Below, one piece after another: positions 1 through 64,000 of a stretch of 64,000 bases of DNA. Where the stretch lies: positions 92,820 through 156,819 of the forward strand of contig JBBINR010000002.1 in NCBI GenBank assembly GCA_037443785.1. Reading direction: 5' to 3'. This DNA comes from Ignavibacteriales bacterium. GTDB lineage: Bacteria; Bacteroidota; Ignavibacteria; UBA10030; UBA8401. Below the pieces are notes generated by a model. That model was given only the letters and a program-made list of their open reading frames with translations. It ran no database searches and was not told where the DNA came from. Positions within the stretch are counted from its first letter, which is position 1. Every line of letters starts with the position of its first letter. The translations under genes and the position numbers were made by a program.

Positions 1-86
1 ATATTGTCGTCGACGAATTTTTCCAGACTCTTTACCACTTCAAACTGCGGTGAAGTAACAGTTAATTCGAATGGATTTTCTTTCAT
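1..86 (-). CDS. 5' fragment of a CDS running off the window edge, possibly acyl-ACP desaturase
   Basis: ATG at 86-84 opens MKENPFELTVTSPQFEVVKSLEKFVDDNI with no stop before base 1; the product guess rests only on recalled resemblance of EVVKSLEKFV to desaturase N-termini. Confidence 0.3.
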   Translation of the reverse strand, partial: MKENPFELTVTSPQFEVVKSLEKFVDDN

Positions 87-220
87 ACAATTTTTCCCCT
101 ATGATGTAAAGCGAATATGCAATACGTAAATATGCATAAACCACAACGGAGACTCAAGATAAATTTGTCTGAATTTAACACCCAAAAACGCATGCAAAAC
201 CACTCGAATTGGAAACAATG

Positions 221-760
221 TTACTTCTTAAAATTTTTCCACATCATGCTTTCTACCGGCTTTATGGTTCTGCCGTTATACTTTGCATTTTTCTTTTTAT
301 TATACAGCACTTCCACGTCACCTTCGACAACGAAGTAAATCAATTGTCCAATCGGCATCCCCGCATAGACACGTACCGGCTGCCGGACAGAAATTTCCAA
401 TGTCCATGTATTGCAAAAACCGACATCCCCTTTTCCCGCAGTGGCATGAATGTCAATTCCCAATCGTCCGATAGAGCTTTTTCCTTCAAGGAATGGAACG
501 TGACGATGGGTTTCGGTGTATTCTTCCGTAACGCCAAGGTATAGCTTGCTCGGAATCAACAGCGTTCCTTCTTTCGGAATTTCAAAATGCTTTACCTTAT
601 TATGAATTTTTGCATCAAGAATTTCATCTTCATACATGGCAAGATATTTTCCAAGGTGCACGTCGTAGCTGTTCGAGCCGAGAAATTTTCTGTTGAATGG
701 TTTAATCACGATCGAGCCTTGCTTCATCTCGTCGAGAATTTTTTTGTCGGAAAGAATCAT
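221..760 (-). CDS. dcd: dCTP deaminase
   Basis: MILSD start, SYDVHLG, EGKSSIGRLG, DVGFCNTWTLE, IGQLIYF and C-terminal KY motifs; 179 aa. Confidence 0.92.
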   Translation of the reverse strand: MILSDKKILDEMKQGSIVIKPFNRKFLGSNSYDVHLGKYLAMYEDEILDAKIHNKVKHFEIPKEGTLLIPSKLYLGVTEEYTETHRHVPFLEGKSSIGRLGIDIHATAGKGDVGFCNTWTLEISVRQPVRVYAGMPIGQLIYFVVEGDVEVLYNKKKNAKYNGRTIKPVESMMWKNFKK

Positions 761-855
761 AAATAAAAAGATTGATTTACGGAATGATGAAATCGGTAAA
801 GTAATATACGAAATTCGAAAAAAGGATCAATCCAAAGAAAAGATTTTTTCCGGAT

Positions 856-1212
856 TTATTTTCTTTCCGAATCGATGTGAAATTTATGGAACATCCGATG
901 AACGACAGGTCCAAAGATAATTCCGGCAATCAGAATTACCGCGAGTCCACTGTAGAGTGCATAGAGTCCTGCAAATATCTTTCCGGATTCCGTTTGTGGT
1001 TGTTCAAGGGGGCCCATGCCTGAAAGAAGCATTGCGGCATTGACAAATGCGTCAACCCAGGGAAGCTGTTCAAACCAATGATAACCTGCCATCCCGATAA
1101 ATAATGAGAGTGCAATAATTCCAAACCCTGCAAATGACGAGATGATCACCCGTCTCATAAAATGATGAAAAGGGAGGAGTGGTTCTTTGTGATGTTCAAA
1201 AAGTTTTTTCAT
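856..1212 (-). CDS. small two-TM ion-channel-like (Ion_trans_2-type) protein
   Basis: TM1, then WVDAFVNAAMLLSGMGP pore-helix-like segment, then GKIFAGLYAL TM2. Confidence 0.65.
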   Translation of the reverse strand: MKKLFEHHKEPLLPFHHFMRRVIISSFAGFGIIALSLFIGMAGYHWFEQLPWVDAFVNAAMLLSGMGPLEQPQTESGKIFAGLYALYSGLAVILIAGIIFGPVVHRMFHKFHIDSERK

Positions 1213-1272
1213 GGCGTTTATCAGGATAAAAAAGATCTTATGGGCAACATTTTATTGTTCTCTACGCCATCA

Positions 1273-1689
1273 TTATTTTTTTAGAGGGAGAAAAAAAATA
1301 ATGATCATACCAATCACCGCCGCAAGTTGTACAATAAATGTGGCATACGTAAATGAAGAAACATTTGCCCGATCGAGTGTCGCAACATAGAAGGCAAATA
1401 ATCCGAAAATAAGAATGTGTGCGATACGAAACCAGATCAGCGTAGCTCGATGGCGCAGCCGTTCCGGTTCAAAGAAGAAGAGATACATCACACTCATCAT
1501 AGAGAGAATGAGAGGAAGAACATATTTTTGGCCGGCGAGAAACGCAGGTAAATATTTCTCTTGGAATAATTCAAACGATGTCGTCAGCATGACGAGCGAC
1601 GTCACCGATGTAATACCAATATATCCGGCAGCAACAGTCTTTAAATACGTTTTCATATCTGCATGAATATATCGAATAATTGTTAACAA
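1273..1689 (-). CDS. hypothetical four-TM membrane protein
   Basis: four hydrophobic segments; true start may be the internal MKTY. Confidence 0.6.
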   Translation of the reverse strand: MLTIIRYIHADMKTYLKTVAAGYIGITSVTSLVMLTTSFELFQEKYLPAFLAGQKYVLPLILSMMSVMYLFFFEPERLRHRATLIWFRIAHILIFGLFAFYVATLDRANVSSFTYATFIVQLAAVIGMIIIFFLPLKK

Positions 1690-1741
1690 AGCATGACAGG
1701 GGAAGAATATTCGCTATGCCTTCTTCAACGGCGGGGAAAAC

Positions 1742-4099
1742 TTATTGTTGGTCGAGAATGGCGCGGGTAATAGTTAGAATTTCAGCAGCAGCATACGGTT
1801 TATACACGACTTGCTTGATTCCGGAGGCAAGAATTTCTTCTTGATAAGCAGGGTCTAAATATCCCGATACAATAATGAACCTGATTGCTTCACGTACTTC
1901 CTTAACTTGTTGATAGACTTCCTCTCCATTTAATTTTGGCAGGCCAAGGTCAGAGATGACAAGATTAATCGCATCTTTGTGTTCGAGAAATTTTTGCACT
2001 CCTTCCAGACCATCGGTTGCCGGGATAACATTATATCCCTTTGACGATAAGGTTGCGTGAAGAATATCCAGCATTTCTAATTCGTCTTCTATGATAAGAA
2101 TTGTTTCATGTCCGCCGAGAATATCATTGTGCGTCAGCATTCCATTTTCGGAGTCAATATTTTTCTGCTGACCGATCGGAAGATAGATATGAAACGTGGT
2201 TCCTTTCCCGAGTTCGCTTTCCACATCGATAATCCCGTCGTGTTTTGCGATCACTCCATATGCAACGGCTAATCCCAGTCCGGTGCCGACACCCTTTTCT
2301 TTTGTCGTAAAGAACGGATCGAAAATTCGATCCATCGTTTTTTTATCCATTCCGGTTCCGGTATCGCGGAGAGAAATGTGAATTTGGTGATCGATCGCAT
2401 TAAGACTATTTTCTTCTGTTCGGATGATAAGCATCCCGCCGGATGGCATGGCGTCACGGGCGTTCACGCAAATATTTAAAAACACTTGATGGAGCTGCGT
2501 TGAATCAGCATACAGCAATGGAAGATGAGGCGTGAATTCCGTGATGATTTCAATTTTCTTCGGAAGAATTTCTCCCAATAACTTTGCCAGCTCTTTCAAT
2601 TGTGAGTTGATATCGATCAGATCGAGCGAAGCAGAATTTTTTCGCGCGAATGTCAGGAGCTGTCGCACAATTGATGCACCTCGGTTTATAGTATTCTTCA
2701 TTGTTTCGTAGCTATTGGCAATTTTATGGGGTTTTATCGCTCCGGTTTGAAGCAGTGAAATATAGCCGAGCAGAATGCCAAGAATATTATTAAAATCGTG
2801 GGCAATGCCGCCGGCAAGCGTGCCGAGGCTTTCCAATTTTTGAGCTTGACGAAGTTCTTCTTCCAACTTTCTCCGTTCGGTCGTATCACGTGCAATGGCA
2901 AGTAAACGGAACGTTCCGTCGCTTTGATGTTGAACCGTTGCTGTCACTTCCATAAATATGTAATCGCCCTGTTTTTTTTTCATCCGGTATTCGGTCGGGG
3001 GGAGAGGTTTTCCCTGAATAGTTTCCCTGAAATTCTCAATCGCTTTATGTTGATCGTCACCGTGAATGAGATCAGTAAACGAGCGGCCAATCCACTCATG
3101 GCGGTTCCATCCGGTCAGCGTTTCAAACGAAGCGTTTAGGTTGGTAAAAATTCCGGAAGCAGAAAGAAGCAAGATGGCATCCCGTGCACTTTCAAATAAA
3201 TCGCGGTAATTTTCCAACGATTCTTTTAAACTCTCTTTGGCCAATTTGGTTTTGGTAATATCCGAAATAATCCCGTCGATGCGGCGTATGGATCCGGAGC
3301 TGCCGATATCGGCTCTGATTTTCAGGTCAATCCAGCGTACTTCCCCGGAGCGGTGAATAATACGGTACGTGCCGTTAATAATTCGTCCGTTATGCAAAGC
3401 CAGATAGGACACCGTAAGGTTCTCCTTATCTTCGGGATGAATCATCTCTTTCCAGAGGAAAGGGTTTTCAAAAAATTGCTCGACCGTATATCCATAAATT
3501 TTTTCACACGACGCCGAAACATTCAACATGGTGGTATTCGCGAGATCATACGAAAAAAACATTTCGTCCAAATTAAGAAAAAGATTCTGCAACTGGTCGT
3601 GAACCGTTTTTAATTCTTTTGCCGTATGCTCAAGTTCAAGATTTTTGCTTTCAAGTTTTTCGATCAGTCGTTTGCTGTATTGCCGGAGAACATGTTCCTC
3701 GGGAAGATTTTCGGGCAATGTTGCGGTGTGCGGCATTGAAGTGAAGGCCGCTGTCAGTGCTTCGAGAATTTTTTTTGACGGCGATGGTTTTGTTAAAAAA
3801 TTATTCGCGCCGATTTTGCGTGCAAAGTGCTCATCATTCGGCGACGTATAGGTTGCGGTATAGAAAATAAACGGGATCGAATTATACTGTGGATTTTTAC
3901 GCAGGGACATACAGAATGCATACCCGTCCATCTCAGGCATTAAAATGTCGGAGATAATTGCCTGTACGGAATGCTGTTCGAGCATTTTCATTGCGGCAAT
4001 GCCGTTTGACGCTTTGAGCACAGACATTTTTTCCGAAAGAAGCATCGCTTCGAGAAGTTTTAAATTAGTTGAATCGTCATCAACAATAAGAATGGTCAT
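1742..4099 (-). CDS. hybrid sensor kinase REC-PAS-PAS-HisKA-HATPase-REC
   Basis: ILIVDDD/DILMP receiver, two PAS/PAC (IHPED, RDTTER), AGGIAHDFNN H-box, DPFFTTK and GTGLGL, C-terminal receiver. Confidence 0.93.
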   Translation of the reverse strand: MTILIVDDDSTNLKLLEAMLLSEKMSVLKASNGIAAMKMLEQHSVQAIISDILMPEMDGYAFCMSLRKNPQYNSIPFIFYTATYTSPNDEHFARKIGANNFLTKPSPSKKILEALTAAFTSMPHTATLPENLPEEHVLRQYSKRLIEKLESKNLELEHTAKELKTVHDQLQNLFLNLDEMFFSYDLANTTMLNVSASCEKIYGYTVEQFFENPFLWKEMIHPEDKENLTVSYLALHNGRIINGTYRIIHRSGEVRWIDLKIRADIGSSGSIRRIDGIISDITKTKLAKESLKESLENYRDLFESARDAILLLSASGIFTNLNASFETLTGWNRHEWIGRSFTDLIHGDDQHKAIENFRETIQGKPLPPTEYRMKKKQGDYIFMEVTATVQHQSDGTFRLLAIARDTTERRKLEEELRQAQKLESLGTLAGGIAHDFNNILGILLGYISLLQTGAIKPHKIANSYETMKNTINRGASIVRQLLTFARKNSASLDLIDINSQLKELAKLLGEILPKKIEIITEFTPHLPLLYADSTQLHQVFLNICVNARDAMPSGGMLIIRTEENSLNAIDHQIHISLRDTGTGMDKKTMDRIFDPFFTTKEKGVGTGLGLAVAYGVIAKHDGIIDVESELGKGTTFHIYLPIGQQKNIDSENGMLTHNDILGGHETILIIEDELEMLDILHATLSSKGYNVIPATDGLEGVQKFLEHKDAINLVISDLGLPKLNGEEVYQQVKEVREAIRFIIVSGYLDPAYQEEILASGIKQVVYKPYAAAEILTITRAILDQQ

Positions 4100-4491
4100 G
4101 ACTGCGAATTTTTGTTTGATGTGCTGGATTCTAAGAATTGCCGTACGAGCACAGGAAGCGTATGAGTATCAATCGGCTTGGTAAGGTACCCGTCGCATCC
4201 TGCGCTCATCGCTTTTTCTTCATCGCCTGCCATTGCAAAGGATGTCACCGCAATGATTGGGATGTGACTGGTTTCGGGTTTGGACTTTAAAATCCGGGTT
4301 AATGTCAAACCATCCATACGCGGCAGTTGAATATCCATCAAAATCACGCCGGGCTGCCGGTCGATTATCACCGACAGGGCAGTTTCTGCATCTTCCGCAG
4401 AATACACGGTAAATCCTTCATACGACAGTACATCGCAAATCAATTTTAGATTGATATGATTATCATCCACAATGAAGACGGATTGCTTCAT
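4096..4491 (-). CDS. single-domain response regulator (DivK-like)
   Basis: IVDDN, ILMDIQLPRMDG, AVTSFAM, GCDGYLTKP; ATGA overlaps with both neighbours. Confidence 0.92.
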   Translation of the reverse strand: MKQSVFIVDDNHINLKLICDVLSYEGFTVYSAEDAETALSVIIDRQPGVILMDIQLPRMDGLTLTRILKSKPETSHIPIIAVTSFAMAGDEEKAMSAGCDGYLTKPIDTHTLPVLVRQFLESSTSNKNSQS

Positions 4492-6032
4492 GGCGTAATT
4501 ATTTCCCCAAACTGTTTTGGCAGCACGACAATAAAAACTGATCCTTTTCCAAACTCACTTTTTACCTGAATAAATCCCTGCTGCAACTCAACAAATTTTT
4601 TTGTTATCGCAAGTCCCAATCCTGTTCCTTCGAACTGCTTTGTCATTCCGGAATCAATCTGCTGAAATTCATTGAACAATTTCGGAATATCTTCCTTGCG
4701 AATGCCGATGCCGGTATCGCTTACCTGAATGCAAAATCGGTCTTCAGACCACGCACCGCCGCCGACGTGAACACTTCCGCCATGGTGAGTAAACTTTACA
4801 GCATTCGAAAGAAGATTATAGAGTACCTGTTTAAATTTTTGCTGATCGAGAGAAACAATATCCGGATCGATGGTTGTTTCAACAGTTACGGAAATATTTT
4901 TTTTCACCGCCGTCGGGTGAATAATGGAACAAACTTCGTCAATTGTTCGCTTGACAGAAAATTTTGTCGCCACGAACGATATTTTTCCGGCTTCAACCTT
5001 TGCCAGATCGAGAATATCATTGAGTAATTGCAGCAAATGTTTTCCGCTGGAAAGAATATCGAGCAAATATTCCTTTTGTTTTGCATTGAGCGGTCCGGGT
5101 TTTTCATCGACAAGAAATTCAGCAAATCCGATAATGCCATTCAACGGCGTCCGCAATTCGTGCGACATGTTAGCAAGAAACTCGCTTTTCAGCCGGGTTG
5201 TTTCCTGAATACGACGATTTTGTTCTTCCAACTCAAATCTGCGAAGTTCTTCCCGCTGCTTCCGTTCAGTAATATCGCGGATCAAACTAAAGACCAATGC
5301 TCCGTTGTCAGCGGGCATCGGACTCAAACTGATTTCAACAGGAAATTCCATTCCATCTTTTTTAACACCGTACAATTCAAGCCCCGATTTCAAGCCGCGC
5401 ACTTTCGGATGGGAAAAATATCCTTCACGCTGAATTACATGACGCTCCGAAAACCGTTTTGGAATTAACATTTCTACCGCATTCCCGAGAAGTTCGTGAC
5501 CCTTGTATCCGAACAGTTTTTCAGTTTGTGAATTGACAAGAACAATGTTTCCCTGTTGATCGACGATGACGACGGCATCCGGTACAGATTCGACGAGCGC
5601 ATGAAATTTTTCATCCGACTTTTTTCTTTCGCTGATATTGCGGATGGTGCTAAGCACGAAGATTTCATTGTTGATGTGTATGTGGTTCATGCAGATTTCA
5701 GCCGGAAATTCTGTTTTATCCGATCGGAGTCCGAACAGTTCCAACCCTGCTTCCATTGTTCGTTGATGCGGATGTTTAATATAGTCGGCTCGGTGTTTGG
5801 CGTAAGACATGCGAAAGCGTTCAGGAAGGAATAGATCAATCGTCATTCCAATAAAACTTTCTTTAGTGTAGCTAAATAGTTCCATTGCAAGGGTATTGGC
5901 CAGAATGATTTGGCCATTCCTGTCTGTTACCACCATCGCATCGGGCATGGCTTCCAGCAGGTTGTAAAACTGTTGATCAAAAATTCGTATTTCGTTGAAA
6001 GTATTCATAGGTAATATGGTGGAATGATTCAT
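4488..6032 (-). CDS. cytoplasmic PAS-PAS sensor histidine kinase
   Basis: two homologous PAS repeats (PDA...FPxEI), FLANMSHELRTPLN, NLLSNAVKFT, DTGIGI, GTGLGL. Confidence 0.93.
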   Translation of the reverse strand: MNHSTILPMNTFNEIRIFDQQFYNLLEAMPDAMVVTDRNGQIILANTLAMELFSYTKESFIGMTIDLFLPERFRMSYAKHRADYIKHPHQRTMEAGLELFGLRSDKTEFPAEICMNHIHINNEIFVLSTIRNISERKKSDEKFHALVESVPDAVVIVDQQGNIVLVNSQTEKLFGYKGHELLGNAVEMLIPKRFSERHVIQREGYFSHPKVRGLKSGLELYGVKKDGMEFPVEISLSPMPADNGALVFSLIRDITERKQREELRRFELEEQNRRIQETTRLKSEFLANMSHELRTPLNGIIGFAEFLVDEKPGPLNAKQKEYLLDILSSGKHLLQLLNDILDLAKVEAGKISFVATKFSVKRTIDEVCSIIHPTAVKKNISVTVETTIDPDIVSLDQQKFKQVLYNLLSNAVKFTHHGGSVHVGGGAWSEDRFCIQVSDTGIGIRKEDIPKLFNEFQQIDSGMTKQFEGTGLGLAITKKFVELQQGFIQVKSEFGKGSVFIVVLPKQFGEIITP

Positions 6033-6152
6033 TCAACGTAAGAGTAATGAATCGGAAGGAGAAATTGATTCCGAATAAGAAAAAAATTTGCCCCATGTTC
6101 GCCGCCATCAAACATTTTTTCCCTCGTTGTTGCGGGAAAGGTTAGGAAGTTG

Positions 6153-6857
6153 CTATACCGCAGCGTGTTCAGTCAACTGCCACCGAAACCCCAGTGTAGG
6201 AACAATCATACTGAATTCCATGAAATCAATCGGTTTCGAAATAAATGCTTTTACCCCAAGTTCAACACACGCTTTATAATCTTGGTCTGACCGGGATGAG
6301 GTCAAAATCACAATCGGAATAGAGCGCGTTTTTTCGTGTTTCCGAGTCTCTTTTAAGAATTCTATACCGCTCATTCCCGGAAGTGTAAGGTCCAAAAGGA
6401 TCAATTTCGGATTACCCGCTTTTTCACGCGAAGAAAATTTTCCTTGTGCAAAAAGATAGTCGAGTGTTTCTTCCGCGGTTCGGGTGACAAAAATCGGATT
6501 GGTGACGCCGTTTCGTTCGATGGCATTCAACGTCAATTCAACGTGTGAAGGATTGTCCTCTACAAGAAGAATATCGAAAGGAGAAAAGATCGGCTGTACA
6601 GCTTTTGATATTGGTTCGGATCGCTTTTCTATTTTTAAAAATAAATCTGCAAGAGGAATTTCCAGTGCTTCTGCAAGGCGGGAGATGCTTTTCAATGTAA
6701 TGTTTCGGTGGCCGCCTTCAATATCGGTAATGTATGTTCGATGAAGGCCGGATCGTTCGGCGAGTTTTTCCTGGGAATACCCCAATAATTCCCGTTGATC
6801 TTTTAATTCAAGCCCAAGACTTGCCAATAATTTTTTTATGTCTGATGATTCTTTCAT
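6153..6857 (-). CDS. XRE/C-protein-like HTH fused to a C-terminal Rcp1-type receiver domain
   Basis: SQEKLAERSGLHRTYITDIEGGHRNITL HTH; ILLVEDN, LILLDLTLP, ILTSS and FISKP receiver motifs. Confidence 0.88.
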   Translation of the reverse strand: MKESSDIKKLLASLGLELKDQRELLGYSQEKLAERSGLHRTYITDIEGGHRNITLKSISRLAEALEIPLADLFLKIEKRSEPISKAVQPIFSPFDILLVEDNPSHVELTLNAIERNGVTNPIFVTRTAEETLDYLFAQGKFSSREKAGNPKLILLDLTLPGMSGIEFLKETRKHEKTRSIPIVILTSSRSDQDYKACVELGVKAFISKPIDFMEFSMIVPTLGFRWQLTEHAAV

Positions 6858-6879
6858 GTGTGAAAATAATTCTATTCGT

Positions 6880-6909
6880 ATACAATAATCTACAGACTAT
6901 GAGTGACAT
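6880..6909 (-). promoter_or_regulatory. C-box-like operator of the HTH-receiver gene
   Basis: minus strand reads ATGT-CACT-CAT-AGTC-TGTA-GATT-ATT-GTAT, 22 nt upstream of the ATG; fits the recalled C-box consensus GACT-n3-AGTC-TGTA-GACT-n3-AGTC; -10-like TAGAAT at 6874-6869. Confidence 0.65.
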
Positions 6910-7154
6910 GCCGGAGATAAAAGAAAAAAAATAGATGTGCTGGACAGACGGAGATTTTTATAAAAGAAAGATTACCGATTTCCAAACAGCACAGTATGTT
7001 TTCTCCCTCCTCATCAGTAATGTCGTTTAAACTAAAATGCTTGTGTGCAAAAGTCAAGCAGAAAAACCATTTTTGCAAATCATTTTTCAAAAATTAGCGA
7101 CCATGGCAAGGTGATGACACATTAACGGAAGAAAAATATTACATTATCTTTCAA

Positions 7155-7376
7155 ATGAACGAACAACCGAACAATCCGTTGCATGGCATGACACTTGAAA
7201 TGATCCTTCATCATCTCGTTGACCATTATGGCTGGGAAAAATTAGGAATCATCATACGCATACGATGTTTTAACGAAAATCCAAGCGTCTCATCCAGCTT
7301 AAAATTTCTCCGTAAAACCCCGTGGGCACGGAAAAAAGTCGAAGAGTTATACTGTAAAACGATTGATAAATCATAA
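7155..7376 (+). CDS. VF530/DUF2132 family small DNA-binding protein
   Basis: [10 protein letters not shown]...YGW...[25 protein letters not shown] signature. Confidence 0.88.
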
Positions 7377-7416
7377 TTACATGCTTTTTTTAATTTTCAA
7401 TGGAAAGTACCTCGCT

Positions 7417-7743
7417 ATGAAACTGAATTCACTTTCTGATTTGCAGCAGCTTCTTCCGGAATCCGAGCGAAAAAAACAATCTGAATCCATGCCGAAAAAG
7501 GAACACGATGGAAAAGGAAAATCCATTCATATCTACTTAGATACAACGGGACGAAAAGGGAAAAACGTTACTATTGTTTCCGGATTGCAGCATAATCCTG
7601 CCACGATGGAAGAGATTGCCCGAATACTCAAACAGTACTGCGGTGCCGGTGGAACAGTGAAAGGGGGAGACATCGAAATCCAAGGGGATCAGCGGAAACG
7701 AATTGAAGAAAAAATGCGCAAGATGAATTATGATATTCGATGA
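7417..7743 (+). CDS. yciH: translation initiation factor SUI1/YciH family protein
   Basis: GRKGKNVT, LKQYCGAGGTVK and IEIQGDQR motifs; start re-called to ATG 7417. Confidence 0.88.
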   Translation: MKLNSLSDLQQLLPESERKKQSESMPKKEHDGKGKSIHIYLDTTGRKGKNVTIVSGLQHNPATMEEIARILKQYCGAGGTVKGGDIEIQGDQRKRIEEKMRKMNYDIR

Positions 7744-7802
7744 AAAATCTCGAAGATAGAAATTTTCAATGAACACTTGCCGTTTTTGATGAAAATTGGA
7801 GC

Positions 7803-7831
7803 TTGATTTCAAAAAAAAATCACGGTAGCTT
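7803..7831 (+). promoter_or_regulatory. putative sigma70 promoter with A9 in the spacer
   Basis: TTGATT-17 nt-TAGCTT. Confidence 0.4.
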
Positions 7832-8100
7832 TGTACAGACAGCAGAGTGAGTTTTACTCTCTCTAACAACCCTCACACTCCGATTTTCACGCGAGCCTTG
7901 TTAGCTCTCATGTTGGTGGTATTCATAGAGGATTCACAACACACGAGCGTTCGGTAAACAACACAGTAAAATTTTTTAATTTATTTTTGTTCTGTAAAAT
8001 ATGTCTTTACTCAAGTAACGGCGGTGATTGTGTGTCTTCTTCCTCATGACTGACGGAACTTTGTTGAACGAAGTGAAGTTGCAAAGAAAGGAGGTCGACA

Positions 8101-8667
8101 ATGATATATGATCCTATGGCAACAGTATTGGAAGGAACAGATGTTCCTTCGGCTGTCGACACACTTCTTTCACATCTCTATAGCGACGACGGCGCCACGA
8201 GAAAACAAGCACGCGAAATTTTGGTAAAGATTGGCAAAAGCGTTGTCCCTAAATTGATCCCTTTGGTTTCACACCCGGAGGAACATGTTCGATGGGAAGC
8301 ATGCAAGACGCTCGAAAAAATAAGGGACCCGCGTGCGGCAAAAGCGCTTGCTGCCGCATTGCTCGACGACGATATGGATGTTCGGTGGGTTGCTGCCGAT
8401 GCGATCATTGAATTGGAACGCGAAGCGATTGAGCCCGTTCTGGAAATGATAGAGGAACATTTTGATTCTGTGCTGCTGCGTGAAGCAGCCCACCATGTTT
8501 TGTATTCTTTGATGCAGGCCAAATTATTAGATGAAAAATCGGAAGTGGTCATGCACGCATTAACAAATTTTGAGCTGCCGACAAAAGCGGCATTTGCAGC
8601 GATCATCGCGCTCGATTATTTACGCTCCGGAAGGGAGCACCGCAAAAAAATGGCGTTGGTTTTCTGA
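8101..8667 (+). CDS. HEAT-repeat protein
   Basis: repeats VRWEACKTLEKI and VRWVAADAIIEL; SD AAGGAGG upstream. Confidence 0.85.
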   Translation: MIYDPMATVLEGTDVPSAVDTLLSHLYSDDGATRKQAREILVKIGKSVVPKLIPLVSHPEEHVRWEACKTLEKIRDPRAAKALAAALLDDDMDVRWVAADAIIELEREAIEPVLEMIEEHFDSVLLREAAHHVLYSLMQAKLLDEKSEVVMHALTNFELPTKAAFAAIIALDYLRSGREHRKKMALVF

Positions 8668-8704
8668 TGTTGGTTCGATTTCCATCCTTCCGAAATCTGT
8701 GAAG

Positions 8705-8733
8705 CGCCCGATGTCATCGGGCGTTTTCTTTTT
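8705..8733 (+). terminator. intrinsic terminator
   Basis: CGCCCGAT-gtc-ATCGGGCG followed by TTTTCTTTTT. Confidence 0.75.
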
Positions 8734-8820
8734 CTTATCAAAAAATATGTCGTGTCATTTGAAATTGACCGCATCATTCAGTAGATTTTTCCAGACCAAT
8801 TTTTCATTACTATTTATTTT

Positions 8821-9234
8821 ATGACATCCTCTGCCCGGTTGATGTGCGGTATTATTCTTTTAATCATTCCATTGATTCCGTTGGCAGATTCTCTCTTCCT
8901 TTCGTTCCTGAAAAGGAAAAATAAAACCCCCTTTACCGACTTTCAAAAAACAATGTTTCGTACCGGCCGCGACCATGCAGGAATATTTATTATTCTGTCT
9001 TTGATGGGACAAATTCTTATCGACGAAGCAGCCGTGAATATTATTTTTGAATGGATCATGCGGGTTGGATTTGTACTTGCGGCACTGTTGATTGCAAGCG
9101 GATTTTTTGCCGCCGCAATGGATGATAGCGCGCAAAAGCCTAATAAACTTATTGTAATTCGTTACGCAGGGTCCGGAATATTGATGGCATCATTGTTTCT
9201 GCTGGGAATTGGATTATTGATGAAAGCCCAGTAA
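8821..9234 (+). CDS. conserved four-TM hypothetical membrane protein
   Basis: hydrophobic pattern and FQKTMFRTGRDHAG, resembling a recalled FRAGHAHAG family. Confidence 0.65.
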   Translation: MTSSARLMCGIILLIIPLIPLADSLFLSFLKRKNKTPFTDFQKTMFRTGRDHAGIFIILSLMGQILIDEAAVNIIFEWIMRVGFVLAALLIASGFFAAAMDDSAQKPNKLIVIRYAGSGILMASLFLLGIGLLMKAQ

Positions 9235-9323
9235 TATCAGCAATGCATTGATCTACCAAACTTGTCCATGTCGTGCAAAATTGCTTTTATGAATCAAACT
9301 TTTATTCACAAAAAAATACTCTT

Positions 9324-9683
9324 ATGCCAGTTCTAGCAAAAATATTTGTCACCTTAGTAGCACTTGAACATATTTACATTCTTTGGTTAGAAATGTTTGT
9401 CTGGACAACTGTCGGAAGGAGGGTCTTCACATCGCTTCCTTCTGATATGTTTGAGAAGACAAGAACGTTTGCAGCAAACCAAGGATTGTACAACGGTTTT
9501 CTTGCTGCCGGATTGATCTGGGCATTACTAATTCAAGATGCAATCTGGTCCAAAAATGTCGCACTCTTTTTTATTTGTTGCGTTGTTGTGGCAGGGATCT
9601 ACGGCGGGCTTACGGCCACGAAATCAATATTTTATAAGCAGGCACTTCCGGCGATTCTTGCATTGGCTGTATTGCTGTTATGA
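9324..9683 (+). CDS. DUF1304 family membrane protein
   Basis: VALEHIYILWLEMF and AANQGLYNGFLAAGL signature; start re-called to ATG 9324. Confidence 0.9.
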   Translation: MPVLAKIFVTLVALEHIYILWLEMFVWTTVGRRVFTSLPSDMFEKTRTFAANQGLYNGFLAAGLIWALLIQDAIWSKNVALFFICCVVVAGIYGGLTATKSIFYKQALPAILALAVLLL

Positions 9684-9696
9684 TTGAAAATTAAGC

Positions 9697-9729
9697 TGCA
9701 GCAGAACAGCAGTTCACTGTTCTGCTGCA
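9697..9729. terminator. 13-bp hairpin between convergent genes (probable bidirectional terminator)
   Basis: TGCAGCAGAACAG-7 nt-CTGTTCTGCTGCA. Confidence 0.65.
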
Positions 9730-9733
9730 AAAG

Positions 9734-10342
9734 TTACAGCCCGCTGCGAATTACCCACATCCCTACCATCATCGTTCCCATAACAATTACACCGATAAGC
9801 GGATAATCCCATGTTGATCCCATACTAATCATAGTATGATCTTCTTTTGGTTGGACTATAAAGTTTGTTTCTACAGTAAAAGAAGAATCGGAGTTAGGAA
9901 TTTTTTCGATAACTGCCGTTAATAGAAAATTTCCGGCAATGGTCGGTCGATAGACAAAGGTCGAAGTTTCATGGTTCAGAAAAATATTTTGATGAATGGA
10001 TTCAAAAACTTCATTTGTATCGGTTTGTTTTCCGTGATCATGTTGCTGAATATGTTCCATGGAAGATTTTTTGGAAACCATATAGTGCACGGTAACACTC
10101 TCGGGCATAGCCAATATTGAATGGAGTGTTATAGAGATTGTATCTTCCCGTCCAACTCTCATCGGAGGAATTGAAAGCAGGATCGTATTTTCTCCCTTGG
10201 TGATTTCTTTTGTTATCGTCATCGATTGATGGTCTTCATGATTTTGGTGAGTATCCATCATCATCATATGCATACAGGATGAAAGCGGGAGAATTGAAAT
10301 AAAGATTAATAACAGATAGATATATGTTTTAAAATTTTTCGT
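9734..10342 (-). CDS. His/Met-rich putative lipoprotein with C-terminal TM, non-canonical ACG start proposed
   Basis: frame is open 23 codons upstream of track ATG 10273, giving (T/M)KNFKTYIYLLLIFISILPLSSC, just after SD AGGAGGT. Confidence 0.6.
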   Translation of the reverse strand, partial: TKNFKTYIYLLLIFISILPLSSCMHMMMMDTHQNHEDHQSMTITKEITKGENTILLSIPPMRVGREDTISITLHSILAMPESVTVHYMVSKKSSMEHIQQHDHGKQTDTNEVFESIHQNIFLNHETSTFVYRPTIAGNFLLTAVIEKIPNSDSSFTVETNFIVQPKEDHTMISMGSTWDYPLIGVIVMGTMMVGMWVIRSGL

Positions 10343-10350
10343 AATACCTC

Positions 10351-10938
10351 CTAATGGCTATGATCGTGTTCCTTTTTGATGTCTTTTGCACTCTTTCCGG
10401 AAACATTTCCCTTTCCATGCTGCCATCCTTCGTAACATTCCTTACACACGGGTTTATTATTTTTGACCTCGTTTTTGCAATTACATCCCCCTTCATCAAT
10501 ACACATGTTGCACGGGTCTTCAATACAGCAGTTGTATTTTCCTGCCGTCATCAATTTCAGTTTTGTTTTCTCTTCCTTTGTAACTTTTCCCATCATCTGT
10601 TTATGACAGGAAGAATCCATCGTGCTCTTCTTTTGTTTTATCAATTCCATCCCGCATTTTGGACACGTGCCTGGTTTTCGCGATTTGATGTCAGAATGCA
10701 TCGGACATGTATATTCGACTTGCATATTTATTTCTTCTTTTTTTGCCGCAGAATCTTTTTTAACATCTCCGTGCTTATGCGTACCATGATTCTGCATCTT
10801 GGTCATCGCAACCCCGTTCCCGCTGCAGCATCCTCCGGCGCATGATTTTTCTTTCGTCTCTTGTCCAGCAATTACGGTCGTATTTATTGCAATCGCCATC
10901 ACCAGCGAAAGCAACACGACCATTAATTTGTTTTTCAT
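10351..10938 (-). CDS. exported heavy-metal-binding protein (YTCPMH domain plus Cys-rich C-terminus)
   Basis: signal peptide, YTCPMH...PGTCPKCGMEL, 8-Cys C-terminal cluster, HDHSH tail. Confidence 0.8.
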   Translation of the reverse strand: MKNKLMVVLLSLVMAIAINTTVIAGQETKEKSCAGGCCSGNGVAMTKMQNHGTHKHGDVKKDSAAKKEEINMQVEYTCPMHSDIKSRKPGTCPKCGMELIKQKKSTMDSSCHKQMMGKVTKEEKTKLKLMTAGKYNCCIEDPCNMCIDEGGCNCKNEVKNNKPVCKECYEGWQHGKGNVSGKSAKDIKKEHDHSH

Positions 10939-10990
10939 ATCGAATCTCCGTGTATGTTTTTATTTACATCATTTAGTTTGTGTTCACCAT

Positions 10991-12235
10991 TTAATCCATT
11001 TTCATCCCCGGCATGTCATTTTCTTTCTTCGGCGGAGCGGCTGTTCCATGCTGATGTTCCGTTCCACCGCCAGTTTTAAGCTGACTTTCCGAATCAATAA
11101 GATAACCGCCTTCACTCACCACTGTATCACCTTTCACAAGTCCCCATGTCACTTCGTATTTGCCGTCAAAACGGCTGCCGATTCCAATTTCGCGTGCTTC
11201 AAAATGATTCTTCTCTTTTGATTGTACATACACAAGATTCCGTTTTCCGGTGACAAGAACGGCATTAACAGGAATCGTAAGTGCAGTTCCTTGCTTGCTC
11301 ATAAATTCTGTTTCTGTGTACATATTCGGTTTTAATTTTTCATGCACATTGTTTACCGTCAAACGGACCTTCACTGTCCGTGATTGTGAATTAACGACCG
11401 GATAAATCAGTGAAACAGTTCCCTTGAATGTTTCATCCGGATATCCTGCGGTTGTGAATGCAGCTAGTTCACCGAATCGAATGTTTGATATGTCGGTTTC
11501 GTAGACATCGGCAATATTCCATAGCGTCGATAGATCGGAAACGTCGTAGAGAGAAGCTCCTTCGGCAATATAAATTCCATCGACAATTTTTTTATCGATA
11601 ACGATTCCTGAAATAGGAGAACGATATGTGATTACCAGTGGCAGTGAATCTTTTTCGCCGAGATCGTGAATTTGGTTTTTTGTCAAGCCGAGTAAAAGTA
11701 ACTTTGATCGAGCGATGGACAGCAAATTGTCTCTGGAAGTTGAACTGCTTTTGAATGCTTGTTGATATTCCGTTTCCGCTTGAATAATATCCGGACTGTA
11801 GATGTCGAACAACGGTTCTCCTTTTTTAATTTTTGCGCCGACAGCATTCACATAGAGTTTTTCAATTCGTCCGTTGAATCGTGCGCTGATAATTGTTTTA
11901 TTCGGCTCAGGGATTTCCAACGAGCCGAATGCGCGAACGCGACGTTCAATCCGTTCTTCTTTGACCGGAGTTGTTGCAACATTGGCAAGCAATTGATCGC
12001 GTTGGCTCAATGAAATCAATGATGAATCCGATGATGAGCCGGCCGTTCTGATGTTGCTTGCTTTGACAAGATCCATGTGGCAGATTGGACAAACCCCGGA
12101 TTTATCCAAGTGTACTTGCGGATGCATCGGGCATGTATAATAATCTCCCGGCGCCAATTTCGATGACGAATCACTTCCGCACGAAGCCGCAAAGAATGCA
12201 AATGTTACTACGATAGTGATGAGTAAAGTTTTCAT
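10991..12235 (-). CDS. cusB: RND efflux periplasmic adaptor, CusB-like
   Basis: lipobox AASC, YYTCPMHP...CPICHMDL, GRIEKL, YSPD, LKPNMY, LIDSESQL. Confidence 0.88.
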   Translation of the reverse strand: MKTLLITIVVTFAFFAASCGSDSSSKLAPGDYYTCPMHPQVHLDKSGVCPICHMDLVKASNIRTAGSSSDSSLISLSQRDQLLANVATTPVKEERIERRVRAFGSLEIPEPNKTIISARFNGRIEKLYVNAVGAKIKKGEPLFDIYSPDIIQAETEYQQAFKSSSTSRDNLLSIARSKLLLLGLTKNQIHDLGEKDSLPLVITYRSPISGIVIDKKIVDGIYIAEGASLYDVSDLSTLWNIADVYETDISNIRFGELAAFTTAGYPDETFKGTVSLIYPVVNSQSRTVKVRLTVNNVHEKLKPNMYTETEFMSKQGTALTIPVNAVLVTGKRNLVYVQSKEKNHFEAREIGIGSRFDGKYEVTWGLVKGDTVVSEGGYLIDSESQLKTGGGTEHQHGTAAPPKKENDMPGMKMD

Positions 12236-12263
12236 AAGAAGTGCCTTTGTCAGTATGTTCTTG

Positions 12264-13670
12264 TTATTCTATTGGTTCTCCGACCATCATTTCAATTTCA
12301 GTTAATGCCATGTGCCGGTCGACAATTGTCATTAAATAATCTTCCTGCTTCATTAATTCCATTCGCCGTGCATCGAGTACTGTTGAAATTGGAACTTGTC
12401 CCGTTAAGTATGCGATTGTTTGCGCATCTGCTGCCTCATTAATAAGCGGAAGGATTGTTTGAGAATATTGCTGCACGAGCGAATCCGCCGCTGCATATTT
12501 ATTCACTGCGGACCGGAGCGAGCTGATCATTTCTCTCTGCATGGCATTTTTTTCTGCATCGATACTTGAATTGGTTGCCCGCATCTCATCGGCTTTGCTC
12601 GTCGAACGTTCGGCAGACCATGGCGCAAACGGCAATGTTATTGAAGCCATGATGCTGTACATCCAATCTGTTTGTTGCATCGGCATGCCTGCGACGCTTT
12701 GTTGAATTGCGTCAGCCGATCGGGAGCCGCCGGTGAGAATCATTCCGTTTGGCATGCGCATCACCATCGCTTGAACCATGATGTCGGGGATGAGTTCCTT
12801 GTTGGCAGCAGCGATCATGGATTCGTTCATCTCTTTCATCCGATCCATCGCTATAAGATTCGGATTCAGCTGTTTTACTTTCTCTGAAAGTTGATTTTCC
12901 GAAAAATGAAAAGTGTGTGCTGACAGTGTGCTGTCGGTTCTAATAGGAATCGAAAAATCATTCCGCCCCAGCAGCGAATACAATGCGTTCTGAAAGGCAG
13001 TGCGCGTTGAACGCATTTCAATCAACGTGGATTTCTCCGATGCAACTTCTGCTTGAATTGTTAACAGATCTGCCTGGCGCATTCTGTTTGTTTGAACATG
13101 GGGAAGCATATTCTGAGCAAGGTCTTCTAAGAGAACGATGGTATGCTGCTGAACTTCAATACGCCTGTCGGTTAACCATAACTGATAATAATTCATTTTA
13201 ATCTTTGAACGAAGTTGAACTTCCATCGAACCGAGATTCTGTTCGAGCACATTTCCTTTTTTCTTTTCCACATCGGACATTGCGGAAAGTTTTCCGCCGA
13301 GCATGAACATCTGTGATAAAGAAAAGTTATTTGATGTCGCTCCATTTATCAGATTGAAACTGTTTGAAGGAACCTGGCTGAATTCAACTCCAACCGACGG
13401 AGCAGGTAATGCCTGCGCTGCATTTGCACGAAATCCTGATGCTTGAATTTGGTAGCCAAACGATTTTAGCTGTGGATTATTTTTAAGTGCTTCGTGGATC
13501 AACGAATCAACCGATTGCGCATAACCGAGCATTGAAAAGCCAAACCACATTGTCATTGCGAGCAGTTTCGCCGCGAAGCAATCTCGTTTTTTTGCTTGGA
13601 AATATCGACCTCCCCGCTGACCTGAAAAAAACATTTTAATCAAAAACGATTTTCGAAAATACATTATCAT
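12264..13670 (-). CDS. TolC/CusC family outer-membrane efflux protein
   Basis: EALKNNPQL, SLSQMF..GGKL, NP.L repeat, AYLTGQV; lies between cusA and cusB with ATGA overlap. Confidence 0.85.
   Translation of the reverse strand: MIMYFRKSFLIKMFFSGQRGGRYFQAKKRDCFAAKLLAMTMWFGFSMLGYAQSVDSLIHEALKNNPQLKSFGYQIQASGFRANAAQALPAPSVGVEFSQVPSNSFNLINGATSNNFSLSQMFMLGGKLSAMSDVEKKKGNVLEQNLGSMEVQLRSKIKMNYYQLWLTDRRIEVQQHTIVLLEDLAQNMLPHVQTNRMRQADLLTIQAEVASEKSTLIEMRSTRTAFQNALYSLLGRNDFSIPIRTDSTLSAHTFHFSENQLSEKVKQLNPNLIAMDRMKEMNESMIAAANKELIPDIMVQAMVMRMPNGMILTGGSRSADAIQQSVAGMPMQQTDWMYSIMASITLPFAPWSAERSTSKADEMRATNSSIDAEKNAMQREMISSLRSAVNKYAAADSLVQQYSQTILPLINEAADAQTIAYLTGQVPISTVLDARRMELMKQEDYLMTIVDRHMALTEIEMMVGEPIE
13552..13585. 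repeat. REP-like palindrome inside the 5' end of the TolC ORF
   Basis: GTCATTGCGAGCAGTTTCGCCGCGAAGCAATCTC matches the recalled GTCATTGCGAG...GAAGCAATC repeat family. Confidence 0.6.
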
Positions 13671-16600
13671 TCTCCTTCCTTAATGAAATCCGCCATCTTT
13701 GATAGCTCCAATGTTCCTTTTTTCAGCGCGCGTTCTTTCATCATCACAAACAGCACAGGTGTCACCACAAGAACGTGGACTGCCGAAGTAAATAAACCTC
13801 CGATCATCGGAGCCGTAAGCGGTTTCATCACATCCGCGCCGGTGCCGGTTGACCACATAACGGGAATAAGACCGACCATTGCCGTTGTGACGGTCATAAT
13901 TTTCGGGCGCAATCGTAAAACGGCTCCTTCAACTGTTGCATCGTAAATATCCTGCATCGTTATCGGTCCGCGTTCGCTGCGTTTGTGTGCTCGAATTTTT
14001 TTGTCGAGCGCTTCATGCAGATAAACCACCATCACCACACCGGTCTCGACCGCAATGCCGTACAACGCAATGAAGCCGACCCACACGGCAACCGATAAAT
14101 TGTAACCGAGAATGTAAATCATGTACACGCCGCCGATTAATGCGAATGGAACGGAAAGCATCACTACCATCGACTCAACATAATCTTTGAATGTGAAATA
14201 CAGGAGGATGAAGATGATTAAAAATACGATCGGCATTATGTATGTGAGTGTTTGCTGAGCGCGCACTTTATGTTCGTACTGCCCGCTCCATGTGTATGAA
14301 TATCCGGGCGGAAGTTTCAAATTTTTATTGATGGCAGCTTTTGCATCTTCCATCGTGTTGCCCATATCTCTTCCACGGACATTCATATATACGATAGCAC
14401 GAAGCTGTCCATTCTCGCTGGAAATCATTGGTGGTCCGGTTACAACATTGACATTGGCAAGTTCAGAAAGAGGAACATATGTCACTTCATTCTGCGGTGA
14501 TTGGTTCATCAATGATGAAGAGGCAAATGATGATTGTTGAATTGCTGCCTGCGGTGCCGGAGATAGTTGAGAAGAACCCATCGATGACATTCCCGATGAA
14601 CCAATGGATAAATTCTGTCGTCCCATTTCGGATGAAGTGGACATTGATGTTGAGCCTGAGCTTGAACGAACAGGAATCAACAGCCGGTTCAGTTCCTCGA
14701 TATTATCGCGATACTCACGCTCGAATCGCATGCGGATCGGGAAACGCATTCTCCCTTCGAACACAATGCCGAGATTTTGTCCCCCAATGGCAACCTCAAT
14801 AACATCTTGAAGATCGCCGATGTTGAGACCGTACCTGGCAAGCATTTCTTTCTTCGGTGCAATGTCGACGTAGTAGCCGTTGCCGATTCGCTCAGCAACA
14901 ATGTCCGCAGCACCTGGAACGCTTTTCAAAATTTGTTCTGCTTCGATTGCGTAATGTTCGAGCGTATCGAGATTGTCACCGAATACTTTAAATCCGATAT
15001 CGGTGCGGACGCCGGTGGAAAGCATATTGATACGATTGATGATCGGCTGTGTCCATCCGTTGCGTGTTCCGGGAATTTGCAACTTTGCATCCAATTCTTG
15101 AATGATATCTTTTTTTGTAATGCCGGGGCGCCATTGATCTTTCGGTTTCAACATGATAATGGTTTCGATCATGCTGATCGGCGCATTATCGGTTGCCGTT
15201 TCTGCGCGCCCCGCTTTTCCGAGAACATGATGAACTTCAGGAATGCTGCGAATAATTTTATCCTGCAGAGATAGAATTCTTGCGACCTCGCTGACAGAAG
15301 CATTCGGCAACGTAACCGGCATGTACAGTAGCGAACCTTCATCAAGCGGCGGCATAAATTCTGATCCGATGGAAAGCAGCATCGGGATTGTTGCCAGCAG
15401 TGCGATGATATTGATAGCGATTGTCGTTTTCCGATTATTTAAAACCCAATGAATTATCGGTTCGTAGATTTTAATAAAAAATCGCGTCACAGGATTTCCC
15501 GATTCCGGTTTGAAGTTGCCGCGCATCAGCATCGTCATCAATACCGGAATAAGCGTGATAACAACGGCAGCGGAAGCGATCATGACAAATGTTTTTGTGT
15601 ACGCCAGCGGATGGAACATTTTTCCTTCCTGACCCGTGAGTAAAAAGACAGGAAGAAATCCGACGAGAATAATTAATTCTGAAAAGAAAATCGCTCTGCC
15701 GACTTGTTTCGCGGAAAGGATTGAAATGTCACGGTACTCTTTGTTGGTAAGATGTCCTTTTTTCGCCAATGCATTGGCGATATTTCGATACGCATTTTCT
15801 ACAAGCACAATGGAAGAATCGACAATGACGCCGATTGCCAGCACAATGCCGCCGAGGGACATAATGTTTGACGTAATGCCAAAGATGTACATTAAGATAA
15901 ATGCGAGCAAAATGGAAAGCGGAAGCTCGATCAGAATCCTGACGATGGAACGAAAATGCAGAAGAAAAATAATGACAACAATCGACACCGTAATACTCGC
16001 TTCGATTAAAGCGCGGTTAAGCGTTCCAATAGCAGCTTTGATGAGTGTCGACCGGTCGTATGACGGAACGATTTCTACACCAGGAGGAAGCCCCGATTTT
16101 ATTTCTTCAATGCGCTGTTTTACTCTATCAATTACATCGCGGGCGTTCGCATTACTGCGCATAACAACAATGCCGCCGACCACTTCGCCTTTGCCGTCTT
16201 TATCCAGCAATCCGCGCCGTATGTCTCCGCCAAGTTGAACGGTTGCAATGTTCTTGACAAGAATTGGAATTCCGTCAGGACCTTGTTTGACAAGAATGTT
16301 TTCTACATCTTCTTGCGATGCAATATATCCCTGGCCGCGAACAAAATATTCCGCATTACTGATTTCGAGTAGTTTTCCGCCGACTTCATTATTGTTGCGT
16401 TGAATAGCGCTGGCAACTTCTCCAATTGTTACATTGTATGCCCGCAGTTTATTCGGATTGACATCAACCTGATATTGTTTAACGAATCCGCCGATGCTGG
16501 CGATCTCTGCCACGCCTTCAACGGAAACGAGTTTGTATCGCAGATACCAATCTTGAATTGAACGAAGCGTTGCAAGATCGTAATTCTTTCCTTCAACCGT

Positions 16601-17026
16601 GTACCAAAAAACATGCCCGACACCAGTTCCATCCGGACCAAGGACCGGCGTAACATTGGGAGGCAACTGCGCTTGAACGAGCGAAAGTTTTTCGATCACT
16701 CTGTTGCGTGCAAAATAGAGATCGGTATTGTCGTTGAAAATGACAAATACGAACGACATTCCGAACATCGATGTTGCCCGAACAGCTTTTACTTCGGGCA
16801 AACCCTGCAATGCCGAAGAAATCGGATAGGTGATCTGCTGCTCAACAATTTCCGGAGAACGTCCCATCCATTCCGTAAACACAATCACTTGATTTTCCGA
16901 AAGATCGGGAATTGCATCGACCGGCAAATTGATGACGGCATAGATTCCGAATCCGGCAATAATAGCATACGATAGTATAACGATGAAGCGGTTATTCGCA
17001 CTCCAATCGATAATTTTTTCAATCAT
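13667..17026 (-). CDS. cusA: CusA/CzcA heavy-metal efflux RND transporter (Cu+/Ag+ type)
   Basis: DAIPDLSENQVIV, GPDGTGVG, GSEFMPPLDEG, TDNAPISMIET, RINMLSTG, EGAVLRLRPKIMT. Confidence 0.95.
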   Translation of the reverse strand: MIEKIIDWSANNRFIVILSYAIIAGFGIYAVINLPVDAIPDLSENQVIVFTEWMGRSPEIVEQQITYPISSALQGLPEVKAVRATSMFGMSFVFVIFNDNTDLYFARNRVIEKLSLVQAQLPPNVTPVLGPDGTGVGHVFWYTVEGKNYDLATLRSIQDWYLRYKLVSVEGVAEIASIGGFVKQYQVDVNPNKLRAYNVTIGEVASAIQRNNNEVGGKLLEISNAEYFVRGQGYIASQEDVENILVKQGPDGIPILVKNIATVQLGGDIRRGLLDKDGKGEVVGGIVVMRSNANARDVIDRVKQRIEEIKSGLPPGVEIVPSYDRSTLIKAAIGTLNRALIEASITVSIVVIIFLLHFRSIVRILIELPLSILLAFILMYIFGITSNIMSLGGIVLAIGVIVDSSIVLVENAYRNIANALAKKGHLTNKEYRDISILSAKQVGRAIFFSELIILVGFLPVFLLTGQEGKMFHPLAYTKTFVMIASAAVVITLIPVLMTMLMRGNFKPESGNPVTRFFIKIYEPIIHWVLNNRKTTIAINIIALLATIPMLLSIGSEFMPPLDEGSLLYMPVTLPNASVSEVARILSLQDKIIRSIPEVHHVLGKAGRAETATDNAPISMIETIIMLKPKDQWRPGITKKDIIQELDAKLQIPGTRNGWTQPIINRINMLSTGVRTDIGFKVFGDNLDTLEHYAIEAEQILKSVPGAADIVAERIGNGYYVDIAPKKEMLARYGLNIGDLQDVIEVAIGGQNLGIVFEGRMRFPIRMRFEREYRDNIEELNRLLIPVRSSSGSTSMSTSSEMGRQNLSIGSSGMSSMGSSQLSPAPQAAIQQSSFASSSLMNQSPQNEVTYVPLSELANVNVVTGPPMISSENGQLRAIVYMNVRGRDMGNTMEDAKAAINKNLKLPPGYSYTWSGQYEHKVRAQQTLTYIMPIVFLIIFILLYFTFKDYVESMVVMLSVPFALIGGVYMIYILGYNLSVAVWVGFIALYGIAVETGVVMVVYLHEALDKKIRAHKRSERGPITMQDIYDATVEGAVLRLRPKIMTVTTAMVGLIPVMWSTGTGADVMKPLTAPMIGGLFTSAVHVLVVTPVLFVMMKERALKKGTLELSKMADFIKEGE

Positions 17027-17118
17027 AAAAACTCCCCGTGTATCAACAAGTGAAAATAAAGAATCAAAAGTTCAGGCGATTGTGCCGTGTGGATTTTTAC
17101 TTTTGATTTTTTCTGCCA

Positions 17119-17448
17119 TTATTTCCTGTACAGGCAGCACTGGGGAAGTTTTTTATAGACTGCATCCTGAGCTTTAAATTTTTCCGTATCGTGTCCGACG
17201 GAAGCAATCAGCTTTTGAAGCGAATCAACGGTGATGGCATTGGGCGTGAATGCGACGGTGAGCATTTTTGAATTTTTATCCCACGATGCGAATTTCACTT
17301 CTTTGATCTTTAAAGCTTTTTCGATGCGAGTTTCACACATGATGCAGTTGCCCGAGACTTTGAATTCCGTTTCTTTAACGGTCTCGCCTGCAAAAAGAAG
17401 AATTGAACAAAGTGATAAAGTGATGAGTGATGATAAGAACAGTTTCAT
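17119..17448 (-). CDS. exported HMA-domain metal chaperone
   Basis: signal peptide, VSGNCIMCETRIE, C-terminal YKKLPQCCLYR typical of FCB HMA proteins. Confidence 0.88.
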   Translation of the reverse strand: MKLFLSSLITLSLCSILLFAGETVKETEFKVSGNCIMCETRIEKALKIKEVKFASWDKNSKMLTVAFTPNAITVDSLQKLIASVGHDTEKFKAQDAVYKKLPQCCLYRK

Positions 17449-17524
17449 GGTGTATATCCTTTCAATATTTTTTCCTTACCTGATTATTCATGCCATCAGT
17501 TGTTTGGCGGCCGAATTTAAAGTA

Positions 17525-17875
17525 TTAATTGATCAACCGGCGTTCGAAATCATTCATTTTCGACACCGGTTTTTTGGGGAATTGATCTTTGTTTTCTTCC
17601 GCTTCAGGTGTTATTGGTTTGTTGACGGGAAGAACAATTGTTTTTGACGGTGGTTTTATCGGCAGCACATTCTCGCCGACAGATTGATACGGCGCGACAC
17701 CATTCATTTTTGATTGTGGCTTTTCTGCGAGCATTGTGGAAAACGTTGATGCATTTTGAGGCTTTGCCGCTGGGTAGGATGTCCAAGTTTTTACCAAAAA
17801 CGGATGTTCTTGTGCACTTGCCATAAGTGCAATGAAAAAAATGGATGCAAAAATTTTAGAACGATATGTTTTCAT
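17525..17875 (-). CDS. hypothetical secreted Pro-rich protein
   Basis: signal peptide ending ASA-Q, SD upstream, co-oriented within the metal cluster. Confidence 0.55.
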   Translation of the reverse strand: MKTYRSKIFASIFFIALMASAQEHPFLVKTWTSYPAAKPQNASTFSTMLAEKPQSKMNGVAPYQSVGENVLPIKPPSKTIVLPVNKPITPEAEENKDQFPKKPVSKMNDFERRLIN

Positions 17876-17957
17876 GATATTTCCTTATTTAAAATACTAT
17901 ATGAATTACAGCGGTTGGAAAATACCATACCGCTGACAATGGAAATTCACAAAAACC

Positions 17958-18341
17958 TTAAATAAGGAACACCGAATTGGAAGTTTGAAAATCTTTACCG
18001 GGTGGAGGGGAAGTGTCGATACAATTTTGAATAAAGAACGAAGAATTTTCGACAATATTTGTAGAGAATAAATCGATAGGGAGAATATCAACAACAACAA
18101 GAGAATGAAATAGTTCTTGAACGGCAGCGATTTGAATATCGTCAATCTTTACCGTGGTCATTATCGTCGTGCAGCACATATCAGCCGGTGGAATTTCATC
18201 GCCGCAATTGCACGGATCTTTTGCTTCAACGGCTACCAGCGTTGATGTCGATTCTCCGCCGCAGGAATGTGTCATGACATTTACCCCAATGACGGAAAGA
18301 ACGTAGAGTGACAAAAACAATATGGTAAAAATTTTTTTCAC
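17958..18341 (-). CDS. HYC_CC_PP family protein
   Basis: N-terminal TM, THSCGG, CNC, MCC, SPPP...NSVFLI. Confidence 0.8.
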   Translation of the reverse strand: MKKIFTILFLSLYVLSVIGVNVMTHSCGGESTSTLVAVEAKDPCNCGDEIPPADMCCTTIMTTVKIDDIQIAAVQELFHSLVVVDILPIDLFSTNIVENSSFFIQNCIDTSPPPGKDFQTSNSVFLI

Positions 18342-18395
18342 GTAAATTTTCTAGGCTACTTCCTTAAACACCATTATGAACCACAATCGTTCCCG

Positions 18396-18830
18396 TCAAT
18401 TATGCGGCACTTGCACATCTTCTTCATGATGCGGGAAGTTGACCATCGTTGATGCCAGATACTGATAGGCCGCTTTCCATCCGTTTTCAACATCCGGAGT
18501 AAAATCTTTTCCTAACACCGTTTTTAAGGCAAACATCATTGCGCTGCCGAATGAAGCGAATTGATGCGGCTCGATGCCAAACGAACGATGAATCTGTCCG
18601 AGATTAAAAAGCATCGGCTGCAAATCTTCAGGATTGTCGAGATGCTCAATAGAAATTTGGAGCATTCGTATCAGCTTGCGGCGCTGCTCAACCATGTCTC
18701 CACGGAACAATGCCTGGCTTTTCGGTTCAAGTTCAAAAAGTTTTTTATACAGCAAGTCTGAAAGCAGATCTTTCTTACTGCTCATACGTTCAAACGATTG
18801 CCGGACGAGGTCTTTTTGTTGTGGTGTCAT
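18396..18830 (-). CDS. single-domain globin (flavohaemoglobin-type globin without reductase)
   Basis: LVRQSF, LYKKLFELEP, ALF, EQRRKL, LGQIH (proximal His), W..AY. Confidence 0.88.
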   Translation of the reverse strand: MTPQQKDLVRQSFERMSSKKDLLSDLLYKKLFELEPKSQALFRGDMVEQRRKLIRMLQISIEHLDNPEDLQPMLFNLGQIHRSFGIEPHQFASFGSAMMFALKTVLGKDFTPDVENGWKAAYQYLASTMVNFPHHEEDVQVPHN

Positions 18831-19050
18831 AGGGGTGTCCCAAATAATCTTTCTGCCATTCAAGATATAACAATATCGTGCCGAAAAATTCTTCGGAAAA
18901 TGAAGATTATTTGGTATTTTGTTCTCTCAAAACTAAAAAATGCAGACGGAGATATGGCAAAAATAGGAAATTCTCGGCAATTTTATGCCAATTGTCAATT
19001 GATGTTTCTCGACATTCTCTCTACTTTATCAAGAAACAACCGGAGCAACA

Positions 19051-21144
19051 ATGAACAAAATGTTTTTCGTCATTCTTTGCATCATCCCGCTTTTTGCACA
19101 ATACAACGATAAACCGAAACAACCAACCATGACTGACCGACAATACACAATTGAAAAAATCCAGATGGGCGATGTTGGTCCTGTCCGCATCGTCCAGCTT
19201 TATGCCGATGGATTTGAAAAACTTTCTCTGAAAGAAAAAATATTCACCTACTATTTATATCAAGCGGCAATTGCGGCGCGCGATATTGCCATCGATCAGC
19301 GGCACAAGGATGCTCTGGAAATCCGGGATCTGCTAGAAGCGGTGTATACACATCCGAAAGAGATCGACCAAGCTCTGTACAACAAGATTGTACTCTATAC
19401 AAAGCTTTTCTGGGTGAACAATTCGCAGTATGATAATATCACGGCAAGAAAATTTGTACCGCAATGTTCGTTCGATGAATTTTCGTCTGCCGTCAAAACA
19501 GCGATGAAGAACGGCGCGGTGATTTCATTGCAGGCGAATGAAACACTTGATCAAAAGCTTGCACGTTTGAAACCAGAAATCTTCGATGCAACGTATGAAT
19601 CGGTGCAGACGAATAAAACCCCCGGTGAAGATATGATTGCCAAGAGTGCCAATAATCTTTACGACGGAACAACTTTTGCCGAAGTCGATGCGTGGGCAAA
19701 AGCAGGAAACGAAAAATATCCGCTGAATTCCAAAGTAATTAAAGAACATGGAAGGCTGCTTGAGAAAGTCTATCGCGCCGGTAATACGCATCTTGGCGGA
19801 ATAATTCCTCCCGGAATGTATGCTGAAGATTTGCAGTCGGCAATTTCCTATCTGACAAAAGCAAAAGCGTACGCAAGCAATCCGCTGCAAGCCGAAAATC
19901 TTGATAAGCTAATCACATTTTATCAAACGGGCGATTTAAAGGATTGGCGCGAATACAATATCGGCTGGGTGAAGGAAACCCAATCGCAAATCGACATGAT
20001 CCACGGATTCATCGAAGTGTACCTCGATGCGCGCGGTGCGAAAGGACAATTTGAATCAGTCGTGAATTTTGCCAATCCGGAATTGACAGAAATGTTCCAG
20101 AAAGTTGGGACGAACGCACAATATTTTGAAGACCGCATGCCGTGGGAAGAGAAATACAAAAAGAACAATGTGAAACCGCTGAAGTACACCGTCATCAACG
20201 TAGTAGTGGAAACAGGCGATGCCGGTCCGGTGAGCGCGATTGGTATTAATCTTCCGAACGAGCAGGATGTACGCGAACAGTATGGAAGCAAATCAGTAAC
20301 GCTCTACAATATTGTGGATGCATACGACAAAACGGGAGGAAAAGATATTACAAAAGAGTTTGCGTTCGATCAGCAGGAAATTGCCATGGGAGAAAAATAC
20401 GGAAACCTTGCCGACAACATGCATACCGCACTTCATGAAGTGCTTGGGCACGCATCCGGAAAAATTTCTCCACACCTGAAGATTGAGCCGCAAGCCGCAC
20501 TGCCGGGATATTATTCAACATTGGAAGAAGCGCGCGCTGACCTTGTGGCGATGTATCATATTTGGGATCCGAAACTAGTAGAGATTGGGATCATTCCGAA
20601 TACCATGGATGTGGTGAAGGCAATGTACGACAAAGAAGTGCGGAATGCGTGCATGGTACAACTGCAGCGCGTTCCCAAAGGACATGATCAGCTTGAAGAA
20701 GACCATATGAAGAATCGCCAGATGATTGCACACTGGTTATGGAAAAATGCCGATTGTATTGAACGGGTTGATAAAGAAGGGAAGACATATTTTCGCGTCA
20801 CAAGTTATGAAAAAATGCGCGTTGGCGTGGGCAAACTGCTTGCAGAAATTCAGCGCATTAAATCGGAAGGAGATTTTGATGCAGCAAAGAAATTGATCGA
20901 CACGTACGGATTGAAGATCGACACGGCGCTTCGCGATCAAGTGCTTGCACGCATGGAAAAACTCGACCGCGCGGTGTACACCGGATTTGTAATGCCGAAG
21001 CTTGAACCAGTGACGGACAAGAGCGGAACACTTACCGATGTTGCCATTACGTATCCGTTAGATTTGGCGAAACAGATGCTGGAGTATTCTGCATTTACAA
21101 AATCAGAAAATGCAAAAGCGAAAGAAGTGTTAAAACTGAAATAA
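19051..21144 (+). CDS. dipeptidyl-peptidase III (M49 metallopeptidase)
   Basis: HEVLGH hexapeptide, LEEARADL, IGINLPN, GFIEVY; signal peptide. Confidence 0.92.
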   Translation: MNKMFFVILCIIPLFAQYNDKPKQPTMTDRQYTIEKIQMGDVGPVRIVQLYADGFEKLSLKEKIFTYYLYQAAIAARDIAIDQRHKDALEIRDLLEAVYTHPKEIDQALYNKIVLYTKLFWVNNSQYDNITARKFVPQCSFDEFSSAVKTAMKNGAVISLQANETLDQKLARLKPEIFDATYESVQTNKTPGEDMIAKSANNLYDGTTFAEVDAWAKAGNEKYPLNSKVIKEHGRLLEKVYRAGNTHLGGIIPPGMYAEDLQSAISYLTKAKAYASNPLQAENLDKLITFYQTGDLKDWREYNIGWVKETQSQIDMIHGFIEVYLDARGAKGQFESVVNFANPELTEMFQKVGTNAQYFEDRMPWEEKYKKNNVKPLKYTVINVVVETGDAGPVSAIGINLPNEQDVREQYGSKSVTLYNIVDAYDKTGGKDITKEFAFDQQEIAMGEKYGNLADNMHTALHEVLGHASGKISPHLKIEPQAALPGYYSTLEEARADLVAMYHIWDPKLVEIGIIPNTMDVVKAMYDKEVRNACMVQLQRVPKGHDQLEEDHMKNRQMIAHWLWKNADCIERVDKEGKTYFRVTSYEKMRVGVGKLLAEIQRIKSEGDFDAAKKLIDTYGLKIDTALRDQVLARMEKLDRAVYTGFVMPKLEPVTDKSGTLTDVAITYPLDLAKQMLEYSAFTKSENAKAKEVLKLK

Positions 21145-21172
21145 CGCGGAAAGAATTTCAGGCAGTCTTTTT

Positions 21173-21201
21173 CTCAGTCCCAAACAGAGTTTGGGACTGA
21201 G
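21173..21201. repeat. REP-like hairpin / terminator between convergent genes
   Basis: CTCAGTCCCAAAC-aga-GTTTGGGACTGAG; related copy at 29750-29776. Confidence 0.6.
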
Positions 21202-21384
21202 CATTTTAAATCGTCCGCGCAATTTTCCTGCGAGTTCGGGCGTGAGCATTTGATGGCTTGTGCTGGGCGCGGCGAAGCATTAGATTGAGCGTCTGATAAG
21301 GTGATTGATCAATTAAATCTCGACTCTTAGTTCCGATCAGCCTCCGAAATGTATGTTTCTTCTATTAGGAATAATAATTTTTTT

Positions 21385-24300
21385 TCATTTCATCACAACC
21401 ATTTTTTTGACGGTGTGAAAATTTCCACCCTTCAGTCGGTAAAAATAAACGCCGCTCGAAAGCGCTCCTGCATTGAACACCGTTTTATATTTTCCCGGCA
21501 TATGCGTCCCGTTCACGAGCGTCGTCACTTCGCGGCCGACAATATCATACACGACAATGCTGACATGCTCGAGACGCGGAACTTCATATTCAATGGTCGT
21601 TGCCGGATTGAACGGGTTCGGGTAATTCTGCACAAGTGAATAGCTCGCCGGAATTTGGATATCCGGTTCCACCTCTGTCGATCCGTCATTGATCCAGTTT
21701 CCGACGGAAAACGCAGGAGAAAGAATTTGCTCCGTCGAATTTCCCGATTGGTCGACCATCCTGATCTTGAGATCGATCGCAACGGAATCGACTGCCGTTG
21801 CCGCAGCAAGCGATGCGGAAAAGAGCGATCCTCCTTTATCGACTTGATCTCCAACATGAGTGACGGGAAGAGGAATCCATTCCATCGTTTTATATTTTCG
21901 GTACATGATTGTTGTAGAATCCGGAATGGGAAGCTGCGTGACATACGAATAGAGAAGCGATGAGAACTGGATGGTTGCATTCTCATTCTTTGCAAATTGA
22001 TCGACCGATTGTTTTTTGCTGTTTAAAAAGACGAGAGAGGTAATGATCGGCGAATCGGGCACCTGTTTCGTCAGATCGAATGCATTTGTCAAGGTGATTC
22101 TCCCCTCGACATTTTTTACGAAATAATTGCGCGCCATGATCGTGACGCGGTACTTTGCCGGCGGCACAGCGAATGGAGAACGGTCGAGACTCAGCGGCGC
22201 TTCCTTCAAGAGCTGTCCCGCATCGTTGTAGATTGTGTACGAACCGAAATCATAGTCAGCGTACCGTTCTTCGTTTAATCCTCCGAGAAAATGCGGACTG
22301 AAATGGATCGACGTACCGAATTCGTTGTTGTAGGTTAAATTTAAAAGATGCACCGGCGATGATCCAAAAAACATTTCTCCTCCGTCGGGCGACTTGTAGG
22401 CGGTCAATGAATTCTGCGACGGCAAATTGGCCATCACGCTGTCGTTGACGATGGAAAAGTACCTCGTGGAATAATCCACAAAATCCGTAGCAAGGTTTGA
22501 ATAATCGATATAGAATGCCGGTGAGATACTGGCTGTTGAGTCGGATGATTTCATCAGGTACATGTCGAACGATGCTGTATCGCCTGAAACGGCAAGCGTA
22601 TCAATTCCCACAATCACCGTATTGAAATAATCGTTTCCGCCAGTCGATTGAACGTAAATCACTTCCGAATAAATTTTCATGTGCGGTGCATTCGGTGCGG
22701 TCTTGAAATGCAACTTTTGACTTGTGTATGCCGACGGAGGAGAGAGATGGCGGTCGCCGCTTATCCCGGTGAACGGGATGTACTGCGGAATTACGATTTT
22801 CTTCGCCTGCCGCAGATCGATCATTGCTTCAACGGCATGAAATTGAAAATTGTTCGAGCTTGGAGAAACCATGATGCTGTGTTGATCCGCGGGCAGCTGA
22901 ATGAACAAGGGGAAATTTGTCGGCAAATTCACGCGCAGTACGCGCTTCACGGCATTCGACGATGTGAACGGTGTGCCGGTGTTATCTGCTCCGTCAAAAA
23001 AGATGGTATGGACCGCATCGGACGAAGTGAAATGAATGCTCTCTGTTCCGTTCACGGCAACATTTTCCTTGGTGATGAGTTTGTTCACTGTCGGGAAATA
23101 TAGAGCGAAATTGTACGTATCGTATGATCCGCCGGTTACCTCAAGCGTCTTTGCATCTATCCATCGCACCCGTGAATACCAGCGGTTGTACGTTGATTGA
23201 ATAAAATTCAGTTTGCTGGCGCCGAGAAAAATCGGATTGGGATCGCTGAACGTAAGGAACATCCGTGTTGTGCGTGCAAATGCCCACGGAAGATGGAGTG
23301 TGTCCGATGATCCGTTGATACGCACAAACCCGTCATACACAGGAATATCCTGATCAACGATCGGAATTATCCCGTTGTCGACAGTGATCGTAACAAAAAC
23401 ATTTTTTGTCTCATTCTGCGATAACGAAAAATTCTGGGGCGATGTGGAGACGGAGATTCCGCTCACGGTTCCTGAGAATGCAACAGAATAATTCTGCGCG
23501 ATATTTTTTGTGTTCGTCACCTGCACGGTCTCAACCTTTGTCCATATTCCCTGCGAAGGATCGTCAAGTCCGTAACTTAACTGGCTGGGAACGGCAAACG
23601 ACGTGCGTTGAATCGACCTGAATGCATCGACGCGCCCTGATCCTTGCAGCATTTTTTTTGCGCCAAGGTCAACGGCGGAATTCACGATTGCCGATTTGAT
23701 TTGAGACGGCGTCAGACTTTTATTATTCGATTTCAATAATGCGGCAACACCGGCAATCATCGGCGACGCCATCGATGTTCCGCTCAAGTACGCATAACTG
23801 TTTCCCGGCGCCAACGATCGTATATTCACCCCGGGTGCGGCAACATCCGGCTTGATTGCATAATACAGCGGTGCAGGGCCCTTGGAAGAGAATCGCGGAA
23901 CAGTGTTCACCGAGTCGATCGCACCGACCGTGATGGCCAAGCGTGCAGTTCCGGGGCTGGCGATTGTTTCCATACCGGTAAAATAATAATTGTCCTCCTT
24001 ACCCTGAGTCGGGGTGTACCCGCCGCTGTTACCCGCTGAAACGCAGAATGTTACTCCGAGTTTTACCGCATTATCAACCGTAATGGACATTGCATCGTCG
24101 GGACTTCCGGAATTGGAACCAAGACTCATGTTTACCACATCCAGTTTATCGCTTGTATCGCCGTCTTGATTCGGATCTACTGTCCGTTCGATTGCCTCGA
24201 TGATATCCGTCGAGTTTCCCTGCCCTTTATCATTCAACACTTTGTATGCAACTAATTTTGCTTTTGGAGCAACTCCCTGAATTGTTGCGCCGTCCGCCGC

Positions 24301-24969
24301 GACAATTCCCGCCACATGTGTGCCGTGCCCGTTGTCATCCATCGGATCGCTGTCGTGATTGACAAAATCGTATCCGCCGACCACTTTAAACGAAGGGCCA
24401 ATTCCTCCGCCGAGCGCGGGATGCATATAATCAATTCCTGAATCGATAATCCCGACGACGACGCTGTCTCCTCTGATTCCCAGATTATTCCAGACCTCAT
24501 TCGCCCGTATGTGCGGAATACTTTTTTCCAGATGCGCCTGCACAATCGATTCGCGCGAAACTTTTTTTACATACGACAGCTGCTCGATCATTGGTATCAT
24601 TTGCTGGGGAAGGGAGATCGCTTCGCCGAAAAAGAGTTTATAGAATTCTTTCCGTACCGTTATGCCCTGCGGCGATCCTGCCGCTTTGGAAAATGCCGAT
24701 GTGTGAAGAGTATTTTGAAATTCGGAAAATCTGCTTTGGTAAAATGATGTCGATGCGGCAGAGAATTTCTTGCTGCCTTGGGCAATGTAGAACGGCTCTT
24801 CTTTGAATTCGACAATGACATTCACAACGGAGTCGGCAGCGAGATCCATCGTTGGTGCCAACGTTGCGCTGTGCATTGCGGAATGCGATGGCAAGATAAA
24901 TTTTTCTTTGGCGAAGAGGAGAGCAGACAACATCACAAAAAACAGTATTCCTCTTTTATAGGTTACCAT
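21385..24969 (-). CDS. secreted S8 subtilisin-like serine protease with T9SS C-terminal domain
   Basis: triad IIDSG / HGTHVAG / GTSMASP, prodomain, C-terminal QNYPNPFNP...SGVYFYRL...KKMVVMK. Confidence 0.92.
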   Translation of the reverse strand: MVTYKRGILFFVMLSALLFAKEKFILPSHSAMHSATLAPTMDLAADSVVNVIVEFKEEPFYIAQGSKKFSAASTSFYQSRFSEFQNTLHTSAFSKAAGSPQGITVRKEFYKLFFGEAISLPQQMIPMIEQLSYVKKVSRESIVQAHLEKSIPHIRANEVWNNLGIRGDSVVVGIIDSGIDYMHPALGGGIGPSFKVVGGYDFVNHDSDPMDDNGHGTHVAGIVAADGATIQGVAPKAKLVAYKVLNDKGQGNSTDIIEAIERTVDPNQDGDTSDKLDVVNMSLGSNSGSPDDAMSITVDNAVKLGVTFCVSAGNSGGYTPTQGKEDNYYFTGMETIASPGTARLAITVGAIDSVNTVPRFSSKGPAPLYYAIKPDVAAPGVNIRSLAPGNSYAYLSGTSMASPMIAGVAALLKSNNKSLTPSQIKSAIVNSAVDLGAKKMLQGSGRVDAFRSIQRTSFAVPSQLSYGLDDPSQGIWTKVETVQVTNTKNIAQNYSVAFSGTVSGISVSTSPQNFSLSQNETKNVFVTITVDNGIIPIVDQDIPVYDGFVRINGSSDTLHLPWAFARTTRMFLTFSDPNPIFLGASKLNFIQSTYNRWYSRVRWIDAKTLEVTGGSYDTYNFALYFPTVNKLITKENVAVNGTESIHFTSSDAVHTIFFDGADNTGTPFTSSNAVKRVLRVNLPTNFPLFIQLPADQHSIMVSPSSNNFQFHAVEAMIDLRQAKKIVIPQYIPFTGISGDRHLSPPSAYTSQKLHFKTAPNAPHMKIYSEVIYVQSTGGNDYFNTVIVGIDTLAVSGDTASFDMYLMKSSDSTASISPAFYIDYSNLATDFVDYSTRYFSIVNDSVMANLPSQNSLTAYKSPDGGEMFFGSSPVHLLNLTYNNEFGTSIHFSPHFLGGLNEERYADYDFGSYTIYNDAGQLLKEAPLSLDRSPFAVPPAKYRVTIMARNYFVKNVEGRITLTNAFDLTKQVPDSPIITSLVFLNSKKQSVDQFAKNENATIQFSSLLYSYVTQLPIPDSTTIMYRKYKTMEWIPLPVTHVGDQVDKGGSLFSASLAAATAVDSVAIDLKIRMVDQSGNSTEQILSPAFSVGNWINDGSTEVEPDIQIPASYSLVQNYPNPFNPATTIEYEVPRLEHVSIVVYDIVGREVTTLVNGTHMPGKYKTVFNAGALSSGVYFYRLKGGNFHTVKKMVVMK

Positions 24970-25114
24970 AACGTATTCTCATATTTGATGATTGGTGCGA
25001 CGGAAATCGGTAACAACAGGCAGTTATTGTAGAATTCCGATGATTTTCCCGTAGCCTATACGGAAAAATGTACTTTTAGATACAATGATAAAAAAATACA
25101 ATGGATGAAAGATG

Positions 25115-25552
25115 CTATTTATTTCCGACAATCTCCCACTCTTCAACGCCGCCGTGTACCACTCTAAACATGGGGTGCGGAAAGAATTTCTTTTCATGTT
25201 GCATTTCGCGGTACCGTTTCGGGTCTCGAACTTTCAGTTTCTTCAATAAGTGAGCTGTTTCATATTGTATTTGTCCGCGTGTTACGGTTACCGTCGACCG
25301 GGAGAAATTCCAGTCGATTTTCTCCCTGTCGAAATGATATCCCCGCCGGGTTGCTTCTTTATGAACAATGGAGAGATAGTAATTAATTCCCTGCAGAGGA
25401 TTTTTTATTTTTTTAAATCTCTGCAATTGCGGATGATGGGTATAGCCTTTTGTCTTTCCTTCAAGGACATGTTGCGCCAGCAGCGTTTCTCTCCACAGCG
25501 CTACAAGTCCTTTTGCATCAAGATATTTTGGATGCAGCGACCAAATTCTCAA
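25115..25552 (-). CDS. pyrimidine-dimer DNA glycosylase / T4 endonuclease V family
   Basis: RIWSLHPKYLD.KGLVALWRE.LLAQ...GY.HHPQL; TTG start. Confidence 0.88.
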   Translation of the reverse strand: MRIWSLHPKYLDAKGLVALWRETLLAQHVLEGKTKGYTHHPQLQRFKKIKNPLQGINYYLSIVHKEATRRGYHFDREKIDWNFSRSTVTVTRGQIQYETAHLLKKLKVRDPKRYREMQHEKKFFPHPMFRVVHGGVEEWEIVGNK

Positions 25553-25783
25553 TTAAATCCGTTTCCTTTTTCTTTTAATGTACGATAAAAAATTCTCTAT
25601 GGCGTCATGACTTTACGGTGTGAAATCATTTCCGCGGGATTCATAAGCACCTCATCATACCTTTTTGTCCTTTGAGTGATTTCTTTCATTGTTTCTCAAT
25701 GATTATTACTCTAACTTTTATAAAAGAATACCGCACTTCATATTCAATTCTACAGTTTGATTCACCTTCGAAGGGGAGGCTGT

Positions 25784-27727
25784 ATGAAAATAAAAAATCT
25801 TTTCTTTTTTCTTCTCGCCATTTCACTGATCGTTCTTTTCTCCGCCGGATGCAACAAAACGGCAACCACAGAGTCGGATCAAAAAATTGATACGCTGTCG
25901 TCACGCACCAATTCTGATGCTGGAATGACGGAAATGGAAAACCAATTCTATTTTATGGCGACAAATAATTTTAACTCGTCAAGCGATTTTGACAGAGTCG
26001 ATTTTTCCAAAGCGAATACCTATTTTAAAAAAGCACTTCAGGAAAATCCGAACAATCTTGATGCGAATCTCGGCGCCGCGTTAACGGAAGTCTTCGGCGT
26101 GTATGCCGACGCCGAAATTAACGATGCGATTAAGCAATGGGAAAGCTACAAACCTTCCGGTTCAGTCACGGCTTCCGCATTCAAAAGTTTTTATATTCCC
26201 CGCGGAACTGCCGACATGAGAGTACCGGTTTCTGCGCTCGGAGCAAATTTTGTCAAGATCATTCAAATGGCAAAAACCGATCCGCCGACCATCAGCAAGA
26301 TGCAGTCACTTCTCAAAACAAAATTTCTTCCGCGCATCGATTATGCCATGGCGCGGCTTGCCGTTATTGAGCAGCATCCCGCGTATGAAATGAAAATTTC
26401 CGGAAAGATGCAGGGAAACATTACGCTCACGCCGGTGTATATGGATCTGACGGAAGTGTACCTGCTTGATGCAATGCTCAATGGAATGAAAGCAGTCGTC
26501 TCGCAATTTTTGGTTTTTCAGTTTGAGCTTTCGGCGTACACCACAAAAGCCGTCGTTGAAGCGGTTAATCAGAATAACACGACATTCTTCGTTCTGGCGT
26601 CGGATGGAAAAGCGCAGGCAGCCAACGTGAAATCGGGAATCCTCACCGCTATTGCGAAGATCCGCAGTGCAGTGAATTTCTTGAAGAACGAAACCGATGT
26701 GCAAAGCGACGACATCATCAAATTGAAGCAGGGAAATAATCAGGGAATTGCGTCGAGCGATCTCGACACCGTGCTCACGTATCTCACCAGAGCGGAAGAC
26801 GGATTGAAGAACGGCGTGACCATCGATGCGAAGGATGCCGACAGCGACGGAAACAATTATTCGATTACGGTCAATCTGTCAAACTTCTTTGACAATCCGC
26901 CGGCGAATCCGAAAAAGGATTGGCTCCCTCCGTACACTGTCGATACATCGGCGTTCGGTGATATTCAGTGGCATTGGACGCAGCAAACATACGCAACATT
27001 CACATTTCCCGATCCGACATTCGGCGGCGTGTTTCCGAATATGACCAACGATATGTTGAAACGGTTGATGTATATCGACGAAGAATTTGCATGGAGAGTG
27101 TACCTCTATGTGAATAATTATGATCACACGTCGATTTCCACAATGACGGCGCGCCTGCAGGTTGGTGCAACATCGTACGCCAACAAGCCGTACAGGTATG
27201 AATACCCAGGATGGTTTGGCGGCAAAGAATTCCGTTTCTTTGTGAACGATCAAACGACGGGAACGGGAAGAGTGTTTGTGACGCTGAACGGTGTTGAAAA
27301 GGAACTGACGTTAAGCGCTCCGGCAACGGTTAATCCGAAGCACGAAACGAACATTAATGCCAATGTTACGCCGGCGCCGCAAAATCTTACGGTGAAACTA
27401 GATTCGGGATATGTCGGATATCCGATCAACAACAACGTAAAGTATCTGAAACTCAGCTTTGCATTGCCGTCGGGATATTATTTTTACAGCAGTCAATATC
27501 GAATTGATAAAGACAGCACCGGAACCGGATTCAAACCGTATATCAGCACATATTTGACAAATGAATATGAGAGCGGCACGAATTATCTTGCATACTATGA
27601 CGTGAATTTTGTCTCCGCGAAAACGTACAAATACAGAATTGAACCGATCTACGATTCATATACTTACGGCATCACGGGATATATTCCGAACAATTATTCC
27701 AACACGGCAACCATCACCACTCCATAA
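25784..27727 (+). CDS. large hypothetical lipoprotein (helical N-terminal half, beta-rich Fn3-like C-terminus)
   Basis: SD GGAGG, signal peptide with lipobox SAGC, TPR-like FKKALQENPNNLDANLG, C-terminal YKYRI...YSN. Confidence 0.8.
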   Translation: MKIKNLFFFLLAISLIVLFSAGCNKTATTESDQKIDTLSSRTNSDAGMTEMENQFYFMATNNFNSSSDFDRVDFSKANTYFKKALQENPNNLDANLGAALTEVFGVYADAEINDAIKQWESYKPSGSVTASAFKSFYIPRGTADMRVPVSALGANFVKIIQMAKTDPPTISKMQSLLKTKFLPRIDYAMARLAVIEQHPAYEMKISGKMQGNITLTPVYMDLTEVYLLDAMLNGMKAVVSQFLVFQFELSAYTTKAVVEAVNQNNTTFFVLASDGKAQAANVKSGILTAIAKIRSAVNFLKNETDVQSDDIIKLKQGNNQGIASSDLDTVLTYLTRAEDGLKNGVTIDAKDADSDGNNYSITVNLSNFFDNPPANPKKDWLPPYTVDTSAFGDIQWHWTQQTYATFTFPDPTFGGVFPNMTNDMLKRLMYIDEEFAWRVYLYVNNYDHTSISTMTARLQVGATSYANKPYRYEYPGWFGGKEFRFFVNDQTTGTGRVFVTLNGVEKELTLSAPATVNPKHETNINANVTPAPQNLTVKLDSGYVGYPINNNVKYLKLSFALPSGYYFYSSQYRIDKDSTGTGFKPYISTYLTNEYESGTNYLAYYDVNFVSAKTYKYRIEPIYDSYTYGITGYIPNNYSNTATITTP

Positions 27728-29103
27728 TGGCGTCGAGTACATTCACAAAGCGGAAGATTGTTGTTTCGATCTTCCGCTTTTTCTTTTGTAGTTCTCTCGT
27801 TTCCGCGCAGGTGCAAAATGATCTGCCGTGGTTTCACGGCGAAGCCGGTACATCCTATTTCAATATCGTAAAACAAAAATCGCCGAACAGCACGGCGACG
27901 ATCTTTTTTCGTGAATCGTTCGCTCGTCTTGCGTATGGAACGAGCGATGATTCTATTGATGTTTCGGTCTCTTCATCGCGCTTGTACGGAAATTATGGTC
28001 ACCCCGGAAGTTCGTGGTCCGTGTCGCTGCAGAACGATGTGAACATGATCAGCGCAGGTTGGAACAGCAGATTCTCATTTCTTGAATATCACATTGGCGC
28101 CAACGCATTGATCCAATCGTTGAAGGTCGTTCCCGGATTCTCGTTACGGCTGACAGCGAAACCGGTGGGTGATTTCTTTTCGGTCGGGGGTGAATATGTC
28201 CGGACGAATGAAGCGATTCATTCGACACTCGAATTTCATGATTTTTTTGTTCCGTTCGGCCAGCAGCGAAGCAACAATCGATTCACATTCTTTGTTGGCA
28301 TTCAGTCCGTCGAAAAATTTCGTTTGGGATTCTCATCCTTCACGCAGTCCGAGCGGTTTCCTTCGACATCGGATGAATACACTGCCGATTTTTCCAATAC
28401 AACAACCGGCAATTCTTTTTCGTTTGTCGTGCAGCCGATCCGGTCCATCGCTCTTTTCGGAACATTCACGATTGCCGAAGAGAGGCCTGATGTGGTGTTG
28501 AATCGTGATGCGCTTTCCTTCGGCAGTTTTCCGGCGGGAGAATATTCGCTCTACTCAATCGATGCCGGAGTTCACGCAAAAATTTTTTCGCTGCCGGCGA
28601 GCATGAGGTACCGCCGAAATGAATTCAGATTGAAAGGAGCGGGCGTTGTAGAGTCGTGGCCATTCACATCGCTTGCCGCATCAGTGATAGCGAACCGATT
28701 GGTCTTCACGCTGAACGGAACGATGACGGTGCAGAATCTCGGCATTGCTGCCGATGTTCTGTCGTCGTTTGGATTGATACGGCCCGAAATTGGGTACTGC
28801 GTACTGCAACCCGAATACACGTTGAAGCATTGGCAGCCAGAATTTCTCGTCTTTGGCGCAAAGGCAATGGCGTACGAATCGTCATCCATCAACGCGCTGC
28901 ATTTGATAGAGCTTGCGCTCGGTTGCACGATCCCTCTTTTCGGCGGACGGCTGGAGCTTTCCGCGCTGCAGTTCATTCCTGTCGCAATCCAATACGAGAC
29001 GCATCCATCGAAGCAGGGAGAGACGGTGATAGAAGTGAAGCGTGATGCAAAAACCAATTCCGTTGACGGCGGACGTTTTGTGCAGATACGGTTTGCCTGG
29101 TGA
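27727..29103 (+). CDS. putative outer-membrane beta-barrel protein
   Basis: signal peptide, alternating aromatic beta-strand pattern, C-terminal QIRFAW; TAATG coupling to the lipoprotein gene. Confidence 0.7.
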   Translation: MASSTFTKRKIVVSIFRFFFCSSLVSAQVQNDLPWFHGEAGTSYFNIVKQKSPNSTATIFFRESFARLAYGTSDDSIDVSVSSSRLYGNYGHPGSSWSVSLQNDVNMISAGWNSRFSFLEYHIGANALIQSLKVVPGFSLRLTAKPVGDFFSVGGEYVRTNEAIHSTLEFHDFFVPFGQQRSNNRFTFFVGIQSVEKFRLGFSSFTQSERFPSTSDEYTADFSNTTTGNSFSFVVQPIRSIALFGTFTIAEERPDVVLNRDALSFGSFPAGEYSLYSIDAGVHAKIFSLPASMRYRRNEFRLKGAGVVESWPFTSLAASVIANRLVFTLNGTMTVQNLGIAADVLSSFGLIRPEIGYCVLQPEYTLKHWQPEFLVFGAKAMAYESSSINALHLIELALGCTIPLFGGRLELSALQFIPVAIQYETHPSKQGETVIEVKRDAKTNSVDGGRFVQIRFAW

Positions 29104-29295
29104 ATCATTATCCGCTTCGATTGATTTTCTCCTTTACCGCCTGCCGCCGATGATAACGGCATCCATAGACAAAACTGATATTTCACAACTGCGTTTGGTA
29201 TCGAAAGGCCGCGGCGAAAAAAATACCTAATTTACGGTATTGTGTTTTTTGGATTGAATTCATACACTTTGCGCATAGCGTGCTGCGAAAATTTT

Positions 29296-29685
29296 ATGAA
29301 CAAAGTAAAACTGCTCGTGGATCATCATCTTTCGGACGTTAAGACGATTGCCGATATCGCCTCTTTTATGGATATCCATCCCGAAACGCTGCGGAGAGTT
29401 TTTTTACGGAAAGAAAAAATCCACCTGGGCGATTACATCATGCGGCGCAAAGTTGATGCGATGAAAGAGCATTTACTGGTTACGGATGATCCGTGCTACG
29501 ATGTCTGTTACAGCGTGGGGCTGCGTGAAGATTCCGGCGCGAAAATTTTCAGGAAATTTTCGGGGGTGACGATGCAGGAGTTTCGCGAGAAATATAAGCC
29601 GGAGTTCGAGCGGCTTCGCGGCACACCGGCGGATGCCGAGCGCGTACGCGGACTGCTTGCCGAAGCGTTTTCGTACAAGGAATGA
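29296..29685 (+). CDS. stand-alone AraC-type HTH regulator
   Basis: IADIASFMDIHPETLRRVF...VCYSVG...FRKFSGVTMQEFR; no N-terminal sensor domain. Confidence 0.8.
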   Translation: MNKVKLLVDHHLSDVKTIADIASFMDIHPETLRRVFLRKEKIHLGDYIMRRKVDAMKEHLLVTDDPCYDVCYSVGLREDSGAKIFRKFSGVTMQEFREKYKPEFERLRGTPADAERVRGLLAEAFSYKE

Positions 29686-29794
29686 TACGGGACCAACGAT
29701 GGATGCCGAGAAACGCGCGGAGAATGTCCGCGTTTTTGTTTTAAAACTATCGTTTCCAAACTGAGTTTGAGAACGAGGTGAAATTTTAGTCTAA

Positions 29795-30997
29795 TTATTT
29801 TTTCAACCTAACAATTAAATTCTTCAAATTATTCAATAGTTCGTCATATAATATTATATCTACATTTTTTAATGAACTAGCTAATAGCCTAAAATCATCT
29901 TCCGTTTTTTTGTTTCCTTCAAATTGTTGACTATTTCCAACTACAATAAAACCGCGCGGTCGAACAATCTTAACATTTAAATCATATTTGTCATTAATAA
30001 TTTCAATTACATCTTTCTCTTTTTTCACCATCATTTGAATATATTTTTCCGTTTGAATAATGGCTCTATTTACTTCAGTATCCCAATAATAATTATCTCG
30101 ACTTGAATCGTGCTTAAGTAAATTGGTATTAGGTTTTTTAATTTCAAAAATATCTGTGTAACCATAAACATTTATTAGCATGAAATCTGGATACTTCCCC
30201 CTCAAATCAACACTTTGCTTTTCTACTGTTTGTATATAGGAAGTATTAAACAAGAGAATATATTTTTGTAAAAATCTCTGCCAATCTGATTCAGATAAAC
30301 TAGGGTTTTGTAATCTTTTTTCAAATTCATTAACCACGGATTCTAAATATACACGCTCATTCTTCCTTTTATTTCTCTCTGCTAATGCAATAGAACTGAA
30401 TTTTACTGAACCTTCTTTGGCTATCTTGTCATAAATCTCGGTAATACTCTCCACATCTTTTTTGGAAAGTTTTTCAAAGATTTTATCGTCACTTCCTAAT
30501 ATTTTCGAAATTTTATCATCTTCATAAGTAAAAATCGTTTCTATCTTCTGTGTCTTCTTATAATGTTTGGGAAACAGTTCACAAAGTATGGAAGTAACAT
30601 GTTGATTTGATTTTATATTCCTTTCTTTCCCGAGTAATTTCAGTGGTTCTAATATTCTTAAATAATCTTGATGATTTAAAATTATTTTGGATTCATCGCC
30701 TTTATTAATTTCAGACTTTCTTTTGCTTGTAACTATTAGTTTAACATCATTTCCAAACCTCTCTTGGAGTATATTTGTTAAATATGTTCCTGCTGGCTTA
30801 CCAAAACCGTAACCATCAGAATAAAAACCTTTAGGTAATTTATTAAAACCAATAAATGATATTTTTTTGCAAAACTTATAAAAGCCACAATCGGGATATA
30901 CGTAGTATGACCCTTTATCTTTGCTAAATTCATAGACAAGTAAACCAGTTTTTTTACTGGTATGTTTTACTGCGGAAGTATCTTTTTGACGAGCCAT
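29795..30997 (-). CDS. sduA: Shedu anti-phage nuclease (DUF4263)
   Basis: ESDWQRFL, YPDFML, IFEIKKP (PD-(D/E)xK), AIIQTEKY, RPRGFIVVG, ILYDELL; AT-rich gene. Confidence 0.88.
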   Translation of the reverse strand: MARQKDTSAVKHTSKKTGLLVYEFSKDKGSYYVYPDCGFYKFCKKISFIGFNKLPKGFYSDGYGFGKPAGTYLTNILQERFGNDVKLIVTSKRKSEINKGDESKIILNHQDYLRILEPLKLLGKERNIKSNQHVTSILCELFPKHYKKTQKIETIFTYEDDKISKILGSDDKIFEKLSKKDVESITEIYDKIAKEGSVKFSSIALAERNKRKNERVYLESVVNEFEKRLQNPSLSESDWQRFLQKYILLFNTSYIQTVEKQSVDLRGKYPDFMLINVYGYTDIFEIKKPNTNLLKHDSSRDNYYWDTEVNRAIIQTEKYIQMMVKKEKDVIEIINDKYDLNVKIVRPRGFIVVGNSQQFEGNKKTEDDFRLLASSLKNVDIILYDELLNNLKNLIVRLKK

Positions 30998-31119
30998 TGC
31001 TCTTATTTCCTATTCTTTTTCACTTTCCATCACTTCCGCAAATCAATTATTTCGAGATGTCCGGTGATGAGTGATTTCATTTAGGATATTTGTTTTCGTG
31101 CGATGGGAATTAACAACCC

Positions 31120-34116
31120 TTATTCGATATTAATTTTATCAATTTCACCCATCAATTTTTCTGTTTCAGTCAATGCAACAATAATCTTTTGATAATGCCG
31201 AATTTCATCAACGCTCAGTTCTCTATCTTTACGATCTTTTAACCATTTTTGCGCGGGCTGATAACCGCCGATATAAAACTCCCATGCTGATTCCGGCACA
31301 TTAGCAAAGTATTGTTTTGCGTTGATGAATACTTTTTTCTGCTCGTATGTGATTTTCTCAACAACATTGTTTCCATCATTAGGATATTTGGTGATGAACT
31401 TTTCTACCGCAGGACTCTCTAACAAATGGATTTGACGAAGTTTACCACCAAGTTCAACTAATTGCCAAAAGATTTTCTTGTCTGTTGGATAGGGAACGCG
31501 CGGGAAATCTATCTTTAAGAATTCTTTGTATTTTTTACGATATGTTGGACTATGCAATACCGCATAGATGTAATCTAAAATATCGATTGGAGCGAATGTA
31601 TTTCTAGTGTTTTCCTTTTCATTTGTAAACTTTAATTCAAGAGTTTTTCCAATCCTTTGGATTAATTCCATATTAAAATTGGGAGTTCTATCGTTTTTAC
31701 TATAAAGATCAGATTGATCAATATTCTCAGGATATGTATAGAGTGGAAAAGCGTTCATAGAATCTGCTGCGGAATCAAGAAGATGTCTATCTGAAATGGT
31801 ATTTGAAATAAATACATAACCTAAACTTAATTGTCTGTTTATGGATGTAATTTGTAAAGCAAAGTTCTTGTGAAGCATATGCTTCATTACATCATATCTC
31901 GCTCTTTGTAGAGTTTTGTTGTCAAAGATAATATATCTCGTATCGAATGGTCTATAAGAATATGGCTGTGGAGTAAAATTAAATTTTTTCCTCAATGCTT
32001 CTGGTGAGAACGAAACCAATTCTGAATCTTTACCAGTTGCTATTCCAACATTAGTAATTTGTATTAACTCGTCCAGTTTGAAACCCTGGGCATATCTACT
32101 TTCAGACTTAAACGTTTTATTAATGAAGTAAAAATTATTTTTATCCGTTTTTACAGTTTCCCAATTAATATTCTTTATTGATTTAGCAAGCATAAATCCG
32201 TATTTATCATCTCGTTTTCCCCACAAATCTAGATGATGAATTTTACCTAATGCACCTTTAGTCTTGCTCGTTTTCACAAAAATATTTATACTAACACCCT
32301 GCATTATATCAAACACATTTTGATCAATCGACCCATCGGGTGCAGTTTCTTTTTTCTTTGCGTTACCATGTAAATCTAAAATATAAATCTTATCAAACGT
32401 TTCTAACAAATGTTTTCGCATTTGGCGGTGTATTAACCCATCAATAAAACTGTTGTTGGAGATGTACGCTAAAATCCCTTCGCCATTCTTATCTATAAAA
32501 TGTTCTCCAAAACGGATAAACTTTATATAATCGTCTGAAAGAGGCTGTATGTTTTTTTCGTTCAGATCTTTTTTATAATCTGCAATTAAATCTTCAATCC
32601 ATTTACTTTTGTTGCTACTGCTAACAGAATATGGAGGATTGCCAAGAACAACCATTACCGGCGTATCCCGTTTTATTTGGTTTGCTTCGTTTGCTTCCGT
32701 ACTTAACCAATTAGCAAAATTAGTTCCAGTTAAAATAATATGATCTTCCAAACTGTTTGTAAGATAAATTTTGAATCGTTGATCGTTGGTTGGTTTGTAA
32801 TCAGTTTCCGCAAAAAGAAGATCGAGCTTTAAATGTGCCATTGCGTAACTTGCCATTAATAGTTCAAAACCGTTCAGGCGCGGAATTAAATGATGTTCCA
32901 CATATTTATTCCACGTACCTTTTTGCCCTTCAAACTTCTTGTAAATTTGTTTTACTATTTCCGCTAAAAATGTTCCTGTTCCCGTAGCAGGATCAAGTAT
33001 CTGAACTTTGTGGACTTCCTGCTCTATTTTCTTCCCTTGCACATCAATGGTGATCTTTGTTTTCGAATTATCTGCTAACCCTTGCGGTAAACCAAATTCT
33101 TTTTTCAGAATGTCATCCACCGCACGAACGATAAAATTGACAACCGATTCGGGTGTGTACCACACGCCGCGCGCTTTGCGCAATTTCGGGTCGTATTCGG
33201 CAAGGAATGTTTCGTAAAAGTGAATAATTGGGTCTTGTGTTTGTGTTGTCTTTCCAAAATTTTTCAACAGTTCCGCAACATCGGTTGCACGAAATAGGTC
33301 GGCTAATTGATCAACAATCCAGTCAATGCGTTTATCTAAATCGTACCCTGCAATGTATTGAAACAGTTTTCGCAAGAAAGGATTTGTTTTTGGTATCAGT
33401 TCAGCTGCTTCCTGCCTGCTGAACGATTCTAAACTTGGGTCGTGCGACCGCGCGGCAAACATTCCATATGCAATGGTTTGTGCGTAAATATCTGCAAACT
33501 CTTTTGCTGTAATGTCGTGAATAAGGATTTGCTGAAATGCTTTTAGTTGTTCTTTCAGAGAGCTGTTTTCCTGATTCTCTTCGTCGCTCTGCAAAGCTTT
33601 TTCAATGATACCGGAAAGCAAACGGGCTTTCCCTGCCATCATTTCTGCAAGTTTTTTGGAGCTCTTGATCGTTTGTCCTTGATATGCGCAGAAATTCTTT
33701 ATCAAGTTTTCAAACTCACCAAAGTTCTTTGTCAGCGCAACTATTTTCTTGTTCTGCACTTCAGCAATCCGAACGGAAAGAACAAACACACCATCAACGT
33801 AGAGATGAAAGTCTAAATAATCAGTAATAATAAGATTATTTAACGAAGCGCGATACCGATCAAATTGCTCTTGGTAATTCTTATCGTTAAGATCGGCTCC
33901 GATATCTTTTGCTTCAATGGATCCGACTGGAATATTTTTTTTGGTAATAATGTAATCCGGTGCTCCACAGGCAACGCGTGAAGGCTCATTAGTTACTAAA
34001 ATCTTTGGGGCTAATGACTCTAAAAGATTCTGCAAATCACCCCGGAAAGTATGCTCTGTGCTAATTCCAGTTTTAAAGCGGGTGTTTATGCTGTTAATGT
34101 ATTGTTGAAGAGTCAT
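31120..34116 (-). CDS. single-chain Type IIG-like restriction-modification enzyme (nuclease, N6-adenine MTase, Type ISP-like specificity domain)
   Basis: N-terminal PDY...IEAK...QFDRY, GVWYTP, ILDPATGTGTF, GNPPY, YRPFD, FPRVP, IGGYQPAQKWLKDRK; no helicase motifs. Confidence 0.88.
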   Translation of the reverse strand: MTLQQYINSINTRFKTGISTEHTFRGDLQNLLESLAPKILVTNEPSRVACGAPDYIITKKNIPVGSIEAKDIGADLNDKNYQEQFDRYRASLNNLIITDYLDFHLYVDGVFVLSVRIAEVQNKKIVALTKNFGEFENLIKNFCAYQGQTIKSSKKLAEMMAGKARLLSGIIEKALQSDEENQENSSLKEQLKAFQQILIHDITAKEFADIYAQTIAYGMFAARSHDPSLESFSRQEAAELIPKTNPFLRKLFQYIAGYDLDKRIDWIVDQLADLFRATDVAELLKNFGKTTQTQDPIIHFYETFLAEYDPKLRKARGVWYTPESVVNFIVRAVDDILKKEFGLPQGLADNSKTKITIDVQGKKIEQEVHKVQILDPATGTGTFLAEIVKQIYKKFEGQKGTWNKYVEHHLIPRLNGFELLMASYAMAHLKLDLLFAETDYKPTNDQRFKIYLTNSLEDHIILTGTNFANWLSTEANEANQIKRDTPVMVVLGNPPYSVSSSNKSKWIEDLIADYKKDLNEKNIQPLSDDYIKFIRFGEHFIDKNGEGILAYISNNSFIDGLIHRQMRKHLLETFDKIYILDLHGNAKKKETAPDGSIDQNVFDIMQGVSINIFVKTSKTKGALGKIHHLDLWGKRDDKYGFMLAKSIKNINWETVKTDKNNFYFINKTFKSESRYAQGFKLDELIQITNVGIATGKDSELVSFSPEALRKKFNFTPQPYSYRPFDTRYIIFDNKTLQRARYDVMKHMLHKNFALQITSINRQLSLGYVFISNTISDRHLLDSAADSMNAFPLYTYPENIDQSDLYSKNDRTPNFNMELIQRIGKTLELKFTNEKENTRNTFAPIDILDYIYAVLHSPTYRKKYKEFLKIDFPRVPYPTDKKIFWQLVELGGKLRQIHLLESPAVEKFITKYPNDGNNVVEKITYEQKKVFINAKQYFANVPESAWEFYIGGYQPAQKWLKDRKDRELSVDEIRHYQKIIVALTETEKLMGEIDKINIE

Positions 34117-34166
34117 CGTTATGTTTCACTTTCAAGATACAATTACAAAAAAATCACTGCCAATTT

Positions 34167-34476
34167 TTCTCCCCCTAATAGGAGGAGAATACAAGACGGG
34201 AGCGTTCTCTGCGGACCAACGCTCTAAACATAGCATTTTTGCATTGTTCTTTCAACCATTTGCCTGTAACAAAAACGCCCACGCACGCCATTGCACGTGC
34301 GCAGGCTTTCACCCTCCGCTACCCAACGCCTAACACATCACAAACTTCTCTCCCCCCTTCACGTTTTTTGTGAGATTAAGGGGGGAGAGACAGAGAGGGG
34401 GGTCAATCACTTTACATCTTGCATTGAAAAATATTCTTTCTCCCACTGTAAAGGGGGGAGAATACAAGAGGGGGTT
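34167..34476. repeat. three degenerate CTCCCC...GGGGAG palindromic repeats
   Basis: copies at about 34167, 34346 and 34438; two share GGAGAATACAAGAnGGG. Confidence 0.65.
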
Positions 34477-34485
34477 CGAGTTAAT

Positions 34486-34731
34486 TTACCCCGGCGATTG
34501 CGTCGGATCTTTTTTCTTTGGATATGTCCGTTCTTCCTGTATCGTGCCATCCAGTTTTTTAATCTTTACTGACCCGCCGTCACTCCCCAGCGCTTTCTTT
34601 AGCACACCACCTTGTGTTGCTTTTTCTTTTGTATCAAAGGTCTTTTTTATCGTATCACTCTTATCACGTTTTAAATCCCATTGATCATGCTTTTTATCAT
34701 GACTCAATGTATACTTTTTGAGATTACCCAT
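34486..34731 (-). CDS. DUF2188 family protein
   Basis: W.LK...FDTKEKA...SVKIKKLDGTIQEERTYP...DP..SPG. Confidence 0.85.
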   Translation of the reverse strand: MGNLKKYTLSHDKKHDQWDLKRDKSDTIKKTFDTKEKATQGGVLKKALGSDGGSVKIKKLDGTIQEERTYPKKKDPTQSPG

Positions 34732-34771
34732 AACAGTACTCTTTTCTTGTTTTAGTTTAGTAAATACACTC

Positions 34772-34816
34772 ACCTTGCGAAGGTTTTGAAATCGTTTTGC
34801 GGAACCTTCGCAAGGT
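34772..34816. repeat. REP-like inverted repeat
   Basis: ACCTTGCGAAGGTT ... AACCTTCGCAAGGT, perfect 14-bp arms. Confidence 0.75.
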
Positions 34817-34831
34817 TTCCCAACACCGCTT

Positions 34832-34866
34832 TTGTTAACTGTTAATTGTTCATTGTTAATTGTTTC
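34832..34866. repeat. heptamer tandem repeat (TTGTTAA-type x5)
   Basis: ttgttaa ctgttaa ttgttca ttgttaa ttgtttc. Confidence 0.7.
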
Positions 34867-35542
34867 ATTGCCCCGCAGGTTTCACCGGCTCTTCTTTCTT
34901 CACCGCCGCACTCCGTCCCGCCGGAATCGGCTCAAACTCAACCAGCACATCTTTCCGCCCCGCAAAAATCACCTTCGCAGTGTTCCTGATTTTTTTCATC
35001 ACCCCTCGCAATCCGTTCATCGCTTCATCCCGCGCTGTGGTTGCATTCTTTTGTACCTTCTTGGCGTTCTCCTGTTTCACATCCACATCCGAAAGCGCTT
35101 GTGTAATGGTATCGAACTCCGTCAGATCGGCATCTTTAAATCCGCTCTTGGCAAGTTCCGTTTTGTTCGTTGCGGCAGTGCTTTTCATATAACTCAGCTC
35201 CGTTACCATTGCTTTCACGGTAGTCAGAGAATTTCCGCCGACATGAAATTCCTTCATCCGCTGTCTATCGTTTTCACCAAACGCCGCTTTCGCCGCGTTC
35301 TGCGTTTTACGGATATGTGCAAGCCCGCGCTCCATCCCTTTATTTTGCTGCGCCGTCAGATCGGCAACAGTCTGCATTGCCGTTTTTTGCATCGTATCTT
35401 TTGTCGTTGCATCGGCAATCGTAGTTGTTAATGATTGAATATCCTCCGCACTGATACCGTCGCCGGATGCCCCCGCCGCATATTTGGTTGACGTGCCGAG
35501 AAGAACATTTCCCTCTTGCACGGTCGCATCGAGTTTTTCCAT
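34865..35542 (-). CDS. hypothetical all-alpha protein with internal two-fold duplication
   Basis: SD AGGAGG; both halves share G....D...D..Q..A...T...M...K..N.AK..F...EF. Confidence 0.8.
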   Translation of the reverse strand: MEKLDATVQEGNVLLGTSTKYAAGASGDGISAEDIQSLTTTIADATTKDTMQKTAMQTVADLTAQQNKGMERGLAHIRKTQNAAKAAFGENDRQRMKEFHVGGNSLTTVKAMVTELSYMKSTAATNKTELAKSGFKDADLTEFDTITQALSDVDVKQENAKKVQKNATTARDEAMNGLRGVMKKIRNTAKVIFAGRKDVLVEFEPIPAGRSAAVKKEEPVKPAGQ

Positions 35543-36206
35543 GAAAAACCTCCTGGTATGTTAGTGGATAAAAATGCCCCGGACCTTTTCCGAGTGCATT
35601 AAAAATATTAGTCATGGTGAGCAAGTGATGCGTTGTATACATCACGAGTCGAACCATCCAAAAAATAATCGGCATGTTGAGCGTAGCGAAGCATCCATTT
35701 TTTTCTAATGAAATTCGATCTATGAGCACCAGCCCGAAATCGTCGTCGATGCGCACTATGGGAAGATTCAATCAGGAGCGAATTAATCACGTCACCGGCG
35801 TGATTCCGGCTTTGTGCGCCCGCGATTGAATCGCGCGTTACGATTTCGAAAAGATTTCTTTGTTCCTTTCTTTCTCGGAAAGAAAGGAACATCACTTTTT
35901 CAATCACCCAGATTTCTCTCATTTCTCTTTTTCCTTCTGACGTTGTTCATCTCTCACTTTTGCTAATAGCTAATCGTCAACACACAACCGTTGCTTTAAA
36001 AAAATAGATTTCTTCAAGACGTGTAGTTTCTGGATTCCGTCTCACAATCCGACGAAATGACAAAACCTCTCTAACTTTCGCTAAGAGCAAATAGCCAATA
36101 TCTGACAGTCGCTTTTATATTGTATTATGAGGAATAAAACTACCGTCCAACCCCGCAGAACCAGCCCCAATTCGCCGAAAAACCATACAACCGCCGATTT
36201 TAGTGG

Positions 36207-36340
36207 AAATTCGCCAAAATATACCCCCAGAAACCCCAAACAACCCTTCAGAAATGCAAAACAACTCTCCGGAAACACCAAACAACCCTTCCGAAACGCC
36301 AAACATCTCCCCAGAAATATCAAATAATTCATTCAGAAAT
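36207..36340. repeat. degenerate 21-nt tandem repeat (about 6 units)
   Basis: aaaccccaaacaacccttcag / aaatgcaaaacaactctccgg / aaacaccaaacaacccttccg / aaacgccaaacatctccccag at 36231-36314 plus flanking partial units. Confidence 0.8.
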
Positions 36341-36342
36341 AT

Positions 36343-36684
36343 TTAAAACACAAATTCACCGACGAATTTGCCGTCGATAAACAACTCTACAGTTTGTTCG
36401 TGGGTTTGCGGGTTGAGAAACATCGATGCTTTTACCGCTTTTCCGTGGTATTCGGCATTGTATTCCAACTTTTTGTCGCCGCCGCATTTTCCGGCAATAA
36501 TAAGATCGTCGTCGATACTGATTTTAATTTCTTTGCTTAACCATGTCCTGTCCTGCCACACGCGTACTTTTACTTCGCTTCCTGCTTCGGTTGAAAAGTT
36601 CCAGAGAACAGAATGGGATGTGATACATGCCGAAAAAGTAATGGCAAGGAACACGGCAACAACAACGATGGAATGTGTTTTCAT
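36343..36684 (-). CDS. small hypothetical lipoprotein
   Basis: GAGG SD, signal peptide with lipobox FSAC, beta-rich mature part. Confidence 0.7.
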   Translation of the reverse strand: MKTHSIVVVAVFLAITFSACITSHSVLWNFSTEAGSEVKVRVWQDRTWLSKEIKISIDDDLIIAGKCGGDKKLEYNAEYHGKAVKASMFLNPQTHEQTVELFIDGKFVGEFVF

Positions 36685-36893
36685 GTTTTTCCTCAGTGTT
36701 GAAGTATTGAATGAGAATGTTATTGCTGACTCTGTCAGCCAAAAAGAGGGAAGTGTGAAAAGGCGCCGGAGTCAATTTTTATTGTGTAGAATGTATTGAT
36801 AAAAAATCTTTTCGTCAATAGAAATTCTTTTATTTAAAGAGTCATTGCTCTGAATCAAAAAGCGTAGAGCGAAGGGAGAGAAACATTTCGCGA

Positions 36894-37724
36894 TTAGTGT
36901 TTGCGTACGGCGAACCAAGGGGAGCCGCGGTAGGAATCCGTTACGATCCATGCGGCGGATGTTAACACCCAAGAACTGACGAACTCGGTCCAATCGGAAG
37001 CATCCGGGTGTGACGTAATAATTGGTACCCACACCAGCAGTGTGAACAAGCCGAGCTGCAGAGCGGAGAGTGCGGCCGCAAGCCGTGCATAGACACCGAT
37101 GATTATCGCTGCGCCTGCCGCGATGAAAGCACAACCGGTGATGATCGCCCATGCAAAATGCCACGGCATCCAGTCGGGCACCATGGAGATGGTTCTTTCG
37201 AGATATGTAAAATGCGCTATGCCGAAAGGGATCAAGCCCAAACCGTAGAGCACCCTTGCAATGCGCACGCCTTTGTCACCCACAGCGAAACTGATATGCT
37301 GACGATCCCAGTCGCGAGCGAACCAGGTATAGAGAATCCACGCGGCCGCTGTCATCACTGCGGTGTCACCGCTTGTCCACCATGCACCGGTGGTTGCAGG
37401 ATAGCAGACGATGAGGGTCACTCTAAAGAGGAGCAGCCACACCAAGAGAGAGCCGAGCAGTACGCGCGATGCTATGGCCGATGTGCGCTGCCACAGTATA
37501 CCGATACCGGATACCAAACAAATAACGGCGCACAGATACGCCAGCGCCAGACGCGCGGGAAGACTCTCCGGCACCCCAGACCATGTCGGGGTGAAATCGC
37601 CTTGCATTAAACCCAAGATTCCTACGGCAGCCATCGTCACCGCAAAAAATGCGTGACCCACGCTTACGATACCGATAGCTTGTGTTTTTACACTGCTCTC
37701 GTTCATTCGATCCATCTGCTCCAT
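36894..37724 (-). CDS. DoxX-like membrane protein (two repeats)
   Basis: 8 TM, FGIAHF...MVPDWMP...TG.AFIAAG, duplicated halves; GC-richer than neighbours. Confidence 0.78.
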
Positions 37725-37833
37725 GCTCTCACTCCTGCTTTTGTTAAAAGGTTCACTTAAAGAAAAATTATTTTCGTATCGTCTCTTGTGTATTGAGCAT
37801 TCACCATTTTCCGTTCACGCGAGCGGGTGGCAT

Positions 37834-37880
37834 GTCGACTTGTCCCGAAGGGACACCTTCGGGGAGCGACCGGTTAGGGC
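37834..37880 (-). mobile_element. truncated attC-like site, copy 1
   Basis: 20 nt after a stop codon: GCCCTAAC-CGGTCGCTC-[hairpin]-AAGTCGAC; 37/44 identical to copy 2. Confidence 0.5.
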
Positions 37881-37900
37881 GTATTGTAATTTTTAAAATA

Positions 37901-38332
37901 TTAGAATATGAACGGAATTATCTTTTTGGTTTTGCGTGAATACTCCGCATAGTCAGGGAAGTGTGTACGCAGAATCTCCTCTTCACTCATGATACGGATT
38001 GAAACTCCGCTTGTAACGATCAAGCCAATCATCACCGTCGCGGTGGATAGATGTCCGAAAATACTTGCCCATATTAATAGTAATGCCGCAGTGTACATTG
38101 GATGTCGAACAAACGCATACGGTCCGGTCGAGAGGAGCGGGCCTTCTTTCGGCTCTGCATCGACACTGAATTGTCCTGCTTGAAAACTTCGCCGCGCCCA
38201 AATACTTATCGCAACCGCCAGTACCTGTGCTGTAATTATGAACGGGGAAGGTGAAAGCAAGTTTCCAGAGGCCAATAAATATACTATCGCTAAAATCAGG
38301 ATAGGAAGAGCAAATTTGGCAATTCGTTTCAT
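37901..38332 (-). CDS. isoprenylcysteine carboxylmethyltransferase (ICMT/PEMT) family protein
   Basis: TGPYAFVRHPMY, EEEIL...Y.EY..KT..IIPF. Confidence 0.9.
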   Translation of the reverse strand: MKRIAKFALPILILAIVYLLASGNLLSPSPFIITAQVLAVAISIWARRSFQAGQFSVDAEPKEGPLLSTGPYAFVRHPMYTAALLLIWASIFGHLSTATVMIGLIVTSGVSIRIMSEEEILRTHFPDYAEYSRKTKKIIPFIF

Positions 38333-38362
38333 TAATGAAAACCTCCTTTGATATATTCAGCG

Positions 38363-38455
38363 GCCTGACGGATCGGAATTCATCCGCTGAACAGCGTGGC
38401 GGATGCACCGTCGGCTTGTCCCGAAGGGATCCCTTCGGGGAGTGACTGATTAAGA
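38363..38455 (-). mobile_element. degenerate attC-like site, copy 2
   Basis: TCTTAAT...CTC-[CCCGAAGGGATCCCTTCGGGAC]-AAGCCGAC...GATCC-GTCAGGC between a stop codon and the next gene's SD. Confidence 0.5.
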
Positions 38456-38459
38456 AGCA

Positions 38460-39047
38460 TTAAATACCGACTGAAAAATAGGCCCCAAGCATATTATAAT
38501 TTTCCACTACAACATAACGAAGATGAATACCGACAGATCCTGTTTCCGTTCTCGTTGTTACTCCAATACCCGGAGCAAAAAAGAATTTTGATACTGTTCC
38601 CTGTGCAAAATGAGGAGTATATTCCGGCGGTTCTTCATATGTTAATTCACCCAAACTACATCCCAATTCAATCTTAAACATTGAAAGATCAATCCTCTGT
38701 CCAATTTCAGGGCCCCAAAACACTGAAGGACCATGACCTTTGACGGAAATACTTCTTGAAAAACCCATATGGTAGAATATTGATACACCTGCAAAGGTCT
38801 TCGTCGAAAATTCAAAATTTCCCCTGACACCAAATCCCAATCCTCTATCATAATTAAAACCATTCCCAATCAACATCTGCGCATTCCAAATGCCAATTAC
38901 GTGACTATCCTTGCCAACACGTTTTTGAACGTTGCCTCCTTCATTGGTATTTGATACTGTATCACCCTCAATTGGAATTGGTTTAGACAGTACCTGTGAT
39001 GAATTGAACATCACTAGTAAAAAGAATAAAACTATTTTTGTCTTCAT
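38460..39047 (-). CDS. hypothetical outer-membrane beta-barrel protein (small, OmpA-TM-like)
   Basis: signal peptide MKTKIVLFF, Gly/aromatic strands, C-terminal YFSVGI. Confidence 0.65.
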   Translation of the reverse strand: MKTKIVLFFLLVMFNSSQVLSKPIPIEGDTVSNTNEGGNVQKRVGKDSHVIGIWNAQMLIGNGFNYDRGLGFGVRGNFEFSTKTFAGVSIFYHMGFSRSISVKGHGPSVFWGPEIGQRIDLSMFKIELGCSLGELTYEEPPEYTPHFAQGTVSKFFFAPGIGVTTRTETGSVGIHLRYVVVENYNMLGAYFSVGI

Positions 39048-39209
39048 TTGGTACGTGATCGAATTTTTATTCACTGTGAAGCACGCAGTCGGTTCTGCCG
39101 GCCCTTGAGATGGAGCGATGAATGATTGCCGGAATCAATATTTTATTGTGTGAATGTAGAGAGAATAAATGTGTTCGTCAACAAGAAAAGTAAGGAATAA
39201 GAAGAAAAG

Positions 39210-39340
39210 GATGAGGGATGAATTATGAAGGATGAAGCAAAACATGGATGCTTCGACTCGTCCATAGAGCGGACTCGCTCAGCATGACACCAAGGGGAAA
39301 AATTGTTCATGGATCCCCGCTTATAGCATGCGGGGATGAC
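39210..39340. repeat. heptamer repeat plus two REP-like half elements
   Basis: gatgagg gatgaat tatgaag gatgaag; GATGCTTCGACTC...GCTCAGCATGAC (inverse relative at 35671-35696); GATCCCCGC...GCGGGGATGAC. Confidence 0.6.
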
Positions 39341-39389
39341 AGAGGGAAAGCACATGGGCTACGCTCTTCACAAAGTTTAAAATGAATTC

Positions 39390-39418
39390 TTGAATTGCCG
39401 CAACACTTTTGGTATTAT
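39390..39418 (+). promoter_or_regulatory. sigma70-type promoter of the ECF sigma gene
   Basis: TTGAAT-17 nt-TATTAT. Confidence 0.6.
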
Positions 39419-39453
39419 TCGGGAGTTCATTTTGTCATTTAATTCGGCAGGAC

Positions 39454-40029
39454 TTGTCCTCTTCAGTTCGTCATAGTGAATTAACCACGTGGGTTCGTGC
39501 GTATACTAAAGATATGCTCTCGTGGGCAACCAAGCGCACCTCGAATCAACATATTGCAGAAGATCTTGTCCAAGAAACATTTCTTATTGCCGCCGAAAAG
39601 TATTCAAGTTTTCGCCGCGAGAGTGAGCCAAAGACCTGGCTGTTTGGGATACTCAATCTGAAGATTGCTGAATTTTACCGTTCCAAAAAACGGACTCACG
39701 AATCACATGTTGATATCGATGAATTTTCTGATCTTTTTTTCTCCGAGGATGGAAAATGGAAACAGAGTGCCGCACCAACAGTATGGGAAGATGTTGATAC
39801 TCATCTGTTTGATGATCAGTTGTTCGTTGAAATATTTGAACAATGTTTAGGAAGTTTACCAAACACCTGGAACCAAAGTTTGACGGCAAAATTTTTCAGC
39901 GAAAAAACAACCGAGCAAATCTGTCAGGAATTGGGTATATCAATCACTAATTATTGGCAGCTTATCCATCGAGCAAAGCTTAAAATGCGTTCATGTTTAG
40001 AACAACAGTGGTTCCGAAAAAATAGGTAA
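39454..40029 (+). CDS. ECF sigma-70 family sigma factor
   Basis: AEDLVQETF, KTWLFGIL, ICQELGIS.TNYWQLIHRAK; start re-called to TTG 39454 after AGGA. Confidence 0.92.
   Translation: MSSSVRHSELTTWVRAYTKDMLSWATKRTSNQHIAEDLVQETFLIAAEKYSSFRRESEPKTWLFGILNLKIAEFYRSKKRTHESHVDIDEFSDLFFSEDGKWKQSAAPTVWEDVDTHLFDDQLFVEIFEQCLGSLPNTWNQSLTAKFFSEKTTEQICQELGISITNYWQLIHRAKLKMRSCLEQQWFRKNR
39921..39951 (+). promoter_or_regulatory. candidate ECF promoter inside the sigma gene
   Basis: CTGTCAGGAATT-11 nt-TCACTAAT, same two blocks as 40300-40329. Confidence 0.55.
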
Positions 40030-40034
40030 CCAAT

Positions 40035-40292
40035 ATGACTGTAATGATGCTTTCATGTTTTAAGGCAACAGAATTGATCGAAAAACGTCAACTGACACCA
40101 CTTGGCGTCGTTGATCTCTTGAGATTGCATATGCATACCATGATGTGCGATGCATGCCGAATGTATGAGAAACAGAGTAAAATCATTACTACCGCACTTC
40201 ATTCAGAACTTCATATGAATAGATCGGCTGTTCATGTAAGCGATGAATCTGCCAATACACTTATTGAAAAGATCCTTACGGAAGAAAAATAA
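40035..40292 (+). CDS. zf-HC2 (ZAS) soluble anti-sigma factor
   Basis: LSCFKATELI...HTMMCDAC (HxxxCxxC), directly after the sigma gene, no TM. Confidence 0.85.
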   Translation: MTVMMLSCFKATELIEKRQLTPLGVVDLLRLHMHTMMCDACRMYEKQSKIITTALHSELHMNRSAVHVSDESANTLIEKILTEEK

Positions 40293-40299
40293 AAATCGG

Positions 40300-40329
40300 C
40301 TGTCAGGAATTCTTCTTCGTGTCACTAAT
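40300..40329 (+). promoter_or_regulatory. candidate ECF-dependent promoter of the downstream genes
   Basis: intergenic CTGTCAGGAATT-10 nt-TCACTAAT, 42 nt before ATG 40372. Confidence 0.6.
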
Positions 40330-40371
40330 CGTATGTAATCAATAATTAATCATTAGAAAGGATTATCTACG

Positions 40372-40800
40372 ATGAAACACTCTTTCCGAAGTTCCATTCT
40401 CGCCGGCATTGCGGCAACATTTGTTATGACTTTAGTTACCATGGCTGCACCAATGATGGGATTCCCGCCAATGAATCCTGCGGCAATGCTTTCCGAAACG
40501 ATGCATGCACCTATTATTGCGGGTTGGCTTGCGCATTTTATGATCGGGATTCTTTTCGCGGTAAGTTATACTCTGTTTATTGCCGATCGTTTAAAGGTTT
40601 CACCTGTAATCATAAAAGGATCACTGTTCGGATTCGGTGTATTCCTCTTTGCACAAATTATGATGGCGATGATGAATGCCGTCATGGGTGGAATGCCGTC
40701 ACCTGAAGGAAGCATGGCATTATTGCTCGTTGGAAGTATCATGGGACATGTCATCTATGGAATTGTCGTTGCCCTTATTGCAAAACCTTCACAAAAATAA
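40372..40800 (+). CDS. four-TM Met-rich membrane protein (DUF6789/DUF2938-like)
   Basis: AGIAATFVMT, GWLAHFMIG and GHVIYG conserved-His pattern. Confidence 0.7.
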   Translation: MKHSFRSSILAGIAATFVMTLVTMAAPMMGFPPMNPAAMLSETMHAPIIAGWLAHFMIGILFAVSYTLFIADRLKVSPVIIKGSLFGFGVFLFAQIMMAMMNAVMGGMPSPEGSMALLLVGSIMGHVIYGIVVALIAKPSQK

Positions 40801-40813
40801 TTGAAAGAACTGC

Positions 40814-41086
40814 ATGCCTAAAATAACAATGTATTCAACGCCGTGGTGCGGTGATTGCCGAAATGCAAAACGATTCTTAAAAAATTCCGGAATAGAATAT
40901 TCCGAAATTGATATAGACCAAAATGACAGCGCAGCACAACAAGTCATTGATTGGTCGGGAGGACGACGAGTGATTCCAACGTTTCACATTACTGCGTGCG
41001 ATCAAAGTACATCGTTGATACTCCATAATCCGAAACTCAATGATTTAGATAAAATTCTTCGTGACCTTATCACGAAAACCGCCTGA
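40814..41086 (+). CDS. glutaredoxin/NrdH (mycoredoxin-like) protein
   Basis: MYSTPWCGDC, G.RVIPT, NP motif. Confidence 0.88.
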   Translation: MPKITMYSTPWCGDCRNAKRFLKNSGIEYSEIDIDQNDSAAQQVIDWSGGRRVIPTFHITACDQSTSLILHNPKLNDLDKILRDLITKTA

Positions 41087-41263
41087 CATCGATGGATTCT
41101 CCGAAGGAGTCCTTTTGAACCGACGACAGTTCCGCTTTGTGAATCCCGGTGTGCGGAATTTAGAAGCGGGATCGTTGGTCAGCGACCTTGTGAGGAATGA
41201 CAAATGTACGCAGGGGAAGAAATTTCTTTTGCGTCAAATGAATCATTTTGTATATTATAGACA

Positions 41264-41320
41264 ATGAAATCGGTATTTCTATATATGATGTGTTGTCTAA
41301 AGGTACATTCGCATTCGTGA
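41264..41320 (+). CDS. putative attenuator leader peptide MKSVFLYMMCCLKVHSHS
   Basis: 18-codon ORF with ATG ATG TGT TGT at 41285-41296, between promoter TTGCGT...TATATT (41229-41256) and a terminator upstream of metZ. Confidence 0.7.
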   Translation: MKSVFLYMMCCLKVHSHS

Positions 41321-41346
41321 AAGAGACGCATCAATTTGCTTTTTTG

Positions 41347-41382
41347 AAAAGTCTTTCACACTGAAAGACTTTTTTGCTTTTT
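41347..41382 (+). terminator. attenuator terminator upstream of metZ
   Basis: AAAAGTCTTTCA-cac-TGAAAGACTTTT then TTGCTTTTT; its 5' arm can alternatively pair with GTGAAAGA 41317-41324. Confidence 0.8.
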
Positions 41383-41396
41383 AGGAGGAGCCAGCC

Positions 41397-42569
41397 ATGA
41401 AAAAACATTTTGAAACCAATGCAGTCCGTACGCAATCCAAGCGTTCATCAAACCGCGAACATTCGGTTCCGCTCTATCTTACCTCGAGTTTTTTGTTTGA
41501 TAATGCAGAGCAGGGGCGGGCGCTGTTTGCGGACGAAATCGAAGGAAATATTTATTCGCGCTTTTCCAATCCGAACACGTCGGAGTTTATCGAGAAAATG
41601 GCCGCGATGGAACACGGGGAAGACGGCTTTGCTTTTGCGACAGGAATGGCGGCGATCTTTGTTGGATTCGGCGCGCTGCTCCAATCGGGAGATCATGTGC
41701 TCGCCTGCCGTTCGCTCTTCGGGTCGTCGCATCAACTGCTGACAAAAGTGTTGTCCAAATGGGGAATCACACATACGTACGTTGATGCTGCCCATCCTGA
41801 AACATGGGAAGGGGCGATTCAAAAAAACACGAAATTAATTTTCATCGAAACGCCTTCCAATCCCGGATTGGAATTGATCGATCTTGAATGGCTCGGCACA
41901 CTGAAAAAGAAACACAACGTGCTGTTGAGCGTGGATAATTGTTTTGCGACGCCGTATCTGCAGACGCCGATCGATTTCGGCGCCGATCTTGTGATTCACT
42001 CAGCCACAAAATTCATCGACGGGCAGGGAAGAGTGCTCGGCGGCGTGATTGTCGGGAACAAAGCATTGATCAAAGAGATCCGATTCTTCTCGCGCCATAC
42101 CGGACCGGCAATGTCGCCGTTCAATGCGTGGCTTCTTTCAAAAAGCTTAGAGACCCTTGCGGTGCGAATGGATCGGCATTGCGCAAATGCACTCGCGCTT
42201 GCGCAGCATTTAGAAAAGCATTCCGAAATCGAAAGCGTGAAGTATCCGTTTCTTCCGTCGCATCCGCAGTATGACCTTGCCAAGAAACAAATGAAACAAG
42301 GGGGCGGTGTTGTGACGTTTGTTGTTAAAGGAGGATACGAACGGGCGAAAAAATTTATCGATGCCATTGAAATGCTCTCCAGCACGGCAAATCTTGGCGA
42401 TGCGCGAACCACGGTCACGCATCCGGCATCGACCACGCATTCAAAATTAACCGACGAAGAACGGGCGAAGGTTGCCATTGGACCGGGATTGATCCGTATT
42501 TCCGCTGGACTTGAACATATCGACGATATTGTTGCCGATGTTGACCAGGCATTGAAGAAATCGAAATAA
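41397..42569 (+). CDS. metZ: O-succinylhomoserine sulfhydrylase (Cys/Met PLP-dependent enzyme)
   Basis: EHSVPLYLTSSF, YSRFSNP, ETPSNP, HSATKFIDGQGRVLGG, NLGD...THPASTTH. Confidence 0.88.
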   Translation: MKKHFETNAVRTQSKRSSNREHSVPLYLTSSFLFDNAEQGRALFADEIEGNIYSRFSNPNTSEFIEKMAAMEHGEDGFAFATGMAAIFVGFGALLQSGDHVLACRSLFGSSHQLLTKVLSKWGITHTYVDAAHPETWEGAIQKNTKLIFIETPSNPGLELIDLEWLGTLKKKHNVLLSVDNCFATPYLQTPIDFGADLVIHSATKFIDGQGRVLGGVIVGNKALIKEIRFFSRHTGPAMSPFNAWLLSKSLETLAVRMDRHCANALALAQHLEKHSEIESVKYPFLPSHPQYDLAKKQMKQGGGVVTFVVKGGYERAKKFIDAIEMLSSTANLGDARTTVTHPASTTHSKLTDEERAKVAIGPGLIRISAGLEHIDDIVADVDQALKKSK

Positions 42570-42607
42570 ATTTTTGCGAATAATAATTAACAATAAAGGA
42601 AAAATCT

Positions 42608-43078
42608 ATGAACTGGTTTTTTGAATCGTGGAATTGGTATATCGCCGGTCCATTAATTGGATTATTCGTACCGGCGCTGTTAATCGTAACAAACAAAATG
42701 CTGGGCATTTCTTCGGCATTCGAACATCTCTGTACGCTTGTTCTCCCAAAAGAGAAGGGTTCTATTTTCAATTTCAATATTGTTGAAAACAGCTGGAAGA
42801 CACTGTTCGTTGTCGGTATTGCGCTTGGGGCCTACGTTGCGTCGCATTTTCTTTCGTCATCGCCGGTGCATTTTCTTCCGGAACAGTATCACACCACAGC
42901 GGGTTACGTTAAATTATTTATCGGCGGAATTTTGGTCGGATTCGGAACACGATACGCGAACGGATGCACATCGGGCCATGCAATATTTGGTCTCTCTATT
43001 TTGCAATCGTCGAGCTTGAAAGCAACGATTTCGTTTTTTATCGGCGGATTGATTTATACATTTTTCGCATCATTATAA
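42608..43078 (+). CDS. YeeE/YedE thiosulfate transporter family protein (first half)
   Basis: WYIAGPLIG, LGISS, GGILVGFGTRYANGCTSGHAI. Confidence 0.9.
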   Translation: MNWFFESWNWYIAGPLIGLFVPALLIVTNKMLGISSAFEHLCTLVLPKEKGSIFNFNIVENSWKTLFVVGIALGAYVASHFLSSSPVHFLPEQYHTTAGYVKLFIGGILVGFGTRYANGCTSGHAIFGLSILQSSSLKATISFFIGGLIYTFFASL

Positions 43079-43141
43079 TAGTACAAGCATCTCACACAAC
43101 GTCGCAAAAGTTCAGAGAAAAATACTTTGAGGAAAAGGGAA

Positions 43142-43552
43142 ATGAAAAATTTTTTCTATATCGTGTTTGGAATACTTTTCGGAATTATTCTTACCAAATC
43201 TGAAGTGATCAGCTGGTTCAGAATCCAGAATATGTTCCAATTTAAAGAGCTTCACATGTATCTGATCATCGGTTCTGCCGTTGCGGTCGGAATCATTTCA
43301 ATGCAACTGATTCAGCGGCTGAATGTAAAGAGCTTGAATGGTGAAGAAATTCATGTAAAAGGTAAACAATTTCATAAAGGGTTTATCATCGGCGGAATAA
43401 TTTTTGGCATCGGCTGGGCGATCACCGGCGCCTGTCCGGGTCCGATCTTTGCGCAAATTGGCGCGGGAGAATTTCCGGCGCTATTTACGCTTGCCGGTGC
43501 ACTGCTCGGCGCATTTTTATATCATTCGTTCAAATCAAAATTGCCGCACTAA
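43142..43552 (+). CDS. YeeE/YedE family protein (second half)
   Basis: KSEVISWFRI..MF.F...HMY, GGIIFGIGWAITGACPGP. Confidence 0.9.
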   Translation: MKNFFYIVFGILFGIILTKSEVISWFRIQNMFQFKELHMYLIIGSAVAVGIISMQLIQRLNVKSLNGEEIHVKGKQFHKGFIIGGIIFGIGWAITGACPGPIFAQIGAGEFPALFTLAGALLGAFLYHSFKSKLPH

Positions 43553-43720
43553 ACAGCATTGGCAAAAAAGCTTCACGTGTGTTTGCATCATTTTCACCAT
43601 CGGGCGAATTGTTGTTTCACCCGATTTTTCTAATTATCTTTACTCAACAAAAACAACAAAACGGCGATAAACCGTTTTTTTTATCGTTGTACAGCATTCC
43701 GATAGAAAGTACAAGCCGTA

Positions 43721-46120
43721 ATGGCAGATGACCAAATCATAAAACCAGAGTTTTCAGTAGAACCAATAGACAAAATTCCTCAAACGCTCCCGGTGCTTCC
43801 GCTGCGCGATGTCGTTATTTTCCCATATATGATTTTTCCGGTACTTGTCGGCAGAGAATCGTCGCTGCGCGCTGCAAATTTTGCATTGGATAACAGCAAA
43901 TATATTTTTCTTGTCTCACAGAAAGACCCCTCGGTAGAAGAACCAGGGAAAGATGATATCTATGTTGAAGGAACCGTTGCGAAGATTGTTCAAATTTTAA
44001 AACTCCCGAATAACTTGATGAAAATCTTGGTGGATGGAGTGGTGCAGGGAACGATTGCGGAGTTTGTCGACAACGAAAAATTTCTTCAGGCAAAAATTAC
44101 CATCGCGGCACACACCGCCGATAATTCCACGGAAATGGATGCGATTGTTCGGCATGCGTCGTCGTTATTTTCTGAATATGTCCGCGCCAATAGAAATATC
44201 CCTCCCGAAGTATTGGCGGCATTTGAAAATATCAAAGATGTTCAACGGCGCCTCTATTATATCGCCGCGAATATATTACAAACGGTTGAGATCAAACAAA
44301 AAATCCTAAAACTCACGGTTTTAAAGGAACAGTATTTAGAAATCATCCGTGTGCTGAATTCAGAAATTAACGTTTTGAAAATCGAGCGGGAGATCGATAC
44401 GAAGGTCCATGAAAATATCCAGCGGTCGCAGCGAAAGTATTTTATCCAGGAACAGATCAAAATTTTACAGGATGAACTCGGTGAAGAAGAATCGACTCCT
44501 GAATTGGCAAAGTTGAAAGATGATATTGCGAAAGCCGGGATGTCGAAAGACGTACACGCCAAAGCGATGGAAGAGTTTACAAAGCTGAAAAAAACTCCGT
44601 CGATGTCTCCGGAATTCGGCGTGATTCGAAATTATCTCGATTGGCTCGTCAGCTTGCCGTGGAAAAAGAAAACGAAAGACGACCTCGACATTGAGCATGT
44701 AAAAAAGATTTTAGATGATGATCATTATGGATTAGAGAAACCGAAAGAACGCATTCTTGAACACATTGCCGTCTTGAATCTTGTGAAAGAAATGAAAGGG
44801 CAGATTTTGTGTTTGGTTGGTCCTCCGGGAGTTGGAAAAACTTCGCTGGCAAAATCGATTGCCCGTGCATTAAACAGAAAATTCGTGCGTATGTCGCTCG
44901 GCGGCGTTCGGGATGAAGCGGAAATTCGCGGCCATCGGCGAACGTATATCGGTTCGATGCCGGGAAAAATAATTCAGTCAATGAAGCGCGCCGCTGTGGT
45001 GAACCCTGTGATTCTGATGGATGAGATCGACAAGATGAGCATGGATTTCCGCGGCGATCCGGCGAGTGCATTGCTTGAAGTGCTTGATCCGCAGCAGAAT
45101 TCTGCATTCAACGATCATTATCTTGAAGTGGATTATGATCTTTCGAAAGTGATGTTTATTACCACGGCGAATGTACGCTACGCAATTCCAATGCCGCTGC
45201 TTGATCGGATGGAAGTGATCGAGCTTTCCAGCTATCTTGATTTTGAAAAACGGGAAATTGCAAAACGGCATATCATTCCGCGGTTGATCAAAGATCACGG
45301 GCTGACGAACGATGATGTTCAGCTTCCTGATGATTCAATACAAAAAATCATTACTGAATACACGCGCGAATCCGGAGTGCGAAATTTAGAACGAGAGATT
45401 GCTTCCGTTTGCCGGAAGTCAGCCAAAGAAACTGTTCTGGCACGAAGTAAAAACAATCATGCAAAGAAAAAGGGGAAGAAGAAACACCCTGTTCTTATTG
45501 TCGATGAAAAGAAAGTCGAAGAATATCTTGGCGTCCCGAAATTTCGCAGCAGAGCTGCCGACAAAGAAGCGCAGGTTGGATCGGTCACCGGGTTAGCGTG
45601 GACGAGCGTTGGCGGAGATATCCTTCATGTCGATGTTACATTGATGAAAGGTCCCGGCCGTTTGACATTGACGGGGCAGCTCGGCGATGTGATGAAAGAA
45701 TCAGCGCAAGCGTCGCTCAGTTACATCCGTTCGAATGCGAAGAAATTGAAATTGAATCCTGAATTTTTTGACAAGAAAGAAATTCATATCCATTTGCCGG
45801 AAGGTGCAATACCGAAAGACGGACCCTCCGCAGGAATTACGATGACGATGGCGATGATCTCGGCAATCAGTGGAAAGCCGGCGAGGGCAGATGTTGCAAT
45901 GACCGGAGAAATAACTTTGCGCGGCGAAGTGCTGCCGATCGGCGGATTGAATGAAAAACTTCTTGCCGCAAAACGCGCCGGGATAAAAACTGTCTTGATC
46001 CCCAAAGAGAATAAAAAAGATCTTACGGAAATTCAGGAAAGCGTCAAAGAAGGATTGAAGATTGTTCCCGTTGAAAAGATCGAAGAAGCGCTGCCTTATG
46101 TGTTTGGAAAGAAAAAATAA
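43721..46120 (+). CDS. lon: ATP-dependent protease La
   Basis: [40 protein letters not shown]. Confidence 0.97.
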
Positions 46121-46123
46121 TTT

Positions 46124-47854
46124 ATGAGCTATCAAGTTACTGCACGAAAATGGCGTCCCCTGGTATTTGATGATGTCATCGGACAATCGCATGTTTCGAA
46201 TACATTGAAGAATGCGCTGGCGCAAAATCGTTTGGCGCATGCGTTCATCTTTAGCGGAACGCGCGGCTGCGGCAAGACGACCACAGCGAGAATTCTCGCC
46301 CGTGCGGTGAATTGCTTGAATCCGAAAAATTTTGAACCGTGCAATGAATGTGAAATCTGCAAGGAAATCATTGACGGCAGATCGCTCGATATTATTGAGA
46401 TCGATGGTGCTTCGAATCGCGGTGTTGATGAAATTCGTAACCTGCGTGAGTCTGTTCGGTACGCACCGGCGCGGGGGAAAAAGAAAGTGTATATCATCGA
46501 CGAAGTGCACATGCTGACGAAAGAAGCATTCAATGCACTTCTGAAAACGCTGGAAGAGCCGCCGTCTCACGTCCTCTTTATTTTTGCAACAACAGAGCTT
46601 CATAAAGTTCCCGCAACAATACTTTCACGCTGCCAGCGGTACGATTTTCGCCGGATCAGCGTTGAAGAAATTATCGGACGGTTGAAATATATTGCGCAGC
46701 AGGAAAATATTTCAATCGATGATGATTCGTTATTGATCATTGCGAAAAAAGGCGATGGATCAATGCGCGATTCACAAAGTATCTTCGATCAGGTTGTCTC
46801 ATTCTGCGGAACGACCATTACATCCCAACACGTTGCCGATGCATTGAACATTGTCGATCAGGAATTATTTTTTAAAGTCTCCGATGTGCTGAAGAGGAGA
46901 GATACGCATGCCGGCTTATCGCTGATCAATGAAGTGATCCAAAGCGGATACGATCTGAAAGAATTTATTTCCGGGGTAGCCGAGCATTTTCGAAACATGC
47001 TTATTGTGAAGACGACACAATCCACGCAGCTCATCGAGGAGTCCGAGCTTCATCGCAAGCGGTATACCGAAGATGTTGAAGCCTTTTCATTGCATGACAT
47101 TCTCCGCATCATCAAAGTTGTGACCGATACGGATAATTCAATTCGGTACAGCGTGCAGCCCCGTTTTAAATTGGAAGTCATGATTGTGCAATTGACCAAG
47201 ATGGAACAATCGGTGAATATCGATGAACTGCTTTCACGGATTGACGAATTATCGCAGTCACTTCCTTCGGAGAAAAAAAAACTTCAATCGAACGGATCGA
47301 TAAATAATCCTCCATCTGTTTCTCCAAAAATTGAATCCGAACCTGCTCCGGTTCGAATATCTCCTTCGTTCGAAAATGCAAAGCCCCGGTACACATTTTC
47401 ATCGTCCGCGCCGCAATCGGTTAAAGAACCCCAAACCGATCAATCGGCAGCTTCAACCAATCACGACATCGCGGCGGTAACGCTTACGGATGTCGAACGG
47501 GAATGGAATGCCATTGTTGACGGCATGCGAAAGAAAAAAATTTCGGTCGGGACAATTCTCGGCGAAACAACTCCTGTGGAAATCGTCGATGGAACACTTC
47601 GCATTGCGTGCAGCGATGAGTTTCACCGCTCGACGCTTGTTCGAAACAAGGAAGTTCTTGCCGAGGCTTTTAATATTCCTCTTTCTTCACGCCTTCGGAT
47701 TGAACCTTTCATTCGAACTGCCGATACACCATCGGTGCCGACAGAACGAAAAGTGTCAGCAGATCATTCGCCGGCCGCTCCTTCTTCTTCATCGGATGAC
47801 CATCCTCTCATTAAAACATTAGTTAAAGATTTTGGTGTTGAACGGGTCAGTTGA
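46124..47854 (+). CDS. dnaX: DNA polymerase III subunit gamma/tau
   Basis: ARKWRP, GTRGCGKTT, CNECEIC, IIDEVHML, SRCQ; A9 run at 47273-47281. Confidence 0.95.
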   Translation: MSYQVTARKWRPLVFDDVIGQSHVSNTLKNALAQNRLAHAFIFSGTRGCGKTTTARILARAVNCLNPKNFEPCNECEICKEIIDGRSLDIIEIDGASNRGVDEIRNLRESVRYAPARGKKKVYIIDEVHMLTKEAFNALLKTLEEPPSHVLFIFATTELHKVPATILSRCQRYDFRRISVEEIIGRLKYIAQQENISIDDDSLLIIAKKGDGSMRDSQSIFDQVVSFCGTTITSQHVADALNIVDQELFFKVSDVLKRRDTHAGLSLINEVIQSGYDLKEFISGVAEHFRNMLIVKTTQSTQLIEESELHRKRYTEDVEAFSLHDILRIIKVVTDTDNSIRYSVQPRFKLEVMIVQLTKMEQSVNIDELLSRIDELSQSLPSEKKKLQSNGSINNPPSVSPKIESEPAPVRISPSFENAKPRYTFSSSAPQSVKEPQTDQSAASTNHDIAAVTLTDVEREWNAIVDGMRKKKISVGTILGETTPVEIVDGTLRIACSDEFHRSTLVRNKEVLAEAFNIPLSSRLRIEPFIRTADTPSVPTERKVSADHSPAAPSSSSDDHPLIKTLVKDFGVERVS

Positions 47855-47926
47855 TTACATCTGAAACGGATCCATCATTCTTCATACATTTCTTTTTTCT
47901 TTTCATCGGATTTTGTAAGTTGCTAT

Positions 47927-49186
47927 ATGAGAAAATTATTCATCATGTTTTTCATAACGTTTGTTTCTTTTGCTCAGCAAAAGATTCTGATTCCGATGGA
48001 TTTGAAACAGGAAAACCATCTGAAAGCATACGGAATTGCGTTTTGGGTTCTTGAAAAAGGAATGACCGTCGATTGGCTTCTGAATTACCGGGGTGGTTCG
48101 TTTATGATTGATTACACGGATCTTGCTGCCAATGAATGCCGCATTCGCGGAGTTTCGATTGAACCGATCAGCGGTTCATCGGCGGCGCAAATTTTGGGAG
48201 AAATTGCCAGTGATAATAACAATATGGATGTTATTCGATTGGAAAAGGCTCCGAAAGTGGCCGTGTATGTTCCGCCGGGATTTAAACCGTGGGATGATGC
48301 CGTAACACTTGCGCTTGAATATGCAGAGATTCCGTACACAAAATTATGGGACGACGAAGTGTTGAGCGGAAAGTTATCGGAATACGACTGGCTCCATTTG
48401 CATCACGAAGATTTTACGGGACAATACGGAAAATTTTATGCGTCGCATCGCAACTCGGCATGGTACATCGACCAGCAGCTGTCGTATGAAAAAAAAGCGA
48501 AAGAATTAGGATACCGAAAAGTGTCCGATGAGAAAAAAGCTGTCGCGAGAGCCATCCGTGACTATGTTGCTTCAGGCGGTTTCATGTTTGCGATGTGTGC
48601 CGCAACGGACAGTTATGATATTGCCTTGGCATCTGAAAATGTCGACATCTGCGAGACAATGTTTGACGGCGATCCTGCAGACAGAAACGCGCAGCAGAAA
48701 CTCGATTTTTCAAAAACATTTGCTTTCCAAAATTTTACCTTAGAGATGAATCCGTTTCGGTACGAGTTTTCCGATATCGATAGCCCTCCGAGCGACCCTG
48801 TGCCCTTGCGCGATCCGAATACGGATTATTTCACATTGTTCGATTTTTCCGCGAAGTACGATCCTGTGCCGACAATGCTGACCCAAAACCATGTGAACAT
48901 TCTCAAGGGGTTCATGGGACAGACGACAGCTTTCAAAAAGTCATTGATTAAACCGAGCGTTATTATTCTTGGGGAGCGTGAAGGAACCGATGAAGTCCGA
49001 TACATTCACGGAAATTACGGCCGCGGCACTTTTACTTTTTACGGCGGTCATGATCCCGAAGATTATCAACATGCGGTAGGCGATCCGCCGACCGATCTCA
49101 ATCTTCACAAAAATTCTCCCGGGTACAGAATTATTCTCAACAATATTCTTTTTCCTGCAGCAAAAAAGAAACAGCAAAAAACATAA
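47927..49186 (+). CDS. conserved FCB exported protein with class I glutamine-amidotransferase-like segment (as recalled, often labelled asparagine synthetase B)
   Basis: signal peptide, HLKAYG, WLLNYRGGSF, DWLHLHHEDFTGQYGKF, GGFMFAMCAATD, GGHDPEDY. Confidence 0.75.
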   Translation: MRKLFIMFFITFVSFAQQKILIPMDLKQENHLKAYGIAFWVLEKGMTVDWLLNYRGGSFMIDYTDLAANECRIRGVSIEPISGSSAAQILGEIASDNNNMDVIRLEKAPKVAVYVPPGFKPWDDAVTLALEYAEIPYTKLWDDEVLSGKLSEYDWLHLHHEDFTGQYGKFYASHRNSAWYIDQQLSYEKKAKELGYRKVSDEKKAVARAIRDYVASGGFMFAMCAATDSYDIALASENVDICETMFDGDPADRNAQQKLDFSKTFAFQNFTLEMNPFRYEFSDIDSPPSDPVPLRDPNTDYFTLFDFSAKYDPVPTMLTQNHVNILKGFMGQTTAFKKSLIKPSVIILGEREGTDEVRYIHGNYGRGTFTFYGGHDPEDYQHAVGDPPTDLNLHKNSPGYRIILNNILFPAAKKKQQKT

Positions 49187-50010
49187 TGGAAAAATTCCCT
49201 GTTCCAAAAGTCTCTCTTGTTATTGCTGTGTACAACAAAGCGAACAATCTTCAGTTAATTTTTACTGCGCTTGCCCGCCAAACATTTAAAGACTTTGAAA
49301 TCATTGTTGCCGACGACGGTTCCGGGAAAGAAATTGCCGACGTCGTCAATAAGGCCAAACGGGATTATCCTTTCCGCATCAAACATCTGTGGCATGCCGA
49401 CAAAGGCTGGCGAAAGAACATGATGTTGAATTATGCCATTCAGGAATCGACCGCCGACTACATCATTTTTATCGACGGCGATTGTATCCCTTCGGAGCGG
49501 TTTATGGAAGATCATTTTACTCATCGCGAAAAAAAATTTGTGCTGCTCGGCAGACGGGTTGAGCATGGAGAACGGTGGGCAAAAAAATTAACGGTGGAAA
49601 AAATCCGATCGGGTGAATTTGAGCGGTACTCTCTTCTTGATATTCTTGATGCTGCAAAAGGAATGTCGTCACGTTTGGAACACGGGATCAGAATTCCTTT
49701 TGAGTTTGTCCGACGCATGACAAAAAAATCTGATGGAATGCTCGGGTGTAATTTTTCAACATTCAAAGAACATCTTGTTGCTGTCAACGGATTCGATGAA
49801 GCGTATGACGGTCCGGGGAGCGGTGAAGATTCCGATATTTTTTTCAGGCTACATTTGATCGGCGTTAAAGGAAAATCACTTCGGAATCTCGCCATTCAAT
49901 ATCATCTCTGGCATCCATTGACTAAAACACTGGAGAGGAATTATCAACGATTTCTTAAAATGCAGCAACGGGCACTTCCGCAGTGCCGCAACGGTTTGAA
50001 AAAACTTTAA
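49186..50010 (+). CDS. glycosyltransferase family 2
   Basis: IVADDGS, IFIDGDCI, GCNFS, VNGFDE.Y.G.G.EDSD, HLWH. Confidence 0.9.
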   Translation: MEKFPVPKVSLVIAVYNKANNLQLIFTALARQTFKDFEIIVADDGSGKEIADVVNKAKRDYPFRIKHLWHADKGWRKNMMLNYAIQESTADYIIFIDGDCIPSERFMEDHFTHREKKFVLLGRRVEHGERWAKKLTVEKIRSGEFERYSLLDILDAAKGMSSRLEHGIRIPFEFVRRMTKKSDGMLGCNFSTFKEHLVAVNGFDEAYDGPGSGEDSDIFFRLHLIGVKGKSLRNLAIQYHLWHPLTKTLERNYQRFLKMQQRALPQCRNGLKKL

Positions 50011-50018
50011 ATGTCTAT

Positions 50019-50048
50019 TTTCACCGACATATATCTCCATTGACCGAA
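50019..50048 (+). promoter_or_regulatory. possible LytTR direct-repeat binding site
   Basis: TTCACCGA (50020-50027) and TTGACCGA (50040-50047), 20-nt period, upstream of an operon encoding a LytTR regulator. Confidence 0.4.
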
Positions 50049-50112
50049 AAACGAGTAACTTTTCCTTGCTTTCTGGGTAGATTAATGAAGAATTACACAG
50101 GGAGAATTTTTT

Positions 50113-50472
50113 ATGGAAATTTATTCACACAAAAAGTCGGGAAGCGGAATGTTTGTCGGCGGGATGCTGATTTTGATAGGTTCGATATTGATGCTGCAGC
50201 GGTTTGCTATCGTGCATATCGATTCGATCTGGAATTTCTGGCCGTTCATTTTTGTCGTCATGGGTGCTTCAAAAATTATCACTGCCTTGAACGCGAGGGA
50301 ATTTGGCGCTGGTATTTGGTTCATTTTTTTGGGGTTGTGGTTATATGTGTCGATCAATCAGGTATTCGGACTCGGTTTCAATGAAACGTGGCCGGCAATT
50401 ATTATTGCCTGGGGATGCAGTTTAATCTGGAAATCATTTTTTAGCAATTCGTACCGCTGGATAAGGGGGTAA
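50113..50472 (+). CDS. LiaF/LiaI-like transmembrane protein (DUF5668-like)
   Basis: G.LILIG...FWP...TWP repeats. Confidence 0.8.
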   Translation: MEIYSHKKSGSGMFVGGMLILIGSILMLQRFAIVHIDSIWNFWPFIFVVMGASKIITALNAREFGAGIWFIFLGLWLYVSINQVFGLGFNETWPAIIIAWGCSLIWKSFFSNSYRWIRG

Positions 50473-50474
50473 TT

Positions 50475-51200
50475 ATGGAAACAAAAAAATATTCGTTCTT
50501 TACACCGCAATTTATTTTAGGAATACTCATTATCGCCATTGGCGCTGCATTCATGCTCGATAATCTTGGGTATGTTGATGCCGTTGAATACGTCCGCTAT
50601 TGGCCTGCTCTCCTTATTGTGTATGGTGTTGCAAAAGTATTGCAGTCGCCCGGAAGCCCGGGACGCATTTTTGGAGGGATATTAATTGCGGTCGGAAGCT
50701 TAATGCTGCTGGACCGATTAGATATTCTCACATTCCGCATTCACGACTGGTGGCCTGTCATCTTAATTATTATCGGCATCAACTTTCTCCGCGGTTCACG
50801 AAGACGATCAAAAAATATTTTTGAACGGCAGTCCGATTCGGCATCGCCGGGCAGTTCTGACAACGATTCGTACATTAAACATTTTGCCATCATGGGCGGA
50901 GTGAAACGATCGATTTGCTCAAAAGAATTTCGCGGCGGCGAATTGACAGCAATTATGGGCGGATGCGAGATTGATCTTCGGGAAGCGGTTATTACCGATG
51001 ACGGAGCTGTATTGGATGTGTTTACATTAATGGGGGGCGTCGAACTTCGCGTGCCGATGGATTGGAAAGTCATTGTACAAGTGTCGCCATTTATGGGCGG
51101 GGTCGATGATAAAACCTACGTTCAGCAGGAAGGCAAACCTGCCAAGCGTTTACTTCTGACCGGGACAATTATCATGGGCGGCATCGAAATTAAAAATTAA
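50475..51200 (+). CDS. LiaF-like protein (TM domain plus DUF2154-like C-terminus)
   Basis: YWP/WWP TM repeats, four MGG beta-repeats, VPMDW. Confidence 0.82.
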   Translation: METKKYSFFTPQFILGILIIAIGAAFMLDNLGYVDAVEYVRYWPALLIVYGVAKVLQSPGSPGRIFGGILIAVGSLMLLDRLDILTFRIHDWWPVILIIIGINFLRGSRRRSKNIFERQSDSASPGSSDNDSYIKHFAIMGGVKRSICSKEFRGGELTAIMGGCEIDLREAVITDDGAVLDVFTLMGGVELRVPMDWKVIVQVSPFMGGVDDKTYVQQEGKPAKRLLLTGTIIMGGIEIKN

Positions 51201-51202
51201 TA

Positions 51203-52255
51203 ATGCATCCAATTCTTTCCGACAGAAAAAAGCTGACGATTTATCTAATCATTTGGATCATCGCCGGCTTTTTGCTTTCATTTGTCGCAAGCAAATGGTT
51301 CTCCATTAATCTGTACGCCGCAATCATATTCATTCTTCCGATGATGTACGTGTACGGGGAGATGAATCTTTCTGCGTGGTATATCGCAAAAACATTTTCC
51401 TTTAATAAAAAAAGCGTACTGACTGTTCTTGGTGTATTGTTGGTCGCCCTTATTGCCATCAGCTCACTCTGGACATTGCTATGCTGGGGATGGATGATCG
51501 TTATTGAACAGGGCCTGGGCATTCCTGTTCTGCCGCAAAAATCATTGATGCACTTTTTTATCGTCTATGCGACGGGAAAACAACTCTATCTTATCTCGCT
51601 TGCAATCAGTTACTTGATGACGACATTCGAAACATCGCGAAATGCAGAACACAATGCGTACGAAGCACAGTTGCTGGCACAAAGTTCCGAACTCAAAGCA
51701 CTGCGCATGCAGATCAATCCACATTTTCTTTTCAACAGTCTTAACTCCATCAATGCATTAATTACGCAGCAACCCGAACAAGCAAGAACAATGACAACGC
51801 TGCTGGCGGATTTTTTTCGAAAAAGTTTGCAGTTTGGTTCCAAAGAAACAATCACGCTTTTGGAAGAAATTTCGCTTCTGACAAATTATCTTCAGATCGA
51901 AAAAATTCGGTTTGGTGCACGATTGAATGTAGAACAAGATATTGATGAAAAAGCATTGCCGTGTTCCGTACCGCCGCTTATTCTTCAGCCCCTGCTTGAA
52001 AACGCCATTAAATACGGCATTTCCGGAACGATTGACGGCGGACTTGTTCGACTGCGAATTGAGAAAATGCAGGAAAGGATTTTCATTACGCTGGAAAATC
52101 CATTTGACAGCGATGTCCCCCAAAAAAATGGGACAGGGCTTGGTTTGCATATCGTAAAAAGAAGACTGGCGGCAATTTTTGGAACCGATGCTGATGTAAA
52201 GACCTTTCGTGAAAAAAATATTTTTCGAGTCGTACTCTTTTTCCCGGTAAAATAA
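51203..52255 (+). CDS. LytS/YehU-family sensor histidine kinase
   Basis: QINPHFLFNSLNSI, YLQIEKIRFG, LQPLLENAIKYG, GTGLGL. Confidence 0.93.
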   Translation: MHPILSDRKKLTIYLIIWIIAGFLLSFVASKWFSINLYAAIIFILPMMYVYGEMNLSAWYIAKTFSFNKKSVLTVLGVLLVALIAISSLWTLLCWGWMIVIEQGLGIPVLPQKSLMHFFIVYATGKQLYLISLAISYLMTTFETSRNAEHNAYEAQLLAQSSELKALRMQINPHFLFNSLNSINALITQQPEQARTMTTLLADFFRKSLQFGSKETITLLEEISLLTNYLQIEKIRFGARLNVEQDIDEKALPCSVPPLILQPLLENAIKYGISGTIDGGLVRLRIEKMQERIFITLENPFDSDVPQKNGTGLGLHIVKRRLAAIFGTDADVKTFREKNIFRVVLFFPVK

Positions 52256-52256
52256 T

Positions 52257-52997
52257 ATGGATCGAATAAAAGCGGTAGTCGTCGATGATGAAGAGCTTGC
52301 CCGAGGATTGCTGCGAGAATATCTCTCGGGCTATCCGAACGTAGAAATTATTGCGGAATGCGGCAATGGATTTGACGCCGTGAAAATAATTTCCGAACAA
52401 AAGCCCGATCTTATTTTTCTTGATGTTCAAATGTCGAAGTTGAGCGGCTTTGAGGTCATTGAGTTGTTAGAGCATCCACCCGCAGTGATTTTTGTTACGG
52501 CCTTCGATCAATTTGCGCTGCAGGCATTCGATGTTCATGCCGTTGATTATCTTTTGAAGCCGTTTACAAAAGACCGGCTTGCAGAGGCATTACACCGTGC
52601 ATTCGAGCGGATCGAAAAAAATTCTCCTGAAGACTTTAGCGAAATAGTTCAATTGGCAAGACCTACGGGGGAAAATCTTGAACGGGTCTTGATAAAAGAA
52701 GGATCGAAAGTTCATGTTTTTCCGGTAGAAAAGGTTGATTACGCCGAAGCTCAAGACGATTATATTTCTTTTCGTATCGAAGGAAAATCGTACTTAAAAT
52801 TTCAGCGGTTAGCCGATCTTGAATCATCGCTCGACCCAAAACTCTTTGTGCGGATTCATCGCTCGTATATTCTTAATATCGACAGGCTTTCGAAAATAGA
52901 ATTATATGCAAAGGATTCGCGTACAGCAATTCTGAAGGACGGCACCCAACTTCCGGTCAGCCGAACCGGATATGATAAATTAAAAGTGCTGTTGTAA
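52257..52997 (+). CDS. LytTR-family response regulator
   Basis: receiver (VDDE, FLDVQM, DYLLKP) plus FVRIHRSYILN...LPVSR. Confidence 0.94.
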   Translation: MDRIKAVVVDDEELARGLLREYLSGYPNVEIIAECGNGFDAVKIISEQKPDLIFLDVQMSKLSGFEVIELLEHPPAVIFVTAFDQFALQAFDVHAVDYLLKPFTKDRLAEALHRAFERIEKNSPEDFSEIVQLARPTGENLERVLIKEGSKVHVFPVEKVDYAEAQDDYISFRIEGKSYLKFQRLADLESSLDPKLFVRIHRSYILNIDRLSKIELYAKDSRTAILKDGTQLPVSRTGYDKLKVLL

Positions 52998-53151
52998 AAA
53001 TCATCTCCTGCAAAACTGCCGGGCTTCACGGCGTGTAAAAACAGAAAAGTATTTTTAGTTTTGTATTTTTCACGTGTGTTTCCCTTTTACCAGAATAAAA
53101 TTTCTCTGCACGTCTTTACTCTTTTCATTTCGTTTCGTACACTGCATCGGT

Positions 53152-53805
53152 ATGAAATTTCAACTTCCCTATGGAAATTATCTCTCCGCCGCTCCGGATT
53201 TTTTGATGGCGCTTACGTTTCTTGCTACCTGGATCGAGCCTGCGGCGCTTGGCGAGAACATGATCAAGAATCTGATGTTAGTGATGTTGATGGAATTTAT
53301 TACGATCCATTCATCGGCATTTTTTGGCGTGTTGATGTTCAGGGAAATTCCGAAAATGAAAAAAATAATCTTTCTACTGCTGCTGGGCGGATTTTATACG
53401 ATATTTGTTGCAGGCTTTTCGCTTTCATCCGGCGAGTGGTGGCCCATTGTAGCATTTTGGGGTTTGATTTTTAACAGACTCATGTCTGTTGTGTTTGGCA
53501 ACTATGACAATGGGAAGGAAGGAGCTGTCATGGCAAGTATGTGGGTTGCCGGGGTCGTCTGTTACCTCGGTGGAGTTACACTGACCATTATGCTTCCCAT
53601 ACCGCCATTAGGAGTGACAAAAGAAATTATTCACTCTATGGGTATGAGCGGCAGCGGTTTATGGATTGATGAGCCGCATCGACTTGTTGCGTTTGGGGCT
53701 TTATATTTTTCGCTGATTGGTCTTGCGGAGATTTCCATAGAAAAGTGGGGTGGAAAAATCGATCTATCAAAATTTTCAACAATGAAATCTTCATTTCCTC
53801 AATAA
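53152..53805 (+). CDS. hypothetical multi-TM membrane protein
   Basis: about six hydrophobic helices, EFITIHS motif; start re-called to ATG 53152. Confidence 0.65.
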   Translation: MKFQLPYGNYLSAAPDFLMALTFLATWIEPAALGENMIKNLMLVMLMEFITIHSSAFFGVLMFREIPKMKKIIFLLLLGGFYTIFVAGFSLSSGEWWPIVAFWGLIFNRLMSVVFGNYDNGKEGAVMASMWVAGVVCYLGGVTLTIMLPIPPLGVTKEIIHSMGMSGSGLWIDEPHRLVAFGALYFSLIGLAEISIEKWGGKIDLSKFSTMKSSFPQ

Positions 53806-53811
53806 AAATTC

Positions 53812-54714
53812 ATGAAACACAAATACTACACCTGTGATGTCTTTACCGATCAGCGTTTTGGCGGGAATCAACTCGCAGTGTTTCCCGATGCCGCAAGCAT
53901 TCCCGAACATTTATTTCAATCCATTGCAAAGGAATTTAATTTTTCCGAAACGACGTTCGTTTTTTCACCCACCAATTCAAAAAATACAAAACGTGTTCGT
54001 ATTTTTACTCCGGGCGGAGAATTGCCTTTCGCGGGGCATCCAACAGTAGGAACGGCATTCGTGCTAGGAGCGATTGGGCAAATCAAGATTTCGAAAGAGG
54101 AAACGAATATTATTTTTGAAGAAGGGGTCGGTGATGTTCCGGTGAAAATTTTTTCGCGGAATAACAAACCAATTTTTGCGCAACTCACCGCAGCAAAGCT
54201 TCCGGAATTTTTTTCTGCCCCCGGCGGTGACGAGATTGCTCACTTTCTTTCTCTTGCCTCAAATGATCTTGATAAAAATTTTCCAATTCAGGTTGTGTCA
54301 TGCGGAGTCCCATTTTTGTTTGCCGCCGTAACATCCCGCGCCGCTTTAAAACACATTCGCATCAACATTGAAAAAATGGAAACAGCCCTCCGTTCGTGCA
54401 AGGCAAAAGATGTTTTTATTTTTACGACGGACGCGGAACAAACCGATTCACAATTTCGCGCACGAATGTTCGCGCCATTGCTTGGCATTCCTGAAGACCC
54501 CGCCACAGGAAGTGCTGCGGCGTCGTTCGCCGGTTATCTTGCAGAAAAAAATCCATTAAACGATGGAGTGGTAAAATGGAAAATCGAACAAGGGTTTGAA
54601 ATGGGCAGGCCGAGTTTACTTTTTGTTGAAGCAGATAAACAGAACGGAGAAACGCAGGCAATTCGTGTTGGCGGCAATGTTGTGATGATCAGCGAAGGAG
54701 AGATGGAAATTTAG
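53812..54714 (+). CDS. PhzF family isomerase
   Basis: DVFT...GGNQLAV, SETTF, ELPFAGHPT, EDPATGSA, EQG.EMGRPS. Confidence 0.93.
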   Translation: MKHKYYTCDVFTDQRFGGNQLAVFPDAASIPEHLFQSIAKEFNFSETTFVFSPTNSKNTKRVRIFTPGGELPFAGHPTVGTAFVLGAIGQIKISKEETNIIFEEGVGDVPVKIFSRNNKPIFAQLTAAKLPEFFSAPGGDEIAHFLSLASNDLDKNFPIQVVSCGVPFLFAAVTSRAALKHIRINIEKMETALRSCKAKDVFIFTTDAEQTDSQFRARMFAPLLGIPEDPATGSAAASFAGYLAEKNPLNDGVVKWKIEQGFEMGRPSLLFVEADKQNGETQAIRVGGNVVMISEGEMEI

Positions 54715-54735
54715 TTTCTGTAAAGGCGAAAGGCA

Positions 54736-55311
54736 TTATGAAAGCTGACGAATTTTCTGCTGAAAAATATTTAGAATGCTTTCTTTGGTCGGGAATGTCA
54801 GGAAGGAAAAAAGAAAAAATATTGCCGCAGGCATGGCATTCAGGATGTACACGATATGAATTTGTGCAACTCCTTTCGTTACCGCAATCAAGCAGATCGC
54901 CAGTGAAAAAAACGCTGCTCCTTCCATCAGTGCCAATCGTATCAATGTTGCAGTAAAAATTACCTGGAAGTATTTTTCCGCTGGCGTGGAAGCAATAATC
55001 TTTCCACCTCGATCCGTGAACGCTCGTGAAAAAGATTTTTCTATGCTCGCTTTGGCAAATTGTTTCTTATAAATATAGTTAACCCCAAAATAGATCGTCA
55101 TCGAAAAGACTGTGTTAACAGATGAAAGTACGTCGATATCGCCAGTCGAAGTCCGTTCATCGTTATTGGTGAAAAATAAAACAACGACAACCAACGAAAA
55201 AAGCCCGACACCGACAGTCATTGCTCCCTGGACAATCTGCATGACGCGGATTTTTGCAGGGGAAAGCGCCAGTTCAAATTCAATTGGATTGATGTTCGGA
55301 AGAGATTCCAT
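54736..55311 (-). CDS. hypothetical four-TM membrane protein
   Basis: hydrophobic helices, IRLALMEGAAFF...FPT. Confidence 0.65.
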   Translation of the reverse strand: MESLPNINPIEFELALSPAKIRVMQIVQGAMTVGVGLFSLVVVVLFFTNNDERTSTGDIDVLSSVNTVFSMTIYFGVNYIYKKQFAKASIEKSFSRAFTDRGGKIIASTPAEKYFQVIFTATLIRLALMEGAAFFSLAICLIAVTKGVAQIHIVYILNAMPAAIFFLFSFLTFPTKESILNIFQQKIRQLS

Positions 55312-55355
55312 TCATGTTGTCCTTATTCTGTTTATTCACAGCGGGTTTTGATTTT

Positions 55356-56834
55356 TTACGAAGGAAGTTTTTTTCGCTGCCGAATTGCTTTTTCATACAG
55401 CTTCACATACATCCCTGCCGAATTATTCCAGGAATTATCACGACTCATTCCGTTGAGTTGAATTTTTCTCCACTCATCATGAATATGAAATGAATCAATT
55501 GCGCGCTGCACGGAACTTGTTAATGCCAATGAGGTGGCATCATTAAATGAAAATCCATTTCCAATTTCTTTTCCATAATAAGAAAACTCATGCCAATCCT
55601 GAACGGTATCGGCAAGTCCGCCGGTTTTTCGAACGATGGGAACTGTGCCATAGCGCAATGAGTACATTTGATTCAATCCACACGGTTCATAATGCGACGG
55701 CATCAAAAACATATCCGCACCGGCTTCAATGAGATGAGCGAGTTCGTTGTTGAATCCTATGTGTGTGTAACATTGATCGGGAAGATATCGGCTTGCCGAT
55801 GTAAATATCTGTTCGTACCGTTCTTCACCCGACCCAAGAATGATCCATTGCGCTTTCTTTTCCATGAGCTCTTCAAGGGAATCTGTCACAAGGTCAAATC
55901 CTTTTTGGGCGACAAGCCGTGAAATAATTCCGATGACGGGGATGTTTTTATCGTAGGGGAGCGAACATTGTTTCAGCAAAAATTTCTTGTTCTCTTCTTT
56001 GTTCTCAAGGTTTTCTTTTGAGTAATGGAATGGAATCAGCGGATCAGCTTCAGGACTCCATTCTTCGGTGTCAATCCCGTTGAGAATCCCGTACAAATCG
56101 TGCTGACGAGAGCGAAGGATGTCTTGTAAACCCGCGCCATATTTCGGCGTAAGGATTTCATGGGCGTACGTGTCACTGACGGTTGAAATGATCTCCGAGA
56201 AAACGATTCCCGCTTTCATCATCGATACTGTATCCTCAAATTCCAACGGTCCTCCGGGATAATAAAAATCCCGCCGTAGTTCACCTTTCATCATCGTTGC
56301 TTCAGAAAATCTTCCCTGATATCCGATGTTATGGACGGAGTATAAGAATGAGGTTCGGTCAAACATTTTGTCCCACGAATAATTATCCTTTACCAAGAGC
56401 GGCAGCAAACCGGTCTGCCAATCGTTGCAATGAATCACATCGGGACGCCATTGCAACCGCTGAAGAGTTTCAATCACGGCTTTATTGAAAAGGATAAATC
56501 GCTCATCTTCATCCCACTCATCGGTATAGATTCTTCCGCGGAAGAAAAACTCGCGGCAATCGATGAAATACACCTCAACGTCGGATGACGGAAGAATTGA
56601 CTGATGAAGGTAGACAGAACGGTCGGCGCCGCCGACGCGGATGTTCATTTCGCCGAACGTACTGAGAAACTGCAGTTGAAATTTTTGTTCATCGATGGAA
56701 TCGTATTTTGGAATGAATACCTTAACTTCGACCCCGAGGGAGCGAAGATATTTTGGAAGAGCACCGATAACATCAGCTAATCCGCCGGTTTTAGCGAAGG
56801 GGGCGCACTCTGAAGCGACAATGGCAACATTCAT
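55356..56834 (-). CDS. glgA: glycogen synthase
   Basis: KTGGLADV, HCNDWQT, SRLVAQKG, PSHYEPCGLNQ. Confidence 0.96.
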   Translation of the reverse strand: MNVAIVASECAPFAKTGGLADVIGALPKYLRSLGVEVKVFIPKYDSIDEQKFQLQFLSTFGEMNIRVGGADRSVYLHQSILPSSDVEVYFIDCREFFFRGRIYTDEWDEDERFILFNKAVIETLQRLQWRPDVIHCNDWQTGLLPLLVKDNYSWDKMFDRTSFLYSVHNIGYQGRFSEATMMKGELRRDFYYPGGPLEFEDTVSMMKAGIVFSEIISTVSDTYAHEILTPKYGAGLQDILRSRQHDLYGILNGIDTEEWSPEADPLIPFHYSKENLENKEENKKFLLKQCSLPYDKNIPVIGIISRLVAQKGFDLVTDSLEELMEKKAQWIILGSGEERYEQIFTSASRYLPDQCYTHIGFNNELAHLIEAGADMFLMPSHYEPCGLNQMYSLRYGTVPIVRKTGGLADTVQDWHEFSYYGKEIGNGFSFNDATSLALTSSVQRAIDSFHIHDEWRKIQLNGMSRDNSWNNSAGMYVKLYEKAIRQRKKLPS

Positions 56835-56932
56835 AGTAATTTAAGATTATTGAGGTACCATAATATCGTGAATCAATTCAAAATATAAAAAGTAAAATAC
56901 CTGGGGGGGAATTAAACCATAGATTGATAATT

Positions 56933-57832
56933 TCATTTTCCATTATTGACATGCCAATCCGACGTTACTTCCATCCAGCAAACCAACCCGCGCCAAGCGC
57001 CATATTTCTCGTAATGCTTTTCAATTGCTGCATCGGAAATTTTTCTGCCGTTCTTGTGTATTTCCGAAAATCGTTTACGCACCCATGAATCGATGCCGAG
57101 ATAATCATACCGTCCAAGTAATTTCAGCAAATTCCCTGCCGCATAATGACCAATGCCTTTAATGGAACGAAGTTTTTCGTACAGCTCAATCGTTGGACGA
57201 TCCGACGCGCGAAGCGATTCTATCTCTACCGTATGTGCCGAAATTTTTCTACAGAATTCAAGCAAATACGGCGCTCGGTATCCGCATGAAATTTCTTTTC
57301 GAAGCCATTTTTCGGATTTCCTTGCAATTACTTCGGGAGTTGGAAATGAAAATACCTTGTCCAGCACTTCTGTGCCAAGCTTCGTTGTAAGATTCGAAAT
57401 CATAATCTTCGTCAGCGACCAGCTGCAATTGGTCGTGCACATCATTTTTACAACGTCTTCAAAAACGGTCGACGAACGAAGAAGTCTGCCGGCATTAACT
57501 TTTGGAACCCACCGAAGATGCGGCTCCTTCCGACACAATGCATAAAAATCATCTAATTGCTCATCGATGCGACACATCGATCGGACAGAATTTGTAATGA
57601 TTTTTTTATCGGAACTGCCGATGGTCTGCGGCGAAAGAATCTTCGCTGACAACGATGTTGTGTTTGCTTTGACAAGAACGGCTGCCTGCCGATCCTTTGG
57701 CAATGCTATGACAGCATGGAGTTCAGTTAAATTTTCATTTGCGCGAAACGGCGGAAGATCGTACCATCCGTGACTGTTGATTGTTCGATGAAGATCAAAG
57801 TGTTGAGGCCGGCTAATCGTAATGGTATTCAA
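56933..57832 (-). CDS. HhH-GPD DNA glycosylase (AlkA/OGG-like)
   Basis: FPTPE, GYRAPY, IKGIGHYAA HhH motif, GIDSWV. Confidence 0.85.
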   Translation of the reverse strand: MNTITISRPQHFDLHRTINSHGWYDLPPFRANENLTELHAVIALPKDRQAAVLVKANTTSLSAKILSPQTIGSSDKKIITNSVRSMCRIDEQLDDFYALCRKEPHLRWVPKVNAGRLLRSSTVFEDVVKMMCTTNCSWSLTKIMISNLTTKLGTEVLDKVFSFPTPEVIARKSEKWLRKEISCGYRAPYLLEFCRKISAHTVEIESLRASDRPTIELYEKLRSIKGIGHYAAGNLLKLLGRYDYLGIDSWVRKRFSEIHKNGRKISDAAIEKHYEKYGAWRGLVCWMEVTSDWHVNNGK

Positions 57833-57865
57833 AAATATTTTCCTTCTTTCCTTTAATAAGAGCGC

Positions 57866-59905
57866 TCAATATAATCCATACCATAGATTATCCGATGAGA
57901 TGAATTTTTCACGTAAATATTTTTCCGCTTCAAGGATAACAGGTGAAAAGACCAACGGATTTTTTCTTCCTTCAGCAATGGCGCGCTGATACATTGGTAC
58001 TGCTTCATCACGTTTGCCTTCCATCTCGAGCACATTGGCAAAACGAACCAAGCTTAAAAGGGGATAAAGCTGAGTTTCATCCGTTGCAGAAGATTGCATC
58101 GACTGAAGGAAAAGATCTTTCGCTTTTTCCAAATCATTGTTTATCACGGCAATTTTTGCGAGAGAAAAATATGCGAGTGAAGCCGTTCCGGTATTATTGG
58201 CAGGATCAAGCTGCAGTGCCAAGAGCGCTTCTTTTTCCGATGTGACAACATCTTTATGGTAAGCGCGAAACAGTCCCGATGAGCGAGCGTGTGCGAGAAT
58301 ACGTGTATCGATCAACCAGCGAAATACTTGATAATTTGGATCAAGTTCGACCGATGTTGGTTCTGAAGGAAATTGAAATGCCGCTTCCTGATGATAGTGG
58401 TTGAGTTCAATGCGCTTTATGACCGACCGGTTCCCAAATAAAAATACGACCGGCACAGGCATGACATAAAGATCGCCTCGCTGTTCCAAAAAAAGTTTTA
58501 CACTATACATACCCCGCGGTGTTTTTTCTGAATTCCAACGCACGATGAATTCCGGCGCGGTGGAGCGATAAAGCCATTGCTGAAAAAACCATTGAAGCGA
58601 AGAACCGAATTCCTGCTCGCACTGCTGTTGAAATTCTTTTAAAGACATCGGCCTGGAAGAAAATTGCTGAAACAATGCGGCGGCAACATTATCGAATGCC
58701 GGTTTTCCCAGAAGATATTCCAGCATTAAAAAGATATATCTTCCTTTATTTGAAATGACAGTAGTTTCATTCGGCTTTCCGGTGCGTCCATTTCCTACCG
58801 CGCTTGACGGGAAAAAACTGAGTGCGTTAATCATTGCATCGAGTCTTTCACGCCGCTCGACAGTTGCACTTTTGTTCGTTGAAATGATAAATCGTGTCGC
58901 GAGATATCCAGCCCAGCCTTCATCCAGCAACGCCGTTGAATCAATCGTAAGAGGAACAAATTCATAAGCGAGATGAACGAGCAGAGCATTGTTTGCTGAT
59001 CGTTTTGTAAACGATGAATCAAACGCCATGTGTTTGGGTGAATTTTTTTCTATGACGAGATGTCCGTTTTGTACAAAGGACTCGAAGATATCGTCATTGC
59101 CAATGAAGGCAAATTTCATTCGGAAGGGCTGGTTGTTCCGCCGGCAGAGCGATGAAAAAAATGATGCGGCGTTTGCTAATTGAACAGATTGCGCTTTTGC
59201 GAACGCCTCATTGACCCGATTCGGGGAACAAAATAATGAAATAACACTGTTCGAATCTACACTTCGACTGGAATATTCAACAATATGCTTTGAGCCGCAC
59301 AACGTCGTGATATTTTTTAACCGTACCGCTGAAGAAAAATTCCATTGCCAAATTTTTTGCCCATTGGAATTTGTGACAAATTCCGGATCTGATTCAGCAA
59401 TGAGTGTGAATGCAGAATCGGCAATAAATTCAAGAGAAGCAGAACGGCATGAATCGTTTTCAATAGAAGGAATCCATGACATTCCAGGATGAGAGAAAAA
59501 CACAAATTCATTGTCATTCATAAAGAGTGGTGCCGACGCAGAAGTATCGAACATTCCTGAAAATTCAATGACAATAGTGAGCGAGTCAACCGTATGCACT
59601 GTCGGGGGGATATGGATGGCGTACTGAAAGGCTTCATTATCCTTTCCGTGCTGTTCTGTTGAGAAAGAATTTCCTTCGGGGTCCGATACGTTCGTGATTT
59701 CGATATTTTTTGGGGCAGTGAATGACCATTGATGTATCGTATCCGATGCTGGTTGAAGCCGTACTGTGGATGTCCCGGTAATTTTTCCTTCATGTTCTCG
59801 CAACGCAACATTGAGCCGATACTCCAACACATAAAAGGCACTGTTTGATTGTGAGTAGCCGGCAGTAACAACAAGAAAGACGAACAGGAATCTATTCATA
59901 GTCAA
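57866..59905 (-). CDS. secreted M1-aminopeptidase-like protein with degenerate zinc motif and C-terminal TPRs
   Basis: Y.LNV, LDEGWAGY, NKG...MLE.LLG..F, LQWFFQQWLY, ELDP; HEXXH is replaced by HLAYE. Confidence 0.72.
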   Translation of the reverse strand: MTMNRFLFVFLVVTAGYSQSNSAFYVLEYRLNVALREHEGKITGTSTVRLQPASDTIHQWSFTAPKNIEITNVSDPEGNSFSTEQHGKDNEAFQYAIHIPPTVHTVDSLTIVIEFSGMFDTSASAPLFMNDNEFVFFSHPGMSWIPSIENDSCRSASLEFIADSAFTLIAESDPEFVTNSNGQKIWQWNFSSAVRLKNITTLCGSKHIVEYSSRSVDSNSVISLFCSPNRVNEAFAKAQSVQLANAASFFSSLCRRNNQPFRMKFAFIGNDDIFESFVQNGHLVIEKNSPKHMAFDSSFTKRSANNALLVHLAYEFVPLTIDSTALLDEGWAGYLATRFIISTNKSATVERRERLDAMINALSFFPSSAVGNGRTGKPNETTVISNKGRYIFLMLEYLLGKPAFDNVAAALFQQFSSRPMSLKEFQQQCEQEFGSSLQWFFQQWLYRSTAPEFIVRWNSEKTPRGMYSVKLFLEQRGDLYVMPVPVVFLFGNRSVIKRIELNHYHQEAAFQFPSEPTSVELDPNYQVFRWLIDTRILAHARSSGLFRAYHKDVVTSEKEALLALQLDPANNTGTASLAYFSLAKIAVINNDLEKAKDLFLQSMQSSATDETQLYPLLSLVRFANVLEMEGKRDEAVPMYQRAIAEGRKNPLVFSPVILEAEKYLREKFISSDNLWYGLY

Positions 59906-59936
59906 CTCAATCCAGTTGTCGCCTTACAAAAAAATA

Positions 59937-60767
59937 TCATGGCAAAAATTTTATTATAGTTTTAAAAAAGATCCCGGGTTCATCCAGCCACGGAAAATGC
60001 CCCGAATGTTCCATCACCGCTAATTGCGCGTTTGGAACTTTTTCCGCCATGACTTCGCTCCACGACGGCGAAACATGCACATCATGTTTTCCGCCGATGA
60101 TGAGCGTCGGAACGGCAATTTCATCCAAGCGGTCAACAACATTATACCGCGGCAATTCATTCATGATAAAATATTGATTCCGCTTCGGATCGAAATCAGT
60201 CTCAGCAAAAATTTTATCGATTGCCTTGCGCGCCTCTTCGGTTTGTACATCGTATTGATAAATGGTGCGATTGAATTTTTTGACCCGCTCATTATGAGGA
60301 AGCGAACGAATTTCTTTTGACAGTCGATCATACTGCGGAAACAAAGGATGGGAAGGATCGCGAAACGTTCCTTTGTGAAATTGCCCTGTCGGTGCAGAGC
60401 AAACAACAATCAATTTATTTACGTGCGATTGATGCGCGAGTGTATATTCCAGCGCCGTCCACCCGCCGGCAGATTGGCCCATCACATTCCACTTTTCTAT
60501 TCCGAGATGAAGACGCAGTTGTTCGATATCGCTGACGAGCGTTGGAATTCCGTAATCATTTTTTTCTTGTATCGCTCCCGATTTTCCCGTTCCGCGCGGA
60601 TCGAGACGAATGAGCGTAAAATTTTTTGCCAGCTCGTCAAGCGTTGTCCACCGATGCCCGTCAACGCCCCATGTTACCGGGCAAATCAGGAGCGGTTCAC
60701 CATTGCCAAGAATGGAATAATGAATCGTGGTTGAAGCGACGGAAAGTTGGAATGACCCGTTGTGCAT
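59937..60767 (-). CDS. alpha/beta hydrolase (proline iminopeptidase-like)
   Basis: DPRGTGKS, GQSAG nucleophile elbow, GKHD, SGHFPW. Confidence 0.9.
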   Translation of the reverse strand: MHNGSFQLSVASTTIHYSILGNGEPLLICPVTWGVDGHRWTTLDELAKNFTLIRLDPRGTGKSGAIQEKNDYGIPTLVSDIEQLRLHLGIEKWNVMGQSAGGWTALEYTLAHQSHVNKLIVVCSAPTGQFHKGTFRDPSHPLFPQYDRLSKEIRSLPHNERVKKFNRTIYQYDVQTEEARKAIDKIFAETDFDPKRNQYFIMNELPRYNVVDRLDEIAVPTLIIGGKHDVHVSPSWSEVMAEKVPNAQLAVMEHSGHFPWLDEPGIFFKTIIKFLP

Positions 60768-60818
60768 GAAGAGAATATAAAAAATAATCAGGAATTAATT
60801 TTAAAATCCCCTATTTAA

Positions 60819-60898
60819 AAATCCCCCTTGTTCCGATAAAAAACATCGGAACATTCCCCCTTTTTAAGGGGGACGACGCGAAGCGTCAGGGAAGATTT
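60819..60898. repeat. CCCCC-TTTTTAA-GGGGG REP-like palindrome with an internal hairpin
   Basis: AAATCCCCCTT[GTTCCGAT..ATCGGAAC]..CCCCCTTTTTAAGGGGG..GACGCGAAGCGTC..GATTT. Confidence 0.6.
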
Positions 60899-61409
60899 AA
60901 AAAATGTCACGAATTATTTCTGCAATGCAAAACAAATGTACGTATATCTTTTGCAGTGATTCCGCACAAAATTTTCCAATAACAGAGAGAAGCAGATGAA
61001 ATATCCATTGCCGGAAGTTGTCATTGAAGAAGGAAAAAAATGGTGCCACAAAAAACGGAGCGATGGAGATTCATTGCCGTGCTTAACCGGAGAAACGACA
61101 TGCTGTTCAATCGAAAGAACAATATCGCCAAAATTTTCTTTCGTGGGGCAGCGTTGTTCAACGTACTGCGGGTTCAGTCTCTATTTTGGAAGTAAAAAAT
61201 GCTGCACGTGTCCTGTGCGGACGGTGTTGTGGGAAACATATCAAGTATAAAATTTTTATATCGATTATATAGAAACCCAGTTGATATATTCAGAGCAGTT
61301 CTTCAAAGCATTTTTCTCCCCCATTTTCTGCAAACTGCTTTATCTGTACCTAAAACGTTTCACAGGCATCAATTCATTCACTCTAACTAACAAAATTTCA
61401 GGAAACCCT

Positions 61410-62552
61410 ATGGAACGATGGCTACTACTTCTTTTTTTTATCGCATGCAATAATGTCAACGGCCAAACTATTGTAACTTGGCTTGATGACAATCCGAACC
61501 CATCATCCGGCCAATATTTTTTTGTTACTGGAAATTTTACGTTTGATATGAGCACTGCCGGTGACCTCTGGTTTGATATTTCCTTTCCAAATGGTGTAGA
61601 TAAGGTCGAAATAGCAAACTCCAATAGCTGGGGAGCAGATACTAGAGTATACAACCCGGGCGATACAATTTATCACAAAACATCTGGACAGATGATTGCA
61701 AAATACCATCTTGTTTCAGCACACCTAAAAGGATATACGGGAACCGAAGATCTCCATTTAAAAATAAAGGTCTTTCCAAATATTTCAGGGGAAGTTGAGA
61801 TGTATTTCCGAGGAACGTACAAATTCAATTCAACAACAGTTACCGCGCCGGCTGAAGGTAAAGGCTGGACTACCGACCAGCAGGGATGGGATGTCTACAT
61901 GACTCCTCATCTACATAATCCAAAACCAGATATAGGATTTTCTTCAATTATTGTGAACAACGGCGATACAATTTATGAGGGAATGAATGTCCAAATCAAA
62001 GCAAAGATCGCAGACAATAACGGTTTTGGTTGTGCGCAGGCAAAAGTAAAATTCTTTATTCAGGGTGTTTTAGCAGGTGCATCTTTTACCACTGGGTCTG
62101 TTCCTTCAAGCGGAACAACATCCGCTTCGCTTGATTATTCTTTTACAACAGCCGGAGATTATATTATCAATGCAGAGGTTGACCCGGATAATACGATTGA
62201 TGAATCTAACGAAGCTAATAATTCAATCAATAAGATCATCACTGTCAACAAACCCGCAACCTCAGTAATCGATAAAATTTTTTCACCAAAGCTGTTTAAT
62301 CTAAATCAAAATTTTCCTAATCCGTTTAATCCTGCCACCACAATAACGTTCTCGGTGCCTCACAAAAGTAATGTGACCATAGAATTGTATTCTTTACTTG
62401 GACAAAAAATTGAAATGATAACAAACAGAGAGTATGAGGCAGGTGAATATTCACAAAAATTAGATGCCTCTTATTTGCCAGCGGGGATTTATTTAGTGAA
62501 AATGAATACAAGAGAGTTTCAAAAATCAATAAAGATCAATTTGGTAAAATAA
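61410..62552 (+). CDS. secreted protein with CARDB domain and T9SS C-terminal domain
   Basis: signal peptide MERWLLLL, VDPDNTIDESNEANN, QNFPNPFNP...AGIYLVK. Confidence 0.85.
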   Translation: MERWLLLLFFIACNNVNGQTIVTWLDDNPNPSSGQYFFVTGNFTFDMSTAGDLWFDISFPNGVDKVEIANSNSWGADTRVYNPGDTIYHKTSGQMIAKYHLVSAHLKGYTGTEDLHLKIKVFPNISGEVEMYFRGTYKFNSTTVTAPAEGKGWTTDQQGWDVYMTPHLHNPKPDIGFSSIIVNNGDTIYEGMNVQIKAKIADNNGFGCAQAKVKFFIQGVLAGASFTTGSVPSSGTTSASLDYSFTTAGDYIINAEVDPDNTIDESNEANNSINKIITVNKPATSVIDKIFSPKLFNLNQNFPNPFNPATTITFSVPHKSNVTIELYSLLGQKIEMITNREYEAGEYSQKLDASYLPAGIYLVKMNTREFQKSIKINLVK

Positions 62553-62574
62553 TGTTCAAAGGCAGGGGGTTACT

Positions 62575-64000
62575 ATGACAATACGAAAAATGCTTATCCT
62601 GATTGATGTACTATTATTTTCAAACATACTTCACGCTCAATTTTACCTTATAAATGCTCAAAGAGGTCCATATAAAAATTATAAGTTGAATGATGTTATT
62701 TTTCTAAATAATGATACTGGGTGGGTTACAGGCTCTACGGGGATCTATGGAGTAGTTTTTAAAACTTATGACGGCGGTTTGCATTGGGTACCTTCGTATG
62801 ATAGTGTCGCAAAATCATTTCAAGGTGTTACGTTTCCTACAGTTCAGATTGGGTATACATATGGAGATGATAATTCTATATTTAAAACAACGGACGGTGG
62901 ACTATACTGGTTTAAGTTGGATTCGGCCCCAAAAATAGGTGCGGCAAAAATAACTTCTATAGATTCTAATATTGTGTTAGTTGCGGGTGGAGGTAGTATC
63001 ATTTGTTCATATGATGGGGGTAAGTCTTGGGATTCTCATTTATTTCCAGGGCGTGATATATCGAGAATATCTTGTGATGCTTCTGGATTTATTGCCGCTG
63101 CTGGTAATAATATCAGTATTGGATATGGTCCATTTTGTGTAATAAGCACTGATTCAGGCAGAACTTGGACAGAGTCAAATATTCCCGATATTTATCCAAC
63201 TCAAGGTATTGCCGTAGTGGATTCTATGACTGCTTTTATTGCTCAATATTGGGGTTTAGTTCTCGTAACAACGGATAGAGGGTTACATTGGGAAAATATC
63301 GCAAATACGGAAATGGACTCACATCTTTTTAGAGATATCTTTGCTTGGGGAAGAAACAACATTACAGTGATAACATTAACTGGTAACATGTATAGAACAA
63401 AAGATGGTGGGGTTTCTTGGGAATACTCATCGCGTGTGTCCGATTGGAAGACTCTTTTTTTTACGCAGAACGGCATTATGTACGGCATCAGACCAAATGG
63501 TGACCTATTATGGTGCTCAGAAATGCCAAAAAGTTATGTCAAACCGTCTTCGTTTTCATTTTACCCATTTAAAGATACATTATATGATTTTTCTGTTCCC
63601 ATCACTCTAAGATGGTCTAAAGCAAACAATCCAATTGATCTTGTTATAACCTATATCATAGCTGTACAATCAGAAACTGGCAATTATGTATACGCTAACT
63701 CTACGTTAGATACAACACTCACTTTTTATCCATATCATTTCTTGAAATCTTCTATTTATAGAGTAACTGGTCTATTGTCCGATGGCTTTCAAAATGTATC
63801 TTCGTCTGATACGATATTTTTAAAAACGCCGGAAAATTTTAATGAACCCACACTATTAATCTATCCGACAGGATTAAAGAATGTAGAGAGAAATCCTCGG
63901 TTAGTTTGGCATTCTTTTCCGGGTGCAAACAAGTATTGGGTTTTTGCAGATACCGGTAGATACTATCATCCTGGAATGCCAGTAGACACTTCTGTTTTTG
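62575..64000 (+). CDS. secreted YCF48/BNR-repeat beta-propeller protein, partial (runs off the window)
   Basis: absent from the ORF track because it has no stop; ATG 62575, signal peptide, Asp-box repeats KTYDGGLHW, KTTDGGLYW, SYDGGKSW, STDSGRTW, TTDRGLHW, RTKDGGVSW. Confidence 0.85.
   Translation, partial: MTIRKMLILIDVLLFSNILHAQFYLINAQRGPYKNYKLNDVIFLNNDTGWVTGSTGIYGVVFKTYDGGLHWVPSYDSVAKSFQGVTFPTVQIGYTYGDDNSIFKTTDGGLYWFKLDSAPKIGAAKITSIDSNIVLVAGGGSIICSYDGGKSWDSHLFPGRDISRISCDASGFIAAAGNNISIGYGPFCVISTDSGRTWTESNIPDIYPTQGIAVVDSMTAFIAQYWGLVLVTTDRGLHWENIANTEMDSHLFRDIFAWGRNNITVITLTGNMYRTKDGGVSWEYSSRVSDWKTLFFTQNGIMYGIRPNGDLLWCSEMPKSYVKPSSFSFYPFKDTLYDFSVPITLRWSKANNPIDLVITYIIAVQSETGNYVYANSTLDTTLTFYPYHFLKSSIYRVTGLLSDGFQNVSSSDTIFLKTPENFNEPTLLIYPTGLKNVERNPRLVWHSFPGANKYWVFADTGRYYHPGMPVDTSVF

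Follow-up and report, generated by a model that had tools for sequence, protein, structure and literature searches.

The region 4.2 helix-turn-helix codons of an ECF293-like sigma factor gene as the probable site of the factor's own promoter

The sigma/anti-sigma locus and its promoter motifs

The sequence analysed here is a 64,000-nt window from an Ignavibacteriales bacterium (GCA_037443785.1, contig JBBINR010000002.1, positions 92,820 to 156,819). It contains, on the + strand, a gene for an ECF sigma factor with sigma2 and sigma4 domains (39454–40029), which is ECF293-like and shares 34% identity with Neisseria gonorrhoeae Ecf (E 2e-26). The ECF293 group comprises the former ECF13, ECF101 and ECF117 and includes Neisseria sigmaE/Ecf with MseR (PMC2893595, PMC7826278). 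The TTG at 39454 is the likely start codon rather than 39409, since it matches the -468 offset found in a paralog of the same genome and a start at 39409 would overlap the upstream -10 box. Apart from a sub-threshold match to PhyR_sigma2, PF04542 and PF08281 were the only domains detected, giving the architecture of an ECF sigma factor, and TIGR02937 was matched above its cut-off. The best NCBIfam match was TIGR02943 (Sig70_famx1), membership of which was rejected at 132.7 bits against a curated cut-off of 162.2. The three cysteines described for ECF293 are present in the sigma4 half as C128, C154 and C178, all invariant or nearly so, and the linker between the two Pfam domains is about 45 residues long, about 8 more than in SigW; an extended linker is a further ECF293 character, for which the passages describing the group give no length threshold. 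The family profile, used as a proxy for the ECF group HMMs, scored N. gonorrhoeae Ecf at 161.9 bits.

The next gene on the + strand (40035–40292) encodes a putatively soluble zinc-finger anti-sigma (ZAS) protein of 85 aa with Cys8 and a His34-x3-Cys38-x2-Cys41 motif, its match to the NF052368 profile (E 3e-12, 46.1 bits) lying just below the cut-off of 50. The Cys-to-His spacing is the same as in Neisseria MseR, and a predicted zinc-finger anti-sigma of this form (Cys8 plus HxxxCxxC) at the +1 position is what the ECF293 group would lead one to expect. It is followed on the same strand by a DUF6789 membrane protein found by profile search (40372–40800), the likely first target gene, and by a glutaredoxin/mycoredoxin-like protein with a CGDC motif (40814–41086), which starts 13 nt past the previous stop and is a likely co-transcribed target. 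Further downstream, a terminator-like hairpin (41346–41374) lies directly 5' of a metZ-like sulfhydrylase gene (41397–42569), with two genes for YeeE/YedE sulphur transport after it.

Two copies of a two-block motif are present on the + strand, as the preliminary description of this DNA had claimed: CTGTCAGGAATT-n11-TCACTAAT at 39921–39951, in frame inside the sigma coding sequence, and CTGTCAGGAATT-n10-TCACTAAT at 40300–40329, beginning 8 nt past the anti-sigma stop. These were the only two matches to the pattern in the window, compared with none in 100 dinucleotide shuffles, and the looser pattern TGTCAG-N15-18-CACTAA occurs three times in the 3.57-Mb genome. Local duplication as the origin of the two copies was ruled out because the spacers are unrelated and of different length. 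The internal copy reads TGT CAG GAA TTG GGT ATA TCA ATC ACT AAT (CQELGISITN). Its -35 element, TGTCAGG (39922–39928), coincides with the Cys-Gln-Glu codons and its -10 element, TCACTAAT (39944–39951), with the Ile-Thr-Asn codons; when the protein is aligned with SigW, the former fall in helix one of the region 4.2 helix-turn-helix and the latter open the recognition helix. With the offset of the Neisseria consensus, in which +1 lies six nt past the -10 element (PMC2893595), the internal promoter is predicted to start at about 39956–39957. The distance from the end of the internal copy to the anti-sigma ATG (40035) is 84 nt, in agreement with the earlier estimate of about 85. The intergenic copy, TGTCAGG-14-TCACTAAT (40301–40329), has a predicted start at about 40333–40335, and a copy occupies the same place after the anti-sigma gene in close relatives.

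The sigma gene itself was proposed at the outset to be transcribed from a housekeeping-type promoter. A sigma70-like motif predicted on the + strand at 39390–39418 (TTGAAT-17-TATTAT, with an extended TG) agrees with that proposal, as does the outcome of a search for a copy of the ECF motif upstream of the window sigma gene, which found none, but the site is not significant alone, the sigma70-like scan returning 8 sites against 6.1 expected. Similar sites lie upstream of the sigma gene in 7 of the 19 close relatives shown. Among 110 loci with an intact internal copy, the sigma70-like motif was found upstream of sigma in 19 (5.7 expected) and TAnnTTTG, the Bacteroidetes promoter consensus, in 37 (8.2 expected); neither motif was enriched in the 13 loci in which an ECF-type promoter lies upstream of sigma (0 and 1 of 13, respectively). 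The region upstream of the sigma promoter (39195–39345) contains short REP-like repeats, with about 12 genome matches for one 40-nt stretch and three for another, and an Rfam search of positions 34000–46000, which covers these repeats, returned nothing, riboswitches included.

Conservation and codon usage of the internal motif

The analysis was extended to related loci, of which 160 were collected, 155 remained after five duplicate loci were dropped, and eight were added later (163). Most are from the phylum of the window or from metagenomes, the latter being the best 80 of 388, along with seven proteobacterial plasmid records hand-picked from 68. A motif matrix initialised with a Neisseria-like consensus and built solely from 86 sites lying outside called genes converged to TGT[AC]AGG-N15-CG[AT]C[TCA]A[AT], with 78 of these non-coding sites sharing the spacing of the in-frame copy. 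In the 8.5-kb gonococcal locus the top match of the matrix, at 19.5 bits (next 8.3), lies 63 nt upstream of the operon's first gene, in agreement with the published Neisseria sigmaE promoter consensus GTMAGBWTT-12/13-CGTCTAAH (PMC2893595), a check that is only partly independent, the matrix having been seeded from this same consensus. The gonococcal gene, with its operon and upstream site, scores -11.3 at the internal position and so has no internal copy.

An in-frame internal copy of at least 12 bits was found in 115 of the 163 related genes (about 70%). Of 155 genes, 122 have the best match of their coding sequence at the internal position, and in 92 the copy outscored synonymous recodings (2000 recodings, p<0.05); six of the seven proteobacterial plasmid members fall below 12 bits there. 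In one clade of 15 loci the internal -35 is TGTAATG (Cys-Asn), the -10 is a perfect CGTCTAA and the flanks contain almost no external site; this clade may read a shifted -35. In another locus (L045) the sigma frame stops 48 nt past the Cys codon, inside region 4, from a truncated gene or an assembly error.

The preliminary description had named free synonymous variation in homologues as evidence against its reading; the opposite was observed. With amino-acid-specific expectations in 155 genes, Z values were 8.6 for Cys, 12.0 for Gln/Lys, 12.9 for the residue before Thr/Ser and 6.5 for Thr/Ser, compared with at most 2.8 for five spacer-side codons and 4.0 for the largest nearby non-motif position. 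The skew expected at the named codons was thus found for Cys, Gln/Lys and Thr/Ser but not for the third base of Asn (Z 0.3), which is free because it lies outside the motif. In a scan of the whole gene (605 column tests) the G of the codon before Thr/Ser ranked first (Z 12.8) and the G of Gln/Lys second (12.4), with the T of Thr/Ser fourth (7.7) and TGT for Cys sixth (5.4); a non-motif Gln codon ranked third (Z 7.9), and these Z values are overdispersed, with an SD of 1.6–1.9 rather than 1. The motif outliers persisted among 103 genes of <65% identity (Z 10.0, 9.5, 6.2 and 4.5). Specifically, 53 of the 57 genes with Lys at the motif position spell it AAG, against 26% elsewhere in the same genes; the motif Cys is TGT in 121 of 150, against 46–54% at two other Cys columns; and of the 118 NCN codons found before Thr/Ser, 84 have G in third position, whether they encode Pro, Ala, Ser or Thr.

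Codon-context bias was ruled out as the cause of this skew by controls. The N-terminal Cys-Lys of the anti-sigma itself is unbiased (TGT 32 of 64, AAG 14 of 60), of 1983 Lys codons followed by a codon that begins with G only 559 are AAG, and in the genome of the window ACT AAT is the rarest spelling of Thr-Asn (107 of 2583 pairs) and TGTCAG accounts for 25 of 131 Cys-Gln pairs, both spellings being used by both paralogs. Across the family, these DNA bases are under selection beyond the protein sequence. The protein differs with the site as well, the second residue being Lys, Gln or Asn in 113 of 115 intact genes and mostly Ser, Thr, Ala, Leu or Arg where the site is lost.

The copies in the window are weaker against the family matrix than those of the paralog. 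The internal copy scores 14.0 bits and the external copy, whose spacer is 1 nt short, 9.4 bits, whereas the paralogous sigma gene of the genome (48% identical, contig C8) has one copy inside the gene and one after its anti-sigma gene that score 23.9 and 23.7 bits, the two best matrix matches genome-wide. The internal copy of the window ranks 18th among the 57 genome matches listed. The -10 of both window copies starts with TC, in place of the CG, CT or CA of the family, and these first two bases vary within the clade of the window, so that either the copies are weak or the factor reading them has a shifted specificity. That the site is real in the family and the window copy is decaying, or owes its match to residue conservation and codon context, is very unlikely, even though this copy does not stand out from synonymous recoding (p=0.154) and the Cys and Asn residues are conserved even in genes without the site. 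Arguing against it are the genome's rarest Thr-Asn spelling at this position and an Ile codon that is unusual in the family (2 of 155 genes) and yields the same TC as the window's own external copy. In the TGTCAGG clade, likewise, the -10 starts of a locus's own internal and external copies match in 29 cases against 19.6 for shuffled pairs (n=20, kin not independent). The rare Ile codon and the shared TC suggest, as far as sequence goes, a local variant of specificity, which is a separate matter from proof of activity.

The paralogous sigma/ZAS pair (C8:22500–25300) heads two exported proteins bearing CxxCH motifs, a secreted peptide with repeated Cys-Lys-Gly-Lys-Asp units and a gene apparently of the DUF692/MNIO type; a second gene of this appearance is found on contig C104 of the same genome.

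Agreement between copies and alternative promoter arrangements

Covariation of the internal copy with the downstream intergenic motif was another expectation of the preliminary description. Among loci with an intact internal copy and an external site the two copies agree at -35 position 4 (C/A, Gln/Lys) in 39 of 42 and at -10 position 3 (A/T, Thr/Ser) in 39 of 41, and own pairs match at 12.29 of 14 bases, compared with 11.17 for shuffled pairs; the external sites of nine loci, the window included, were added by a relaxed rule in this test. The agreement fits co-evolution but falls short of demonstrating it, because the tree has only two changes of the external state.

A promoter was found upstream of the sigma gene in 13 loci and in the gap just past the sigma stop in five. 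None of these 18 loci keeps the internal copy, compared with 107 of 134 others with enough upstream sequence, and the second residue is Lys or Gln in only two of the 18, both with a non-promoter codon. Twelve of the 13 upstream-promoter loci belong to one clade, so that independent events are few: the architecture changes seven times on the tree, with two independent pairs on supported branches and no significance. Over this test and the one of co-variation, such pairs number one or two, none significant. In the remaining 27 of the 134 loci the copy is lost and no substitute promoter was seen. Five loci of the autoregulated clade have back-to-back divergent promoter copies upstream of the sigma gene. 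Elsewhere, a promoter-like copy, or an apparent remnant, falls in the N-terminal Cys-Lys-Glu codons of the anti-sigma itself, at +125 from the Cys codon in L125 and at +133 in L094; the L094 site, which reads like an anti-sigma remnant in a locus whose internal copy is also lost, was excluded by hand from the gap class and kept in matrix training.

These arrangements bear on what the internal site does. It is highly improbable that it acts mainly by interference, with parked sigma-RNA polymerase blocking elongation from the housekeeping promoter and lowering sigma mRNA: a position inside the sigma gene would permit such blocking, but the replacement sites past the sigma stop in five loci could not block sigma transcription, and both boxes are kept with the exact spacing of productive promoters. 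A ZAS gene lies downstream in 91 of 99 loci with a copy. Of the eight without a ZAS call, at least three have a divergent anti-sigma-like gene and four, all of a Saprospiraceae group, keep the copy with a DUF547 protein next and no adjacent ZAS gene (Pfam on two of them, L003 and L005). Together with the finding that three of the five post-stop promoters precede non-ZAS effector genes, this indicates that the site is a predicted promoter for the next gene, usually the anti-sigma. The same loci could be taken to mean that the internal site is a real sigma-dependent promoter serving whatever lies downstream by read-through, the extra anti-sigma being incidental rather than the selected effect, and a scan found no terminator-like site between the window anti-sigma and the next gene. 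This explanation is unlikely, given that a second promoter directly follows the anti-sigma gene in the window, in the paralog and in 24 of 85 intact loci, so that the targets do not need the internal one, and that in two loci (L086 and L139) a substitute promoter lies in a widened gap directly 5' of the ZAS gene.

A broader interpretation is slightly favoured, namely that the promoter in ECF293-like genes dictates part of the protein. The -35 and -10 bases would fix the Gln/Lys of the first helix together with the two residues at which the recognition helix begins, and therefore any shift in specificity would have to be rewritten into the sigma factor's own DNA-binding domain; lineages would switch between internal, post-stop and upstream wirings, flipping the loop from negative to mixed feedback.

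Proposed circuit and relation to known systems

Probably, to judge from motif, position and codon usage, the codons of the region 4.2 helix-turn-helix hold what is likely the sigma factor's own promoter, which would drive an anti-sigma transcript without the sigma gene. Under the proposed scheme, the housekeeping promoter at 39390–39418, with no sigma-dependent site upstream, would give a sigma/anti-sigma mRNA, and the ZAS protein, by homology to MseR and RsrA, would hold the sigma factor until a thiol or metal signal. Freed sigma would then fire both the intergenic promoter at 40301 (for DUF6789 and glutaredoxin) and the internal promoter at 39922, and the internal transcript would add anti-sigma only, giving negative feedback and a fast shut-off. 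DUF6789 homologues follow the same promoter in six related loci, and a regulon search of the genome with the family matrix gave no convincing target beyond the two sigma loci. The signal is likely to be thiol or metal stress, given the ZAS motif and the glutaredoxin and, beside relatives, genes that are MsrA-like and DUF692-like. The site is likely to act as a built-in brake that raises the factor's inhibitor; this negative-feedback reading, put forward in the preliminary description, gains support from the codon skew and from known precedents.

The closest precedent is Corynebacterium glutamicum sigH-rshA, where an ECF sigma factor is expressed from housekeeping promoters and PrshA is located within the sigma gene, in its 3' part (Busche et al. 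2012, PMC3489674). Northern blot and primer extension established this promoter, which has starts 62 and 66 nt upstream of rshA and yields an mRNA for the ZAS anti-sigma only, for which a fast shut-down was proposed; it was presented as a difference from Streptomyces coelicolor and Mycobacterium tuberculosis (PMC3489674). The logic is the same as that proposed here, but PrshA has a different sigma factor and a GGAA/GTT-type motif, and whereas the copy described here is kept in most sampled Bacteroidota ECF293-like members, the account of PrshA in that paper comes with no codon analysis. In Escherichia coli rpoE-rseABC, the sigmaE-dependent rseA P3 within the rpoE coding region drives the anti-sigma (PMC8595263), and in a model of this system the gain is negative when only rseA P3 is sigma-dependent (PMC12633294). 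P3 differs from the present case in starting 228 nt before rseA, in that rpoE also autoregulates upstream, and in that the anti-sigma is a membrane protein. As with PrshA and rseA P3, a putative cognate motif lies inside the window sigma gene and points at the anti-sigma gene.

Neisseria sigmaE/Ecf resembles the window system in its homologous sigma factor (34%), soluble ZAS at +1, promoter type and thiol/redox-type targets, but drives its whole operon from an upstream site. Promoter motifs of ECF293 are called not conserved and gonococcal Ecf apparently not autoregulated in the supplement of the ECF classification (PMC7826278), and the oxidants tested on meningococcal sigmaE elicited no response (PMC2893595). 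A literature search, with most subscription journals outside its scope, found no paper describing an intragenic promoter for ECF293/ECF13 or a constraint on the codons concerned, and passages of PMC7776599 do not mention such a promoter.

The circuit logic is therefore already known from C. glutamicum PrshA and E. coli rseA P3; what appears new relative to the print searched is a dual coding that extends across the family and appears to constrain residues of the helix-turn-helix. The analysis provides a predicted promoter for Bacteroidota ECF293-like sigma factors, a group whose motif was listed as not conserved, and the dual coding can be tested by four synonymous base changes. If confirmed, this would be a clear-cut example of a DNA-binding domain with dual coding, in which natural variants wire the same switch three ways, and it would mean that ECF sigma factors classed as non-autoregulated can autoregulate negatively via a promoter that is missed by upstream-only motif searches.
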